Shown piece by piece: positions 1 to 64,000 of a DNA stretch of 64,000 bases; position 1 is the first letter of the stretch, and the number at the start of each line of letters is the position of its first letter. The translations under genes and the position numbers were made by a program. The notes beneath the pieces are model-generated. The model made no database searches, was not told where the DNA came from, and worked only from the letters and a program-made list of their open reading frames with translations. Source of the stretch: Podarcis cretensis (taxonomy: Eukaryota); the NCBI GenBank assembly GCA_951804945.1, contig OX638150.1:71982001-72046000 (forward strand). Reading direction: 5' to 3'.

Positions 1-2432
1 TTTTTTATATACTTTGTACCTTATTTCCCCTGTCATTTGTAATGGGGTTCTTCTGGTCTGTCTTCTAAGCCCAAATAGTCTTCAACTTTTAAAATGAAAT
101 TTTCTGGTGCATTGACAGGACATAGAAATAGGGCTCCTGGCCTGGGGTAGAGATGAGTAGTTTTGGGGAGGTTTGGGTTGAAGGCCAGTAGTGTTTGGTG
201 GGACCCTGCAGGTTTTCAATGCATCCAGGGCATGGCTTAAAAAGGTTCTGTTTACTTAGATGAGGTAATAACTTAGATGTTAGGTAATAACAATAATAGT
301 TATATCTCCCCACCCCCCACTTTTCTGGCTTTTCTCCTGCCACCTGAAGATACTTTACAGAGCAATTTCCAGAGAAATAGCTATGTTAGTCTATTATAGA
401 AGAAAGAACTGAAACTCTTGTACCACCTTAAAGTCCAACAAATTTATAATGACATAAGTTTGCATAGACTCAAGATGCCTCTCTCAAAGGAGCCATTCAA
501 CTTGGCATCCCTGCTCTCTTTCCTCTCACTATGGGACATATTTGCATGAATCCAGAGCAAGGAATTTTAAGTAGTGGCATCAGATTTTGGAACTTCTGAC
601 CAAAGGACATATCTGTAAGCACATATTTTGAATCTTTCTGCAGATTGGTGGAAAATATACTCTCTGGGAAGGATTTTTATCTCCTGTCTACTTTAGTGAT
701 AAGTTACTTTAATAATGACTACTTTTCTGATTGGTTTATTACAGCTGGTTTTTGTTGTCTGTTTGCTATCCTCCCTGTTTATCCCATTGTGGTTTATTTC
801 ACTGTATATAGCAGGTCTGGAGAGCCAAGTGTCTCTCTCCAGGCCTCTTTATCTGCCCTTCATGACTCATTCTGACCCAGGCCCCTCTCTCCACACTCTA
901 CCTTGGGTGCTTTTGCCTGGTTGACCTGCATTTGTGAACTGTGACAATGCCTCTTCCTTGCTTGGATGGAGGATGGAGGGTTTCTTTTGGCAGTGGCTGA
1001 ATTTTACTGTAGAAACCCACATCTCAATATATCCTAAAATAAATCTTATTGAATATACACGAATAAATCCTTCCAATAAACAGATTGTTTTTGTTGTCCA
1101 AATCTGTTTTGTACTGAACAGGTCATAGTAACCATGTGCATGAAATCTCATAGTGATGAAACCTACAAAGTGCACCTTTGAGACTCTGGAATTTTCCCCT
1201 GCGGTCCTATACTTCCTTCTTTGTCCTCTGATCTTTTTACTCTTATAGTGTCTTTTCAGCTCCTTCTCTTTATGTCACTGGCTGATCTGTTCTGATGCTA
1301 CAGGATAGCTTTGTAGGCTACAGAGTCATGGCCTGTTGGCAGCCACTACTTAGCTGCTCTGATGTCAGAGAGAGGCCTGGCATCTGCAGCCTAAGCAGCT
1401 GAGCTGTTTTGGGGATTAACAGGATTAGGGAATTTCCTTAATAAACTATTGTTAAATTAAATCACGTAATGATTGCCAGGAAACACTATGGGTTTCCAAG
1501 TAATCCTTGTTGCTGTAGATGAGCAAGCAGTTTCAAAAACCAAGCAGAAGACTCTTTCTGCTGATGTACATGATGATGATGATAATACTAATAGCTGGTC
1601 TAGAATTTGTTTTAAAATCCTTTTATCCTTTGAGTTCCAACTTTCTGTAGTGGTGAGCAAGGAAGGCAACAACTGGAAGATGAGGATAAGGATGATGATG
1701 ATGATGATGTTAATGTCAATATATTCCCTTATCCTCAAAGAGGAAGGGGAAACAGAGGTCTGAGTAAGCAACAGTTCAAGCCCTTGTTATATTTAATGTG
1801 AATAGTTCTCCTACAAGTATATATTCCCTGCCTGTGAAGTTCACAGAGGCAAGAAATGATTCCAGCCCTACTGCATGCCCCCCTCCCAGTGAAAATGCTA
1901 GGATGGCGGACATGTGTTCTATATTAGAGCCTGTTGTGGTCCAAGTCCAGTTTTAAGGTAAAAAATTAGTAGCCTTGAAGTTCCCCAGCTACATTTATGT
2001 CTCTGCATAGCTTACTGAGCAGGCACAAAGATCACATGGTCACGGTCTGTTTAAATTAGAGTGGTTGTTTGTAAAATTGCATAGATACATAAAAATTAGC
2101 ATACACATTTCCCCCTGCAAATATGTGTCCTTTCTGCCCTCTTTTTAGATAAAGCATTTCCTCTTTTTTGGCAACATGCAAGTGGCCACTCTAGTGGCAT
2201 CACTCCTGCACAAGCAAAAGGGCATGTGGACTAGTGTGTAATGTGTTGGACCTGGGTCTAAGGATTTGGTGGAACCTAGGCCTTGCAATGTCATTGACGC
2301 ATCAGTGGCTTAGAAAAATTGTTACCACGAATAATGTATTTAATTCTTTATTATTATTATTAGTAGTAGTAGTAGTAGTAGTAAATTTATGCAATATCAA
2401 AGAAAACAGGAAAATTATAATGACCTGTTGTA

Positions 2433-2512
2433 CAGGGTGAGTCCTTTAAAAGAGGCCCCGTGAATACAGAATACACATGTTCCACGGAGCCTCTTTTAAA
2501 AGACTCACCCTG
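2433..2512. mobile_element. 80-bp Tc1/mariner-type palindromic MITE
   Basis: TIR CAGGGTGAGTC..TTTAAAAGAGGC mirrored at the right end; TA duplication on both sides. Confidence 0.75.
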
Positions 2513-3575
2513 TATGTATATGCTAGATAAAATATTCAAGGCACTTTGTATGTGAGGCTGCTCCCACTTCTCTTCTTCGCTGGGAGGGAGGCCAACTTTT
2601 TGGATTATTTATTTCAGGAAAGGGCCTTTTCAGATGGAATTAATTTGTTTATCCCCATACTGTGTTGATCAGTCTGCCCTTACACCCATCAGTTGGAACT
2701 CAGTGCAGTTATACTGTAACAATTGTTGTTAATGATCAATCTGCTTTCATCTGAACTTTGGCTTTGGTTGAAAGAAAGCCTCCCCCCAAAGGCATGGCGG
2801 AATGTCAGCTGAAAGTGAAGGTGTGAGATCAGTGCCATATGCAGGTCAGGTGCCGCCTGGCTAATTCTTGGACACTGCAGATTTAAGATATATGCAGTAT
2901 TACTCGAAGAGTGCTTATTTGTGAATATCTTGTGGGTTCTGTGCATGGACAGAGATACTACTTTCTTTTTTAATTTAAAAAAACTATTAGTTTCAAAACA
3001 AATGTTTTGTAAATACATTAACAGAAAAACAAACAAGGCATGGGGCAATGACAGTTGTTGATAACATTGCTGTACTACTATATAAAGGATCAGTGTGATT
3101 TAGAGAGACCACTTTACCCCTAAAGTATCTCAAACAGAATTAAGATATGGAGAAGGAAAGTAATACACAAAACATCAGAACAGAACCCATTATTCCCAAA
3201 TCCCTGCCCAGTCTCCTGATCAGTAGGAAAGCTTACTGTTTGGTGTAGTCAAGTGGGAGATCCTGTTACGTAGGTTAAAGATTGCTTGGCTACAGGTGAA
3301 TGCTTTGTGTTCCCGTCTCTGTTCACCAAAAGGTTTATTATAGACTGTTGCATTTCCAAGATGGAATAGGATAGTTGCCAGGTGTGTAATTTATTGACAT
3401 GGATTGCATGCAAGTATTTAATTGCATCTAAGAGCTAAATGTGCTCCAGTGTTTGGGGAACCTGATGGTTAGTTCCAAATCATGCATGTTACTTATAGAG
3501 ATGTATATGTTGCACCAGGAAACACAGGAGGAGCCATCTAATATAACTCTTTCCTGGTGTTTTTCCTCCCACCAG

Positions 3576-3736
3576 AGCTCAAAGCCACCAGCACTGCCCA
3601 TTTCTTCAATTTCCTGCTCAACTCAACCGATTATCGTATTCTACTGAAAGATGAAGATCACGACCGCATGTATGTGGGGAGTAAAGACTACATCCTCTCC
3701 CTGGATCTTCACGATATCAACCGGGAGCCCCTGATT
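3576..3736 (+). CDS. SEMA3F: Semaphorin-3F coding exon (exon 3, ELKATSTAHFF...DINREPLI)
   Basis: ORF 3557..3937 contains Sema-domain sequence; cag acceptor, gtaagg donor; 161 nt. Confidence 0.96.
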
Positions 3737-3984
3737 GTAAGGGTTTTTCTCATTTTGTACCAGGAGCAGACAAGGAACATCTGGGAGGCTTTGTGGGGTG
3801 GAGGGCTGCAAAATGACCAACTATTTCCATATGATGCGTATGGATTAGTAGAGTGGGTTCAGGGGCACATTTCTAATTTTGAGAGAATGCTATGGGTACC
3901 AGTCATAAAATGGCTGCTGCCAGGGGGAGTGGCTTGACACAACATTGGGAATACCGGGAATATTCCTACATATCAAAACATCAA

Positions 3985-4135
3985 CTGTTGACCTGGGAGA
4001 CCAGGGTTAAAATCACCACTCAGTCATGAAGTCCACTGGGCGATTTTGGGCCAGTCACTCAGACTAACCCTACCTCACAGGATTGCTGTGAGGATATGAT
4101 GATGAAGGGTAGAACTATGTATGCCACCTTGAGCT
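3985..4135 (+). mobile_element. Old squamate tRNA-derived SINE fragment (Squam3-like)
   Basis: ctgggagaccagggtt...catgaag..cactggg...cctacctcacagg; similar copy at ~60205-60410; ends approximate. Confidence 0.5.
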
Positions 4136-5358
4136 GCCTAGGGAATATTAGCAAGATAAACAACAAGACAAGTCTCAAGGCAAGTGGGGAAAGTATCCCC
4201 TTTGCCACCGCCTCCCCCACTCTAAATCAAATGCAAGGAACAGCAGGAAGGCAGTCAATGAAGCAAGTGGGGATGGCATCCCGGTTGTCTTTTCTCTGCT
4301 TGCCCCCCACAATGCCCTCCAGAGCTAGAAACAGGGTAGACAGACCCATCACTGATTCTCATGGAAGACATTAAATGCTCTTGCTATTTCTTTTTAGGGC
4401 TGATCCAGGTGATTAGTCAAAGTGTACCCTGACTATATTTTGGTCTCACAAAATAGTTAAAAGTTCTTACAGAACTGTTAGTTTTACAGAATAAACATTC
4501 TTCATTAGACATTTTAGTTGCTTGCTACCCAAAGGCCTCCAAGCAACTTATAACACCATGCTATGTAACACTATTTATGCAAGGCACAGCGGAAAGGCAA
4601 AAGTGTGATATGCAGAGTCCACATGTAATTGTTGGGTGGAAGTAGCCATGCTACAGTGGGATAGCCTTGTTGGGGAGAATCATGGCCACTTCTGTTTTCA
4701 TCTCATGGGAGAAATACAGTTCAGTCCTGGAGAGGGGAAAGCACACAACACTCTTCAAATAACTTCTCTTTAGCAACAAATGAATAAAATGCAGAGACGT
4801 CGTCAGCATGAGCAGTGGGTTGTAGGGTTACATGAACATATCTGAGAGTGAGTGCTTAATTTCTAAAGAGAATTTTTATAAAGTTTTATTTATAAAAAGA
4901 TTAAAATTAATCTTCTTAAAAGTAACAAGATGATGAAGGTGCAAAAGGAGTCACTATCACTGTTGTTGCTACAAAGCAACAATCCACTAGGTGTCTGTGA
5001 CACTTCCACGCAGCATCTTGTAACAAAATTGATGCATTTTTGTCACATCAAAGGGTGGGTGAATTAGTTTCCCACAAATATTGTAGGAAATGTGATACTC
5101 CCTTCACCCAAAGTGTTACCTTTAGAAAACACACATGAACCTGACAAGTGAACGCTTGATGCCATACAAATTGATAATTTTGAAAGGTCCTTAGTGATCA
5201 GTGCTTTAAATTAAAATCCACCTTCCCAGAAAACTTGATGGTTTGGGATTAGATTTAGGAGTGGGATAGATACATCCACCCCTTTTTAATATTTCTCTTA
5301 GCATGATTCTGTGGAGAATTATAATTAAAAGGCTGAAGGTTTTGTATTGTTTTGGCAG

Positions 5359-5421
5359 ATCCACTGGCCTGCGTCTCAACAAAGGATAGAAGAGTGCGTT
5401 CTTTCAGGGAAGAACAGTAAT
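5359..5421 (+). CDS. SEMA3F: SEMA3F exon 4 (IHWPASQQRIEECVLSGKNSN)
   Basis: Manual translation; cag/gtaagt boundaries; 63 nt, phase-compatible. Confidence 0.95.
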
Positions 5422-7540
5422 GTAAGTACTTCTTGTATGGTCTTCAGGTTTATAGAGGATGTGGGGAAAGAGTGGAGGCGAAGGAATGCTAGTAACGTGG
5501 TAGGATGATGAAAGTTGTCCTTCTGAAGCTTCCTTCCTCTCAAGATCTTTAAGACTGAAAGCCACCAAGCAGTGGCAATTTGTATTGCTCACACCACCTC
5601 AGGAATACCATGCTATGAGCAAATGATGATGCCCTATTGCCTATGACTGCCCTCCTCATTTCCTGTTTATTCCTATCTTTTCAGGTAATTGAGTCACAAT
5701 AACCCTGGTTCCTTGTGCTGCACATTCATGTACACAAGCTAAAACCATGGTCATAATTCCTTGAGTACCTGTACAAAAGTTTCCAGCATTTGAGCAGAAA
5801 CATTTGTGTCTGTGTGGGTGTTTCAGAAACCCTAAAATACAACACAAGTTTTAGTATGTGATGAAGTGACAGTGCTCTGTTTGTAGTTGGAAAAGCTAAG
5901 ATAGCAAAGATGGAATTAAATAGGAAGATTTTGAAGAAAATGACATCACCATTGTAAAACTTTGCTAGTTTCTGGAAGCTAAAGTGCAGTGCAGTTGGTG
6001 ATGAAGTCATCTTTTGGTCACAGGGTTCTGCTTAGCACTGGAATTGAGTGCAGCTGTAAACTTGCACTTCCCAACCTCTGTTACCAGAGGATATCATCAT
6101 GGCCAAGTTAGCCAACTCTTGCGTCTTGTGCAAGCTTTCTAAAGGCAAGGGCTGCTAACACTTCTAGGGGTTTATGGAATATTGATGTATGGGACATGAA
6201 AGTGAAGATGCCTTGTCAGCAGTACTTTAAAGGAACTGGGGGTTTTGCCCAACCCCAGTTAAGTCTATCAGCAGTAACGTGTACTAAATTTCAGTAGGAG
6301 GAAGCAAGAGGTCAAAGGGTTACCAAGCTGTTTCCTACAAGGCACAGTCAGCCTTTGGCCAGCTGACCTTGAACTCTGTCCTCTTGGGATTTCTCTGCTG
6401 CTACTGTTTGGGGCTCAGTCTTAGAGCAGCTAAGCTGGCTTAGTAAAGGAAACTGTTTGCTTGCATTTTTCCCACCCTACTGAACTCTGTTATCATGGCC
6501 CCAGCCCAGTACTGTTTTGATTTGCCTAGCTGGAGGTTTGAGGCAAAGAGGAAACATGAGATGTGAGAAGGAAACTGGACTCTGCAGTCAGACACACTGC
6601 ATGGAGCTCCATGCCTGATCTAGAATCCAGTCAGTAAATGAACTCAGGCCTTGACAACACAGGCCTGCATACATTCTGGGAATTGCTCTTCTTGCCCTCT
6701 GGGCCTCACTGCTATCATTTACCTATTAGATTTTCAGTCCACCCTCCTGTAGCCAATCAGTTCTTAGTACCTCTTAATGAGTGGGGATCTAAAGGCTGAC
6801 CTTAATATATTTTCTTTCCTGGCACAGATAAGTCCAGAGATTCCCCTTCTCCTTAGTTGGTTATGCTTTGGTTATTCAGGGCACTATTTTCTGGCTTTTG
6901 AAAACAAGCAGGAATGGGTTGGGAGTCCAGGATTTGCCACCCTGACACCAAGATATATTATTGCAATCTTACAGTTATTCTTTTCTCAGTTTTCAGAAAA
7001 ATTGGCTGTGAGTTGGGAGTTCTGAGCGGCACCGTTTATAATCTGCTTCAGCTACAGATGTTGCAGTGTAAGATGTGAGCAAGGAATGTTTGCTGCGGAA
7101 GGGGGTTTAGTTCAAAACTCTTCCAGCAGGAACATGACTTAAAAGGAGTGCAGGAAAATTGTCTCTGAAGTGCATCCAAAACTCATTGCTGGAAAAGGTG
7201 TTGGAGGGGTGGATCCAAAAGGTTTATTTGTGGATTTTCAAAGTGCGCCAGACCTAGCTTGCCTCAATTTTAACTGGAAGCAAATGTTGTTGAAGAGGAC
7301 CATTTGACACACAGACCATTCAATGTGGTCTGATTTTGTGACTTACTGAGTGTTGAGGGAGCTTTCATTTAATGCTGAAGCAATTACCTGATTGCTTCAA
7401 AATATGTGTAAATCACTGCTTAGGCCATGCTGAACAGAGGATGGAATTGCTCCATTTACCATAGACTGACTAATCTCCTTAAAGTAGATACAATTTCATA
7501 GGAGGCTGGGACTAACTTGCCATCTCTCTTTGTTTTCCAG

Positions 7541-7660
7541 GGCGAGTGTGGGAATTTCATCCGCCTTATCCAGCCCTGGAATCGAACCCACTTGTATGTT
7601 TGTGGCACTGGAGCATACAATCCTGTCTGCACCTTTGTCAATCGAGGCCGTAAAGCACAG
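7541..7660 (+). CDS. SEMA3F: SEMA3F exon 5 ([40 protein letters not shown])
   Basis: Classic Sema motif; pyrimidine tract+cag, gtgagg donor; 120 nt. Confidence 0.97.
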
Positions 7661-8049
7661 GTGAGGTACTGAAGGAGCATATGGCTGGGACTGCAGCCAG
7701 ATCAGTGCTGGAGAAGCATATGGGCTTGCTCTTAGACCATGCTAGGAAAGCAGCCTCTGGCAACATTCAACAAGCAATAAGGGATTGAGATTCGAGTCTT
7801 GGGTAATGAGATGTGGAATCTTCTCAACTGTCGTATGTTTGTATGTTTGTTCAGCCCATTCATATCCCACTTCTCATCAAAGGGAGCCAAAGGCTGCATA
7901 CATGAATTCCCACCCCCACCCCCACCTTTACGTGGCTCTCATTTATCATCCCAACAATTCTCAAAGGTAAGTTAGGCTCTTAGGGATTCACCTAACCAGT
8001 CCCATCAGCAAAAGTCCTGCACAAGGAATTCCACTTTGCACAACAGGGC

Positions 8050-8052
<3 letters not shown>

Positions 8053-8089
<37 letters not shown>
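8053..8089. repeat. (CA)n microsatellite
   Basis: Direct reading. Confidence 0.95.
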
Positions 8090-8091
<2 letters not shown>

Positions 8092-9365
8092 ATTCTGACA
8101 AGGAGATGGAGCTCCAGGTTTTGAAAAAGGTAATGGGGACAGTGAAAATATCAAAATAAAACATGTAGATATAGTGTTTCCTAAAAACTAATAATAATAG
8201 GGTAGGAAGGGATGAGGTGTGGGATCATATATAAAGTAATTTGTAACTAGGTCACAAGAAGCACATACTGTGTTATTACTTAAATGTATTGTTTTAAATG
8301 TCTGATATTATCAGTAATTTTAATATATATATTATGGAAACCACTTAGAGGTTTTGATGATTAAGCACTATTTAAATCATATTAAATACATAAAGCCTAA
8401 TCCTAGTAATCCCCCACTGTGCAGAATGAGATTTTCTCCTAAGTATGGGAGTCAATGTATAGATTTGTAGCCTTAATTTGTGATAACCATTATGTCATGC
8501 AAGACCCTCCATGTCACATAAAATTTGTCAGACTTTAACGGGTTCTCTAACTTGGAAGTATGCCATATTTTACTGAACCATTTCCAAATTTATGGAATCT
8601 TATCTGATTTTTATTTACTGGTAACCAGATTTTTGGCTGTCATTAACATGTTCCCAGTTAGCTAATAATTGCACTTGTTTACGGAATCTTTCAATACAGA
8701 CATGTAAAATAACCTCTGGTTTTAATGGAATTGTTTATCATAGTCATTTCCACCCAGTATGCCTTGGGGGACGCACACAAAATATGTGTGAAATCAGCCT
8801 TATTGTTACAACACCTCTAACATCGTGTGTTCCTTATATCATATTTGCTTAAACTGTCTAGTGTTAGCATCAAACCTCTAAAATAATACAAGGAGAATTT
8901 GCTTGCATAGGTGTGAATATATTTTCCACATTTATTTTATTTTCTGACAACAACTTAAAAATAGGAAAACCAATTGAAAACCACTTTTGTAAATGCTCTT
9001 CTTACAGTATCTTGTTCAGCAGGAGTAGCTAAACCTCATTTCAGGGTCTTATCTAGCCCCCAAATTGATTTCTGCCTTCCCACCCCCAACCCCATCCCAC
9101 TAATTTTAGCAGCAGAGGCAATATGTTTTTGGGAGCTAATGCATAGTTGTACATAAAGTCAAACCCAACAAGCAGATACACATTCAGACTAAATACAGGT
9201 CATAAATATTTGATGAGGGGATTTTGATCTCCATAGAAGTATGTGTGTATATTTGAGAGAGACAGAAGACTTCTGCATGCTGCATTCTCTGGCCATACCC
9301 TGCCATTCCTGCTTCTCTGGCAGGTCACCCTGCCAGCGCTAACTCTCTGCTCCTCCTCTCCTCAG

Positions 9366-9455
9366 GCTTTTGAGCTGAACCAGTCCATCCAGCAGGGAGG
9401 ACGGGGAAGTAGAGCAGTTGACTCCTCCCTCCACCCGTCTCCAGTGGAACGCAAG
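9366..9455 (+). CDS. SEMA3F: SEMA3F cassette-type exon 6 (AFELNQSIQQGGRGSRAVDSSLHPSPVERK)
   Basis: ctaac branch-like motif, pyrimidine tract, cag acceptor, gtggga donor; 90 nt phase 0-0; GRGSRA motif recalls the mammalian SEMA3F alternative insert. Confidence 0.8.
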
Positions 9456-10892
9456 GTGGGAATCGCGCTCTGCCCTGCCATGCTCTTCCCCAAGGACACA
9501 ACTGGCTCTTTTCTTAGCATGCCTGAGCCTGGGCACTCTAACTTTCATTTTCAACTGGCATGTACCTAACAACTAACTAACAAGGGAAGGGGGCCAGACC
9601 TATGGGAATAGGACTGGCCCTTAAATTCACCCCCCCTTCCCATCTAGCAATGAGCGCGCTTCCTGTACCGCCTCTCCTTGCGTCTCCTCACTTGAACTAA
9701 CTCCTTCTTCCCCAGGCTCACACAAGGTTTGTGCCAGGAAAGAACACTCTCAGGATGTTTGACCTTACTACATATAGTATAGAACCATGTCCTTGACTGT
9801 TTGAAATTGAGACAAATGGACTTGCTGTTTCAAGCAAAGGTTTGCTTGATGTGAGGTGGCATGAATAACTAGATTGGAGTAATCAAGGTTGTGATGACTG
9901 TGGGAGCAGGGGGTGGGGTGGGCCTATTTTATATGCTTAGTTGTTGTGAGGAGTGTGGACTTCATTAATGATTGCATACAGTTTTTGTAAGTATGTTTGC
10001 TGAGAAATCATGTAAAATAAGAAAATGATGAGAAAATGTGTTTTACTTGTGTATCGGATGTAATATATGCTTCTTCTCCTAATTATTACAAGTCATAGCC
10101 AATGCAGGAAGCCATCCCATTAATTTCCTTTCCAGTTTTCTCATTGTTGTTATTTAATTGATAAGGATGACCGTTAGTTGGGAGGAGATTATGAGATTTC
10201 CATTAGTCTCTATTAGTAGAAACTTTGTGGGCATGGTCCTACAATTGGCTAAAGACTTTGGTGTGGGAATGAACTATTTCAGTTGCTCATCTCGTATGGT
10301 TTCCCTCTAAGAAACATTATCAAAGCAGCATGGAATCCAGCCACATGGCAATTCCTACATTGCTCTGTGAACATAGGAATTGGTCCTAATTAACAGAACC
10401 CTTTTTATGTCAGATAGTATTAAGGATGGTATGTTTCCCCATTTACTGATTGCTGAATAATAGATTGATTGAGAGGTTGAGCTCCTAATGTGGATTTGTA
10501 TGGGACTAAAGCCTCCTTTCACTCAGCAGTAGGTACTCTCCCATGTGTGTTCAAGATGGTGCACAAAAAAAGAAGACAGGAAATGCTATATGCTATTCTT
10601 GTCAAGGCTGAATAGTCTTGGTTGGAGTGTTTGAAACTTTCACAAGAAAACAACTGAACCTAATCTTGAGAATCTTAACTTTCCTTAAGGTATGGTGTTG
10701 CTTGATTGTAAATTGGAGAATCAGCCTAAAATGTAGTGCTCTGATTTCTTAGTATTTTCTTCCTTCTGTTGGATTCTCTAGTTTTGATGATGCCTTGTTT
10801 TACCCCTGGAGTCATCCTGGTAGCTGTTTTCATCGAAATCTGTAGGGCCTTATTCTGTGCTGCTGAGCTGTAGCGGGGTCATTGTCAAAGAC

Positions 10893-10940
10893 ATTATTAT
10901 TATTATTATTACTACTACTACTACTACTACTACTACTACA
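10893..10940. repeat. Compound (ATT)n(ACT)n microsatellite
   Basis: Direct reading. Confidence 0.95.
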
Positions 10941-13900
10941 CAGTGTATAAGTAACATTGGGTTTTCTTTTTCTCTTTTCTTTACTGAATGTTCCATTTTA
11001 CACTTCAAAACAGAAAACTCACAAATGGCACAATCACTTTTGCATTTTCCACAAGAAGCACATTTTTTCTCGGTGCTGAACAATGGCATTTGACACCAAA
11101 GCAGTCTGCCCACATAAGCCCAAAGCTCTAAATAAAAAGGAAATGCAACTCCTAAGCAAAATCATCTTTCCAGAAAGAATGCATGTCTATGGGTTTCCTA
11201 AATGGGTTGGCACTCAACACTGCTTGTGGGAAGATGTGCCACACACACACACACACCATTCTCAGTTTCTATGCAGAGACTGAAAGTCTTCCGTTCCAGC
11301 TTTTTATTATTTATTGCATTTATTAGTAGGAAAAGAAGTTCTCAAGCTGACTTAACAGCATGGTATGACATGTTCCTCTAAGGGCAACACCTTAAACTAC
11401 AACTAGGTGTAATTATCTGTAGGTATAACTGCTTAGTAACCTGCATCTGCTGCCTGCAGGATTTACTAGAACTATAGTTTTGTGTGTCAACACTTGGTCT
11501 CATTCAAAAGCCAGCTTTCATTTTCCTGCTCTTTGTAGCTAGAATCTCCAGCTTCTACTTGATGTGCTATTTATATTATCACTGATTGCTATTAGCCAGT
11601 TAAAATGCATTGCACAATGTCAGGAGCCATCCTACTTTCCTCACTCCCTTGGGCATTGTCACCATGTGTTTGACATACATTAGAAAGAGGAAGCAAGTCT
11701 TCACTGATATCCTGCCACTGTTGACCTCCCAAGCTGTTAGCACAAGGAGGTGGGGAAGAGAGTGGGATGTATCAGATGATGAGAAGTCGCAAAGGGAATG
11801 GAGTAGAAAACACACTTGTCACATCCTACTGCAGTCTGGAACCCTTCAAGGCCCCTTTTCCATCTTTTGGTAAATTGCAGATCCCAACCACCACCTGTGG
11901 ATGGAACCTATAACGGCACCAAATAATACAATTTGTGACAATCCCATTAGCACAACTCTTGTAAACTGTGTTGTGCTTAAACTTCAAACAGCTGTTTTAT
12001 CCCAAACATATCAATCCTGTTCCATTTATTTGTATACCATGTAAAGAAACTGCATTTGCACTTGTCTCCAGTCAAGTGGACTTCTATGGACAGGTGTCCC
12101 TATCCCCACTTTAATAAAGAATCCTTGCAACATTTAGTGCTCTTTTCAAAGTCATCCATGAAATCCCAAGAGTGCCACAGGCTTTAGCAAAATAACCAGG
12201 AGTCTCAAATTATGAATCAGAGACAGAGGTGCAGACAAAGTTAGCTCAGCTCAGGTTCCAGATACAAACACAGGAGGCTCATAATGCCCACCTAAATGCA
12301 TAGTGGGGAAAGTACTTATTAACTGTAAGATATATGCAGGATCAAATCATTTGGTGAAAATAAAAAATAAATTTCGAGCTGAGACAAATTGAAAGGAATT
12401 GTAAAATAAGAGGGTGCTTGTGTGGCATTAAAATGTCATCAGGTTTGATGCACCACCACATCAATGCCCTTTCCTCCACAGCCACCTGCTGCACCTCAGT
12501 TGACTAGAATTGAGCCCTGGCTAAGGGCGTAGAGGCTGGGTAGGCTTATGTGGAGGGAGGGGGTTATTTTGGGACCCTGGTCCCAAGCCAGTTAGACTCC
12601 TGCACTTTCTTACAAAAACCTGTCATTATTCAAGTGTCTGTATCCAGTGAGAACTCTTTGGATATGTGTCTGTGCTGGCATTAGCTGGTATTTCTGGCCC
12701 CCACGAAGCTGTATGCTGGGACCACAAATTCCCTATGCTCATATTCATGTCTGTTCTTTTATCTCATTCACTCATTCCAACTCTAGTTCCTTATGCTGCT
12801 GACTCAGCCCATTCTGCTAAAAGTAGCTGACTTTAGCCATTCCTCAGGTGAAAGATGAACTACAGAAAGGGGTTTATTCTGTCCAATCCAATCCATCTTG
12901 AAGACAGCATCAGCATCATTTACCAAAGATCAATAGGGTGAATGCTGTCAAAAGAATGAACTCAATAATAGTCTGAGATTAAAATATTTGAACCGTGTAT
13001 CTCACACTCCCTATCTTTTCAGTCCTTACACCACCCCATTCTTAAAACACAAAGCCTTTAAACTGCTCTGCTTTCCATTCATTGGATGGAGGGGGGGAGC
13101 CCTGAAAAGTTCTCACATTTTTGTAGGAAAGATCTGTTAATAAATAGCCACAATTCTAGAACAGTAGCTGCACAATGGCCAGTTGGACCCTATTCAACAA
13201 AGGAAGATGTTTAGCTTAGAAAAACAAGGGACAGTATCAGTAGTAAATATTTTTCATGGCCAATACAGATATAATAAAATATTTTAACAGACTTTTGTTT
13301 TCTTTAAAAACATGCTGAAGTCATTTTTGTGACATTTTAATAAAAACATTTTGGGTAAAATTATATGAACACATATGTATACTTCCCAATAAATCAATAA
13401 TATAAAAATACGTATGCTCCAGCTAAAATTTACATCTCATTTAACAGAAGCTATTTAACAGTTCATGCCAATGTTTGTCTACTCAGAAGTAGGTCCAACT
13501 GAGGGTACTTTCAGTTGGATGTTTATTGTGGGATTATTGATTGATTGATTGCCACATTCACATAACATTTTTGGCATCAAAATGTTAGCCCACATCCTCC
13601 TCACTCCAAATTAATCTACATAGACCCTTTCTAGAGGAAATCTGATATATACCACCTGTTGCCAACAATCTTGTTTGCAATAGCTCAATGACCTGTTTTC
13701 ATATTAAACTCCTGTCTGGAAGCAGGGGTCTACTCTCAAGTAAGTATGTCAAATTCTGCAACCTAAGCCACTCCCATCGAAATAAATGGGAATTAAAAGC
13801 AGTGCCAGATTAAACCCTGTGGAGGCCCCTAAGCAGTTGAAATCCTGTCCTTCCCCTTGTGCATGCACTCTAATGGGATAATATTGAACTAAGAAAACTT

Positions 13901-15484
13901 GATTGTAATTTTCTTTCAGATCAAATCAATATTATTTTGATCCGTTGTTTCAGGGCCTCTAAAATGCACAAGGCCCAGAGGTCAGTGTCTACTCTCCGCC
14001 TATTTGGTAACCTAGTACTATTTAATAGTGCTTAACATTGGCAGATTAGGTTTAATGTTTTTATCAAACCACAAGAGGAAACCTCTTAAACCTTTTCACG
14101 GCATTTTTCTTTAATTTCTAAATGGCTTCCAGCCCACTAAAGCAGTGATTTCCAAACATTTCATTATAAAGATCCACTTGTGGGATTTCTTTCCCAAATG
14201 TTGATTCTACCACCCTGGCTTGGCAGTCTCTTCTCCACTGCTCCTTCTGCCACATTGGCACCTACAAGCATTGCCAGCATCCTAGCAACCCTCTTATAAG
14301 GCCAGAAGTGGATCCCAGTGTACCGCTTGTGAGTCACTGGAGTAATGAGTCATTAGTTTCATGATAGGAGGGATTCAAATGGCATTCACTCACTCTGCAT
14401 TTCTCAGCAATATTTAATGCCTGCATCCTATCTGCTCTGCTTATAGCTGTTGGTTGTCTTCTAGGGGGTGGGGGGAAATGTGACATCCATGATTTATTGT
14501 TGTTTCATACTCGGAAGAGGTTGTAGCACAAGGTGTCTGAAGTTCATCAGTGCCTAGGTACTACTTAGTAATAGTATGTGGTAACTTGACACTTACCTGT
14601 AGTGTTCACATATTACAGCACACGGTTGTTTCACTTCACCCAGTGGTCATACCCAGTGGAAAAAGTCTGAAAATGTAATGTTGTGTGCAAACATTGCAGG
14701 GAATACGATGAATCTTTGGCTAGAATGTTACATCCAGTGTTTCTTGAGATGGAGAGGTCCAGAAGTATGAATTTTGGGAATGGCTTTGCAAAGTAGCACC
14801 ATGCGGATAAAGATGGTGGGATACACTATTTTTATATTAATGTGGGTTTTTTTTTTTCATTTACAGAACAGGTTTCTTTAGGAGGAGAAATGTTACTTCT
14901 GCAACTTTAAAATGGGACACATATTTGGGAGGTGTACAAAAGAATTAGAATGTGAATGTTCCTGTAAATCGGTCAATGCAGTAACTTTAGAGAGTGGCTC
15001 TGCTGCCACATTTCTTAGGGTTGACTTGAAATTGATATAAAACTTGTAAGAGTAGCATGTATACAGTACTGCAGTTGCTAGGGTGATGTTACTCCAGCTT
15101 TCTACATGGTTTGGTGGTGATTTTTCTCCATGCCTCCACAGGGTCTCTGAACAAAATAAAGTCTGTAGTGGCATGGAAAAATAGCTTTGCATGGTGAGGT
15201 AATGAACTCACCAGTGAGTCAGCCGCCATTGAAAAATGATTTAAAGCAGCTTCCATGGGGTAGACATATTACATGCCAGGATTTCTTACATTCCACTTCT
15301 TGTAACCTTGTTGGATGAAAATTCCACTCCAGAGAGATGCGGTTTGGACAGTGTGATTCACGTATTCAGCATCTTGTGTTCCATGTACTTTTAGATGCTC
15401 TCTGATTAAAAAGACTTGTGAAGGCCTAAGGTAATAGTGTGTGGTAAAGCAAATCATTGATCTACCTGTTGCCTTACTTTCCAG

Positions 15485-15578
15485 GATTACATATTCTACC
15501 TGGAACCAGAGAAGCTTGAGTCAGGAAAAGGAAAATGCTCGTATGACCCAAAGGTGGACACCGTATCAGCATTAATAA
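15485..15578 (+). CDS. SEMA3F: SEMA3F exon 7 (DYIFYLEPEKLESGKGKCSYDPKVDTVSALI)
   Basis: ttccag acceptor, gtgagt donor; 94 nt. Confidence 0.96.
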
Positions 15579-15606
15579 GTGAGTTCCATGGTTGTGCAAC
15601 ATCAGT

Positions 15607-15715
15607 CATTCTATAGGCATACAATTGTAGAGTTGGAAGGGACCCCCAGGGCCATCTAGTCCAACCTCTAGTCTCAACTAAAACATCCATGACAGATGGT
15701 CATCCAGCCTCTGTT
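15607..15715 (-). mobile_element. CR1 LINE 3' end fragment
   Basis: gtagagttggaagggacccc..atctagtccaacc, the reverse complement of the CR1 3' tail; homologous to 42237-42390. Confidence 0.65.
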
Positions 15716-18132
15716 GAGAAATTTCCCTTCATTATGAGTTCTAAAACGATATCAGGATTGATAAGGGGGAGGGGAGCTATGCTACTTATAAGCATGCAGC
15801 GCAACAGCTGCTCTGTGTCAGGAAATGGTTTTGGCCATCCTCAGGCATGGATGAGTTAGCTGGAAATGTCATCGGAGTTAATGGGGAAAGATCATGGCCT
15901 CTCGGATGCTGTTAAAGAAGAGAAAGGACATACTATTCACTAAACTGCAGTGTCCCATCTGGTGGGAGAAGAGGAGGAATAGGGCTTTGGCGAATAGCAA
16001 AGTTCTGAGAGGTTCCTTGGCAAAATTTCACAGATGACATTTATGTCACTTCGTTATGGTCCAATCGTTTCCACTTATCCATCAGACATGATTATTCCTC
16101 CCACTGCCCTAGCATTCCAAAACAACACAATGCCTGATTGGCCAGCTATATTCACGTATAGTCAGCTATATTCTGACTTAAGCCAGCTGCAAATTTCATG
16201 CAGACCCCTCTACTTCCCTTGAGAAACCTGGTCCTTTCCATTGGTCATGCTAGAGTTACCAATGTATATTTTACTCTTTCCCCTTAATATCTGTATATAA
16301 ATATATCTTTGAATGTTCTCATCCTCTTGGATTCTTATATCCTTCCCTCACCACATAGACCCACCTTTTTTCACTCAACCCCAGGTTGATTTCAAGTATG
16401 GGCATCCTCTGAACTTTGTCCTGTGTGGCCATACCATCTCCCGCAGGGCCCCTCCATCTCCAGTTCAAATGGTGGCTCAAGCTCCACAGGGCTTCCCCCT
16501 ATGTGGAGGGCTGGGGTTACAAAATTTCACAGCAGGGAGATAATTAGGAGTGGTATCATTGTCCTACTGACCCTGGGCCTACTACTGGCACAACAGCTGC
16601 ACCACTCTCCCCTAAGAGTCGGTTCCAGTGCTGGCCAAAGTTCCTTCTTCCTGCAAATCCCCCAACCCCTTGATATGGCTTGGCTGCCTCTGATCTTGTC
16701 CAAGCATTAGTATCCATTTACACGACAAGCCCCAAACTTCTTAATTAATCTGAAAGCAGCTGCAGCACTGGCCTGAGACAGGCAGGAATTGTGCCCTTGT
16801 ACCAGTGGGTTCCTGTCTGAGTGCTGGACCTGATTAGCAGCTTTGCTAATGAACTTAGGTTCATTTCTGTAAGCCTTACTAATTTCTGTATAAGAGATTC
16901 AGTGCAGCGGTAGGGAAACTATGGAAGGGCACCTAACAGTTCATATGTTGTGCATGACTAATAATCTTGATCCTTTTCTCCCCTGCCTTTGATCATTATG
17001 AGGTTTCTTCTATCAATGAAAGGTCAGAGCAACAAGAAAGTGCCCCTTCTACAGAGACCCTGCTTTCCCCTTGTCGTTTCTTTTCATTCCCACTCTCCAA
17101 GAACAATTCACACAGATTCCAAGTTTGATCTCACTTACTACCAAATAGGATCACCATACCACCCGCCCCCCCAAAAAAAATTCTAGCATTTAATTAATAC
17201 ATCCTTAAATATATAGCCGTTCCATGCTGACAGCAGCTTCAGGCATGACCTGAATGAAGTCAGGAGACCAGGAAGTGCAGGTGCTTTGCCTTTTTTCTTT
17301 CCCCACATCTCTTAGCCAGTGTTACTCGATACAATAATTATTGTGCATGGACAAGAATTAGGAGATACAGTCCCCCTTTACTCTTTATTTCATGTTTTAA
17401 TTACAAATTTCTGAATTCCCCTATTAGCACCTAAAGCATCTGAGTTAGGGGCGGGGAACTTCTTTTCCTCTAACTTCTAAGTTTGTCTGTAAGAATTGTT
17501 GGTGATGCCACCAGAGTGGTATGACATGGAAAGGCTGCATGTTTCCGCAAGAGAGAAGATCAGGGAAAACAGCACAGAACAGGTTAACCCTAAACTATTT
17601 AAACTATATTAGGTGTGAAGGGCAGTTGATACACCTAGGGTCAAACTAGATGAGATGCAGGAAATCTGTGATTGGCTCTCTTGATGTTTCTTGGTGTTTG
17701 GGTGGTGGTGGTTTTTTTAAAGCAGCTGCGGGGGGGGGGGGGGCTTGAATGGAATGCGGCAGTGGCACTGGGAGAGGGATTAATCCCCCCACACATACAT
17801 GGATTTCCCAGTCTAAATCACATTTCCCCTCAAAGCTGAGAAAAAATATATATGGCTGCCTGTATACTATTTTCCCCTATCAGGCAAATAGTAGAAGTGG
17901 CTGCAGTTTAGACAAGAAAAAAGGCCTTGGTTGAATTCTCCCTTCTTTGAACACTGTGTTCAGAGGTTGTGTGTGTGAGAGAGGAAGATGGGGAGAGAAA
18001 ACTCTAATCAGAGCTTTCTTATTGAGTTTGAAAATGAAAGGACTACAGAAGGAGGGGAGTTTCTCCTTTTCCTACCCATTTAAGAGTTCTGAGCAAATGA
18101 ATGAATGAATGTTGAGGATCTAAGAGAGATAA

Positions 18133-18289
18133 TGTTAGGATATTTCCGTTCCACCTTAAAAGGGAGCAGGATGTTTGTGTCACAGCCTGCGTATTTCCTG
18201 TTCACAGAAACATCCTGTGAACAGGAAATACGCAGGCTGTGACACAAACATCCTGCTCCCTTTTAAGGTGGAACGGAAATATCCTAACA
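18133..18289. repeat. Perfect inverted repeat (75-bp arms, 7-nt loop) forming the PPT-side terminus of the Copia element
   Basis: 18133-18207 is the exact reverse complement of 18215-18289; loop aaacatc. Confidence 0.97.
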
Positions 18290-18303
18290 TCCTCCCCCTT
18301 TCC
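18290..18303 (-). other. Polypurine tract GGAAAGGGGGAGGA
   Basis: 14 purines directly before TGTTAGG on the - strand, just after the RNase H stop codon. Confidence 0.9.
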
Positions 18304-18326
18304 GTGTAACCTGTAGTACCTGTGGT

Positions 18327-21300
18327 TCAACCCAATTGCAACCTCTGTACATAAACCTTAAGTTGTTCTCTGTTAACAACCTTAGACAACAGATCAGCAG
18401 GAATTTCATTTCCTGGCATGTAGGACACCTGAATGAGTCCTTTCTGAATACACTCTCTTGCACGATGTAGCTTAATCTGCAAGTACTTGGTTCTTTGCTT
18501 GCAACTCTCTGAGTTCAGCAAAGCCAAACAGGATCTATTGTCTTGATACACTTGTATAGGACATTTCACAGACACTCTGATGTCCTTAAACAGTTGCATC
18601 AACCATTCACAATCCATGAGTGAAAATGACAGAGCATTGAGTTCTGCTTCACAGGAACTTAGGCTTACTGTCGTCTGCTTCCTGCACATCCAGTCAAACA
18701 GACCGTGGTTGTACACGTAGCATACTCCAGAAGTGCTTGTACCATCCGTGGTGTCACTTCCAAAACTAGCATCTGCAAAGATTTCAAGACCTCCAGTCTT
18801 CTGACTGGTGAACCTCAGCCTGTAGTGCAAAGTTCCTTTCAAATAGCGGGCTATGCGCTTCAGAGCTTTCCAATCCTGAACAGTAGGATTGTTGGCATGT
18901 CTGCTAAGCAGGTTAGTGCTTACAGCTATGTCAGGTCTTGAGCATCTAGCAATGAAATTCAGCTTGCCTAGAATGCATCTGTACAGCGTAGTGTCAGAAA
19001 ACGCTTCAGCAGTACTATCTACCTGGTAACCTGTCACCATCGGTGTGTCTGCTGGGTTTGCATCAACCAAATTCAACCTGGTTAATACATCAGCAGTTTT
19101 CTGTGTCTGGTGTACCAGAAAATTACCTGCTTGGTCCCTCTCCACCTGCAGAGAAAGATAGTTGGATACCTCACCAAGATCCTTCATGTCAAAGTGCTCC
19201 TTCAGCTGAGCTAGGGTGCTTTTGTACAAAGCCTGATTCTTCCAAAACATCAGAAGATCATCAACAAAACATAAACAATAGTTTGTTTTGCCCCTCCTCC
19301 TTGACAAACACACATGGATCAGCTTTGCCCTGGTGAAAACCTAGAGAAAGCAATGTCTCAGTGAGTTTTGTGTTCCAACACCTGGCACTCTGCTTGAGAC
19401 CATATAAGGATTTCCGCAGTTTACAGACCATTCCCTTCTGTATCTGCATTCCATCAGGTGGAAGCATAAACAGCTCCTCTCCCAAAACCCCGTACAAAAA
19501 AACTGTATTAATGTCATGTTGGGAAACATGCAGTTTCTCCTCTGCAGCAATCTTGAGCATCAGCCGAATGCTCTCATACTTGACAGTGGGTGAGTAGGTC
19601 TCGTGGTAATCCTGTCCTGGTACCTGAGAAAAACCTCTGGCAACCAATCTGGCTTTGTGTCTGACAACTTTGCCATTCTGGTCTGTCTTGGCCTTGAAGA
19701 CCCATTTGCTGCCAACCAGTCTCATTCCTGGGACTACCGGTACCAGTTCCCAAGTTTGGTTCCTTTTCAAGGAATCAACTTCAGCCTTCATGGCATTAAG
19801 CCAAGGCTCAGCATCTTTAGAGGTTAACTCCTGAACCTCTTTGAAGCTTGAAGGTTCCCACACCTTCTCTGAGCTACTAAGAACAGCAGTTGCCATCTTA
19901 GCAAACTCATCAGCAAATCTCTTTGGAGGTCTGCCTTTCGTGGCCCTTTCAGATCTGTGAACTAGACGCAAGTCTTCTGCACTCATCTCCTCCTTCTTAG
20001 GAGAAAAGTGACCAATGGTGAACAGTGGTTCTTCCAGTTCATTGTCAGATGCATCAGACGGTCTGACTGAGGCCTTTGCGCTCTTGTAGTCTGCTGTGTC
20101 ATCACTGTCACTGACACCAGCAGCAGCGCTGCCCACTGAGCTGGAATCCGAACTCTGATCATCATCATCATCATCCTCAGCTTCCTCTTCTGCCTCAACA
20201 CCATCTGCTTTTTTCACATCACCTTCATCCTCCTCTGGGTAACTCTGGAAAATTCCCACATTTCCCCCCCACCTGGGATTGTACTCAACACTCTTTGTGA
20301 ACTTAATGGACTTAGAGTCAGTCATTCATACCCTGTATGAACCTTTTTCGTACCCCATGAACAAACCATGTGCCCCACGCTTCCCAAGCTTGTTGCTCTG
20401 TGGGGTGTGTACCCACATGTCAGAACCAAAGATTCTCATGTGTTTGACGTAAGGTTTCTTACCAAACATCTTCTCATAGGGAGTACAACCAATAGGTGAT
20501 GACAATCTGCGATTATAAGTGTAAACAAACGTTGACAAAGCCTCCCCCCAATACTTCTCAGGGAGATTGGCATCATGCAACAAGGTTTTCATGCCTTGAA
20601 GCAATGTTTGCTTTGCTTGCTCACAAACCTCCCATGTGGGATCCAGGACTTGAGAGGCTATGCTGGATTCCGTTCTCAGTCAGGAAAGCTTCAAACTGCT
20701 GAGAAGTGAATTCAGCCTCTCGATTAGTAAACAAACAGTCAATGCGTTTACTGTGAACATTCTCCAACCAAGCACAGAATGCCTTGAACCTAGGAAATGC
20801 GTCCGATTTCTGCTGGAGGATAAACCCATGAATGTACCTGGAAAAGGAATCAATTAGAACCATGAAGTACCTTGCTCCACCCACAGAGGGCGCAAGTGGA
20901 CCAACCAGGTTTGCGTGGACTAGCTGGTAGGGTTTGGAAGCCTGCCTGCTAGACTCCTTGCCTTTTGGAGCAACCTTCACCTTGTTCTCTGCACAAGATA
21001 CACATTTCATGTGAAACTTACAGGGTTTGATGTTCAAACCCTGAACCAAATCAGGCATCTTGGCCAGCGCCTGCCAAGACATGTGACAAAATCTTCGATG
21101 TGCCTCATGAATACATCCTGCATGAAGAACTTTGTTAGTTTGTGCAACACAACAAGAATCAACATTAGACACAGCAACAGCACCATTGTCATCATAAGTT
21201 ATACAGAACAAACCATCTAGAAACTTTGCATGCAAAATGTCCTCTTTGCCTTTCCTGATGACACAGACGCTCCTCTTGAAGGAAATCTCAAAGCCACGCC

Positions 21301-22247
21301 CAGTCAGCTGTGGGACACTGAGCAAATTGTCTGCAGCACCTGGAACATAAAGTACATCTTTGATGGTTGTGTGCAGACTTGCCAGTTTCACAGTCCCTTC
21401 TCCTGCGATTTGCAACGACTTTCCATCAGCCTAGTGGATGTCTCAGTCTTGAGGTGTGAAGGAGATAAACAGATGCTTATCTTTTGCCAGATGGCGGGTG
21501 CATCCAGAATCTACAATAAATCTGGCCTTGGCCTTTGGAGCAGCTTTTCCAGCAAGCAAAACCTTGTTTTCCACCGGCGTGGGCTTTTGCTGCTTGCCCC
21601 CCTGCTCCTGGCCATCAAACTTGCCTTCGGCTTTTGGAGAAGCAGTGCCAGCAAACAAAGCCTTGTTTTCCACTGGCGTGGGCTTTTCACCCCCCCCCCT
21701 TCTGCCTCGGGCCATCTGCAGGCATCTGTCTCTGTTTACTTCTGGCCTTCCGGTATCTGTGAGGATGACCTTGGCTCCCATGAGAAACAGAGCTCTCAGC
21801 TGCCGACTCCTTGGCTCCCCCTGGAGGCTGGAATGCTGCCTGGGATGACATCACAGTCAGCTCCCCCTGCAGCTTGCAACCGGTGCCCTCAGCATCCCTG
21901 CATTCACTCGCATTATGGGAAACAGCCAGGACCTCCGATGCAGTCAAACTCTGGGCTGGGATGACTGGCAGATGGGCTATCTTCAAAGCATTCCACATCT
22001 GACGTGCAGTTGTGTTGCCAGCTAGCATAGCAATTTCCTCCAGAGAGACGGACAAGACTATTACGTCTATGGCCCTTGAATCTTGGGCCCTCCATCTATC
22101 TGTCAGAGGAACTGGAGGGGCTTCACACACAGTATGCCACACTCCAAACTGTTGTAGTAGACTTTCACACCATTTTGCCCAGGTCTCATAATTGTGCCGA
22201 TTTAACTTTGGGCACTGAGCAGCTTCAGAAGCTTGGAAAAACTCCAT
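18327..22247 (-). pseudogene. Copia gag-pol polyprotein broken by about 3 frameshifts and 3 in-frame stops
   Basis: Consecutive ORF fragments 21687..22247, 21443..21781, 20621..21415, 20326..20604, 19261..20325, 18327..19313. Confidence 0.93.
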
Positions 22248-22447
22248 TCCAGCTCTTTACTTGAGCCTCGAGTCTTTTTTACTTCAGAGACTCCTTATCT
22301 CGGCAGCTCATAAATCTTGCGGCCTGCCATGCTCGACTCCCAGGCCAATTAAGCCAGCCGGACATCAAAGAGACTCTGCCGCGGCAATTTTTCCACATAC
22401 CTTACAGCAGTGTTTTGCAGTCTTACTCTCCTGTAAGTGCTGTGAAT

Positions 22448-22461
22448 CTGAGCCTGAAACC
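22448..22461 (-). other. Putative degenerate primer-binding site GGTTTCAGGCTCAG
   Basis: 3 nt after ...CCCAACA; 10/14 match to the copia half-tRNAiMet PBS GGTTATGGGCCCAG. Confidence 0.55.
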
Positions 22462-22464
22462 TGT

Positions 22465-22531
22465 TGTTGGGATACTGCCAGGGAGACATCAGGGTCATGA
22501 TGGCCTTTGTCTCCCTGGCAGTATCCCAACA
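22465..22531. repeat. Perfect inverted repeat (24-bp arms, 19-nt loop) forming the PBS-side terminus of the Copia element
   Basis: TGTTGGGATACTGCCAGGGAGACA (22465-22488) and its exact reverse complement (22508-22531). Confidence 0.96.
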
Positions 22532-22898
22532 GATAATGGTTCCAGTTTCATAGTCTGGCAATACTGTCTGTGCCATCCATGCCCAAAATAAAACTTTGCA
22601 TTCTTTTCTCACATGGAGATGTACAACCCCCTGGTGCACAACTTTTTTTTGGGGGGGGGGTGGATAAAGGTGGGAAAAGAAGAAGGTTGAGGTACTTGTC
22701 TTCACATCATTGTTCAAAGTGCCAGTGAGTAGCTTCCCTGTTTCTGTAGGTATCATTTAAGAAATGAACCATTCCAGGCATTTCATATATTTCCCCCCAT
22801 CCCTCTCTTTCACAGAACCAGTGGGGTGAGTGGTTGGGAATCCTGCCTCAACAAAACTCTCAATTAATTTCCTTCCCCCTATCCTCTGTTGCCCACAG

Positions 22899-23018
22899 AT
22901 GAAGAACTCTATGCTGGTGTCTACATTGACTTCATGGGCACTGATGCCGCCATCTTCCGCACCATGGGCAAGCAGACTGCCATGAGGACTGACCAATACA
23001 ACTCCCGTTGGCTAAATG
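22899..23018 (+). CDS. SEMA3F: SEMA3F exon 8 (EELYAGVYIDFMGTDAAIFRTMGKQTAMRTDQYNSRWLN)
   Basis: cacag/gtgagt; 120 nt. Confidence 0.97.
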
Positions 23019-24777
23019 GTGAGTGAAAGGGGGGCAGACTGCAGAGTTTGAAGTGCAGAGTACAAAAAGCAGGGCTGCATTCATGATCTTCGTGTCCAAT
23101 GTCCATGCTACATGATGGGAATTGTGACTTGGAGCACAGAGTTTCCCTCTCTTCTTTCCTCTCTCTGTTTCAGAATATTATTGTAAGAAAGAAAATGTGA
23201 ATAAAAAGAGGCTTTAGTTAAGAAAACATTATACTAGCAGGAGTGTTAACCAACAACCCCCCTCCCCTTTGTCTTCAAGTTCCTTCTGTGAGTGCACATT
23301 GCTCCATGGTGACTTCTCAAGTCTGGCTTCCTGAGGGCTTCATGCCAAGTCATACCAGCTGCCTACAATTGGTTTCTTTTACCTGTCCATATATAGCCAT
23401 CTCAGTGGGCTTTGTTGTGGATGATGGAATCTTAATTTAGCTCTCTGGACCCCCTTTCTCATCCTGGTGCCCTTTGAGTCTCCTTTGCTGTTACGGTGTC
23501 CCCATGACACTTATCATAACCTTCTTCTGTACTCCCTTGTTTTTGGTCCTTGATACTTGATTTTGCTGTTGCCTTGCCCTTGCACTGACACTTGTCCATA
23601 CTTTCTGTCTAGCTCCCAAGACACCAGGAATAGGGCTCTCCTGCCCTGTTCATGCATTGCCAGCCTTAATAGATATGAAATGCTCCATCTATGTGGAACA
23701 CAAAATACAGAATCTGCAAATGTTCCTACTTCATTTGGGTTTTGTAAAGCACATCACTGAAGAAGTCCTTGTCTTCTATAATTTTCTTTCCATAAAGAAA
23801 ATATATGTGCTAAGTTAAGACATCTGGTCATTTCAGGAGTGCGTTGGTATTTGACTAGTTTCTCTTTTTGCTTGATTCCTTGGCTCTGGTATATGTCCCC
23901 TTTTGTGCATTCAAAAGCATTTTGCTCCTGGAATTATATCTCTACACACAGTTGGTGGTGAAGGGCAGGTTTGTATTCTTGTCATTTCTGATAACTGATC
24001 CAGGGCATTTAATCTCCTGCCCTCTCTCCTCCAGCATGCATCATGGAAAGGGATCCAATGAGAGAAGGTCTCAGCTTCCTTTTTGGTTGCACCTCCAGCT
24101 GTTGTGAAGCAGCAAAAACAGCTGAGTAAACTGGGGTTGGGAATCAAATTTAGGGAGATGTCATTTTAGTAACCTGAACAGAGCTATCTATGAAAGCAAA
24201 TGTTGGATTATAAGGGTGACCATTTGCCTTCCATGGCAATTCTTTAACAGTGATGGCTCTAGAGAAAATACCAACATATCCCCAAATTGCAGGGCTTCCA
24301 AGATATTCTTACAAAAGCTTTTAAGGCAGACAGGTGTGCTTGCAACCACATAAATCTTACATCTCCCCCCCCCCCACCGCAAGCAAGGGAACTTGGTACT
24401 AATGATGAAGGTTACTGACATTAGACTTATGAACAGCCCAGGCCCAGAGTTTTTCAAAGTATGGTACACAGCTTCTCTTGGACAGATGCATAGAGTTGTG
24501 TTTCTGACAACTTACAGGTCCAGTTACCTCAGCACACCAACGTTATGTGGGTGCAGAAATTTGGCGATAGTATGTGTATAAGAAAGCACTAGTGCATGTG
24601 TGACAGAATGTAATATGGGTGTAACTTGACTGGTAATATGGGTGTGTCACTAGATGAAACTCACCCTGTTCTTACACAGGAGAGGCCTAGGCTTAACTAT
24701 TCATAGTAGGGTTTATATTTAAGTAGAGCAGCAAGGCGTTGCACTTCTGTCAAGGCAGCCCACTGTCCACTTACTCC

Positions 24778-24992
24778 TGGGGTTGCCATATTTCAAAAAA
24801 TAAAAACCAGGACACCCTGAAGGTTGAGTTTTTTCCTTTGTTTTTTTACAAAAATGCCAAGAAAACGTGATTTTTCAATTGACTTTCCTAAGATTCAGGA
24901 CACCACCACCTTTCAGAGGTTCCCCCCGGGTGTCAATTCAGCATTTGAAATCCTGGTAATGTCTAGGAAAATCCGTACGCATGGCAGCCCTA
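24778..24992. mobile_element. Non-autonomous hAT element (MITE)
   Basis: TIR TGGGGTTGCCA / TGGCAGCCCTA; 8-bp TSD cttactcc / ctcactcc; related to 38958-39094. Confidence 0.75.
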
Positions 24993-27900
24993 CTCACTCC
25001 CCACCTAGAGGATGAGGATAAGGCACTTCTGGAACAAAACTGTATGTTTCTTTACAGAGAAACTTTAAGCATTATTTTTCAGCCAAGTCTCAGGTAGACT
25101 TTTCCCACTTAAAATGGTTATCAGTGTTCTAACCTGCAACACCCACTCAGCCCCTTCTAGGATTTTACTTCCCCTCAGGGAATCAAGACCAGTTTGTTCT
25201 GCCTATCTAACCCTTCTCAGACAGTTAACCATCTGCACCTGCCCACACTGGCTTTTAATTTTTCTTTCACCGAGAGTCAAATCTCTATTTCACTGCTAAA
25301 ACTGTCAGCATCTAACTTAAACTCCGCACTCTCTTTCCTGATTTTCTGATGGACTCACCAGCTCTCACTGGTTGCAGGGTCACTAGGAGGCAGACCCAGG
25401 GCCTGTCCATCACAATATGAGCTGGTTGTCTAGGAAAGCAAACTGATGTGTAAGAAGCTGGGCAGGTGAGATTTCCACATGAGTGAGGGGCAGGCAGCAC
25501 TTCTCTAGTACTTTTTCCCCAGTAGGAGAGAGGATGTCATCCATAAGACTGGGATTTGCCAGTGCTGCATGCTTGCGGGGTTGGAAGGCAGGACATGCAG
25601 TATTCGTTTATTTACCTGGCAAGAGCCTTTCCTGCACTGTTTTAAAATGGGCACCTGTTTTTTACATCAAACGTATGTTAGAAAGCAGCATAATTGTCCC
25701 ACAGCCTGTTACAAACAGTTCAAAATGAACCTCAGCACCATATAAAAAGGATGTGTATTACATTTTGCTTGGTGTTGTTAAAGTTTAATGTTTTACTATG
25801 TTTTTATATATGCTGGAAACCGCCCAGAGTGGCTGGGGCAACCCAGTCAGATGGGAGGGGTACTACTACTACTAGTAGTAGTACTGCTACTAAGCATTCC
25901 TCCACTGAGCTTGTGGAGGCAAATATGGGAGTTATCCCATTTCCTCCTCATAATGGCCCTGGGAAGAAATCAACAATGTGCTGTGTTGAGCTACCATTAC
26001 AGCAAGCATCTCTGCATGCCTGATGGAAGGATCCTCCTTTCCTTCCTCATGCACTGTTCTGGCGGTTATCCTGACTCCCCCAAGGCCAATTGCAGGGGTG
26101 GCAGGGGAGGGGAAGCTCCACTATGCAAACAGAAGTCCTTGCACAGGGCTTCTGCTCATGGGAAGATGAATCACACCCATTGTGTGGTAGGCTAGGCTGA
26201 GAAGAGTGACTTGCCCAAGGTCACCTAGTGAACTTCATGGCTAATCAGGTATGTGAATGCAGGTCTTCACAACCAGCATCCATGAATCAACACAGCCACA
26301 CTTTTCAGGGGTGGGGTGTGTTACTCCAGAGTCTGTCCTGATGAGCTCCTGCACTTGAAAATTTATCACTGTGCCATTGAGGGACACAGAAGAACTAGTC
26401 GCTTTGTGGGGAGGGTATCATTTCATAAAGCACTACCTGCCTCTCAGTTTTGGGATGCCATAGTAAAGCAATTTTCCCTGCCTGTGATTTCAATTGCTAT
26501 TCACCCTTTTCAAGCTGAGCTGTGTAAGTAAAGAACTCTTAAACTACCTCATTTTGCATTACAAATGAGGTGATACAAGGAATAGAGCTCAGGACTCCAG
26601 CACTGTAGACTAAGAAGGCTTAGTTAATCAATCACATGGCCATGTTTCCTGCAGCAGCCTAGCAAACAGCTGCTTAACTCACTGAGCTTTATGTCAACTT
26701 CTTTTCTACACTGACATGAAGATTTGGTTCCCTAGTTTTGGCCTGTGGTACAGGACAAGCCACCATCACATCCAGTAAAAGAATCTTAGTACCAAAGGCA
26801 GCAACGGATTCAGAATTCTTTTCTGAAGTTTGGATCATAACAAGCCTTAGAGTGTGAAGCATTGACTGAAGTTATTCAGAACAGCTTTTATTTGGGGCAT
26901 TGAACAGAATTTCAAGAAAGTGTTAATCTATAGAAGTGGTCCTTTCCCTAGTGTTGTAGAACATTTACTGGTTTAAAACATGGACCCTACCTGATTGACA
27001 CCAGTTAATTAATTTGGAAAGATTGGATAGAGAGGAGAGCCAAAGAGCTGATTTAGTACAAATCTGTATAACCACTAGGCCCATGTGTGCTTCTTGCTGA
27101 CTCGTTCAAGAGGTCTTCTGATCTGAACAGGTCATTTGACTCATTTGTCGTGATTCAAGGTGGCAGTGTCTGCATGCCACAATAAACCACATCAGTAGCT
27201 GTTGGCCTGCCAGGAGGAGCCATCATAGACTGAAGAAACAAGCAGCTTTTGTTCTTACAGTTATTTTTATAACTATGTAGTTTAATGTTTTTGTAAGCCA
27301 CCTTGAGACTTGCTTTTCAGCTGTAAGGTGGGACGTACGTTTTAAAATAAATAAAATGGAATAATATATGCACAAGTTGAACAAATGTTGACAGAGATGA
27401 AATGCCTAGAAGCTGTTTGATTGCGTCTTAAGTGCATTCCGTAAATCTTCATTTTCAACCTTGGCTAACACTGTTTTGTGTGACCACAAAAGGATTCCAT
27501 AACTGATCAGGAAAGGTACAGCAAAATGTGAGCCCTGAACTGAACAATCAGGACTTGTTTGAGAGCGGTAGATGTATTAATCTGTTGCAGGAAAAACAAC
27601 ATGCCTATGGCATCTTAACTTGCAGTGTAAGCCTAAACATGTCTACTCAGAAATAAGTCCCATTGAGTTCATTGGGACTTACTTCTAGGTAGGTGTGTAT
27701 AGGATTGCAGCCTTAGTTGTTGTTATACAGGTTTTCTGGGTCAGACCTTTTTTTGTCAGATGCATCAGTACGGAGACCCACAGTGAAGTAACAGTTGCAT
27801 GGCACATACTACACGTGTTCAGATTTTCACTCTTCCACTCAACCAATGTCATAGTCATGAATTTTAATGTTCAGGAGCTCCTGACACCCCTTATAGCTCA

Positions 27901-28409
27901 TCCACAAGGAGAATCCAAAAAGTCCTATACATAATTTTCGGGGGGATTACTCTGAGGATTACTTCTAATGGTATAGTTTCAGTTTATTAAATGCATTGAG
28001 CTTTAGCAAAAGATCTTCAGCCAGCTGAAAGGCTATCTTTTGCTTTACCAGAAATGCAGAAAATCTTACAGGAAAGCAGGGACTCCATCAAAGAAAAGAA
28101 AATACGTGTATGCCCTCTGCTTGATTAGTTTCCTCATACTCTGACTTCCTTTATGGTGATACACGACAAACTTGAAAGCCTCACAAACATATTGCCTCGT
28201 TCACTTGCCAGAGCAAGCAAGGTCTGTCAGTTACCCTGATGCTCTGGCAGATGACATTGTTGCTCCTGCCCTGAAAAACGTACCAGGGGGTGTTCCCCCT
28301 CCATTATACCACTGCACCCTACCCACATTTCAGCTCTCTTTTAGGATGAGGTTGGTCCCATCAAAAATTTACATGGCAACTTTTGAAAGCAAAATCTGTG
28401 TGGGTAAAC

Positions 28410-28563
28410 AATAATGGAAAGGAGCTTCCTGCACTCAAGTAGAAGCTGCGTCGGACATTCGGCTTCCAAAAAAACATTTGCAAACCGGAACACTTCCGGG
28501 TTTGCGACATCTGGGAGCTGATTTGTTCGACAACTAAGCTGTTCAAGAACCAAGGTACCACTG
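28410..28563. mobile_element. Truncated Tc1/mariner (Tigger-like) MITE end
   Basis: Ends ...aaccaaggtaccactg|TA; left boundary approximate. Confidence 0.5.
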
Positions 28564-29424
28564 TACTAGCAAATCTTGCTGTCGTTATGCTATTAAAACT
28601 TGCTCTATTCTTTGACCAACTGAGAACAGAAAACTCTGTTTTCTTTGAATCTCTCTTTCTCCAAGCTTTGGGGAAGACTAGGTATCGGGTCAGTACCCAC
28701 TATAATAGAAAAGCCTACAGAATTTTGGTTGTTAGGACAGATACCTACATTCTGTTCTCCCCAATTGAGCTGTTTGAAGATGCCATAGTATGTCAGTGTA
28801 GAGCTCTATGAAGTAAATATGTGCTCCAAAGGGGTGGACCCAAGCCTGTGCATGGAGCCAGTCCTCACCCTATAACCCATTTTTAATGAATAATTTGCTC
28901 TTGAATGAAAACAAACATCTCTCAGACAAAGCTGTGCAGGGTGTGAGACAAATTGCTGCACTTTGCTAAGTAAACAACATGTTTCAGAGCAATGTCCTAG
29001 GAGCATCTGTCAGGTGATAGGGGCTTGAGCCAATTTCTTCACCTGGCAATATTCTTTCTTCACTGCAACAATAAGATAAGTTCAAATCTTTGCCAATGCA
29101 GTACTGGAGGGGAGACATGAGGAAGAAAACACTCACATCTAGAGATGAGGTGCTGCCTCTTCCAGTGGGGATGAATTATTGTGACTGCATGAGTGTACTG
29201 CATACATTAACCTGAGTACACATCTAAGGAACATTTTTAAGATTTGAGTTACTTAGCCCCCAAATTCAAGTATAAGCTGCTGTTAGGGTTCTTCTAACAG
29301 CGGCCAGGTGACCTCCTCCATGGGCTGGTGAGGAATCACATGTAGCACAAAAGCTCTGGTCCTGGAGTCTGGAAAGAACATTCACCCTTTCAGACCATGT
29401 TACTGTTTAAACTACTTTTTGCAG

Positions 29425-29564
29425 ACCCAGCGTTTGTCCATGCACAGCTCATTCCAGACAGCGCAGAGAGGAATGATGACAAGCTCTATTTCTTCTTCCG
29501 AGAGAAATCTACTGATTCCCCACAGAGTCCTGTTGTCTACTCCCGCATTGGTCGCATTTGCCTG
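29425..29564 (+). CDS. SEMA3F: SEMA3F exon 9 (PAFVHAQLIPDSAERNDDKLYFFF...IGRICL)
   Basis: ORF 29397..29585; gcag/gtaggt; 140 nt. Confidence 0.97.
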
Positions 29565-29652
29565 GTAGGTCTTGAGGATGAATGAACATAGGTTTGGTTG
29601 AGAGTTTACTATAAATTTCATGTATTTGGCCCCTTCTCTATAATACCATTAA

Positions 29653-30133
29653 CAAGGAGTTCCTGGCACTGTCTGGGAATTTTTTGAAACCAATAAATAC
29701 TGTGATTTTTAAATAGTGTAATTTGTGAATTTGCCTCCTTCACCCCCAAAACTGAGTAAAGTCATGCTTTGGTCCACCATCTTGAATCAAAATTGGCACC
29801 CAGCACTCCAAAATCAACAACAACCTCAGTAACCTTTGTGCCAAGTTTGATGATGAAATCTCAAGAGGCAGCCAAACCTATGTAAAAAATGAGCACAGTC
29901 ACCCTGAAGTCCCATTTAAGTCCACCATCTTGGTTCAAAATGGCACATGGCACCCAAGCATCAAATTAGACCCCCACTTCTGCCTCAGAAATCCTTGTGT
30001 CAAGTTTGGCAATAATATATTGAGAGGTGTCTGAATGTATAGAGAACAAATAAACAAAATAAACAAGGTGTCAATGTATAGAGAATGAATGAACAGATAG
30101 ACAGACAAACCACTTTCCAAAATATATAGTAGA
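29653..30133 (-). mobile_element. Probable non-autonomous Helitron
   Basis: - strand begins A|TCTACTATATA and ends with a degenerate GC hairpin then CTTG|T; internal ~160-bp duplicated unit (gtccaccatcttg..caagtttg). Confidence 0.5.
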
Positions 30134-30464
30134 TCACCAACATCTCTTGTGAATGGCAGAAGCCATTGTTGCTCTGAGCTCCTCCAGTGCCACTGTTTCT
30201 GCTTCCTCCTTCCTATATTGTCCTCTGTGGTATAGCTTGTGAATAGCTGGGAGTCTGGAGTAATTGGGCACTCCTTTGTGGTCATTACTCTTTGCCCTAT
30301 TTCTGTTGTGTCCCACTGTACGGAAGTGTACAGAATAAAAGTTGTGTGTCTGATAGCCCAATCCTAGCTGTGCACACTACAAACACTGATGTGGCTGCAG
30401 GCAAAAGCACTGTAGCTTTCATAACACTTTTTGTATCCCAGAACACTGCTTTTCTTTTATTTAG

Positions 30465-30638
<174 letters not shown>

Positions 30639-33248
30639 TAAACACTAAGTGACCTGACATCTTAATAGGGGCCCTGACTAGTGGAGGCATAGACATTTAA
30701 TGATCTCCACCTAATGGCCAGTGGGCTGGATCTGCTCTCCAGAGCCCCTATCAGCTCTCCCTAAATTTTAATCAAGATCCAGTCAGAAGTTGGCACACAA
30801 TTTTCACTGAATCCCCCTGCCCCCGCAAATGTTAGGAATAGAAATATACTTCACAGCAACATTACACATTTCCTGTGGATTGTGTATGTTGCATGCACAT
30901 ATTTCTATGTAGTGCTGTTCCTAAGCACATAATTGTGAAGCCCTACCTGGTAAGTGATGGTATTGTTAGTATAGAGCCCAAATACCCATACTGGTGGTCT
31001 GTGCAGCAGTCTACACTTCTGGCACCCAGGCTTCTTTGTGAAGAATAGAGTGGTCCTCAATGAATATAGAAGTTGGCCAATGTACTCGATGCTTATTTTT
31101 TAAAAAATCAAGAATTACCAGGGCTTATGTATGTCTGCAAGTTATCCATTCTAAACTAATAGCCTACCCTCTAAACTCAAATGTGATTAAATCTGATGAT
31201 ACTAAGTGGGACCAGCCCTGAAAAAACTTGACTCAAATATAGCACCTGACTGAAAATTTAACCTACCTTACTGGAGTGTTGATAGCAGAAATCTCTAACT
31301 AAGAGTCTCCTGGGGCTTGACAGAACAAGGAATACAAGGTGCCCAGTACTTGACCTCTGGATCACTGTATATAGGAAAATTGCAAAGTTTGTGGAGAAGG
31401 CAGCTGGTTTTTATGGCTTGAAGAGATCTTAGTAATTATCTAGTATAGTCCTCTAAGGATCTGCCACAACCCTAACACTCCTAGCAGATTTCCCATTATA
31501 ATAGAAAAGTATTCAGCTAATTTTCAGTGTGCCACAGTCAGAGAAAATAATACCCAAGGCTCTCAAAGCTATATGTTTCTTGATATGATGCACTTGTTCA
31601 GATAAGTAAAATATTGACATTTAGCCAAAGCTGTAGGAAAACTAACAGTGGCATCTGAGCAGGTTGAAGATATTGTAAAAGGCAGTTTGGAGGATAGCCA
31701 CATGTGCTTAAATGGAAGGGCTGAGATAGAAGAAGAAAGGAAGAGGTTAAGAAACAGCAACAGCAATGTATTTTTCATTAATGTTTTGAAAGAGGGTATG
31801 TCGGGCAGTATGCTTCTGTAAAAAGGTCCTTCAAACAAATTTTGCTTTTCTTAAAACAAACGTTTTAAACAAAAGCAGAAAATATATCCTTGCATATTAG
31901 CAATGCTGTAAAAGCTTATTCCAAACAAGGTTTTCAGCTTAATTTTGAAATTATAGCTGAGATCCATCACAAGTACTTTTGTGATGCTTCATTAACAAGC
32001 TTTCAGCAACTATCAAAAAATGGGGAGAGAGATCCCACTGTGCAAATGCCTATTCACACAAGGAGTCAGCTTGACTTGGTCTTGCTGTTTTTGGGGGTAG
32101 GAGAAAATGAAGGCATTCAACATTGGCATAGTTGAGGTTGGGGATCCCATTCTTGGCAAAGGCAGCAGACCCACCTCCTAGTAAGCTGTCAGCCAGCTTT
32201 CTCTCAACACAGGCCAGACAGATGGCTGCTGGTCATTCTGCGAGCAACCCCAGTGAGGCTTTTATCACCTTCAGTGGCCTTTGATGGATTGTCTCCTACT
32301 AGAGAGCAAATTAGCACTGTCCCTTTCCCTACAATTGCTTTGCTTCCCAAAATCACTACCAGATGGTCTGTAGGATACCTTGATTTCCTGACTTCTCTTG
32401 GAGAGGGAATGAACTCCAAGCCTCACCATAGCCATTGTTTTTGCCTTAGTGAGAGTGTTCTCTTCTGCCACAGCTGGGGCTGAATTAGAAGTGACAACTA
32501 TGGGACACTCTTGTGCAGGCCTTACTGTGGAATCACAATGTGAATCTAAATGAGAAAGAAACCTGAGCACATCTCTGCCTGATATGAAAGACGTATAAAT
32601 AGGCAATTCAATCCTACTGACATGACTTACCATTCTGTTTATTAGAAAGAACAAAAGTTTTTATTAGCTACTATTAAGGACATTAGTTGGAACGCACGTC
32701 ATAACAAATTAACTTGACCTGGCTTAACTATGGCCACCTTCTGGCTTGACTAATGTCTGGCATAGTCAACTGTGGTCCTATATCTGCTTGACCCTGACCC
32801 AAGGTCTGGGCTGGGCCAGCTTGCCTTTCCAAGTTTCCTGATTTATTTGTCTCACTTCACTCAAAACGAAATTAGATGTTAGAAGTTTTTTCACCTTCTT
32901 CCCAGTAGCACGGGTGAAACATAAAGTGTATAGCATGGCATCTTCATAACGTGTGTATCTGCACCTGCCTCATCTCAATGACTATAGCCAGAAAGAAAAT
33001 GCCAGCGCAATGGCATCACTCCACATGGTGTGTTCTATTAGATGTTACCAAAAAAATGGGAGGAAAGAGACACAGCAGCAGCAGCAGCAGACATGTGTCT
33101 TTTGTCATGCCCAATTCTGACCTCAGTGAATTGGTTCTGTTTTGACTATCTCAAGGCAACACTGTATTCAGTTCTTATTTTCAGACTCAGACTCCCCTCC
33201 CCCCCCAAAAAAAGTCATGAGTTGCTAACTTTCTCCTTTCTCTTCAAG

Positions 33249-33318
33249 AGGATGTCTTCATCCAGCAGACCCAGGATGTGAAGAACCCCATAATTTATGC
33301 TGTTTTTGCTGCCTCTGG
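33249..33318 (+). CDS. SEMA3F: SEMA3F exon 11 (DVFIQQTQDVKNPIIYAVFAAS)
   Basis: Pyrimidine tract+aag acceptor, gtgagt donor; 70 nt. Confidence 0.94.
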
Positions 33319-34135
33319 GTGAGTGCTCTGGGAACAGAATTTGGAGACCTTCCTTCCATGCTCATGCCTGTTCACGCTCACAACTTTACAAGGCAAAACC
33401 CCAGATTTAACTCTGAAGCAGAAAAAGTTCCAAAAGCAGACACCATTCCATCTTGTGGTGATGTGTTCCATTTCTAGCCAAGAAGGGAACGTGGTCTTAG
33501 ACAGGGTCACCTTGGAATTTTCTGGCAGAGCTGGAATACAGCCCAGAAGCACTTGCTTGCCAAGCTTGGGGTTTTCCCACAAACTTAGCTATGGCAGCTG
33601 TAGTTGATGACTTGATCCCCTGGGGAAGGCAGGTGGAGTACGTACATACATACACACCAGGATCTATTTACGCCTCTGCGGGGTCAAGAGGGCGTCAGAT
33701 CCTTTGTTAAACCAGCAAGCAGCAGCAGCTAATGCCATTTTTCTCAGTGCTTGTGGTTGGAACAACTAATCCTGGAATGTTATAACTTGGGGACGTGGCC
33801 TGATAACTCTCCAGCAGCTGCTTGAGGCTGGCCCCAGAGCACCAAAATTGCATTCTTATCCTACCCACCCCCACCTCTCTTCTGGCTTGGTGCTCTGTGC
33901 CAGGCAGGAAATCCCTGTTTCTCTGGGGTCTGTGTCGTTGCACATGTTCACAAAGGTTTAAGGACATTTCAAGGGCTTGCCAGCAGCCAAGGCTGAGCAG
34001 AGATGCACAACATGTTTCCCTTTTGCAGCTGTGACAGCCAAGAGGTCAGGATGTCTGAGAATATCTGTTGAAGGCAAGGGTGGAACATTGCAGCCAGCTT
34101 TTATATGTGAAAGACATAGTCACCCTTTGGACTAA

Positions 34136-34333
<198 letters not shown>

Positions 34334-36443
34334 TAATCACTTATCTCTATGGCACTGCCCCCACTCCAGTGCAAATATGTTTTTCAACAGTCAAAGCCCA
34401 GAGGTTTTGTAAATGCTTATCTGTCCTTGGTAATGTTGCATGCCATACATTCAGTGTTGCAATGTCAAGATGTTTTGGAAGAGTGTACATGTGAAACAGA
34501 CTGCTCACTTTTGCATGCACCTTTGGCTAGTGGGCTTCCTGTATGGTGCAAGGAATCACATTGAGCCATTGCTCATTGGCAGAAAACAGGCTTTACGGGC
34601 AGAAGGTTCATTCTTTGGCATTTCTACTTAAAGGATGTTAAGAAGCAAGGCTGAGAAATACCTCCATCTGATACTCTGGAGACCTGATGCCTGTTGAAGC
34701 AAAGAGTTCCAGTTTAGAAAGGCCAGTGAGTCACAAAACATAATTGAATACAGAGAAGAGCTTATTCATACAGAACAAAATTCAGTGTATTTTGAACCTA
34801 TTGCTTCTTCCTCGGGGGATTTTGCATGCAATGAAAATTTATTCTAAGCCAGAAAAGTTGGGCTTGGCTCCACAGTTGGTGGAACAATGGTCTGATTCTG
34901 TAGAAAGAAGCTTCAGATGTTCAGTTTTAAATGAATGCATGTAAGGTAATATTTGTCATTTAATAATAATTCAGAAAACAACATACTTATTGAATGGTAG
35001 ACCTGGGGAGGAACCATAGATTGGTGGCAGAGCACATGCAGAAGGGCCAAGCTGGGATCCTTTGCATTGCCAGCTAAAAGGATTTCTAGCTATCAGGACA
35101 AGAGTGTACAACTGCCAGAGGCCTTGGAGGACCACTGCCAACCAGTATACGCCATACTGTGCTGGCTTGTCCAGTGGCATTAACACAATATGTACATGAG
35201 TACTTCCTCTTCTGCACTGTTGGAGGTTGCAGTGAAGGAACTTATTGGTGATGCTTGCTGGTGAGAAGTCTTAGGCTGCGCTTCTTGTTTAACACAGTCT
35301 CTCCCTAGCCCAACATTCCCCTCCTCATTCCTCCTGCTTTGATTCCCTCTCCCTCTCCATCTCTGCACTGTTCTGCCTTCCTTGTTCTCCTCCAGCCTCC
35401 TTTGGTATCCATATCCTTTGGTGCACTGCAGCCAACAGCTTTTCAGCCCCACTCACTGCTTGACATTTGGCCACGGTGTGGGAGGCTGATTAGTGTTTCC
35501 TCTCCAGGTTGGTGGTCTCTGGACTCATTTGCTGGCATCCCTTCCTTGTTGGCAAAATACCCACAAATAAGGAGAACTCATTGCTTCATTTTACTGGCCG
35601 GGAGAATTCAGCTCTCTGGTCTCTTTTGCTCATACACCCTTGCAGGTCCAAAAAGAGCCAGATACAGCCTTGGCCGTGCTATGGAGAGGCCTCCAAAAAC
35701 ACAAAGCACAGGCTGTGTTTGGCTCTCACTGCTCAGCAGCTGGGTCATATAGGATTCAGAGGTTTGTGTGAGCATTACTAAAAACACCGAGGAATAATGT
35801 CCCTTCAGCAAAAGTAACAGACTTTCAAAAGTGTATCCCTCAGTCCTAGAAAACATAAAAGGGGTACCATATTGAGCATGTTAAAGAAACTGAAGTCAGC
35901 TTGGGTGAGATGTTAACAGAGTGGAGATCTTACAATCCTCTTCTGTATACTGGGCAACCCTGGTTCCATCCAGAGACTCATTCTCTGCCACCCAAACAAG
36001 ATAAAAGTGGAAGGCTGTTTAAGTGCCTCTTCTCCACAGAATGAAAAGCAACATAGGCACTGACAGGGACGTCTCCTGATGCACCCCAGCAGCCAACTCC
36101 CAAACTCATATGTGGAGAGAATCCAGCTGTGAAAAGCAGCCTTAAGTCATTTTATGACTTAAGTGGGTTGGCCACTTGAGAACAGAATGCTGAACTAGGT
36201 GGACCACTGGCCAGAACCAGCAGGGCTGCTCTTATATTTATTGGGGTAGCCCTTGGGATCAAGCTGTATTGGGAGGCCGATGGGAAGCACCTGTGGGCTA
36301 GACTGAGTTTGCAGACAGTAAGTTATTCCTGTTTTGTAGCATGGGCATCTAGTAGTGCTATAAGAGCAATTCATGCATTGGTAGGGTGGTTGACTGCAAC
36401 ATATATCACAATTTGACTCTGAATTTCTGCCTTGGGTTTTCAG

Positions 36444-36666
36444 TGCCCAGGAGGGACGTTCACACCCTTGATGAAGTCAACCAAGGACTACCCAGATGAG
36501 GTCATCAACTTCATGCGCACTCATCCCATGATGTACAATGGCGTGTACCCCATACACCGCCAGCCACTAGTGGTGAGGACCAACGTCAACTACAAGTTCA
36601 CAACTATTGCCGTGGACCAGGTGGATGCAGCTGACGGGCGCTATGAGGTGCTTTTCCTGGGCACAG
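36444..36666 (+). CDS. SEMA3F: SEMA3F exon 13 (CPGGTFTPLMKSTKDYPDEV...YEVLFLGT)
   Basis: ORF 36432..36677; ttcag/gtaccc; 223 nt. Confidence 0.97.
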
Positions 36667-37284
36667 GTACCCACTGATGTGCACTGAAGAGAATACACAA
36701 ACACCTCCCACCCACCAACATTCGCCTAGCCTAGACAAATAGCACTTGGGTTGGTTTGCTGGGGCAACCACCTGGGACTAGCTTTCTAGGGATATTCAGC
36801 TCTGATAAGATTTGGCAGCAAGTTGGAAGGTAATGATGGGAACTGGAGAGTCCAGCTTTCAATGTTCCATTCACATGGAATACGGTTTCAGGAGTGCAGG
36901 AGCACATTTGCAATTCCTTTTGGTGCAAGATCTATGCAAAGAGGAGATATAGGGATTCAGGCTGAGATCCACTTCTTCCTAAGTCACATTCCAAAATTGA
37001 TTCCTCTTTTCCTATTAATTGGTGCCTACAGACCCAATCCAGATGTGAGAACCAGGTGGTCTCTCGGTACTGAGCAAATATAAACTCCTGCATGAGCACC
37101 TGTGATGTGGAACATATAAGAACTCCCTTGTCATAGACTCTCATCTAGTCCAGCCTCTTGTTTTCAACAATAGCCAGTCAGAAGCTCTAGCCTTGCCTTT
37201 ATATCTCTCTAAGCAAATGAGTGGAAGAAAACCATTTTTTCTTTAGTAGAATCAGCATTCACCCCCCAGCCTTGAGAACAGATG

Positions 37285-37639
37285 GACTCCTCACAAGGTA
37301 ACATTGATACATGCAACACATAGTTTAACTATGCAGCTTGCTCCTGCAGGAGGCAGTGGTGGCCACCATCAAGGATGGATTTAAAAGAGAGACAGATTCA
37401 TGCAGGATAGGTCTGTTAATGGCTGCTAGCCAGGATGGAGGCTATGCTGTGTCTCCATGGCTGAAGGCGATATGTTTCTGAATACTAGTTGCTGGAAACT
37501 GCAGGAGGGGAGAGTGCTCTTGCGCTCAGGTTGTGCTTGCAGGTTTCCTGCAGACACCTGGCTGGCTGCTCTGAGAACAGAATGCTGGACTAGACGGGCC
37601 ATAGGTCTGATGCAGCAGGCTCTCCTTATGTTCTTATGA
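37285..37639 (+). mobile_element. CR1 LINE 3' fragment
   Basis: Ends tgctggactaga..ggtctga..cagcaggctctccttatgttcttatga; start approximate. Confidence 0.6.
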
Positions 37640-38615
37640 CTCCAGCTCCCACAGGAGGAAGCCATTGTAGGTAACACAGACACAGCTGCACTCTTTTCTG
37701 CTTCTGTGCAAACTTACTCCATTGAATTGGAATACAGTAGGATTGTTGGTTGAGTAGTTTGAACAAAGAGGCGTACAGATTAGATGAAGTGATGTGTAAC
37801 AGTAGAAAAACTAACACAGGGAGAACATGCCTAGCCAACTAATGGTGATAGAAAGCATCTGCGCTAGGTCCAGTCTGCTAGAGGCGAGTTACTTGTCTCC
37901 CAGCAGGCCAAGGGAGCACAGCCAGCACTCAAAGCAGGTGGTCAGGAATGCTAACGACCCAGAAAGTTCTCATTAGCTGGTAAATGCTGTGTCTCTGCAC
38001 AGCTGTTTCATGGCCTACCAAGTTAGCTGCTCAGCACCCAGGCAGCTGTGCACAGTGCTGCCGCCACCTGTTATTGCCTATAGGGAGTTTCCTCTTTCTT
38101 TCTGGTCATAGGTGTAACAAATCTCTAGAGCTTGGTTGCTTCCTGTTGCATAAAGAAGCAGATAAAATTGTGTGATCACAGGAATTTGTGCAGCATTCAG
38201 TTCAAGTTGTAAACAGGGGAGTGACGTGGTGGCCTGGGCAATAGGTGCCTATTTTCATTTTCCTCTCCATCCACATGAACTGGGATTTTACAAAACTGCA
38301 TGCTCACCATTCCAAAGAAGGTAGTCATGAGCTTTTCAGGGGAGCAATTTAGAAAGAGCAGAAAGGAATGGTTTGCCATTCTGTGTTTCAGAGGACATAC
38401 AGTTATTCCTCAGAAGCACCTATAACTCTGGAGATAGATGAAGATAGACACCCACACCCACCCACCCACACACACACACCCCTAAACTTTATTCATGTGC
38501 AAGTGCAGGACTCTGAAACTTACTATAAATCTCTTCTTACCCTCCTCACACAGTGAAATCTATACACATGCACACTTGCCTCAGAACCTAAAATGGCACC
38601 TGTGCCTCTAATGTA

Positions 38616-38947
38616 AAGGTAAAGGTAAAGGTCCAGTCGTGGCCGACTCTGGGGTTGTGGCGCTCATCTCGCTTTATTGGCCGAGGGAGCCGGCATGCAG
38701 CTTCTGGGTCATGTGGCCAGCATGACTAAGCCGCTTCTGGCGAACCAGAGCAGTGCATGGAAATGCCATTTATCTTCCTGCTGGAGCGGTACCTATTTAT
38801 CTACTTGCACTTTGATGTGCTTTCGAACTGCTAGGTTGGCAGGAGCAGGGACCGAGCAATGGGAGCTCACCCTGTTGCAGGGATTCGAACTGCCGACCTT
38901 CTGATCGGCAAGTCCTAGGCTCTGTGGTTTAACCCACAGCGCCACCC
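38616..38947 (-). mobile_element. Sauria SINE
   Basis: (AAAGGT)n tail, B-box-like ggattcgaac, head ..aacccacagcgccaccc; near-identical to three other copies in the window. Confidence 0.9.
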
Positions 38948-38957
38948 GCCTCTGACG

Positions 38958-39094
38958 TAGGGTTGCCATATTTATAGAAGTAAAATTCAAGACACAAAAG
39001 TTGTTCAGCTTTTTTAAGGAAAATCCCCTTGGACACTATTTTCGCTGGTTAAATCCTGGACATGTCCGGGAAATTTCAGACATATGGCAACCCT
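38958..39094. mobile_element. Short hAT MITE
   Basis: TIR TAGGGTTGCCATAT / ATATGGCAACCCT; 8-bp flanks ctctgacg / ctctaatg. Confidence 0.7.
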
Positions 39095-40102
39095 CTCTAA
39101 TGTGAAATGCATCATGCCCTGAAGGCACTGTCATACACCCACTCTCAAATCCAAACTTGATAGGGCTATGGTTCAGAGAGGTGCTGGCTTGGTCTCTTTA
39201 AAGTTCATGGGTTTATACTACTGGCCATGACACTGTGATTGATACATTACAGGCTAAAAAAAGTACGCAGACAGCACATAAGAGGTTTAAAGAGAGAGAG
39301 AAATTTTAGGTAATAATTGAAAGAAAGGTCGTTTATAACATAAATTAAGCGAATTATTAGATTTCATTCAGGGGTTTTTAAATGCTTATTTTCTTTGGGT
39401 GGTATCTGACAGGAGTTAATTAAATGCCATGCTTTTGCTGCAATACTGTTCCCAACTGGTTGCAACACTCATCCTAAGATGGATAAGACATATGGATAAA
39501 GCATATGCCTTTCACACTATTTTTATACACCAGGTGGTCCTGAGGTTTCCATGTAGTTGTTTTCATTTCCCATTTCTGACAGTACTGAGTTTGTTATGCT
39601 CACACTACTATAGACGGAAAATACATTTACACTAGCATCTTTCCTTTAACTTCATTACTTCAGTTTCTCCTCTTATGTGTTTATATGTTATGCTTCTTAT
39701 GTTTCCTCCCCATGCACACACTCTCCTCTTAGGACTGTGGGTTGGGGAATTATAAAATATTAATGTGGAGTATGCATACAACAAACAGTTGTAGATTCTT
39801 ACAACTTTGTAAGAATCTACAAGTATGGGACTTTCTCAGTAGTGGCCCCATCACTACAGAAGTCTTCCCCAAGGAGGTTCATCCAACCATTTCTGTTATG
39901 GAGAACTTTTGGAGTAGAAGCATAAGACCTGGGCCATACACTCTCACAGGAGCAAGCCACCATCATTTCATAGATCCTGTTTCAAGAGTATCCACAACGT
40001 TGATACTAGCATTTCAACAGCATGATGCATACCAGAAAAAGGAGGAAGAGCAAAGACCCAAGTGTTGCTAATTCCCCTCTGTGTGCTTCCCTTATATTGT
40101 AG

Positions 40103-40191
40103 ATCGTGGCACTGTCCAGAAAGTAATAGTCCTGCCCAAAGATGACATGGAAACAGAAGAACTGATGCTTGAAGAGGTGGAAGTGTTCAAG
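40103..40191 (+). CDS. SEMA3F: SEMA3F exon 14 (RGTVQKVIVLPKDDMETEELMLEEVEVFK)
   Basis: gtag/gtaatt; 89 nt. Confidence 0.96.
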
Positions 40192-40729
40192 GTAATTCAC
40201 TGCACAGTCTACGAAAGACATGATCACTTGCTGTTCATGAAGCACATGGCTTGGGAATGGGTGTGGTGTAGTAGTGAAGAGTGTGAGCAGAGAAGTTCCT
40301 TGTTCATATTTCACTCTCAGCTGCAGAACGTGTTTGTGGTCTTAGGCCGACCGTTATTCTCTGAGGCTCAGCCCTGTCAGATGCAGTACAGAGCTAATAA
40401 TTCTGGGCTCCTTTGAAAGGAAGGGTGGGCTAGAAGTTCAATAAGAGGAAATAAATAAATACCTTCCTGTAGTGTTGCAAGGATTGTTAGGATAAAATAC
40501 ATCTACCTAAATGCTAAGATTTAATTGAAGATGGTGATAGAATTGCTCTCACAGGATTGTCACACCACCCCAGCTCCTCAGATGAAAGTGTTTTGTCTTG
40601 TAAAATGGTGTTGTCCACTGCAATTCTTAAGTCTTTCCTTTGTGCTCTCTTTAAACTACTCCCAAAGACCTTGGGAGGGCAGCCACCCTCTTAGACCGGA
40701 TTAATTGCCATAATGTGGTTTCCTCATAG

Positions 40730-40771
40730 GTTCCAGCTCCCATCAGGACGATGACCATATCTTCCAAAAGG
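40730..40771 (+). CDS. SEMA3F: SEMA3F exon 15 (VPAPIRTMTISSKR)
   Basis: catag/gtgagt; 42 nt. Confidence 0.94.
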
Positions 40772-41132
40772 GTGAGTATATCTAAATGAAGGTTGAAGTA
40801 TGTCTGCTTATTGGGCTAGATACTAGGCCAGAAATAGCCATGGCTCAGGAAACAAAAGAGTATTCTCTGACTGCTTGTCACTGGTACCATCTTTGCAGAA
40901 CACGGAGCAATGTGGAGTTCCTTCCATTCTAGTCAATCTCCCATTTCCCTTGAGTATCTGCTGCTACAAGGAGCTCACTCTAGAGGCTGGGAGGTGGGTT
41001 GGAATGCAGAGCTGTTCTGAATGGTTGCACTTGGGAGGCTTTTCTGTCCACACTTCCTCAAGAAATCATATCCCTCACTCCATTCCCACCTCCAATACAC
41101 TGTGGGGGCAGAATTACCTATCCTCTCATTGA

Positions 41133-41381
<249 letters not shown>

Positions 41382-41803
41382 TAAAGGGACTTCAAAGAAT
41401 GACTGTGGGGTCATTGTTCAAAGCAGGTTATTTTCATGAGTTCTGGGAGTGCCTTACAGGGAATATTCTAGGAAACTAGTTCTATTGATATAAAGTGGAA
41501 TTCAGAAGTGGGCTAAGGAAGGTTTACATCATACAGTGTCCTAGGAGAAATGCAGAAAAAAGTTCTGTTGAATGAATTCTAGGCAGTGCATCTGGGTAAT
41601 GCTAAAGAGTATGATTGCTCCAAAACATGAAATGGATCTTGGTCAGGAATTTGAATCTTCCGTAGCTGGCTCAGAATTAATCTAGGATTCACTGGACAAG
41701 GGCTGGCCAGAAAGACAAAAGAATTATGAATGGCTCATCTTCTTGCTCCTTGGAAGGACCACAATTCCAACCACTCACCTGGTTGCTTCTTTCCTTATCA
41801 CAG

Positions 41804-41871
41804 GCGGAGCAGGCGTCAAGATGTCCGGCATGGCAACCCCATCCGTCAGTGTAGAGGCTACAATTCTAATG
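41804..41871 (+). CDS. SEMA3F: SEMA3F exon 17 (RSRRQDVRHGNPIRQCRGYNSN; furin-type RXXR site)
   Basis: cacag/gtgagt; 68 nt. Confidence 0.96.
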
Positions 41872-42236
41872 GTGAGTGTCATACTCACCCACTGCATGGG
41901 AGGATCAGAAGTAGCATTCTCCTTGGTCTCATGGTCCCTACTCACCTCTCTGCCCCCACAAAAAAGTGTAGTGAGGGTGTTGAGATGGAAGGTCTGCTTT
42001 AAAAAAAAAACCTGGCTGCCCTTCACACCATGATTTTTGATCAGCAGAGTAGGTGAACAAACTGGTACACAATGTGGTGCAGAATATGGACTTCCTTGGC
42101 ACATAAAGTAGAGTAGCCATGGATTGGGTGGAAGAGGAGGGGCCATTTTTTCACTGGGTAGGTGGGTGGGTGTCCCTGGGCACATGAAGGGGCATGATTG
42201 AAGAATTAGGATCAGTACTATTGTACCTCTTTGTTA

Positions 42237-42390
42237 TCATAGAATTGTAGAGCTGGAAGGGACCCCAATGGTCATCTGGTCCAACCCCTGCAATGCAGGA
42301 ATCTCAACTAAAGCATCCATGACAGATGGCCATCCAATCTCTGCTTATAAACCTCCAAGGAAGGAGAGTCCACAAGGGAGACTGTTCCAC
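42237..42390 (-). mobile_element. CR1 LINE 3' end fragment
   Basis: tcatagaattgtagagctggaagggacccc...gtccaacccc. Confidence 0.7.
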
Positions 42391-42659
42391 TTTAGTTCAT
42401 TTCTTACATAAGTCATCCAGCTCAGTCACATACTTCAATCACATGGTCAAGCTGCACCCAGAACTGGAACCTGAATGGTCCACATGCTGAATGATGGATG
42501 GCAGATTAGCCAAGTGTGGCTATATAAACTTGGCAGTAATGAGACTAGTCTCCTGGCAAAGGAGTAGGAGCTTCTTGGAATATATTTTGTCAGGGAATGC
42601 ATTAGTTGAAATGTGACCCTTGGCAAATCATAATCTTGTATCTATGTATCCACCTCCAG

Positions 42660-42793
42660 CCAGCAAGAACACTGTAGAGGCTGTCCAGTATGGAGTGGAG
42701 GGAAGCACAGCCTTTCTGGAGTGCCAGCCTCGCTCCCCTCAGGCCACCATCAAATGGCTGCTCCAGAAGGACAACAGTGACAGAAGGAAAGAG
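42660..42793 (+). CDS. SEMA3F: SEMA3F exon 18 (Ig domain: SKNTVEAVQYGVEGSTAFLECQPRSPQATIKWLLQK...RKE)
   Basis: ORF 42620..42853; ccag/gtacaa; 134 nt. Confidence 0.96.
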
Positions 42794-43871
42794 GTACAAA
42801 CAGGCAGACCTGAATTTCCAGAATGGAATTTGGAGGGAAAGGAGGGAATGTAGGCCAGAGGGAAGTTAGCATGAAAGTTAGTGGCTTAGCGAGGAGGAGT
42901 AACTTGCCTTTTGTTTCCACCGTAAGTTTTAATAAGTACTAAGACTATCTCTATTTTTCAAGTGGGATTCAGTCAAAAACTGACAGCTTCAGATAGCACA
43001 ATTAGAATCGATTTGGTACTTATGCACATCAAACCTGCTCGCAAAAAGCACATAGACCTTTTGCAGTAAGGAAAGCGACTTGAAAATAAACTGGAAAGTG
43101 TGGGATAACAATTGCTTGATGAAACTTATATAAGCTCCTTGCAAACAAATCAGAATGATTGTTCAAATAAGCTGCAGACAATGCACAAAGAAATCAGGAT
43201 GATTCCTCAATAAGCAGGTCATCTGGAAGTGACAGAGAGCTGAGTTGGCCAATCTTTTGTTCTATTTTCATCATGTTAAAAAACACTTGTTTCTCGGTCC
43301 GCTTTCAACCACCTTGCTGACATTTCATCTATTTTTCATCCGCATCCTGGATACTAGAAGGATCTCTGTGCAGAAGCTCACAAAATAGGTTTTTTAAAGC
43401 TCTGAGGAACTGTGGCGCCTGAACAAGGCCACTGGAAACAGCCCAGGGAAACACCCATGCCTGTGCTATCTCTGAGCTTATATGACCAAGCTCTTGAAAG
43501 CTCCCTGACCCATTTGAGCTAAAGCTAGAGTTTGTTGATTTACTTTCTGTAAGTCCTTCCTACTCAGCCCATCTGATTGGTAGCAGCCCCAAACCTGCTT
43601 CTATCCAGCCACTAGTTCCATCTGAGCTCCTGAGAAAAAGGATGGGAAGCTGGATCGTTCATCATGCTTTGCTGTTTGCCAGGACTCAGAAGTCTAGGAA
43701 TTGCAGAACAGGAAATAATGAGAACTAAGAAGCTAGGAGGATGAGGGCCAGAAAGCACTCAGGCAATGAATATGCGGCTTGTTTTCCACCCACAGTGTGA
43801 TCTAATGTATCTCTGCCCAGCAACTCCCAACTGTGCTAACAATGCCTCCTCGATGTGTTTCTTTCCATTAG

Positions 43872-44306
43872 CTGCGCACTGAAGGAAGGGTGCTGAGGAC
43901 AGAGCAGGGGCTGCTGTTGCGGTCCTTGCAGCTCTCGGATGGGGGCCTCTATTCCTGCACAGCCACAGAGAACAACTTCAAGCACACGGTGGCCAAAGTG
44001 CAGCTGCATGTACTGAGCAGTGAAACGGTCCATGCTGTGCTCTTCCAGTCAGAGGCCCCTGCCCCTTCTGCAGCAGCCATGCGAGCCGGCCTGCCAGGCA
44101 CTTTCAGCTCCCATTACCATGACCTGGTGCAGCTGCTCACCCAGCCTGAGATGGGACTCATCAACCAGTACTGCCAGGGCTATTGGCGGCACGTGGCCTC
44201 CAACCATAAGGAGACTCTGGCTGGTCTCAAAGCCAAGGAGCTGCATGATCAGAAAAAGCCTCGAAACCGCAGAAACCACCAGCCAGAGATGGATCAGCAC
44301 ACATGA
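43872..44306 (+). CDS. SEMA3F: SEMA3F last coding exon (Ig C-half and basic tail KKPRNRRNHQPEMDQHT*)
   Basis: ORF 43890..44306; attag acceptor; class-3 basic C-terminus; TGA at 44304-44306. Confidence 0.96.
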   Translation: MRTEGRVLRTEQGLLLRSLQLSDGGLYSCTATENNFKHTVAKVQLHVLSSETVHAVLFQSEAPAPSAAAMRAGLPGTFSSHYHDLVQLLTQPEMGLINQYCQGYWRHVASNHKETLAGLKAKELHDQKKPRNRRNHQPEMDQHT

Positions 44307-47283
44307 AACTTGACAAGGGACTATGAAATGACAGTGCTATATTTCCCCCCTCCATTTTAATATTAAAATATCTATAAATATATATATAAATATATATATA
44401 TATACACACACACACAAAAACACGCCCTGCTCCCCCTCAAGACAATATTTATTTGTAGGTTGTACATAATATGTGGGTGATGCAGTCTCACCTCAGTGTG
44501 TGACAGCAAGGAGTTTGGAGGCGTCCCGCTGGCAGCTTGCTCTTCCTTTCCCCTTTTATCTGCGGTACTGTAAAATAGCTGACACTCTGGAGGATCTCAG
44601 TGGGACACGGCATCTTGTGTGGAATCTGTGGGTCCAGAATGTTGGAGCAGAAGCCTTCAAGACTGGATCATCATGGGCAAGTCTGGGAATGTTGTGCTAC
44701 TGTCACTGAAAACATTTCTACCTGGTTAAAAAGGAGAGGAAAATGTCTGTTGTCAGACACTAAGCATACCTACCCTGAAGTGTATAAAAGCCTCTGCTAC
44801 ACCTACAAAGACTTGAGCACTTTCTTCTCCTCTGTACATTTCTCTGCCTCAAAGCATATTGTGGCAGGACACTCTTGCGTGTAAAGTACAATGGAGGCTT
44901 CATGTCTTGAGGAGCCTGAATCATTTAAGGCAGGAGGAAGTGCTTCACCGAGGGATGTCCATGCGGTGCTCCTACTGCTTTCAGAAGAAAGTTAATGCCA
45001 CCAATAGGAACAATGTTATGATTTGATAATGATTCAGCTTGTGCTGTTTGGCTGATGATCTGCAAGAGATATTGTCTGTGAAAGTTGTGGTACAACCAAA
45101 AGAGCTGTTGGGAAGGTGGATATGGCTATTCTCATAGGCACCTGGCTTTTCTGAGCTAGTTTACTTGATGGATGTGAAGGCCTCATCCAAGTGGGCTATG
45201 CCAGGGAGACGTAATGTATATATGAACCAAAGCTACTCTCCCATAGTGCATGTGTCAGAGACTTCCAAGGCCAAAGACAGCATGGGATTGGAGGTGGCAG
45301 AGAGGGTTAGGCATCAGCTGGATAGCCATCAGGACACCGGGCTTCTGCTCAGCTGGCCAGTGCAAGCATCCAACCTGGTTATTTATTATTATTTAAATAA
45401 TATTAATTTGCCCGCTAGGAATTCAGTTCCTCAGTTTAATAATACCAGTCTACCCAGCCACACAATGTGGAAGTTGGAAAGTCTGGTCCTGAGTATTCCC
45501 ATCAGGATTCCTGTGGAATTGCCATCAGTCCACATGAGCAACTTCAATTTGCTGCAGGTTGGGTGGAGCATCCTTTGCAAAAAGAGAGAAACGTCGAACT
45601 AAGAGTGATCTTTCTGCTTAATTTCAAGATGGATTCCACATATCATGGCTAAGTAAGGACTAGTAAACATTCAGTGCATGCAGTATCCCCCATGACAGAG
45701 ATCATTACCTACCTACCTCCCACCATTTTGTTCTGAGATAAGCAGTAGTAATAACACTGCTCAAAAATGAAGAAGGCAATTGTATTACTAAGATGGGCTT
45801 CAGGATTTATGGATGTAATTGGGAATGTGACCAATAATTGTTCTAGGAATTAATCCCATGTAAAAAACAAACAAAACAAAACAAAAAACAGAGGGAGAGG
45901 TTGAGTCTTCCATCAGGGCAAGGATTTCTGCGTGTGCAATGAAGCATTCTCTCCCTCTCGCTCCCCCTCCCCTAAATCTGTTCTAGGAACTCCCCCAGCC
46001 CTCTGGAACAGATTTGAGGAAGGCATGGGGCAGACACAGGGGAACGAGAAGAGGGAAAGTCCTGTTGCATACACAGAAATCCTTGTGGGGATAGGATACG
46101 GTAGTTGACTACCAACCAGAGCCAGGGGACAATGAGAGAACTGAGAACCACAGGAGAAAAAATTGAATCCACAGGAGGGGTGCGGGCAGGGCAGAGTTTT
46201 GTGCATAGATAATATAACTTGGGCACCTTGGGAATTCATTAATATGATCTGGCATGCAAAGAAGATGAATATGATAAAACATATAATCAGGTCTTAACCT
46301 GAACCAGACTTGGTCAACCCATGAACCTATTTTGAAAGCCAGAAATATGAAAGGGAAGAACAGAGTATCTCTGAGCACGGGCAGAATGCAGGTTCCTCAC
46401 CACTGAGTATCTATGCCCAGAATTGGAGAGGGCTCCTGGGTCAAAGGGTGACTGAGAAAGGCTTGAGCCCACCTCAGCTTGTCTGGTTATAACAAAATCT
46501 ATTGAATGACCTTTTTTCTGCCTCCCCCTTCATTTTTTTAAAGGGATTGGCATTTCCTAAATGTGTGACTGTGCCTTCCACCTTAAGTTTTACTGTTGCA
46601 GAGGGTTTAATTCTCTTGTTTCTTGGGTGCCTCTTTCAGACTGGTGTGGTTATGGCTTTTAGGTTCAATGCCTCCAAAGAATTAGAATCAAATTCTGAGT
46701 TTGGCTTAATCCACATCACTAAATGCCTGTGGAATTACCCCGATTTACATCTGCTAGATATCAGCACTTGGATCTCTCATTGTAGTGACCTGTTCGCTGA
46801 CGCAAGGAACAGGTCTGCTCTGCCACAGGGATTGCAGTCATGGAGGGTAGCAAATAACATGCCCAAGACTGTTGTGTCACTCTACATGTGTAGCCTAGGT
46901 GTGCTAGGATGGAAGGTAGGTTATTTCTTGGACTTCTCACTTCTGTCTGCAGAGTAGAGGACAGTCTCGATGGAGTAGACCAGAAGCCTGCACTGTGTTT
47001 CCTCTGGTCTCTGGTGCTGTACCTCCTGCTGTTAACAAAGAGAGCTCACCATTCACCTGAGCCTAAGCCCACTTCATTTGTACACACAAAATCCTTGCAG
47101 GCACACCCCCTTTCCCTTGCAATCTGAGTGATGCGCGTGTACTTTCTCTTGTAAATAGTTGTAAATCAAAAATGTAACAAAAACCGGGGATCTGGAGATT
47201 TTGATTAGTAGCTCCTTGTGATGAATTCAAGCACAGAGCCATTTCGCACCTGTAATGTGAAATTCCTGTGGATAGAACAAGCT

Positions 47284-47289
47284 AATAAA
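47284..47289 (+). terminator. SEMA3F: Probable SEMA3F polyadenylation signal AATAAA
   Basis: AATAAA followed by a U/GU-rich tract (ctttgtttttg) and preceded by TGTA motifs, about 3 kb after the stop. Confidence 0.6.
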
Positions 47290-50200
47290 CACTGGCTTTG
47301 TTTTTGAAAACTCAAAGACTCCTTCACCTTGACTCACACTCTTCAGGATGCCCTCATTTCCCTCCTGAAGTGATGGACTCTTTTATACATTCCACTGGTT
47401 CAGCTTCAGATTGCAACCGCTTCTATGGATTGCTCAATGTATTTATTCCAATACAGAAGTGGCATAAAAATAACACATACTTTCCCCATCTCCATATCCC
47501 AGTGCCCACCAATCTGGAATTGTGCTGGAAGCAATACCCATATGCCACTCACAGTTGGAGGCAGCCAGTTTGCACAGATCAAGCTGGGATATCTCCACCT
47601 CATCATGACCCCAACATGCCAGAAATGGAAAGAACTAGGCAGCACCCAAGTCCTGAGCAAGAGTGTGTGTCAAGTCCTGAGGCAGAGAAGAGTTAGCAAT
47701 ATACAGTACTCAAGGTCCTCTTTGTGTTCTGAAGTCAGGTTGCTTTGAACACGGCACCCTCTTTGTGTGTCTATTTCCCATCACCACAGTTCTTCATTGG
47801 GAACTTGATAAGTGTGCATGACCTACTCAAAATATTACTAAAATTGGCAGTAGCAAAAAGAAAACATTTAACTTTTACATATCTGGATTGGCCTGCACAA
47901 ACAAAAATATTTAAAGCAGGTGCAGAAAAGGATATTGCAAAGGCGCTTGATTGATGTCAGTAGACAGGGAGCTCCAAAGTGTAGTGACTCACTAAAAGAT
48001 TGATTCTGCTATTACAGGTGCCCTACCAGTAGATCTTTCTCTGTGGGCTTCTATAAAGGTGGTGGTGTGCTGTGACTAGAGCGCTAGGTTAACACCATAT
48101 CCTCGGCTCTTTTGCAGGATTTTCCCATTGTCATGGCGATAATAGTGCACAGTTGGGCCATCCCTATGTGCCATGGTTTCCACCACTATTGCACTTCCCC
48201 CAGCCTGACAAGCATCTTGGTGGAGCCTGGTTGTGATTTGTAGGCCAGCATGCAGAGGCCACCCTCTGTGCATGTCATTGTTCCTGTGTAAATCAATGTC
48301 TGACCATAAACAGCTGGAAGCTGCCCAGATAAGTGCTAAAATTCAGCATGCAGGGGTGGCAGGAAGGGCAGGCTTTGGGAAAATCTAGCAGGGGACATTG
48401 CTTTTTTTAAAAAAAAACCAGTGTTATCTGGTATGGCGTACCATGACTTATTTATGTGTCTTGGCATGGTAGCCATTTAGTGTTGGCACCCAAGACACTT
48501 TTATCAAGATAGGAATAATGGGACCTTTTAGCCAAAAAAAGGGTGGGAACACATGGGGGATATGGAACATGGTGGCAGGAGAAATATGGGAGACACACAG
48601 TGGCCACATGCATCCCACATATGCCTTAGGGGAAGCTATAATGACGGGGGTATAGACACTGCATGTAAAGTTATCCACAGCTTGTTCCCTGTTAATTTAC
48701 AGAGCCATAGATCCCCCTGCTTATGAAGCAACCAGGTAAATTATTTTCTGCTGCTCCTGTTTTATGAGCAGTCGGGTCAGGAGGGGAGAAAGGGGGCAGG
48801 TGTTGGATTCCTTAGACCTGGCAGTGACCCTCCTTGTCCTGCAGCCCACAAACAAAGGCCCCTTGTTCTGCTGCCTTCATAAAAGAGAGAGAAATCTACC
48901 TCTCCAAGGGCGTGCTAAGGCAGCCGGTTAAGCAAACACACAGGGAAATGGGGATCAGGGTCATGGTCTCATTTCCTGTCCCCCTAGGCTGAGGAAGTTG
49001 CTAAGGGGTGGGTGGGTGGAGTGGTGTGTCCACTAAAACAAGGATGACACAGGTCCTGAACTGCTGGCCCAGGGCTTGTTCTTCCTCAAGCCTGAAGAGG
49101 GTCTCGGGGCCTTAGCAGTCTTTTATCACCTGAAGTTTTTTTCTTGGATACTGATACCTCAGAACTGAACCCTAAAAAGGGTAACTGAGGGGGACATGTT
49201 TGAGAGAAAGAGTTATAATGCTCAAGGATAAGTGAATGGTTTCTTGGGGCTGCTTAGGGATAATCAGCTTCACACTCAAATTCTGTCAGCTGGCTAAACT
49301 TCACAACAGATATTGAACTGGTAGTAGTAGGTAGGCCAGGCTGAAAAGGATGAGTTGTTTTCTCGGTGCTTTTAGGTTGACTGCTTTTGGTATATCTCTT
49401 GTGTGCTTTTGTTATATGAAGGACTTGTCTCAGATATGAACTTTACCTCAGAATCCCCCCTTGAGTTCCAGGTTGTTCCTTTTTTAAAGAGGGAAGAATT
49501 TTTGCACTCACTGAACAGGCCAAAGGTTTTCTGTGGAAACCACCTTGAATGGGTGTCTTCTCTCATGGCTAAGAGTTGAAACCTTTAAAACACACAGAGA
49601 GAAAACCTACATAGGCTGAAAACAGCAGCTTCTTATGGAGTTGTTGCTATCTGGCATCAGAAAGTTAAGTCCTACAGAAAGAAAGCTAGGAAAGAAACCC
49701 TATTTGGGTATTCTTCTAACATGGATTTTCATGCAGATTCTCATATATTTCTGTATTTTCTCCATTTTTCTGTATTATGGTGTTTCTAGCAATTTTATGC
49801 TTGCACGTACACACACGCACTCCAACTCTAACTCATGTAGGCCAAAGGTCTGAAGTGGAGACCCTTTTGTTGTGGAGGCTCCCCACATGATTTAGCACCC
49901 TGTGTTATTGGGGCTCTATGTAGTGTTGCTATCCATCCCTAGAAAAGTATCCACTGTCCCATTTGGACTTCAAACATATTCGAACTCCTCCTCCTCTAAA
50001 CACTATGGGCAGAGTGTGGGGATGAGAGGGGGAGTTTCAGATAGAGCGTTTTTTTCATGGGCAGGGGGTGATGAGCAAGAGAAGAGATTTGCAGAGACCT
50101 CATCCATCCATCTGGTGGAGAGCAGGGGAGATTGGGAAACAGAGTTTTTCGTGGACAGAGACTGGTGGGTGGGAGAGCGTGAACGGGCTTTTGTAAACCA

Positions 50201-51313
50201 TGTACCTTTGTACAGTAATGGATTGCTTTGAAGTCATTTATGCATCAGGTAAAGTAATTTTTAGCCCCCCCCCCCATTCTACCTGTATTTTGTCTGACCT
50301 GTCCTTTATATTGCCTGACCAAAGGCGGGATCCCTAGCTCTAAGTCACTTGGGGACCCTCCACACACAAAGGAGGTTCCTGTCTTCAGATCTCTGCCTTG
50401 CTATGAGTTGGAGGGTGATGAGGGGTGGAGTTCGAGGTAGAGGGTCCAAATAGAGTCCCACAGCAAGAGGGGCTAAGGGGGCATTGTCTGACCAAATGTT
50501 GTGTGAGAGAGAGTGGGATGGGGGGAGCACTGCTGCACTAAAAACTAATGACAAGAGCAGAACTGCCTTGAATTTTATCCTCTTCAATGTTACTCTGGAA
50601 GGTAATCTCAAAGCAGATCCTTCCTATCTAAGTTGGCAGCATTTGACAGATCAACACTCTGACATAAGGCTCACTTTGGGAGCTGTGATGGCTGAAATAA
50701 TAGTAAGCTAGCAAGTCATTTTGCAAAGTCTCGAAGCACATTTGTAGTGATGGTTCCCCCTCTAGTGGCAGAAAGTCACATTGTTACTTGAGGTTAAGGA
50801 AGAGAACATAACTGTACGTTTGTCATGCCATCAATACAGGACTCTTGTCTCTGCCTCAACTGTGGGGACATGATGCAGACCACTTTTGTGGTTTCTAGAA
50901 GACATTTTATTATGATTGGAAAGGCAAATGAATTCAAAGCTCTCTGCACTGGTCATTTGCTAAATCTCTTCTGGAGAAGTCAACGTATGAGATACTGAAA
51001 CTCTGTCTTTATGCTGGGGTTTCCTAAGCAGCAATATCTTGTGGGGATCCCAGTCAGCTGTTACATCTCATTCAGTGTGTTCTAAAATCCATTTTCCAGC
51101 AGCTCCTCTCAGTCAGACTGAAGCCAAATCCTGCTGGAACTGGCAAGATGATAGTGTTTGATCAGTTTCAGTGTTCATCTCCCCCAGCATCCCGTTTCCA
51201 ACATGGGACAACCAGATGCTCTAGAAAGTCCACATGCAAGGCACAATGGCATCAGCCCCATCCCCTTGTTTGTCCCCAGAATCTGGCATTTAGAGATAAG
51301 TTTCACCTGTTAT

Positions 51314-51649
51314 AGGATTAAACTACAGAGCCTAGGACTTGCCGATCAGAAGGTCGGGGGTTCGAATCCCCGCGACGGGGTGAGCTCCCATTGCTCGGTC
51401 CCTGCTCCTGCCAACCTAGCAGTTCGAAAGCACGTCAAAGTGCAAGTAGATAAATAGGTACCGCCCTAGCGGGAAGGTAAGCGGCGTTTCCATGCACTGC
51501 TCTGGTTTTCCAGAAGCGGCTTAGTCATGCTGGCCACATGACCTGGAAGCTGTACGCCGGCTCCTTCGGCCAGTAAAGCGAGATGAGCGCGGCAACCCCA
51601 GAGTCGGCCACGACTGGACCTAATGGTCAGGGGTCCATTTACCTTTACC
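51314..51649 (+). mobile_element. Sauria SINE, slightly 5'-truncated
   Basis: ggttcgaatccc B box, (ACCTTT)n tail, 13-bp TSD tttcacctgttat (51301-51313 / 51650-51662). Confidence 0.92.
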
Positions 51650-53224
51650 TTTCACCTGTTATCCTCACCCCCAAACAGGAGTGTTTTTGTTCAGGTTTCC
51701 TCCCTAATGGCCTCCTTAAGGATATTATTATCTGCTGCAACAAACTCAAGCAGGGTATTCTGTCCACTCCACCTACCGTGGTTTTCTGTATTTCTTTTCC
51801 AATTGACACTCAACATTCTGTACGTACTGAGCATTCTGAAAATTCATTGGGCATATACTACTAATACCCACCTAGGAGGAATCTGGTTTGTTGTTTTTTT
51901 GCATTTAAAAGCAGCATTATAGGCAAAAGCCCCTCCAACTTAGCATGAAATGAAGAAAAATAACTGTATGGAACTATTCAGGAGTCAGAAGGTGTCAAGG
52001 GTGCTCCTTAGCCAAAGGAATGCACACAGCAGATAGTGCTTTATTGTCTCAGCTGACACTTACAGTAGCTTCTTGGCTCTGAATACCACACAAACATGTT
52101 TAGTATCTAGGCAGCTTTTCCCAGGTCTGTGCTCTATGGAGCAGTAGCAGCAACAGAGGGCCACTCACACTCCACTAGCTTTTCCCCCAGTGGGCTACGC
52201 ACACACAGGCAGAGGCTGCCTCTGCACTCCCCACGTCAATTCTCTCCTGGATCTAGGAGACAGTGGTGCGGGGGGGGGCACCCGGAAGCACCCAGCCCTT
52301 CCCTTGCTTAGCCTGTCTATTTCTCCTCTACCCTCCAGCTCTGAAGTTTCCCCTGCCTCCAACTCTTGCCTCCTGGCTGGAACAGTACCTCACAATTCAC
52401 TGCCCATTCTCCAGAGTCAACTTGTCCCACTTCCCTCAGTGCACACTAGTCAGCATCCTGCCAGTCCCTGATATTGGGTGCTGTTTCTTCTGCAGATGTC
52501 TGTACTTGTTTGGAAGATGGATCCCAAGCTCTGCTTTTTGGCAAAGGCATTCATCCTTTTTCACAAGAGTATTAGTACCTTATCTCAGGAACAAGGCAAG
52601 TCAGTATGTTTAAGTTTTCTTCCCGTATAACCAGTTTGTTTACTTAAATTCATATTATTTAAAGTTTTACATGTGCATTTTTAAAACATGGAAATAGCAG
52701 GTAAATAATACTAATAAAGATTCCTCAGCCTCAACAATGACATTTTGTTTTATCCTTTAAACACCTACTGATTTTTTTTTCCTTTGCTGCCAAGCTTCTG
52801 TAGGCGATAAAGAAGACATTGTTCTGTAGCAGTTAGTTGATGGTCTCTTATTTTTAATGTGTTTTTATTGTATATAGACAGTCTAGTTGTAAACCACTTA
52901 AAATATTTTTATGATCTAAATATTTTTTATAAATAAATAACCGTACCCTACCCAACATCTGTAACATATAGTTCAACCACATATAGAGACTTCCAAGAGG
53001 GAATAAGCAAGTTCACAAGAGACAAAAAAACAGGGGGAATGGAAAGAGGAAGAACAGAAGGAAAGGGAGCAGGGAAGGTGAGTTTTAATATTCCCTTGCA
53101 AATCTAGATCAAACAGTTCCAAGAACAATGGAATAGATAGATCTCACTCACCTCTCACCAGTTAATCCTATTGCAAACCCGATTAACCATTACTGTCCAT
53201 TATAAACACATTCCATTATTATTT

Positions 53225-53345
53225 CCAGAGAGGTGGCCACATCGGTTTCTTGCAGCAGAAACAAGAAGAGTCTTTTGGCACCTTAAAGACTAATGAAAGT
53301 ATTATGCCATAAGCTTTGGTGGACTTCATCAGATACATGAAGTGC
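53225..53345 (+). mobile_element. Penelope-like terminal fragment
   Basis: tggcaccttaaagactaa..attatgccataagcttt motif; a degenerate copy lies at ~365-475. Confidence 0.45.
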
Positions 53346-53507
53346 TTTCCTGAATTGCAGGTACATCAGTATATATCTCCATGTGCATATGTACCTGCAT
53401 AAACTCACAAATTAAACAGTGCATTTAAAAACCATGTTGGGGGGAATGGTTCTTTGAATTAGGCAGCACCGGGCACTCCCTGCAAGTATTCCACAAATAA
53501 CTGGGTC

Positions 53508-53850
53508 GTAAAGGTTAAGGGACCCCTGACCATTAGGTCCAGTCGTGGCTGATTCTGGGGTTGTGGCGCTCATCACACTTTATTGGCCGAGGGAGTTGGC
53601 GTACAGCTTCTGGATCATGTGGCCAGCATGACTAAGCCACTTCTGGCGAACCAAAGCAACGCAGGAAACGCCATTTACCTTCCCACTGGAGCGGTACCTA
53701 TTTATCTACTTGCACTTTGACGTGCTTTCGAACTGCTAGGTTGGCAGGAGCAGGGACCGAGCAACGGGAGCTCACCCCGTTGCAGGGATTTGAACCACCA
53801 ACCTTCTGATCGGCAAGTCCTAGGCTCTGTGGTTTAACCCACAGCGCCAC
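53508..53850 (-). mobile_element. Sauria SINE
   Basis: High similarity to the other copies; gtaaagg tail, acccacagcgccac head. Confidence 0.9.
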
Positions 53851-54368
53851 TCAGTATATATTCACGGGTCAATAGCGCTCACATTTTAGCAGAGCTGGTG
53901 TAAGAGAGCACTGCAATCGAATCTGTGAGATCTGGATGCTGTTCTTAGTCAAGAACTCATTGTATGTAGATAACACTGTCCCTCACACTCATTTCTACTT
54001 CTGTAAATCACACAAAAAAAATCTAATTTGCAGGGTGCTTTTCATGAGAATTAAAGTGTCATATTTATTAATAGTTTGGGGGTGATGGTACAAGTAGTTT
54101 TTATTAGCCTCCCCATCTTAAGGTTGTGAGGGGGTTTTGTAGGGAGTTGGAATGGCCCGACCAAGCTAACTGTCCTCTTTCAAGCTGTGATAAAATTCAC
54201 TCAGAAGCCAGAGTGAGATGGAAGCAAAAGGGCCATTTGGAAACCAATCCACTGTAGCTCTCCCTATGCTACTATAGCAGGAGGAGTGAGGTGCGACTTG
54301 GAGGGAGGGGTCTGTTTTTACAGTGTTGATGCTTCCCTCCAGGTCAAGAGCAGATAGAAAGTGGAAAC

Positions 54369-54625
54369 TGCTGAGTTTAGCATGCGGGGGGATTTGAGGG
54401 GCTTTATCTCAGGAATAGATTTGAGCAGCTGCTGAGCAAAGCAAGTCAGATTAAACTAAGAGGCAGGTCCTGCGGGTGTATTGCTCCAGGCCCTTACTCA
54501 CCTGTTCTCACTTCACATTGGCCAATACTGAACATCTGACCCCCACCGGGTGGCAAAGTCCTCCCACCTGCAAGGCAGAAAGTGGCTGGTGCTGGAAAGG
54601 GGCGGGAGCAGCCGTCAATATTGAA
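54369..54625 (+). promoter_or_regulatory. GNAT1: GNAT1 proximal promoter: MARE/NRL-like TGCTGAGTTTAGCA (54369-54382), CRX/OTX AGATTA (54448-54453), ATTGGCCAAT (54517-54526), GC box (~54599-54607)
   Basis: Motifs read directly 140-400 nt upstream of the ATG; this combination is typical of rod gene promoters; function inferred. Confidence 0.55.
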
Positions 54626-54762
54626 ACATCTCAAGGGTGCAAGACTAGGAAGGTTCTGTGTGGAATACTGCTGGGCTGGACAGAAAGGCCAAACCACAGC
54701 AGGACGTGCTGGAGGTCCCACAGGGGCTTGTGAGGATCCTCTCTTGCTGAACGAAAAGGACG

Positions 54763-54868
54763 ATGGGTGCAGGCGCCAGTGCAGAGGAAAAACACTCCCG
54801 TGAGCTGGAGAAGAAACTGAAGGAAGATGCTGAGAAGGATGCCAGGACAGTCAAGCTACTGCTTCTTG
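54763..54868 (+). CDS. GNAT1: Rod transducin alpha exon 1 ([35 protein letters not shown])
   Basis: Diagnostic GNAT1 N-terminus with myristoylation Gly2; gtaagt donor; 106 nt. Confidence 0.98.
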
Positions 54869-55218
54869 GTAAGTCCACCCCCACAGGCAGTCACTAAGGC
54901 TTTGCCCTTGTTGTGACTTACTTCTCACCCTCGCTGACCCCCCTCCTCTCAATACTCCCATTGCTTAACACATCTGAAAGCTGGTGCTGTAGATGTTGGT
55001 GGTGAATGCATCTACCTTTCCAACAGCAGCTGTTTGGATCCTCAAATTCTGAGGAACCTGCCCAACGGCAGTGCTACAGAGCCACCAAGGCATTATTGCA
55101 ACCACTCCACCCCCCTTTTCCACCTCAGTGTGGGGCTTTGTCCAGTGGCATAGTGTCTGGTACTTATGAGGCAAGGCAAGGCTGAGTCCAAACACAACAC
55201 AGGGAAGGAGGTAGCAGT

Positions 55219-55222
<4 letters not shown>

Positions 55223-55264
<42 letters not shown>
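55223..55264. repeat. (CA)n microsatellite
   Basis: Direct reading. Confidence 0.95.
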
Positions 55265-55265
<1 letters not shown>

Positions 55266-56294
55266 GTCTCCTGCCCTTAGCTGTGATGCCCTCATCATTG
55301 TGTGTACCTGTACTGCTTGTTTTCTGTGAAGCATTGCAGCTAAGCTGCCCATGGCCCAGATCATGTTATCTCTGCCATAAAGGTGAGCAGTGCTTAAAGC
55401 AATCTTAACCAAAGCCTTTGGGCCCAGGTAATCCTCCACAGCTCACTTGCTGCAGCACCAGCATAGATCCATGTCTGGAGGGAAGTTCATTATAAGGAAA
55501 GAAAGAAAAGACATGCCCTGTGAATTGGATCACTCACAGGGCCACCATGACCTCGCAGCCCAAGTCAGCAAAGCTATTACGACTGCTGTCACCATACTTG
55601 GAATAGTTATCCTCCCCCCTTCTACCATACCATGCTCTTCCCCTCCCTTCCCCAAACTTGGCATGTATCCGTCAAAGTTTGGAAAACTTAAAAGAGGTAG
55701 ATAGGTAGGCTTGTCAACTGACCCCAAACCCTAGCCTGGACTGTTCCTGGGCATTTAACTGCCCTTCAGTCTGCAGTGATTGGCAATTGAAGTGCTTTTC
55801 ACAGCAGTGGGGTACCTGCTGTAAGTATCTGCACATTGAGAAGCTGTTAAAGGCACAGCTACAATGGCTGGTTGGAAACTGGCATCCCTAGATGATTCAA
55901 GGCCTCTCCCTGCCTCTGGTTGTTTAATGTTGTATTCATCCCCAAAGTGTATTAAAAGCAAAACCACTAACATGCTTCATGAAGCCATATCTTGCAGCTG
56001 CTAAGGCAAAAACTGCTAAGGAGGTTTGGATTGTGTATTCTAAACATATCCAGGACAGGCTGTGTGTCATATATAGCTCTGTCCTCCAACATTGGACAAT
56101 GGCCTGGGGGTGGGGAGCAACAACCCAAGGAACTACCCCTGCTGCCCCCATCCTTCACTCAGCCTCACCCACTTCGCCTCACCATAAACCTCCCAGCAGG
56201 TCATTTCTTGTGGATTTTGTGTCATGGATGAAATTAAGTTTTTGAGTCAAATACAGATTATAATCTCTTTTCCTTTCTATTTTTCCCTCACCAG

Positions 56295-56337
56295 GAGCTG
56301 GAGAATCAGGGAAAAGTACCATTGTCAAGCAAATGAA
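56295..56337 (+). CDS. GNAT1: GNAT1 exon 2 (P-loop GAGESGKSTIVKQM)
   Basis: ccag/gtatgt; 43 nt. Confidence 0.97.
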
Positions 56338-57011
56338 GTATGTGTGTGCACAGGCAGCTATTCCTTGCCCACTACAATAACTCTTAAAGAGTGATAGTGA
56401 AACTGTACTAATAGGAATTCCTTAGCATACCCAATTGCATTCTCCTCTGGAAGAGACTGGTAATGCAGAAGTTCAGACCGCCCCCTTCTTACAAGGCCAC
56501 TTCACATACTATGTTTTTAGGTGCACACCCATGATGATTTAAGTGAACACCTAAAAGCACAGTGTTTGTACACAACGAACATGTTTGCACATACAAGTAC
56601 ATCCTTCAAGGTGCGGATTACTGCTCCCTGTAAAGCGTGTACTTGTTGCCAGCAGCTGGAGGGGAATGCAGTCAAACATGCTGGGAAAGAACTGCTGGCT
56701 GGCTTTCTGCATTGTTTTTATCTCCATGGTAGGTAATTTCCTCTTAAGAGTTGGGAGAGGAAGAAGGGAAAATTAGCTGGTCACCTTCCCACCCGCATCT
56801 TTCCCTAGACCTAGAGACATTTCCTCCACACACACTATTCCAAAGGTTTCTTTCTGGCAACATATTCTGAAGCCATTTCTAAAATCTTTGTTCTTCATGG
56901 TGGATTTGCTTGACTCCCGTCTAACCAGACAGTACTGCTAAACTTTTCATGGCCCTGGAGAGACCTAAGCTGGTAGAGGCCTGTCTGACACATGCTGCAG
57001 AATGAAAAATC

Positions 57012-57017
57012 ATTATT

Positions 57018-57059
<42 letters not shown>
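57012..57059. repeat. (ATT)n(GTT)n microsatellite
   Basis: Direct reading. Confidence 0.95.
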
Positions 57060-57281
57060 AACCACCCACCCTTCACTCTGAAGTCTCAGGGCAGGTTACA
57101 GCATTAAAACACTGTGGTATAGAGTCATGTGCTGGAATGGCTCCAGTGCCAAGCTAAGTGTCTGTCATCTCTGGCCTCTGGCCCCATTAGCTGGCCTCTC
57201 AGCAGTTCCCTCCCTGCCCAACATCCTTTAGCACACTAGTCAAGACCTGTTGGATTGATTTTCTGCCCTTACCTTTCACAG

Positions 57282-57423
57282 AATTATCCATCAGGATGGT
57301 TATTCATTAGAGGAATGCTTGGAGTTCATCTCCATTATTTACAGCAATACTTTGCAGTCCATGTTGGCCATTGTGAGGGCCATGGGCACACTCAACATCC
57401 AGTATGGAGACTCAGCCAGGCAG
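57282..57423 (+). CDS. GNAT1: GNAT1 exon 3 ([15 protein letters not shown]...YGDSARQ)
   Basis: cacag/gtgagt; 142 nt. Confidence 0.97.
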
Positions 57424-57462
57424 GTGAGTCACTGAGGAGTGGACTTTCTCCCAATGGGAATA

Positions 57463-57822
57463 AAAAAAAGGTAAAGGTAAAGGACCCCTGATAGTTAAGT
57501 CCGGTCATGAACGACTCTTGGGTTGCGGTGCTCATCTCGCTTTACTGGCTGAGGGAGCCAACATTTGTCCGCAGACAGTTTTTCCGGGTTATGTGGCCAG
57601 CATGACTAAGCCGCTTCTGGCAAAACCAGAGCAGTGCACAGAAACGCTGTTTACCTTCCTGCTGGGGTGGTACCTATTTATTTACTTGCACTTTGACGTG
57701 CTTTCAAACTGCTAGGTTGGCAGGAGCAGGGACCGAGCAACGGGAGCTCACCTCATCGTGGGGATTCAAACCGCCGACCTTCCAATCGGCAAGCCCTAGG
57801 CTCAGTGGTTTAACCCACAGTG
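57463..57822 (-). mobile_element. Sauria SINE in GNAT1 intron 3
   Basis: (AAAGGT)n tail; TSD cccaatgggaata (57450-57462) / cccaaagggaata (57823-57835). Confidence 0.9.
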
Positions 57823-57945
57823 CCCAAAGGGAATAGTCATCTATTAATTAATCTATTTATTGTTATCATAATCAGAGGCTGATTTAAAGGGAAGGGCATT
57901 GGGGTGCTTTATTGCACTTAACTTTGCCTCCTTTCTCAAATGCAG

Positions 57946-58103
57946 GATGATTCCCGGAAGCTGCAGCACTTAGCAGACACCATTGAAGAAGGCTGCATGT
58001 CAAAGGAGATGTCTGACATTATCTGCCGGCTCTGGGAGGACACCGGCATCCAAGCCTGCTTTGAGAGGGCCTCAGAGTATCAGCTGAATGACTCAGCTGG
58101 CTA
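57946..58103 (+). CDS. GNAT1: GNAT1 exon 4 ([16 protein letters not shown]...EYQLNDSAG)
   Basis: tgcag/gtagga; 158 nt. Confidence 0.97.
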
Positions 58104-59102
58104 GTAGGAACCCATTGCTTACACCCCTTGAGGCAAAGGCCCCTTGAGGCAAAGTTACCACAGGAGTGCAATTCTATTTATTTCATTTATGAATCGCTTC
58201 CTATGAAGCATCTCAAAATGATTTCACAATGCAATAAAAACATCAGTAAAACAACTGTATATACAAAAACAGTTAAAACAATATACACAGAGACAAAACT
58301 TAAAATCTAATGCATATCATGACTAAGGCTTTTTAAAAAATCCTCTTAGAAGGCTTGTTGAAAGAGGAAATCATCTTCAACAGCCACTGAAAAAGCAGCA
58401 GAGATGGCAATGACTGGGTGCACCTGGAGTCGTGCATCTCTTCCCACTGAACTAACATAGTTGCATGTTTGGGAACGTTCTTAAGACATTTATATTTGTG
58501 CATCTCTGACTGAGAATATGCCTGCTCCATAGGCAAGTCCAGCAAGCATAGAAATCCAGGGGAGAGAACGTCCTTATGCTCAGCCACTCTTGGGCAGCCC
58601 TCACCTGCTGCAGCTGGCAAGGTGCTTCCCTAAGAAGCAGAAACTTGAAAGGTAATTCAAGAAGGAAGGCTGAGATCAGGAAACTTCAGCTTTGCTGAAT
58701 TTGAGCAGTACAGCAGAGTACTTAGCAGCCACCTTCCTGCTGCTGATTCTTTAAGAACAATGTTATTTTTTCCGATATAACCTGCTACTCACCTTGTCCA
58801 ACGCACATGGCCACAGGAAACATAGGAAGCTGCCTTATACTTAAGACCATGGATCCATTTGGCTCAGTATTGCCTAGACTTTGTAATGGCAACACTGACT
58901 TGCAGAGCCTCTTCAGGGCTTCAGGCAAGAGTCTCTTCCAGGCCTTCTTGGAGAGATGCCAGAGTATGAGCCTGCCAGCATGCAGAGCAGGTGTTCTGCC
59001 CCTGAGCCCTGGTCCTTCCCCATTGTGACTGCCCACTCTGAAGACCAGAGGTCTCTCAGGTCTAGTTCACATGGTAACCCTGGTACCTTTCTCTATTCAC
59101 AG

Positions 59103-59231
59103 TTACCTGAGTGACCTGCCGCGACTAGTGGCCCCTGGATATGTCCCCACAGAGCAGGATGTTCTCCGCTCCAGGGTTAAGACCACGGGCATAATTGAAA
59201 CCCAGTTTTCCTTCAAGGACCTCCACTTCAG
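59103..59231 (+). CDS. GNAT1: GNAT1 exon 5 ([42 protein letters not shown])
   Basis: Switch I RVKTTG; cacag/gtattg; 129 nt. Confidence 0.97.
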
Positions 59232-60001
59232 GTATTGTATGACTGTGGCTGGCGGACAACCGACCAATAAGGAAGATTGCAAAAGAGGGTGGATCATGCA
59301 TCTGTGGAAGCAGTTGCCATGGAGTAACTGGTGCAGCATTGTGATGAAAGGCATGAGTTTTGACTCCCCTTCCCAATCCACCACTGGAACTCCCAATTCA
59401 GCCATGAACAGGCCGATTGGTTTTAGGCAAGCCGCTCCCTCCTTCCCTCCCACTTCCACTTGTAGTATGATAATATTGACCTGCTTTATAGCACTGTGCC
59501 AATGTACGGGAAGGGCTTTGGGCAATTAGGAAAAATCATTCCATAAGTACTCCGTTTCCTTTTATGGGAAAAAGGATAGAGAGAAAGGTACATAATTTAA
59601 ATATCTTGTACCTCAGTTATTCATGTAATGGATAATCCAGCACAATCCTGATAGGTATACACAATGGTGCAGATAGGTGATTTTAGTTTTTGGGCTCAAT
59701 GGCCTTACCAGAGGGGGGGGGGCGGAGGTTGGGTGTCTCTTTAGATGGTCCTGTGTATTACTTCACTCACTTCAAACTCTGGAAAGCCATCTCTGCTGTG
59801 CTTCTCCCGTCCCCGTTCTCACTCAGTCCCAGAGATAATAAATGCTCACCCATCCAATTTGACGGTCAGCTCTTCATTCACCTCGCTGTTAAGGACCACA
59901 TTTTGGGGCCCCTATGGCTCACTGCAGACCTTTCCCCATCAATTTGCAGTAACACACTGGGGGACTGCTGGGGAAGGCTGCTCAGAAGGGGCCTGTCTTA
60001 A

Positions 60002-60175
<174 letters not shown>

Positions 60176-60426
60176 TAGACTTTGGCTGCCCGGATTTGTA
60201 AATAGGCGTGGTGGATTAGTGGCAGGGGTAGTGTGCTGGAATGGTTACAGTGTCAGTCTGGGGAGATCAGCGTTTAAATCCTCACTAAGCCATGAAGCTC
60301 ACTGGGCAAGTCACTCTGCTTAACCTACCTCAAAGGGTTGTTGTGAAAATAAAATGTGTGAAGGGGACAGTGCCCTACAGCTGCCATGAGCTCATAGAAG
60401 GAAACATGGTGTGTAAATAAGATATA

Positions 60427-60809
60427 CCACATTTTCCCATGTTTAAGACAATGTTTTTTTATTATAATTAAATGTTAAGAATTGGGGGTTGTCTTATACA
60501 TGGATAGTGCAGAGGGAGCAATTAGGGGTGGCTGCGAACAGGAGATTGTCAGCGGTGATAGGTTGGGTGATTGGTGGCTGTGGCAAGGCCTGTTGGCGAT
60601 TGGCTGCTGCCCCAGCAGTTGGGCGGGCGATTGGCGGCTGCTGGGGGCCAGATGATCGGTGGCTTTGGCGAGGCATGTGATTGGCAGCAACGGTCCAGCA
60701 TGTGAGCGACCCCCCCCCAAATAGCTCAACTACTCTGGGCAATCCCCCCCAAAAAGCTGAACAACTCAATTTTTCTCCACTTGGGATCCCAAAAAATAGA
60801 AAAATATGG
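60427..60809. mobile_element. Degenerate Tc1/mariner-type MITE
   Basis: TA|ccacattttc ... gaaaaatatgg|TA imperfect TIRs around a G-rich core. Confidence 0.45.
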
Positions 60810-61009
60810 TAAGTAGTGCCAAACTGGCTGTGGCATATCATGGTGAAATGACCTAAAGGGGATTAGGATAGCGTTACAGAATGCGCCTTCTGTACATTTA
60901 GGACACAGTTTTTGCCTACTGAAAGGCAGAGGGGCAAAGTTTCTGATAAAATCTGGTTTAGGGCTATGGATGAAATTGAAGGTCTTTCTAACCCTGCCTT
61001 CCCTTCCAG

Positions 61010-61163
61010 AATCGCATGCATGAGAGCCTGCACCTCTTCAACAGTATCTGCAACCACCGCTACTTTGCCACCACCTCCATTGTTCTTTTCCTCAACAAGA
61101 AAGATGTTTTCCAGGAAAAGATCAAGAAGGCACACCTCAGCATCTGCTTTCCAGATTATGATG
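61010..61163 (+). CDS. GNAT1: GNAT1 exon 7 ([32 protein letters not shown]...FPDYD)
   Basis: NKKD motif; ccag/gtgagt; 154 nt. Confidence 0.97.
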
Positions 61164-61321
61164 GTGAGTTCCCAGCGTGCAACATCCACATTGGTGTGGC
61201 CGCAGCATCTTCTAGCAAGGCTGAGGCACTGATAGCCCCCCAGATTCTGTTGGATTCCAACACCCATCAACCCTAGCTAACATGGCCAGTGTTGGAGGGT
61301 TATGGGTGTTGCAGTCTAGCT

Positions 61322-61468
61322 CTTGGATAGCTCAGTTGGTTAGAGAGTGGTGCTGATAACACCAAGGTTGTTGGTTCGATCCCCATATGGGACAGCTGCA
61401 TATTCCTGCTTTGCAGGGGGTTGGACTAGATGATCCTCAGGGTCCCTTTCAACTCTACGATTCTATGA
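61322..61468 (+). mobile_element. tRNA-derived SINE with CR1-type tail
   Basis: A box tagctcagttgg, anticodon-like gctgataac, B box ggttcgatccc, then gggggttggactagatga..caactctacgattctatga. Confidence 0.8.
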
Positions 61469-63743
61469 GCATCTGGAGGGCCACAGGTGTCCCATCCCTT
61501 GTCTCCTAGTGAGCAGAAATGCCGGAATTTGCATGGTAGATGCAAGAAGGGTGTTTTCTCTTTTTTTAATTCTGAAAAAGGCTTCAGAAGATGAACACCA
61601 GCACAGTTGACTAGTTTCAGACTGGTCTGGTATTTTTATCAAATAAGCAAGAAATGGAAAATTGCATACATTTAGATGAAGTAAGGAGGAAATAAATGAC
61701 CAAGGGCTGTACCATCATCCCACCCGCCTTTCCAAGAAAGATGGTGGTACTAGATGAGGACTATATTATCACAATGAAGCAAGTTTTAATTTCTTTATCT
61801 CCACAAAGGCTCCCTCTTGTCAACCTATAGGGTAAAATAATGCATTCGGTACAACTGACACCATACAAAGATGGCCCAAGGAACACATTATTTTTGCAGC
61901 TGGCCTAACCATGTTAAAATTCATGAGTTCAGCCATGTTGACTTTCTGAATGACACCCACTTCTATTATTTCATGGAGCTGTTAATAATACTCCTCTATT
62001 TTCTTGGGTGGATGCTGCATTAATCATGTGACTGGGGATGGGGAGGGCCGCAGGCGGGAATGGGAAGAGTTGGCCCTTTGTGCCCCCGGTGGAGAGCTTG
62101 GCGCTGCGTGTGCTTGGTGCTGTCTTGAACTTTTATTACAGGGAGAAAATACATGGAGTATTTCATTTGCTCCCTTGGAGCAAAAGGAACAAGTTACTTT
62201 CTGTAATCTATGGATATTATCTTGCAGGGAGAGAAGGTGGGTGTTCCTTTAGTGGAAAAACCCAAAAACAAACATGTTTTGGGAAAGATGCCACTAGGGG
62301 GCCTCGGTGCTCTGTGAAACATGACTCTCCTCTGCCACGTAAACCAGAACCCGGCATCTCCAGTGATCTTCCAAGGGCTGTGTGACAGACAGAAGTTTTT
62401 TTTTTAGTTTTCACACTTCTGTCTTGCCTATTATTCCTCATTTTAGTCTTTAAAATTGCTTTCCTCCAGCTCCTACCAAATGCAGGCACTTCAAATGTGG
62501 TGTGCTTCGTGTGGTCATGGTTAAAAAGTTGAATGCATGCAAAACTCCTCTTGCCTCTCCCCTTTTTTTTAAAGGAGCAATTGGATGTTGCAAATGGAGA
62601 GGGAGGGTGGCTTTGGCCATTTTCTTGCTCAGAATTGCCCCTAAACTGCCTTTTCACCCACAGTGGAAAAGTCTAGTCTCGGGGCTGATGCCCAAACTAG
62701 GACCAATGAGGGCATATATTTACCTTGGGTTCTGGCCCGAATCCTGTCTAAAGCAGGGGACACTGGCCTAGCCTTTAGTAGGGAAGCATGTGTCTAGGCT
62801 CACCCTGCCCCACTTACCTCTCCGACAGATGCTTTTCTCCTCAGCTACTGAAGTGAGTAGCAGCAGTGAGTTCAGTTGGAAGAGAAGTACTGGGTGGTTA
62901 GAGGGAAGGTTTAGAGCCCCTCATCTGCACACCACTTTTGCTTTCAATACTGGCCCCTCGGCTCCCTACTTGGTATATATGTGATTGGAACTGACAAACA
63001 GACCTGATGTCACATCCAGTTTTACCCTTCGCGTGAAATTTGTATTATTTTAGGCCCAAATATGACACAATAGTCGTTCCAATAAGAAAAATATCTGGAA
63101 AACCCTGGGGTTATCAAAATATCAAACTTTTTAATAAAAAAGCATGATTATTTGAATCCAAGAAAGTTCTAAAGTACCATTTGAAAGCCTAGAGAACCCT
63201 GGAAAGCTGCACATACTTAGCAGTCCCCACACCCCTTTCACCAACTGAGCAAGTTTTTAGGAAGGAGCTCTCCTACAAATGTCAGATGAGGTTTATATGA
63301 ATGACGAGGGCCCCTAAGATATGCAGAACCAGAAGTTACCTGGGGAATTACAGAACATCGAAAGGGATGTTCTCTGAGCAACAGAAATGTGAGGTACAGT
63401 GCACTTCCCACAGAGGAACGTTTGCTATAATGATTACTATCATGTCTAACAAAGTGATTAAGCTGCAGCAGCTGCCGTGGCAGAGATTGGGATAAATTCT
63501 TCACAGCCTTCAGAGTCCAGCAGGTGTCAGGTTTAGCGTCATGGACAGGGGGTTGTGTCCAATCTCAACCTGCCCCGGGAGGCATATGTCACGATAAATA
63601 ATTAGAGCCCTGCCTGATTTGTGGATGGAGGATGATTCTGAGGCAGGAGGTATCATGTGGAAATGTGTAGAGGCAGATTTTAAAAAACCAATTCCTAAGT
63701 GAAGCTGCTCTCTGATTACATCCCAGCATCCGTGTCTATACAG

Positions 63744-63934
63744 GGTCCAATACCTACGAGGATGCTGGTGCCTACATCAAGGTGCAGTTCCTGGAGCTGA
63801 ACATAAGGAAAGATGTGAAGGAAATCTACTCACACATGACCTGTGCCACAGACACCCAGAACGTCAAGTTTGTCTTTGATGCTGTCACTGACATAATCAT
63901 CAAAGAAAATCTGAAGGATTGTGGCCTTTTCTGA
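63744..63934 (+). CDS. GNAT1: GNAT1 exon 8 (SNTYEDAG...TCATDT...[11 protein letters not shown])
   Basis: TCAT motif and Gt C-terminus [10 protein letters not shown]; the 8 exons sum to 1053 nt (350 aa + stop). Confidence 0.98.
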
Positions 63935-64000
63935 CTGCAGGTGGGTTTTTCTCCCAGGTTGGTCAACTCTATGCAGTGGGTAAGCCAAGACCCCACTTTC

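What the first reader, a model, noticed from the sequence alone, without database searches (positions are those of the whole stretch)
18128..22536. Copia retrotransposon with two fold-back hairpin ends instead of LTRs
Seen: a full gag-PR-IN-RT-RH Copia body on the - strand, bounded by TGTTAGGATA (18133) and TATCCCAACA (22531), with a perfect 5-bp GATAA TSD. The two ends share no direct repeat beyond the ~10-bp terminal motif. The PPT side is A-loop-rc(A) with 75-bp arms; the PBS side is rc(B)-loop-B with 24-bp arms. Established: Copia elements are A..B-PBS-body-PPT-A..B, need the shared R region for strand transfer, and integrase makes 5-bp TSDs at TG..CA ends. Inference: this equals a normal element whose interior is inverted between breakpoints inside both LTRs, with the LTR middle lost. 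Each strand then starts with the other primer's strong-stop sequence (PPT-primed U3 runs into the antisense strand, tRNA-primed U5 into the sense strand). A double U-turn template switch during reverse transcription would give exactly this, while leaving correct outer ends for integrase. Alternatives are a post-insertion inversion, or a Copia lineage that natively replicates through terminal hairpins, an architecture I do not know to be described.
Basis: partly seen in the sequence, partly recalled or inferred. Interest (0 to 1): 0.92.

Follow-up and report, generated by a model that had tools for sequence, protein, structure and literature searches.

The report
Copia element with two hairpin ends
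A dead lizard Copia retrotransposon sits in the genome with a different perfect palindrome at each end instead of two long terminal repeats. It most likely records a reverse-transcription accident that integrase still managed to insert, while the rest of its family has ordinary repeats.

Summary
A 4,399-bp Copia body (gag-PR-IN-RT-RH, at least 5 frame disruptions) lies on the - strand at 18133-22531. It has TG..CA ends and a perfect GATAA target duplication. A related species carries the precise empty site with a single GATAA.

The PPT side ends in a 157-bp palindrome (75-nt perfect arms). The PBS side ends in an unrelated 67-bp palindrome (24-nt perfect arms). The two ends share only the 10-nt terminal motif.

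Reads from several related lizards show a high-copy family, roughly 200-fold or more over flank depth. In its other copies the LTR start runs on into a common LTR interior, and the LTR end is preceded by one. The family therefore has ordinary LTRs, and this copy is the exception.

Loop orientation shows that each strand of this copy begins exactly at a primer/DNA junction of the wrong polarity and turns back within 40-86 nt.

My best reading (about 0.6) is a one-off product of two U-turn template switches during reverse transcription. It stayed integration-competent because the LTR's own 10-bp inverted termini (9/10 identical) make the swapped ends look normal.

A hairpin-replicating lineage is not supported. 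No individual second copy could be fetched, so rare sister copies are not excluded.

The parts
18128..18132 (.). Target-site duplication, left copy (GATAA)
   Evidence: The empty-site contig of organism C has a single copy (joint 18126->22531, 8 shared letters).
18133..18207 (-). Outer arm of the 157-bp palindrome at the element's 3' (PPT) end. It is an inverted copy of the first about 71-75 nt of the family LTR.
   Evidence: I1; 152/157 self-complementary. An organism G contig joins the flank to its first 26 nt (record 1).
18208..18214 (-). 7-nt loop of the PPT-side palindrome. It is contiguous with the inner arm in normal copies.
   Evidence: reads of normal copies match from the body through the inner arm and loop down to 18204, then diverge into a common sequence (153 reads in X24, 9 contigs in X3).
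18215..18289 (-). Inner arm, the native LTR start (U3 start), directly after the PPT
   Evidence: Depth is about 300-435x against about 1.8x in the flank in X24.
18290..18303 (-). Polypurine tract (14 purines) abutting the TG of the LTR start
18327..19313 (-). ORF piece: C-terminal part of RVT_2 plus an RNase H-like tail
   Evidence: RVT_2 E 6.6e-11. (aligns over 327 aa to the C-termini of Copia polyproteins).
19261..20325 (-). ORF piece: linker plus N-terminal part of RVT_2 reverse transcriptase
   Evidence: E 2.1e-50
20326..20604 (-). ORF piece: integrase C-terminal SH3-like domain
   Evidence: E 7.7e-12
20621..21415 (-). ORF piece: end of the protease-like beta-barrel, GAG-pre-integrase domain and integrase core
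   Evidence: rve E 7.9e-10; Pol_BBD 3.1e-07
21443..21781 (-). ORF piece: gag-PR linker with a 99-bp tandem duplication, and the start of the protease-like barrel
   Evidence: (D1: 21518-21588 / 21617-21687, 82%)
21687..22247 (-). ORF piece: Copia-type gag
   Evidence: Retrotran_gag_2 E 6.2e-09
22440..22464 (-). PBS-position sequence directly after the native LTR end. Its tRNA complement was not established.
   Evidence: Two positions (22451, 22455) differ from essentially all family reads (table 3).
22465..22488 (-). Inner arm of the 67-bp palindrome, the last 24 nt of the native LTR, contiguous with the PBS position
   Evidence: I2
22489..22507 (+). 19-nt loop. Its 16 nt at 22492-22507 are native LTR sequence contiguous with the OUTER arm. 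The 3 nt at 22489-22491 are not explained by the family consensus.
   Evidence: loose ends 'before 22492' with a common sequence (170 reads X24, 115 X22, 19 contigs X15)
22508..22531 (+). Outer arm. Together with the loop it is the native last 40 nt of the LTR, inverted relative to the body.
   Evidence: record 8 of X15: 22508-22800 with 0 differences; random flanks 'behind 22531' in 165 reads
22532..22536 (.). Target-site duplication, right copy (GATAA)

Best explanation
This is a single, dead-on-arrival insertion made from a Copia family that normally has ordinary LTRs. During reverse transcription the two canonical strand transfers were replaced by two local U-turns. The antisense strand began as PPT-primed plus-strand DNA (LTR nt 1 to about 75). 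It switched at a native 4-nt inverted repeat (ACAG ... CTGT, 7 nt apart) onto a sense-polarity template and ran back through the LTR start, the PPT and the whole body. The sense strand began as tRNA-primed minus-strand DNA (the last 40 nt of the LTR, read backwards), turned back, and continued through the last 24 nt of the LTR, the PBS and the body. Run-off at the two 5' ends, which are the primer/DNA junctions, gave a blunt linear DNA whose tips are the inverted LTR end and the inverted LTR start. The LTR carries a 10-bp terminal inverted repeat that is 9/10 identical, so these swapped tips still read TGTT.GGATA...TATCC.AACA. The Copia integrase accepted them and made its usual 5-bp duplication. 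Shown here: the architecture, the exact tips, the TSD, the empty site, the loop orientations, and normal LTR continuity in the other copies. Inferred: the order of events, the templates used, and that reverse transcriptase rather than a host polymerase made the turns.
For: (1) The insertion is precise, with TG..CA ends and a 5-bp TSD, and the empty site has one GATAA in organism C and in one read of organism K. That is an integrase signature. Ty1 integrase needs little more than TG..CA termini to make 5-bp duplications (PMC2939329). (2) Each palindrome's outer tip coincides to the base with the LTR start or the LTR end, i.e. with the 5' ends of PPT-primed and tRNA-primed DNA, as run-off synthesis predicts. 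(3) Both turns are local in LTR coordinates: 75 against 86 nt from the LTR start, and 24 against 40 nt from the LTR end. A strand folding back on a short strong-stop DNA predicts this. Breaks in two LTRs 4.2 kb apart do not. (4) The right-hand turn uses a 4-nt inverted microhomology present in normal copies, whose reads match to 18204. (5) Other copies continue from the LTR start into a common interior and have a common interior before the last 40 nt. Random flanks lie outside both tips (loose ends at 18204, 18252, 22492, 18289 and 22531). (6) Self-priming of strong-stop DNA by reverse transcriptase is an established in-vitro side reaction (PMC6088434). Reverse-transcription errors produce integrated proviruses with asymmetric LTRs and inversions (PMC9278108). 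(7) Both palindromes and the TSD are perfect, as expected if they were created at insertion.
Against: No intermediate was observed and no second copy could be inspected one by one. The left junction shows no microhomology and carries 3 unexplained nt; the family consensus there is only 0.6-0.66 consistent. The model needs two rare events in one particle and a second template (the co-packaged RNA). The body has at least 5 frame disruptions and at least about 20 positions where it differs from nearly all family reads. So either the template was already defective or the insertion is not very young, and in the second case perfect 75-nt arms are only moderately likely. No read spanning either loop was inspected, so the assembly of the loops rests on the window alone.
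Confidence: 0.6

Rival explanations
1. Post-insertion DNA rearrangement. A normal element inserted in + orientation. Later its interior, from 24 nt before the end of the 5' LTR to 86 nt into the 3' LTR, was inverted by two template switches or two breaks (MMBIR / MMEJ type), and both LTR middles were lost.
For: The outer tips are exactly those of a + oriented normal element: LTR start at 18133 and LTR end at 22531, with an intact TSD. There is a 4-nt microhomology at one junction and a 3-nt filler at the other, as is typical of replicative or end-joining repair. The body carries many private changes, which is compatible with a long residence time.
Against: It needs four breakpoints whose LTR coordinates pair up by coincidence (75 against 86; 24 against 40 from the end) although the two LTRs lie 4.2 kb apart. 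It needs loss of several hundred bp from both LTRs. It offers no reason for both junctions to be fold-back-like. Direct LTRs normally recombine to solo LTRs, not to inversions.
Confidence: 0.13
2. Recurrent or propagating class. Hairpin-ended copies are not unique, either because the native mini-hairpin in the LTR is a hot spot for the same error, or because such copies are themselves copied again.
For: The turn sits on a native inverted repeat present in many copies. One organism C contig at about single-copy depth joins the LTR start plus loop plus 8 nt of the inverted arm directly to the last 24 nt of the LTR (table 5c, 22488->18206). This suggests that rearrangements at this spot recur. 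The read data do not exclude a minority of such copies.
Against: Loose-end counts at 18204 and 18252 (153 + 143 reads) account for roughly all the depth over the inner arm (298 at 18249) once read geometry is allowed for. This copy has no U3 promoter upstream of the PBS and no R repeat, so it cannot make a normal genomic RNA. There is no second copy in the 64-kb window.
Confidence: 0.12
3. Assembly or sequencing artefact: the true locus holds an ordinary element.
For: No inspected read spans either loop. Palindromes are error-prone for some library types.
Against: Independent contigs of organism G confirm that the left flank abuts an LTR-start-type tip and the right flank an LTR-end-type tip, which is already incompatible with an ordinary - strand element. 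The junction k-mers across the loops do not exist in normal copies, so an assembler could not invent them. There are no Ns, and two different perfect palindromes lie exactly inside a perfect TSD.
Confidence: 0.05

Closest known systems
Ordinary Ty1/Copia LTR retrotransposons, including the 5.0-5.2 kb Copia copies noted elsewhere in this genome
   Same: Same coding plan (gag-PR-IN-RT-RH, RVT_2), PPT, TG..CA tips with a 10-bp inverted terminal motif, and a 5-bp TSD. The reads show that this copy's own family has normal LTR continuity.
   Different: There are no direct LTRs. The ends are two unrelated palindromes (157 bp and 67 bp), the LTR interior is absent, and there is no promoter-bearing U3 upstream of the PBS and no R repeat.
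Self-primed (snap-back) minus-strand strong-stop DNA of HIV-1 (PMC6088434 and the work cited there)
   Same: A strong-stop DNA folds back and is extended on itself, giving a hairpin whose tip is the primer/DNA junction.
   Different: That reaction is described in vitro as a dead-end product, is nucleated by the cTAR hairpin and is suppressed by nucleocapsid. Here both polarities are affected, the product was completed to full length and integrated, and one turn is better explained as a switch to another sense-polarity template than as pure self-copying.
HIV-1 proviruses with asymmetric LTRs or internal inversions arising during reverse transcription (PMC9278108; PMC12657518)
   Same: These are integrated defective proviruses whose two ends differ because of aberrant strand transfer or misalignment.
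   Different: They retain at least one complete LTR and show deletions rather than terminal palindromes. No double fold-back architecture is reported there.
Integration of non-Ty DNA by Ty1 integrase (PMC2939329)
   Same: It shows that a Copia-type integrase will insert any blunt DNA ending in TG..CA with a 5-bp duplication. That explains how an LTR-less cDNA could be inserted.
   Different: It is an experimental overexpression system with PCR fragments, not a natural retroelement product.
L1 'twin priming' inversions
   Same: A retroelement insertion carries an inverted segment created during reverse transcription and is flanked by a normal TSD.
   Different: That is target-primed non-LTR retrotransposition, with a single internal inversion junction, no terminal palindromes and no integrase.
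DIRS-like elements and Foldback/MITE-type transposons
   Same: They have inverted repeats at the ends.
   Different: DIRS elements use a tyrosine recombinase and make no TSD. Foldback elements and MITEs have the same repeat at both ends. Here an integrase is encoded, a 5-bp TSD is present, and the two ends share only 10 nt.

Membership tests
Ty1/Copia LTR retrotransposon | pol order PR-IN-RT-RH with integrase upstream of RT | tested here: met
   Pfam hits in that order on the - strand.
Ty1/Copia LTR retrotransposon | RVT_2-type reverse transcriptase and Copia-type gag | tested here: met
   RVT_2 E 2.1e-50; Retrotran_gag_2 E 6.2e-09
Ty1/Copia LTR retrotransposon | Two long terminal direct repeats (U3-R-U5) | tested here: not met
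   No direct repeat between the ends beyond about 10-15 nt. This copy is therefore a defective derivative, not a canonical member in structure.
Ty1/Copia LTR retrotransposon | TG..CA termini and a 5-bp target-site duplication | tested here: met
.
Ty1/Copia LTR retrotransposon | Polypurine tract abutting the 3' terminal repeat | tested here: met
   A 14-nt purine run at 18290-18303 (-)
Ty1/Copia LTR retrotransposon | PBS complementary to a tRNA next to the 5' terminal repeat | not tested
   No lizard tRNA set was available. There is no TGG start. A resemblance to the internal initiator-tRNA PBS of Drosophila copia is recalled from memory only.
Family with ordinary LTRs (a property of the other copies) | The LTR start continues into a shared interior, and the LTR end is preceded by a shared interior | tested here: met
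   loose ends: before 18204 (153 reads X24; 9 contigs X3), before 18252 (143/142 reads; 7 contigs X15), before 22492 (170/115 reads; 19 contigs X15). Consensus agreement is 0.54-0.88.
DIRS-like retroelement | Tyrosine recombinase instead of integrase; no TSD | tested here: not met
   An rve integrase core was found and a 5-bp TSD is present.
Foldback / MITE-type DNA transposon | The same long inverted repeat at both ends | tested here: not met
   The two ends share only the terminal about 10 nt.
Snap-back / U-turn reverse-transcription product | The palindrome tip coincides with a primer/DNA junction | tested here: met
   The tips equal the inverted LTR start (next to the PPT) and the inverted LTR end (next to the PBS position), to the base.
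Snap-back / U-turn reverse-transcription product | The turn is nucleated at a pre-existing inverted repeat or microhomology | tested here: inconclusive
   PPT side: a 4-nt ACAG/CTGT repeat present in normal copies. PBS side: none found, with 3 unexplained nt.
Snap-back / U-turn reverse-transcription product | Made by the element's RT in the particle, before integration | not testable with these tools
   It would need cDNA from particles or an in-vitro reaction.

The most novel reading that the evidence does not exclude
Hairpin-ended Copia copies form a propagating lineage, or a regular LTR-independent route of integration in which strong-stop DNAs that turn back on themselves replace both strand transfers, rather than a single accident.
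Probability: 0.04. Interest if true: 0.9.

Novelty: new variant of a known kind. Interest (0 to 1): 0.55.

Why it matters
Self-primed strong-stop DNA is treated as a dead end of reverse transcription and is known mainly from test-tube reactions. This locus looks like a genomic fossil showing that such products, of both polarities at once, can be completed and integrated in a vertebrate germ line. It also gives a concrete reason why this is possible: the short inverted termini of the LTR make an inverted end look like the other end to integrase. That turns a question into a countable one. A census of end types in high-copy LTR families of long-read assemblies would show how often aberrant cDNAs reach the genome. 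On the practical side, LTR-pair-based annotators will miss or mis-call such copies. A perfect 157-bp palindrome is also a potential fragile site and hairpin-RNA source.

Tried and rejected
**Routes to other copies that led nowhere**
- Protein route. I searched the 354-aa RT piece against the 90% clusters and the 50% representatives. I also searched a profile of a full-length homologue plus the six ORF pieces as separate rows. BLAST of the pieces against everything fetched followed. The best identity was about 50%, so no same-family lizard protein was found and no locus could be fetched.
- DNA route. Exact-pattern scans of metagenome contigs for the PPT/LTR junction and the LTR start, and of prokaryote genome contigs for the LTR end, gave 0 hits.
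- Window route. Self-BLAST of the element against the window found no other copy or solo LTR. The fifth hit of the terminal motif, at 40485, is an isolated chance match.
- Earlier scan notes by sequence were blank.

**Models rejected**
[quoted passage not shown] Both predict the opposite loop orientation on the PPT side to the one seen. The loop is contiguous with the inner arm on the sense strand.
- A hairpin-capped duplex self-primed from the 3' palindrome. It would give one arm per end or a giant dimer, not a double-stranded palindrome.
- An ordinary short LTR of about 118 bp as the source. The last 40 nt seen here are not contiguous in that organism C variant.

Full report
**What is there**

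On the - strand between 18133 and 22531 lies a 4,399-bp Copia-type element.
- It begins with TG and ends with CA.
- It is flanked on both sides by GATAA (18128-18132 and 22532-22536).
- The 4,175-bp interior gives Pfam matches in Copia order: gag, protease-like beta-barrel, GAG-pre-integrase, integrase core, integrase SH3, RVT_2.
- The last 230 residues align to the RNase H ends of Copia polyproteins.
- The reading frame is broken at least five times, by three frame changes and two in-frame stops. The copy is non-autonomous.

**The ends**

The repeat finder reports two inverted repeats and no direct repeat between the ends.
- PPT side: arms 18133-18207 and 18215-18289, 75 nt perfect, with a 7-nt loop.
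- PBS side: arms 22465-22488 and 22508-22531, 24 nt perfect, with a 19-nt loop.

A local alignment of the two ends in either orientation finds only the first about 15 nt (12 matches). That is essentially the 10-nt terminal motif, which differs at one position between the two ends. A 14-nt purine run abuts the inner arm on the 3' side.

The longest hairpin arm in an unrelated 6 kb of the window is 9 nt. Self-BLAST finds no other copy or solo LTR in the 64 kb.

**Independent support for the locus**

I laid four public runs on 17900-22800: two of raw reads and two of contigs, from four coded organisms.
- A 2,678-nt contig of organism C, at that run's single-copy depth, runs from the left flank at 18126 directly into 22531 and the right flank. 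Eight letters are shared at the joint. This is a precise empty site with one GATAA. Its flanks differ from the window by about 3%, so it comes from another species.
- One read of organism K shows the same joint.
- In organism G, whose flanks are nearly identical to the window, one contig joins the left flank to the first 26 nt of the element (an LTR-start-type tip). Another joins the last 24 nt (an LTR-end-type tip) to the right flank with no difference.

These tips are the reverse of what an ordinary - strand element would show. The unusual polarity of the ends is therefore not peculiar to this assembly. No contig or read that I could inspect spans the loops, which is a gap in the evidence.

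**What the family looks like**

In about 1x raw reads of organism K the flanks have depth about 1-2. The 3' half of the element has depth about 300-435, and parts of the 5' region only 7-100. This is a high-copy family made of several subfamilies.

The loose ends are the informative part.
- Reads that match the body, PPT and inner arm continue through the 7-nt loop to 18204. They then leave the window sequence for a common sequence (153 reads in K; 9 contigs in C with 0.88 agreement).
- A second population diverges at 18252 into a recognisably homologous but diverged LTR (143 and 142 reads; 7 contigs in G).
- On the other side, 170 and 115 reads and 19 contigs of G match 22492-22531 and are preceded by a common sequence.
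- Outside 18289 and 22531 the loose parts have no consensus (0.34). These are many different flanks.

So in other copies the LTR start continues into an LTR interior, and the LTR's last 40 nt follow one. The family has ordinary LTRs.

Earlier notes of this scan list Copia copies of 5,031-5,158 bp elsewhere in this genome. That fits this body plus two LTRs of roughly 430-490 bp, but I could not check that they belong to the same family.

**What the loop orientations say**

On the PPT side, native sequence is contiguous from the PPT through the inner arm and loop, plus 4 nt (86 nt of LTR). The outer arm is the copied, inverted part. A 4-nt inverted repeat (ACAG, 7 nt, CTGT) already exists at the turn in normal copies.

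On the PBS side, the native last 40 nt of the LTR are the outer arm plus 16 nt of the loop, in inverted orientation. Only the last 24 nt are present in direct orientation next to the PBS position. Three nt (22489-22491) are not explained by the family consensus, which is only 0.6-0.66 consistent there.

Read 5' to 3', the sense strand therefore starts as tRNA-primed minus-strand DNA would. The antisense strand starts as PPT-primed plus-strand DNA would. Each begins exactly at the primer/DNA junction, and each turns back within 40-86 nt.

**Most likely mechanism (inferred)**

1. A PPT-primed plus-strand DNA of about 75 nt switched at the native mini-hairpin onto a sense-polarity template, most simply the co-packaged second RNA. 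It then served as the minus strand for the whole body.
2. A tRNA-primed minus-strand DNA of 40 nt turned back. It continued through the last 24 nt of the LTR and the PBS, and then used that strand as template.
3. Each strand ran off the other's 5' end.
4. The resulting blunt DNA has the inverted LTR end at one tip and the inverted LTR start at the other. The LTR's 10-bp terminal inverted repeat is 9/10 identical, so these tips are almost indistinguishable from the normal ones.
5. Integrase made its normal 5-bp duplication.

Literature support:
- Ty1 integrase inserts any TG..CA-ended fragment with a 5-bp duplication (PMC2939329).
- Self-priming of strong-stop DNA is a known side reaction of reverse transcriptase. 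It is regarded as a dead end and is suppressed by nucleocapsid (PMC6088434).
- Integrated HIV-1 proviruses with asymmetric LTRs and inversions are ascribed to reverse-transcription errors (PMC9278108; PMC12657518).

I found no description of an integrated element with fold-back ends on both sides. The library is not exhaustive.

**Rivals**

- Post-insertion inversion. It fits the outer tips and the TSD. But it needs four breakpoints whose LTR coordinates pair up (75/86 and 24/40) although the LTRs are 4.2 kb apart, plus loss of both LTR interiors. I give it 0.13.
- Recurrent or propagating class. It cannot be excluded for a minority of copies. One organism C contig at about single-copy depth joins the LTR start plus loop plus 8 nt of inverted arm to the last 24 nt of the LTR, so this spot may be rearrangement-prone. 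However, the bulk of the reads are accounted for by normal LTRs, and this copy has no promoter-bearing U3 upstream of its PBS and no R. I give it 0.12, of which true hairpin replication is about 0.04.
- Assembly artefact. It is unlikely because loop-spanning k-mers do not exist in normal copies and the flank/tip junctions are independently confirmed. I give it 0.05.

**Age**

The site is empty in organism C and in at least one chromosome of organism K, and filled in organism G. Both palindromes and the TSD are perfect.

The body differs from essentially all family reads at about 20 or more well-supported positions, and at least one frame change is private to it. Either a defective RNA was packaged in trans, or some time has passed since insertion. 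At about 0.5-1% divergence, about 200 nt of perfect arms would still occur with a probability of about 0.15-0.4.

**Limits**

- No same-family sequence could be fetched through proteins or pattern scans.
- The window has no N.
ORF pieces were searched separately or as separate alignment rows.

**Verdict**

It is a new structural variant of a known kind of element, of moderate to good interest as a natural record of an otherwise test-tube phenomenon.

Noticed in passing
window 21518-21588 and 21617-21687: A 99-bp-period tandem duplication (71 nt aligned, 82% identity) lies in the gag-protease linker, next to a poly-C run at about 21690-21699 whose length varies among family reads.
   Followed up: partly
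window 20524-20851, 21344-21507, 22000-22327: Read depth drops 5- to 50-fold in these segments relative to the rest of the body. Strong loose-end clusters lie at 20660 and 20713. This copy appears to be a mosaic of a common 3' half and rarer subfamily segments in integrase, protease and the 5' leader/gag start.
   Followed up: partly
organism C contig laid on window 22488 -> 18206 (table 5c): A contig at about single-copy depth joins the last 24 nt of the LTR to the LTR start region through 10 extra letters. This gives an LTR-like unit of only about 118 bp that contains an 8-bp stem at the same place where this element turns back. It may be a second, different rearrangement at the same hairpin.
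   Followed up: no
window 18290-22464 (- strand, all three frames): No CCHC zinc-knuckle motif is present in any frame of the interior, and Pfam finds none, although many distant Copia relatives carry one. This matters because nucleocapsid activity is what suppresses self-priming in retroviruses.
   Followed up: partly
window 22440-22464 (- strand): The sequence at the PBS position does not start with TGG. In its family-consensus form it resembles, from memory only, the internal initiator-tRNA-complementary PBS of Drosophila copia (half-tRNA priming). This was not tested.
   Followed up: no
organism G contigs on window 17900-18158 and 22508-22800 (table 8): The contig carrying the left flank/element junction has about half the k-mer depth (27) of the contig carrying the right junction plus 1.5 kb of flank (58). 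This would fit a heterozygous insertion in that individual, or may only be noise.
   Followed up: no
window 40485-40494: There is an isolated fifth occurrence of the 10-nt terminal motif with no LTR-like context. I take it as a chance match.
   Followed up: yes
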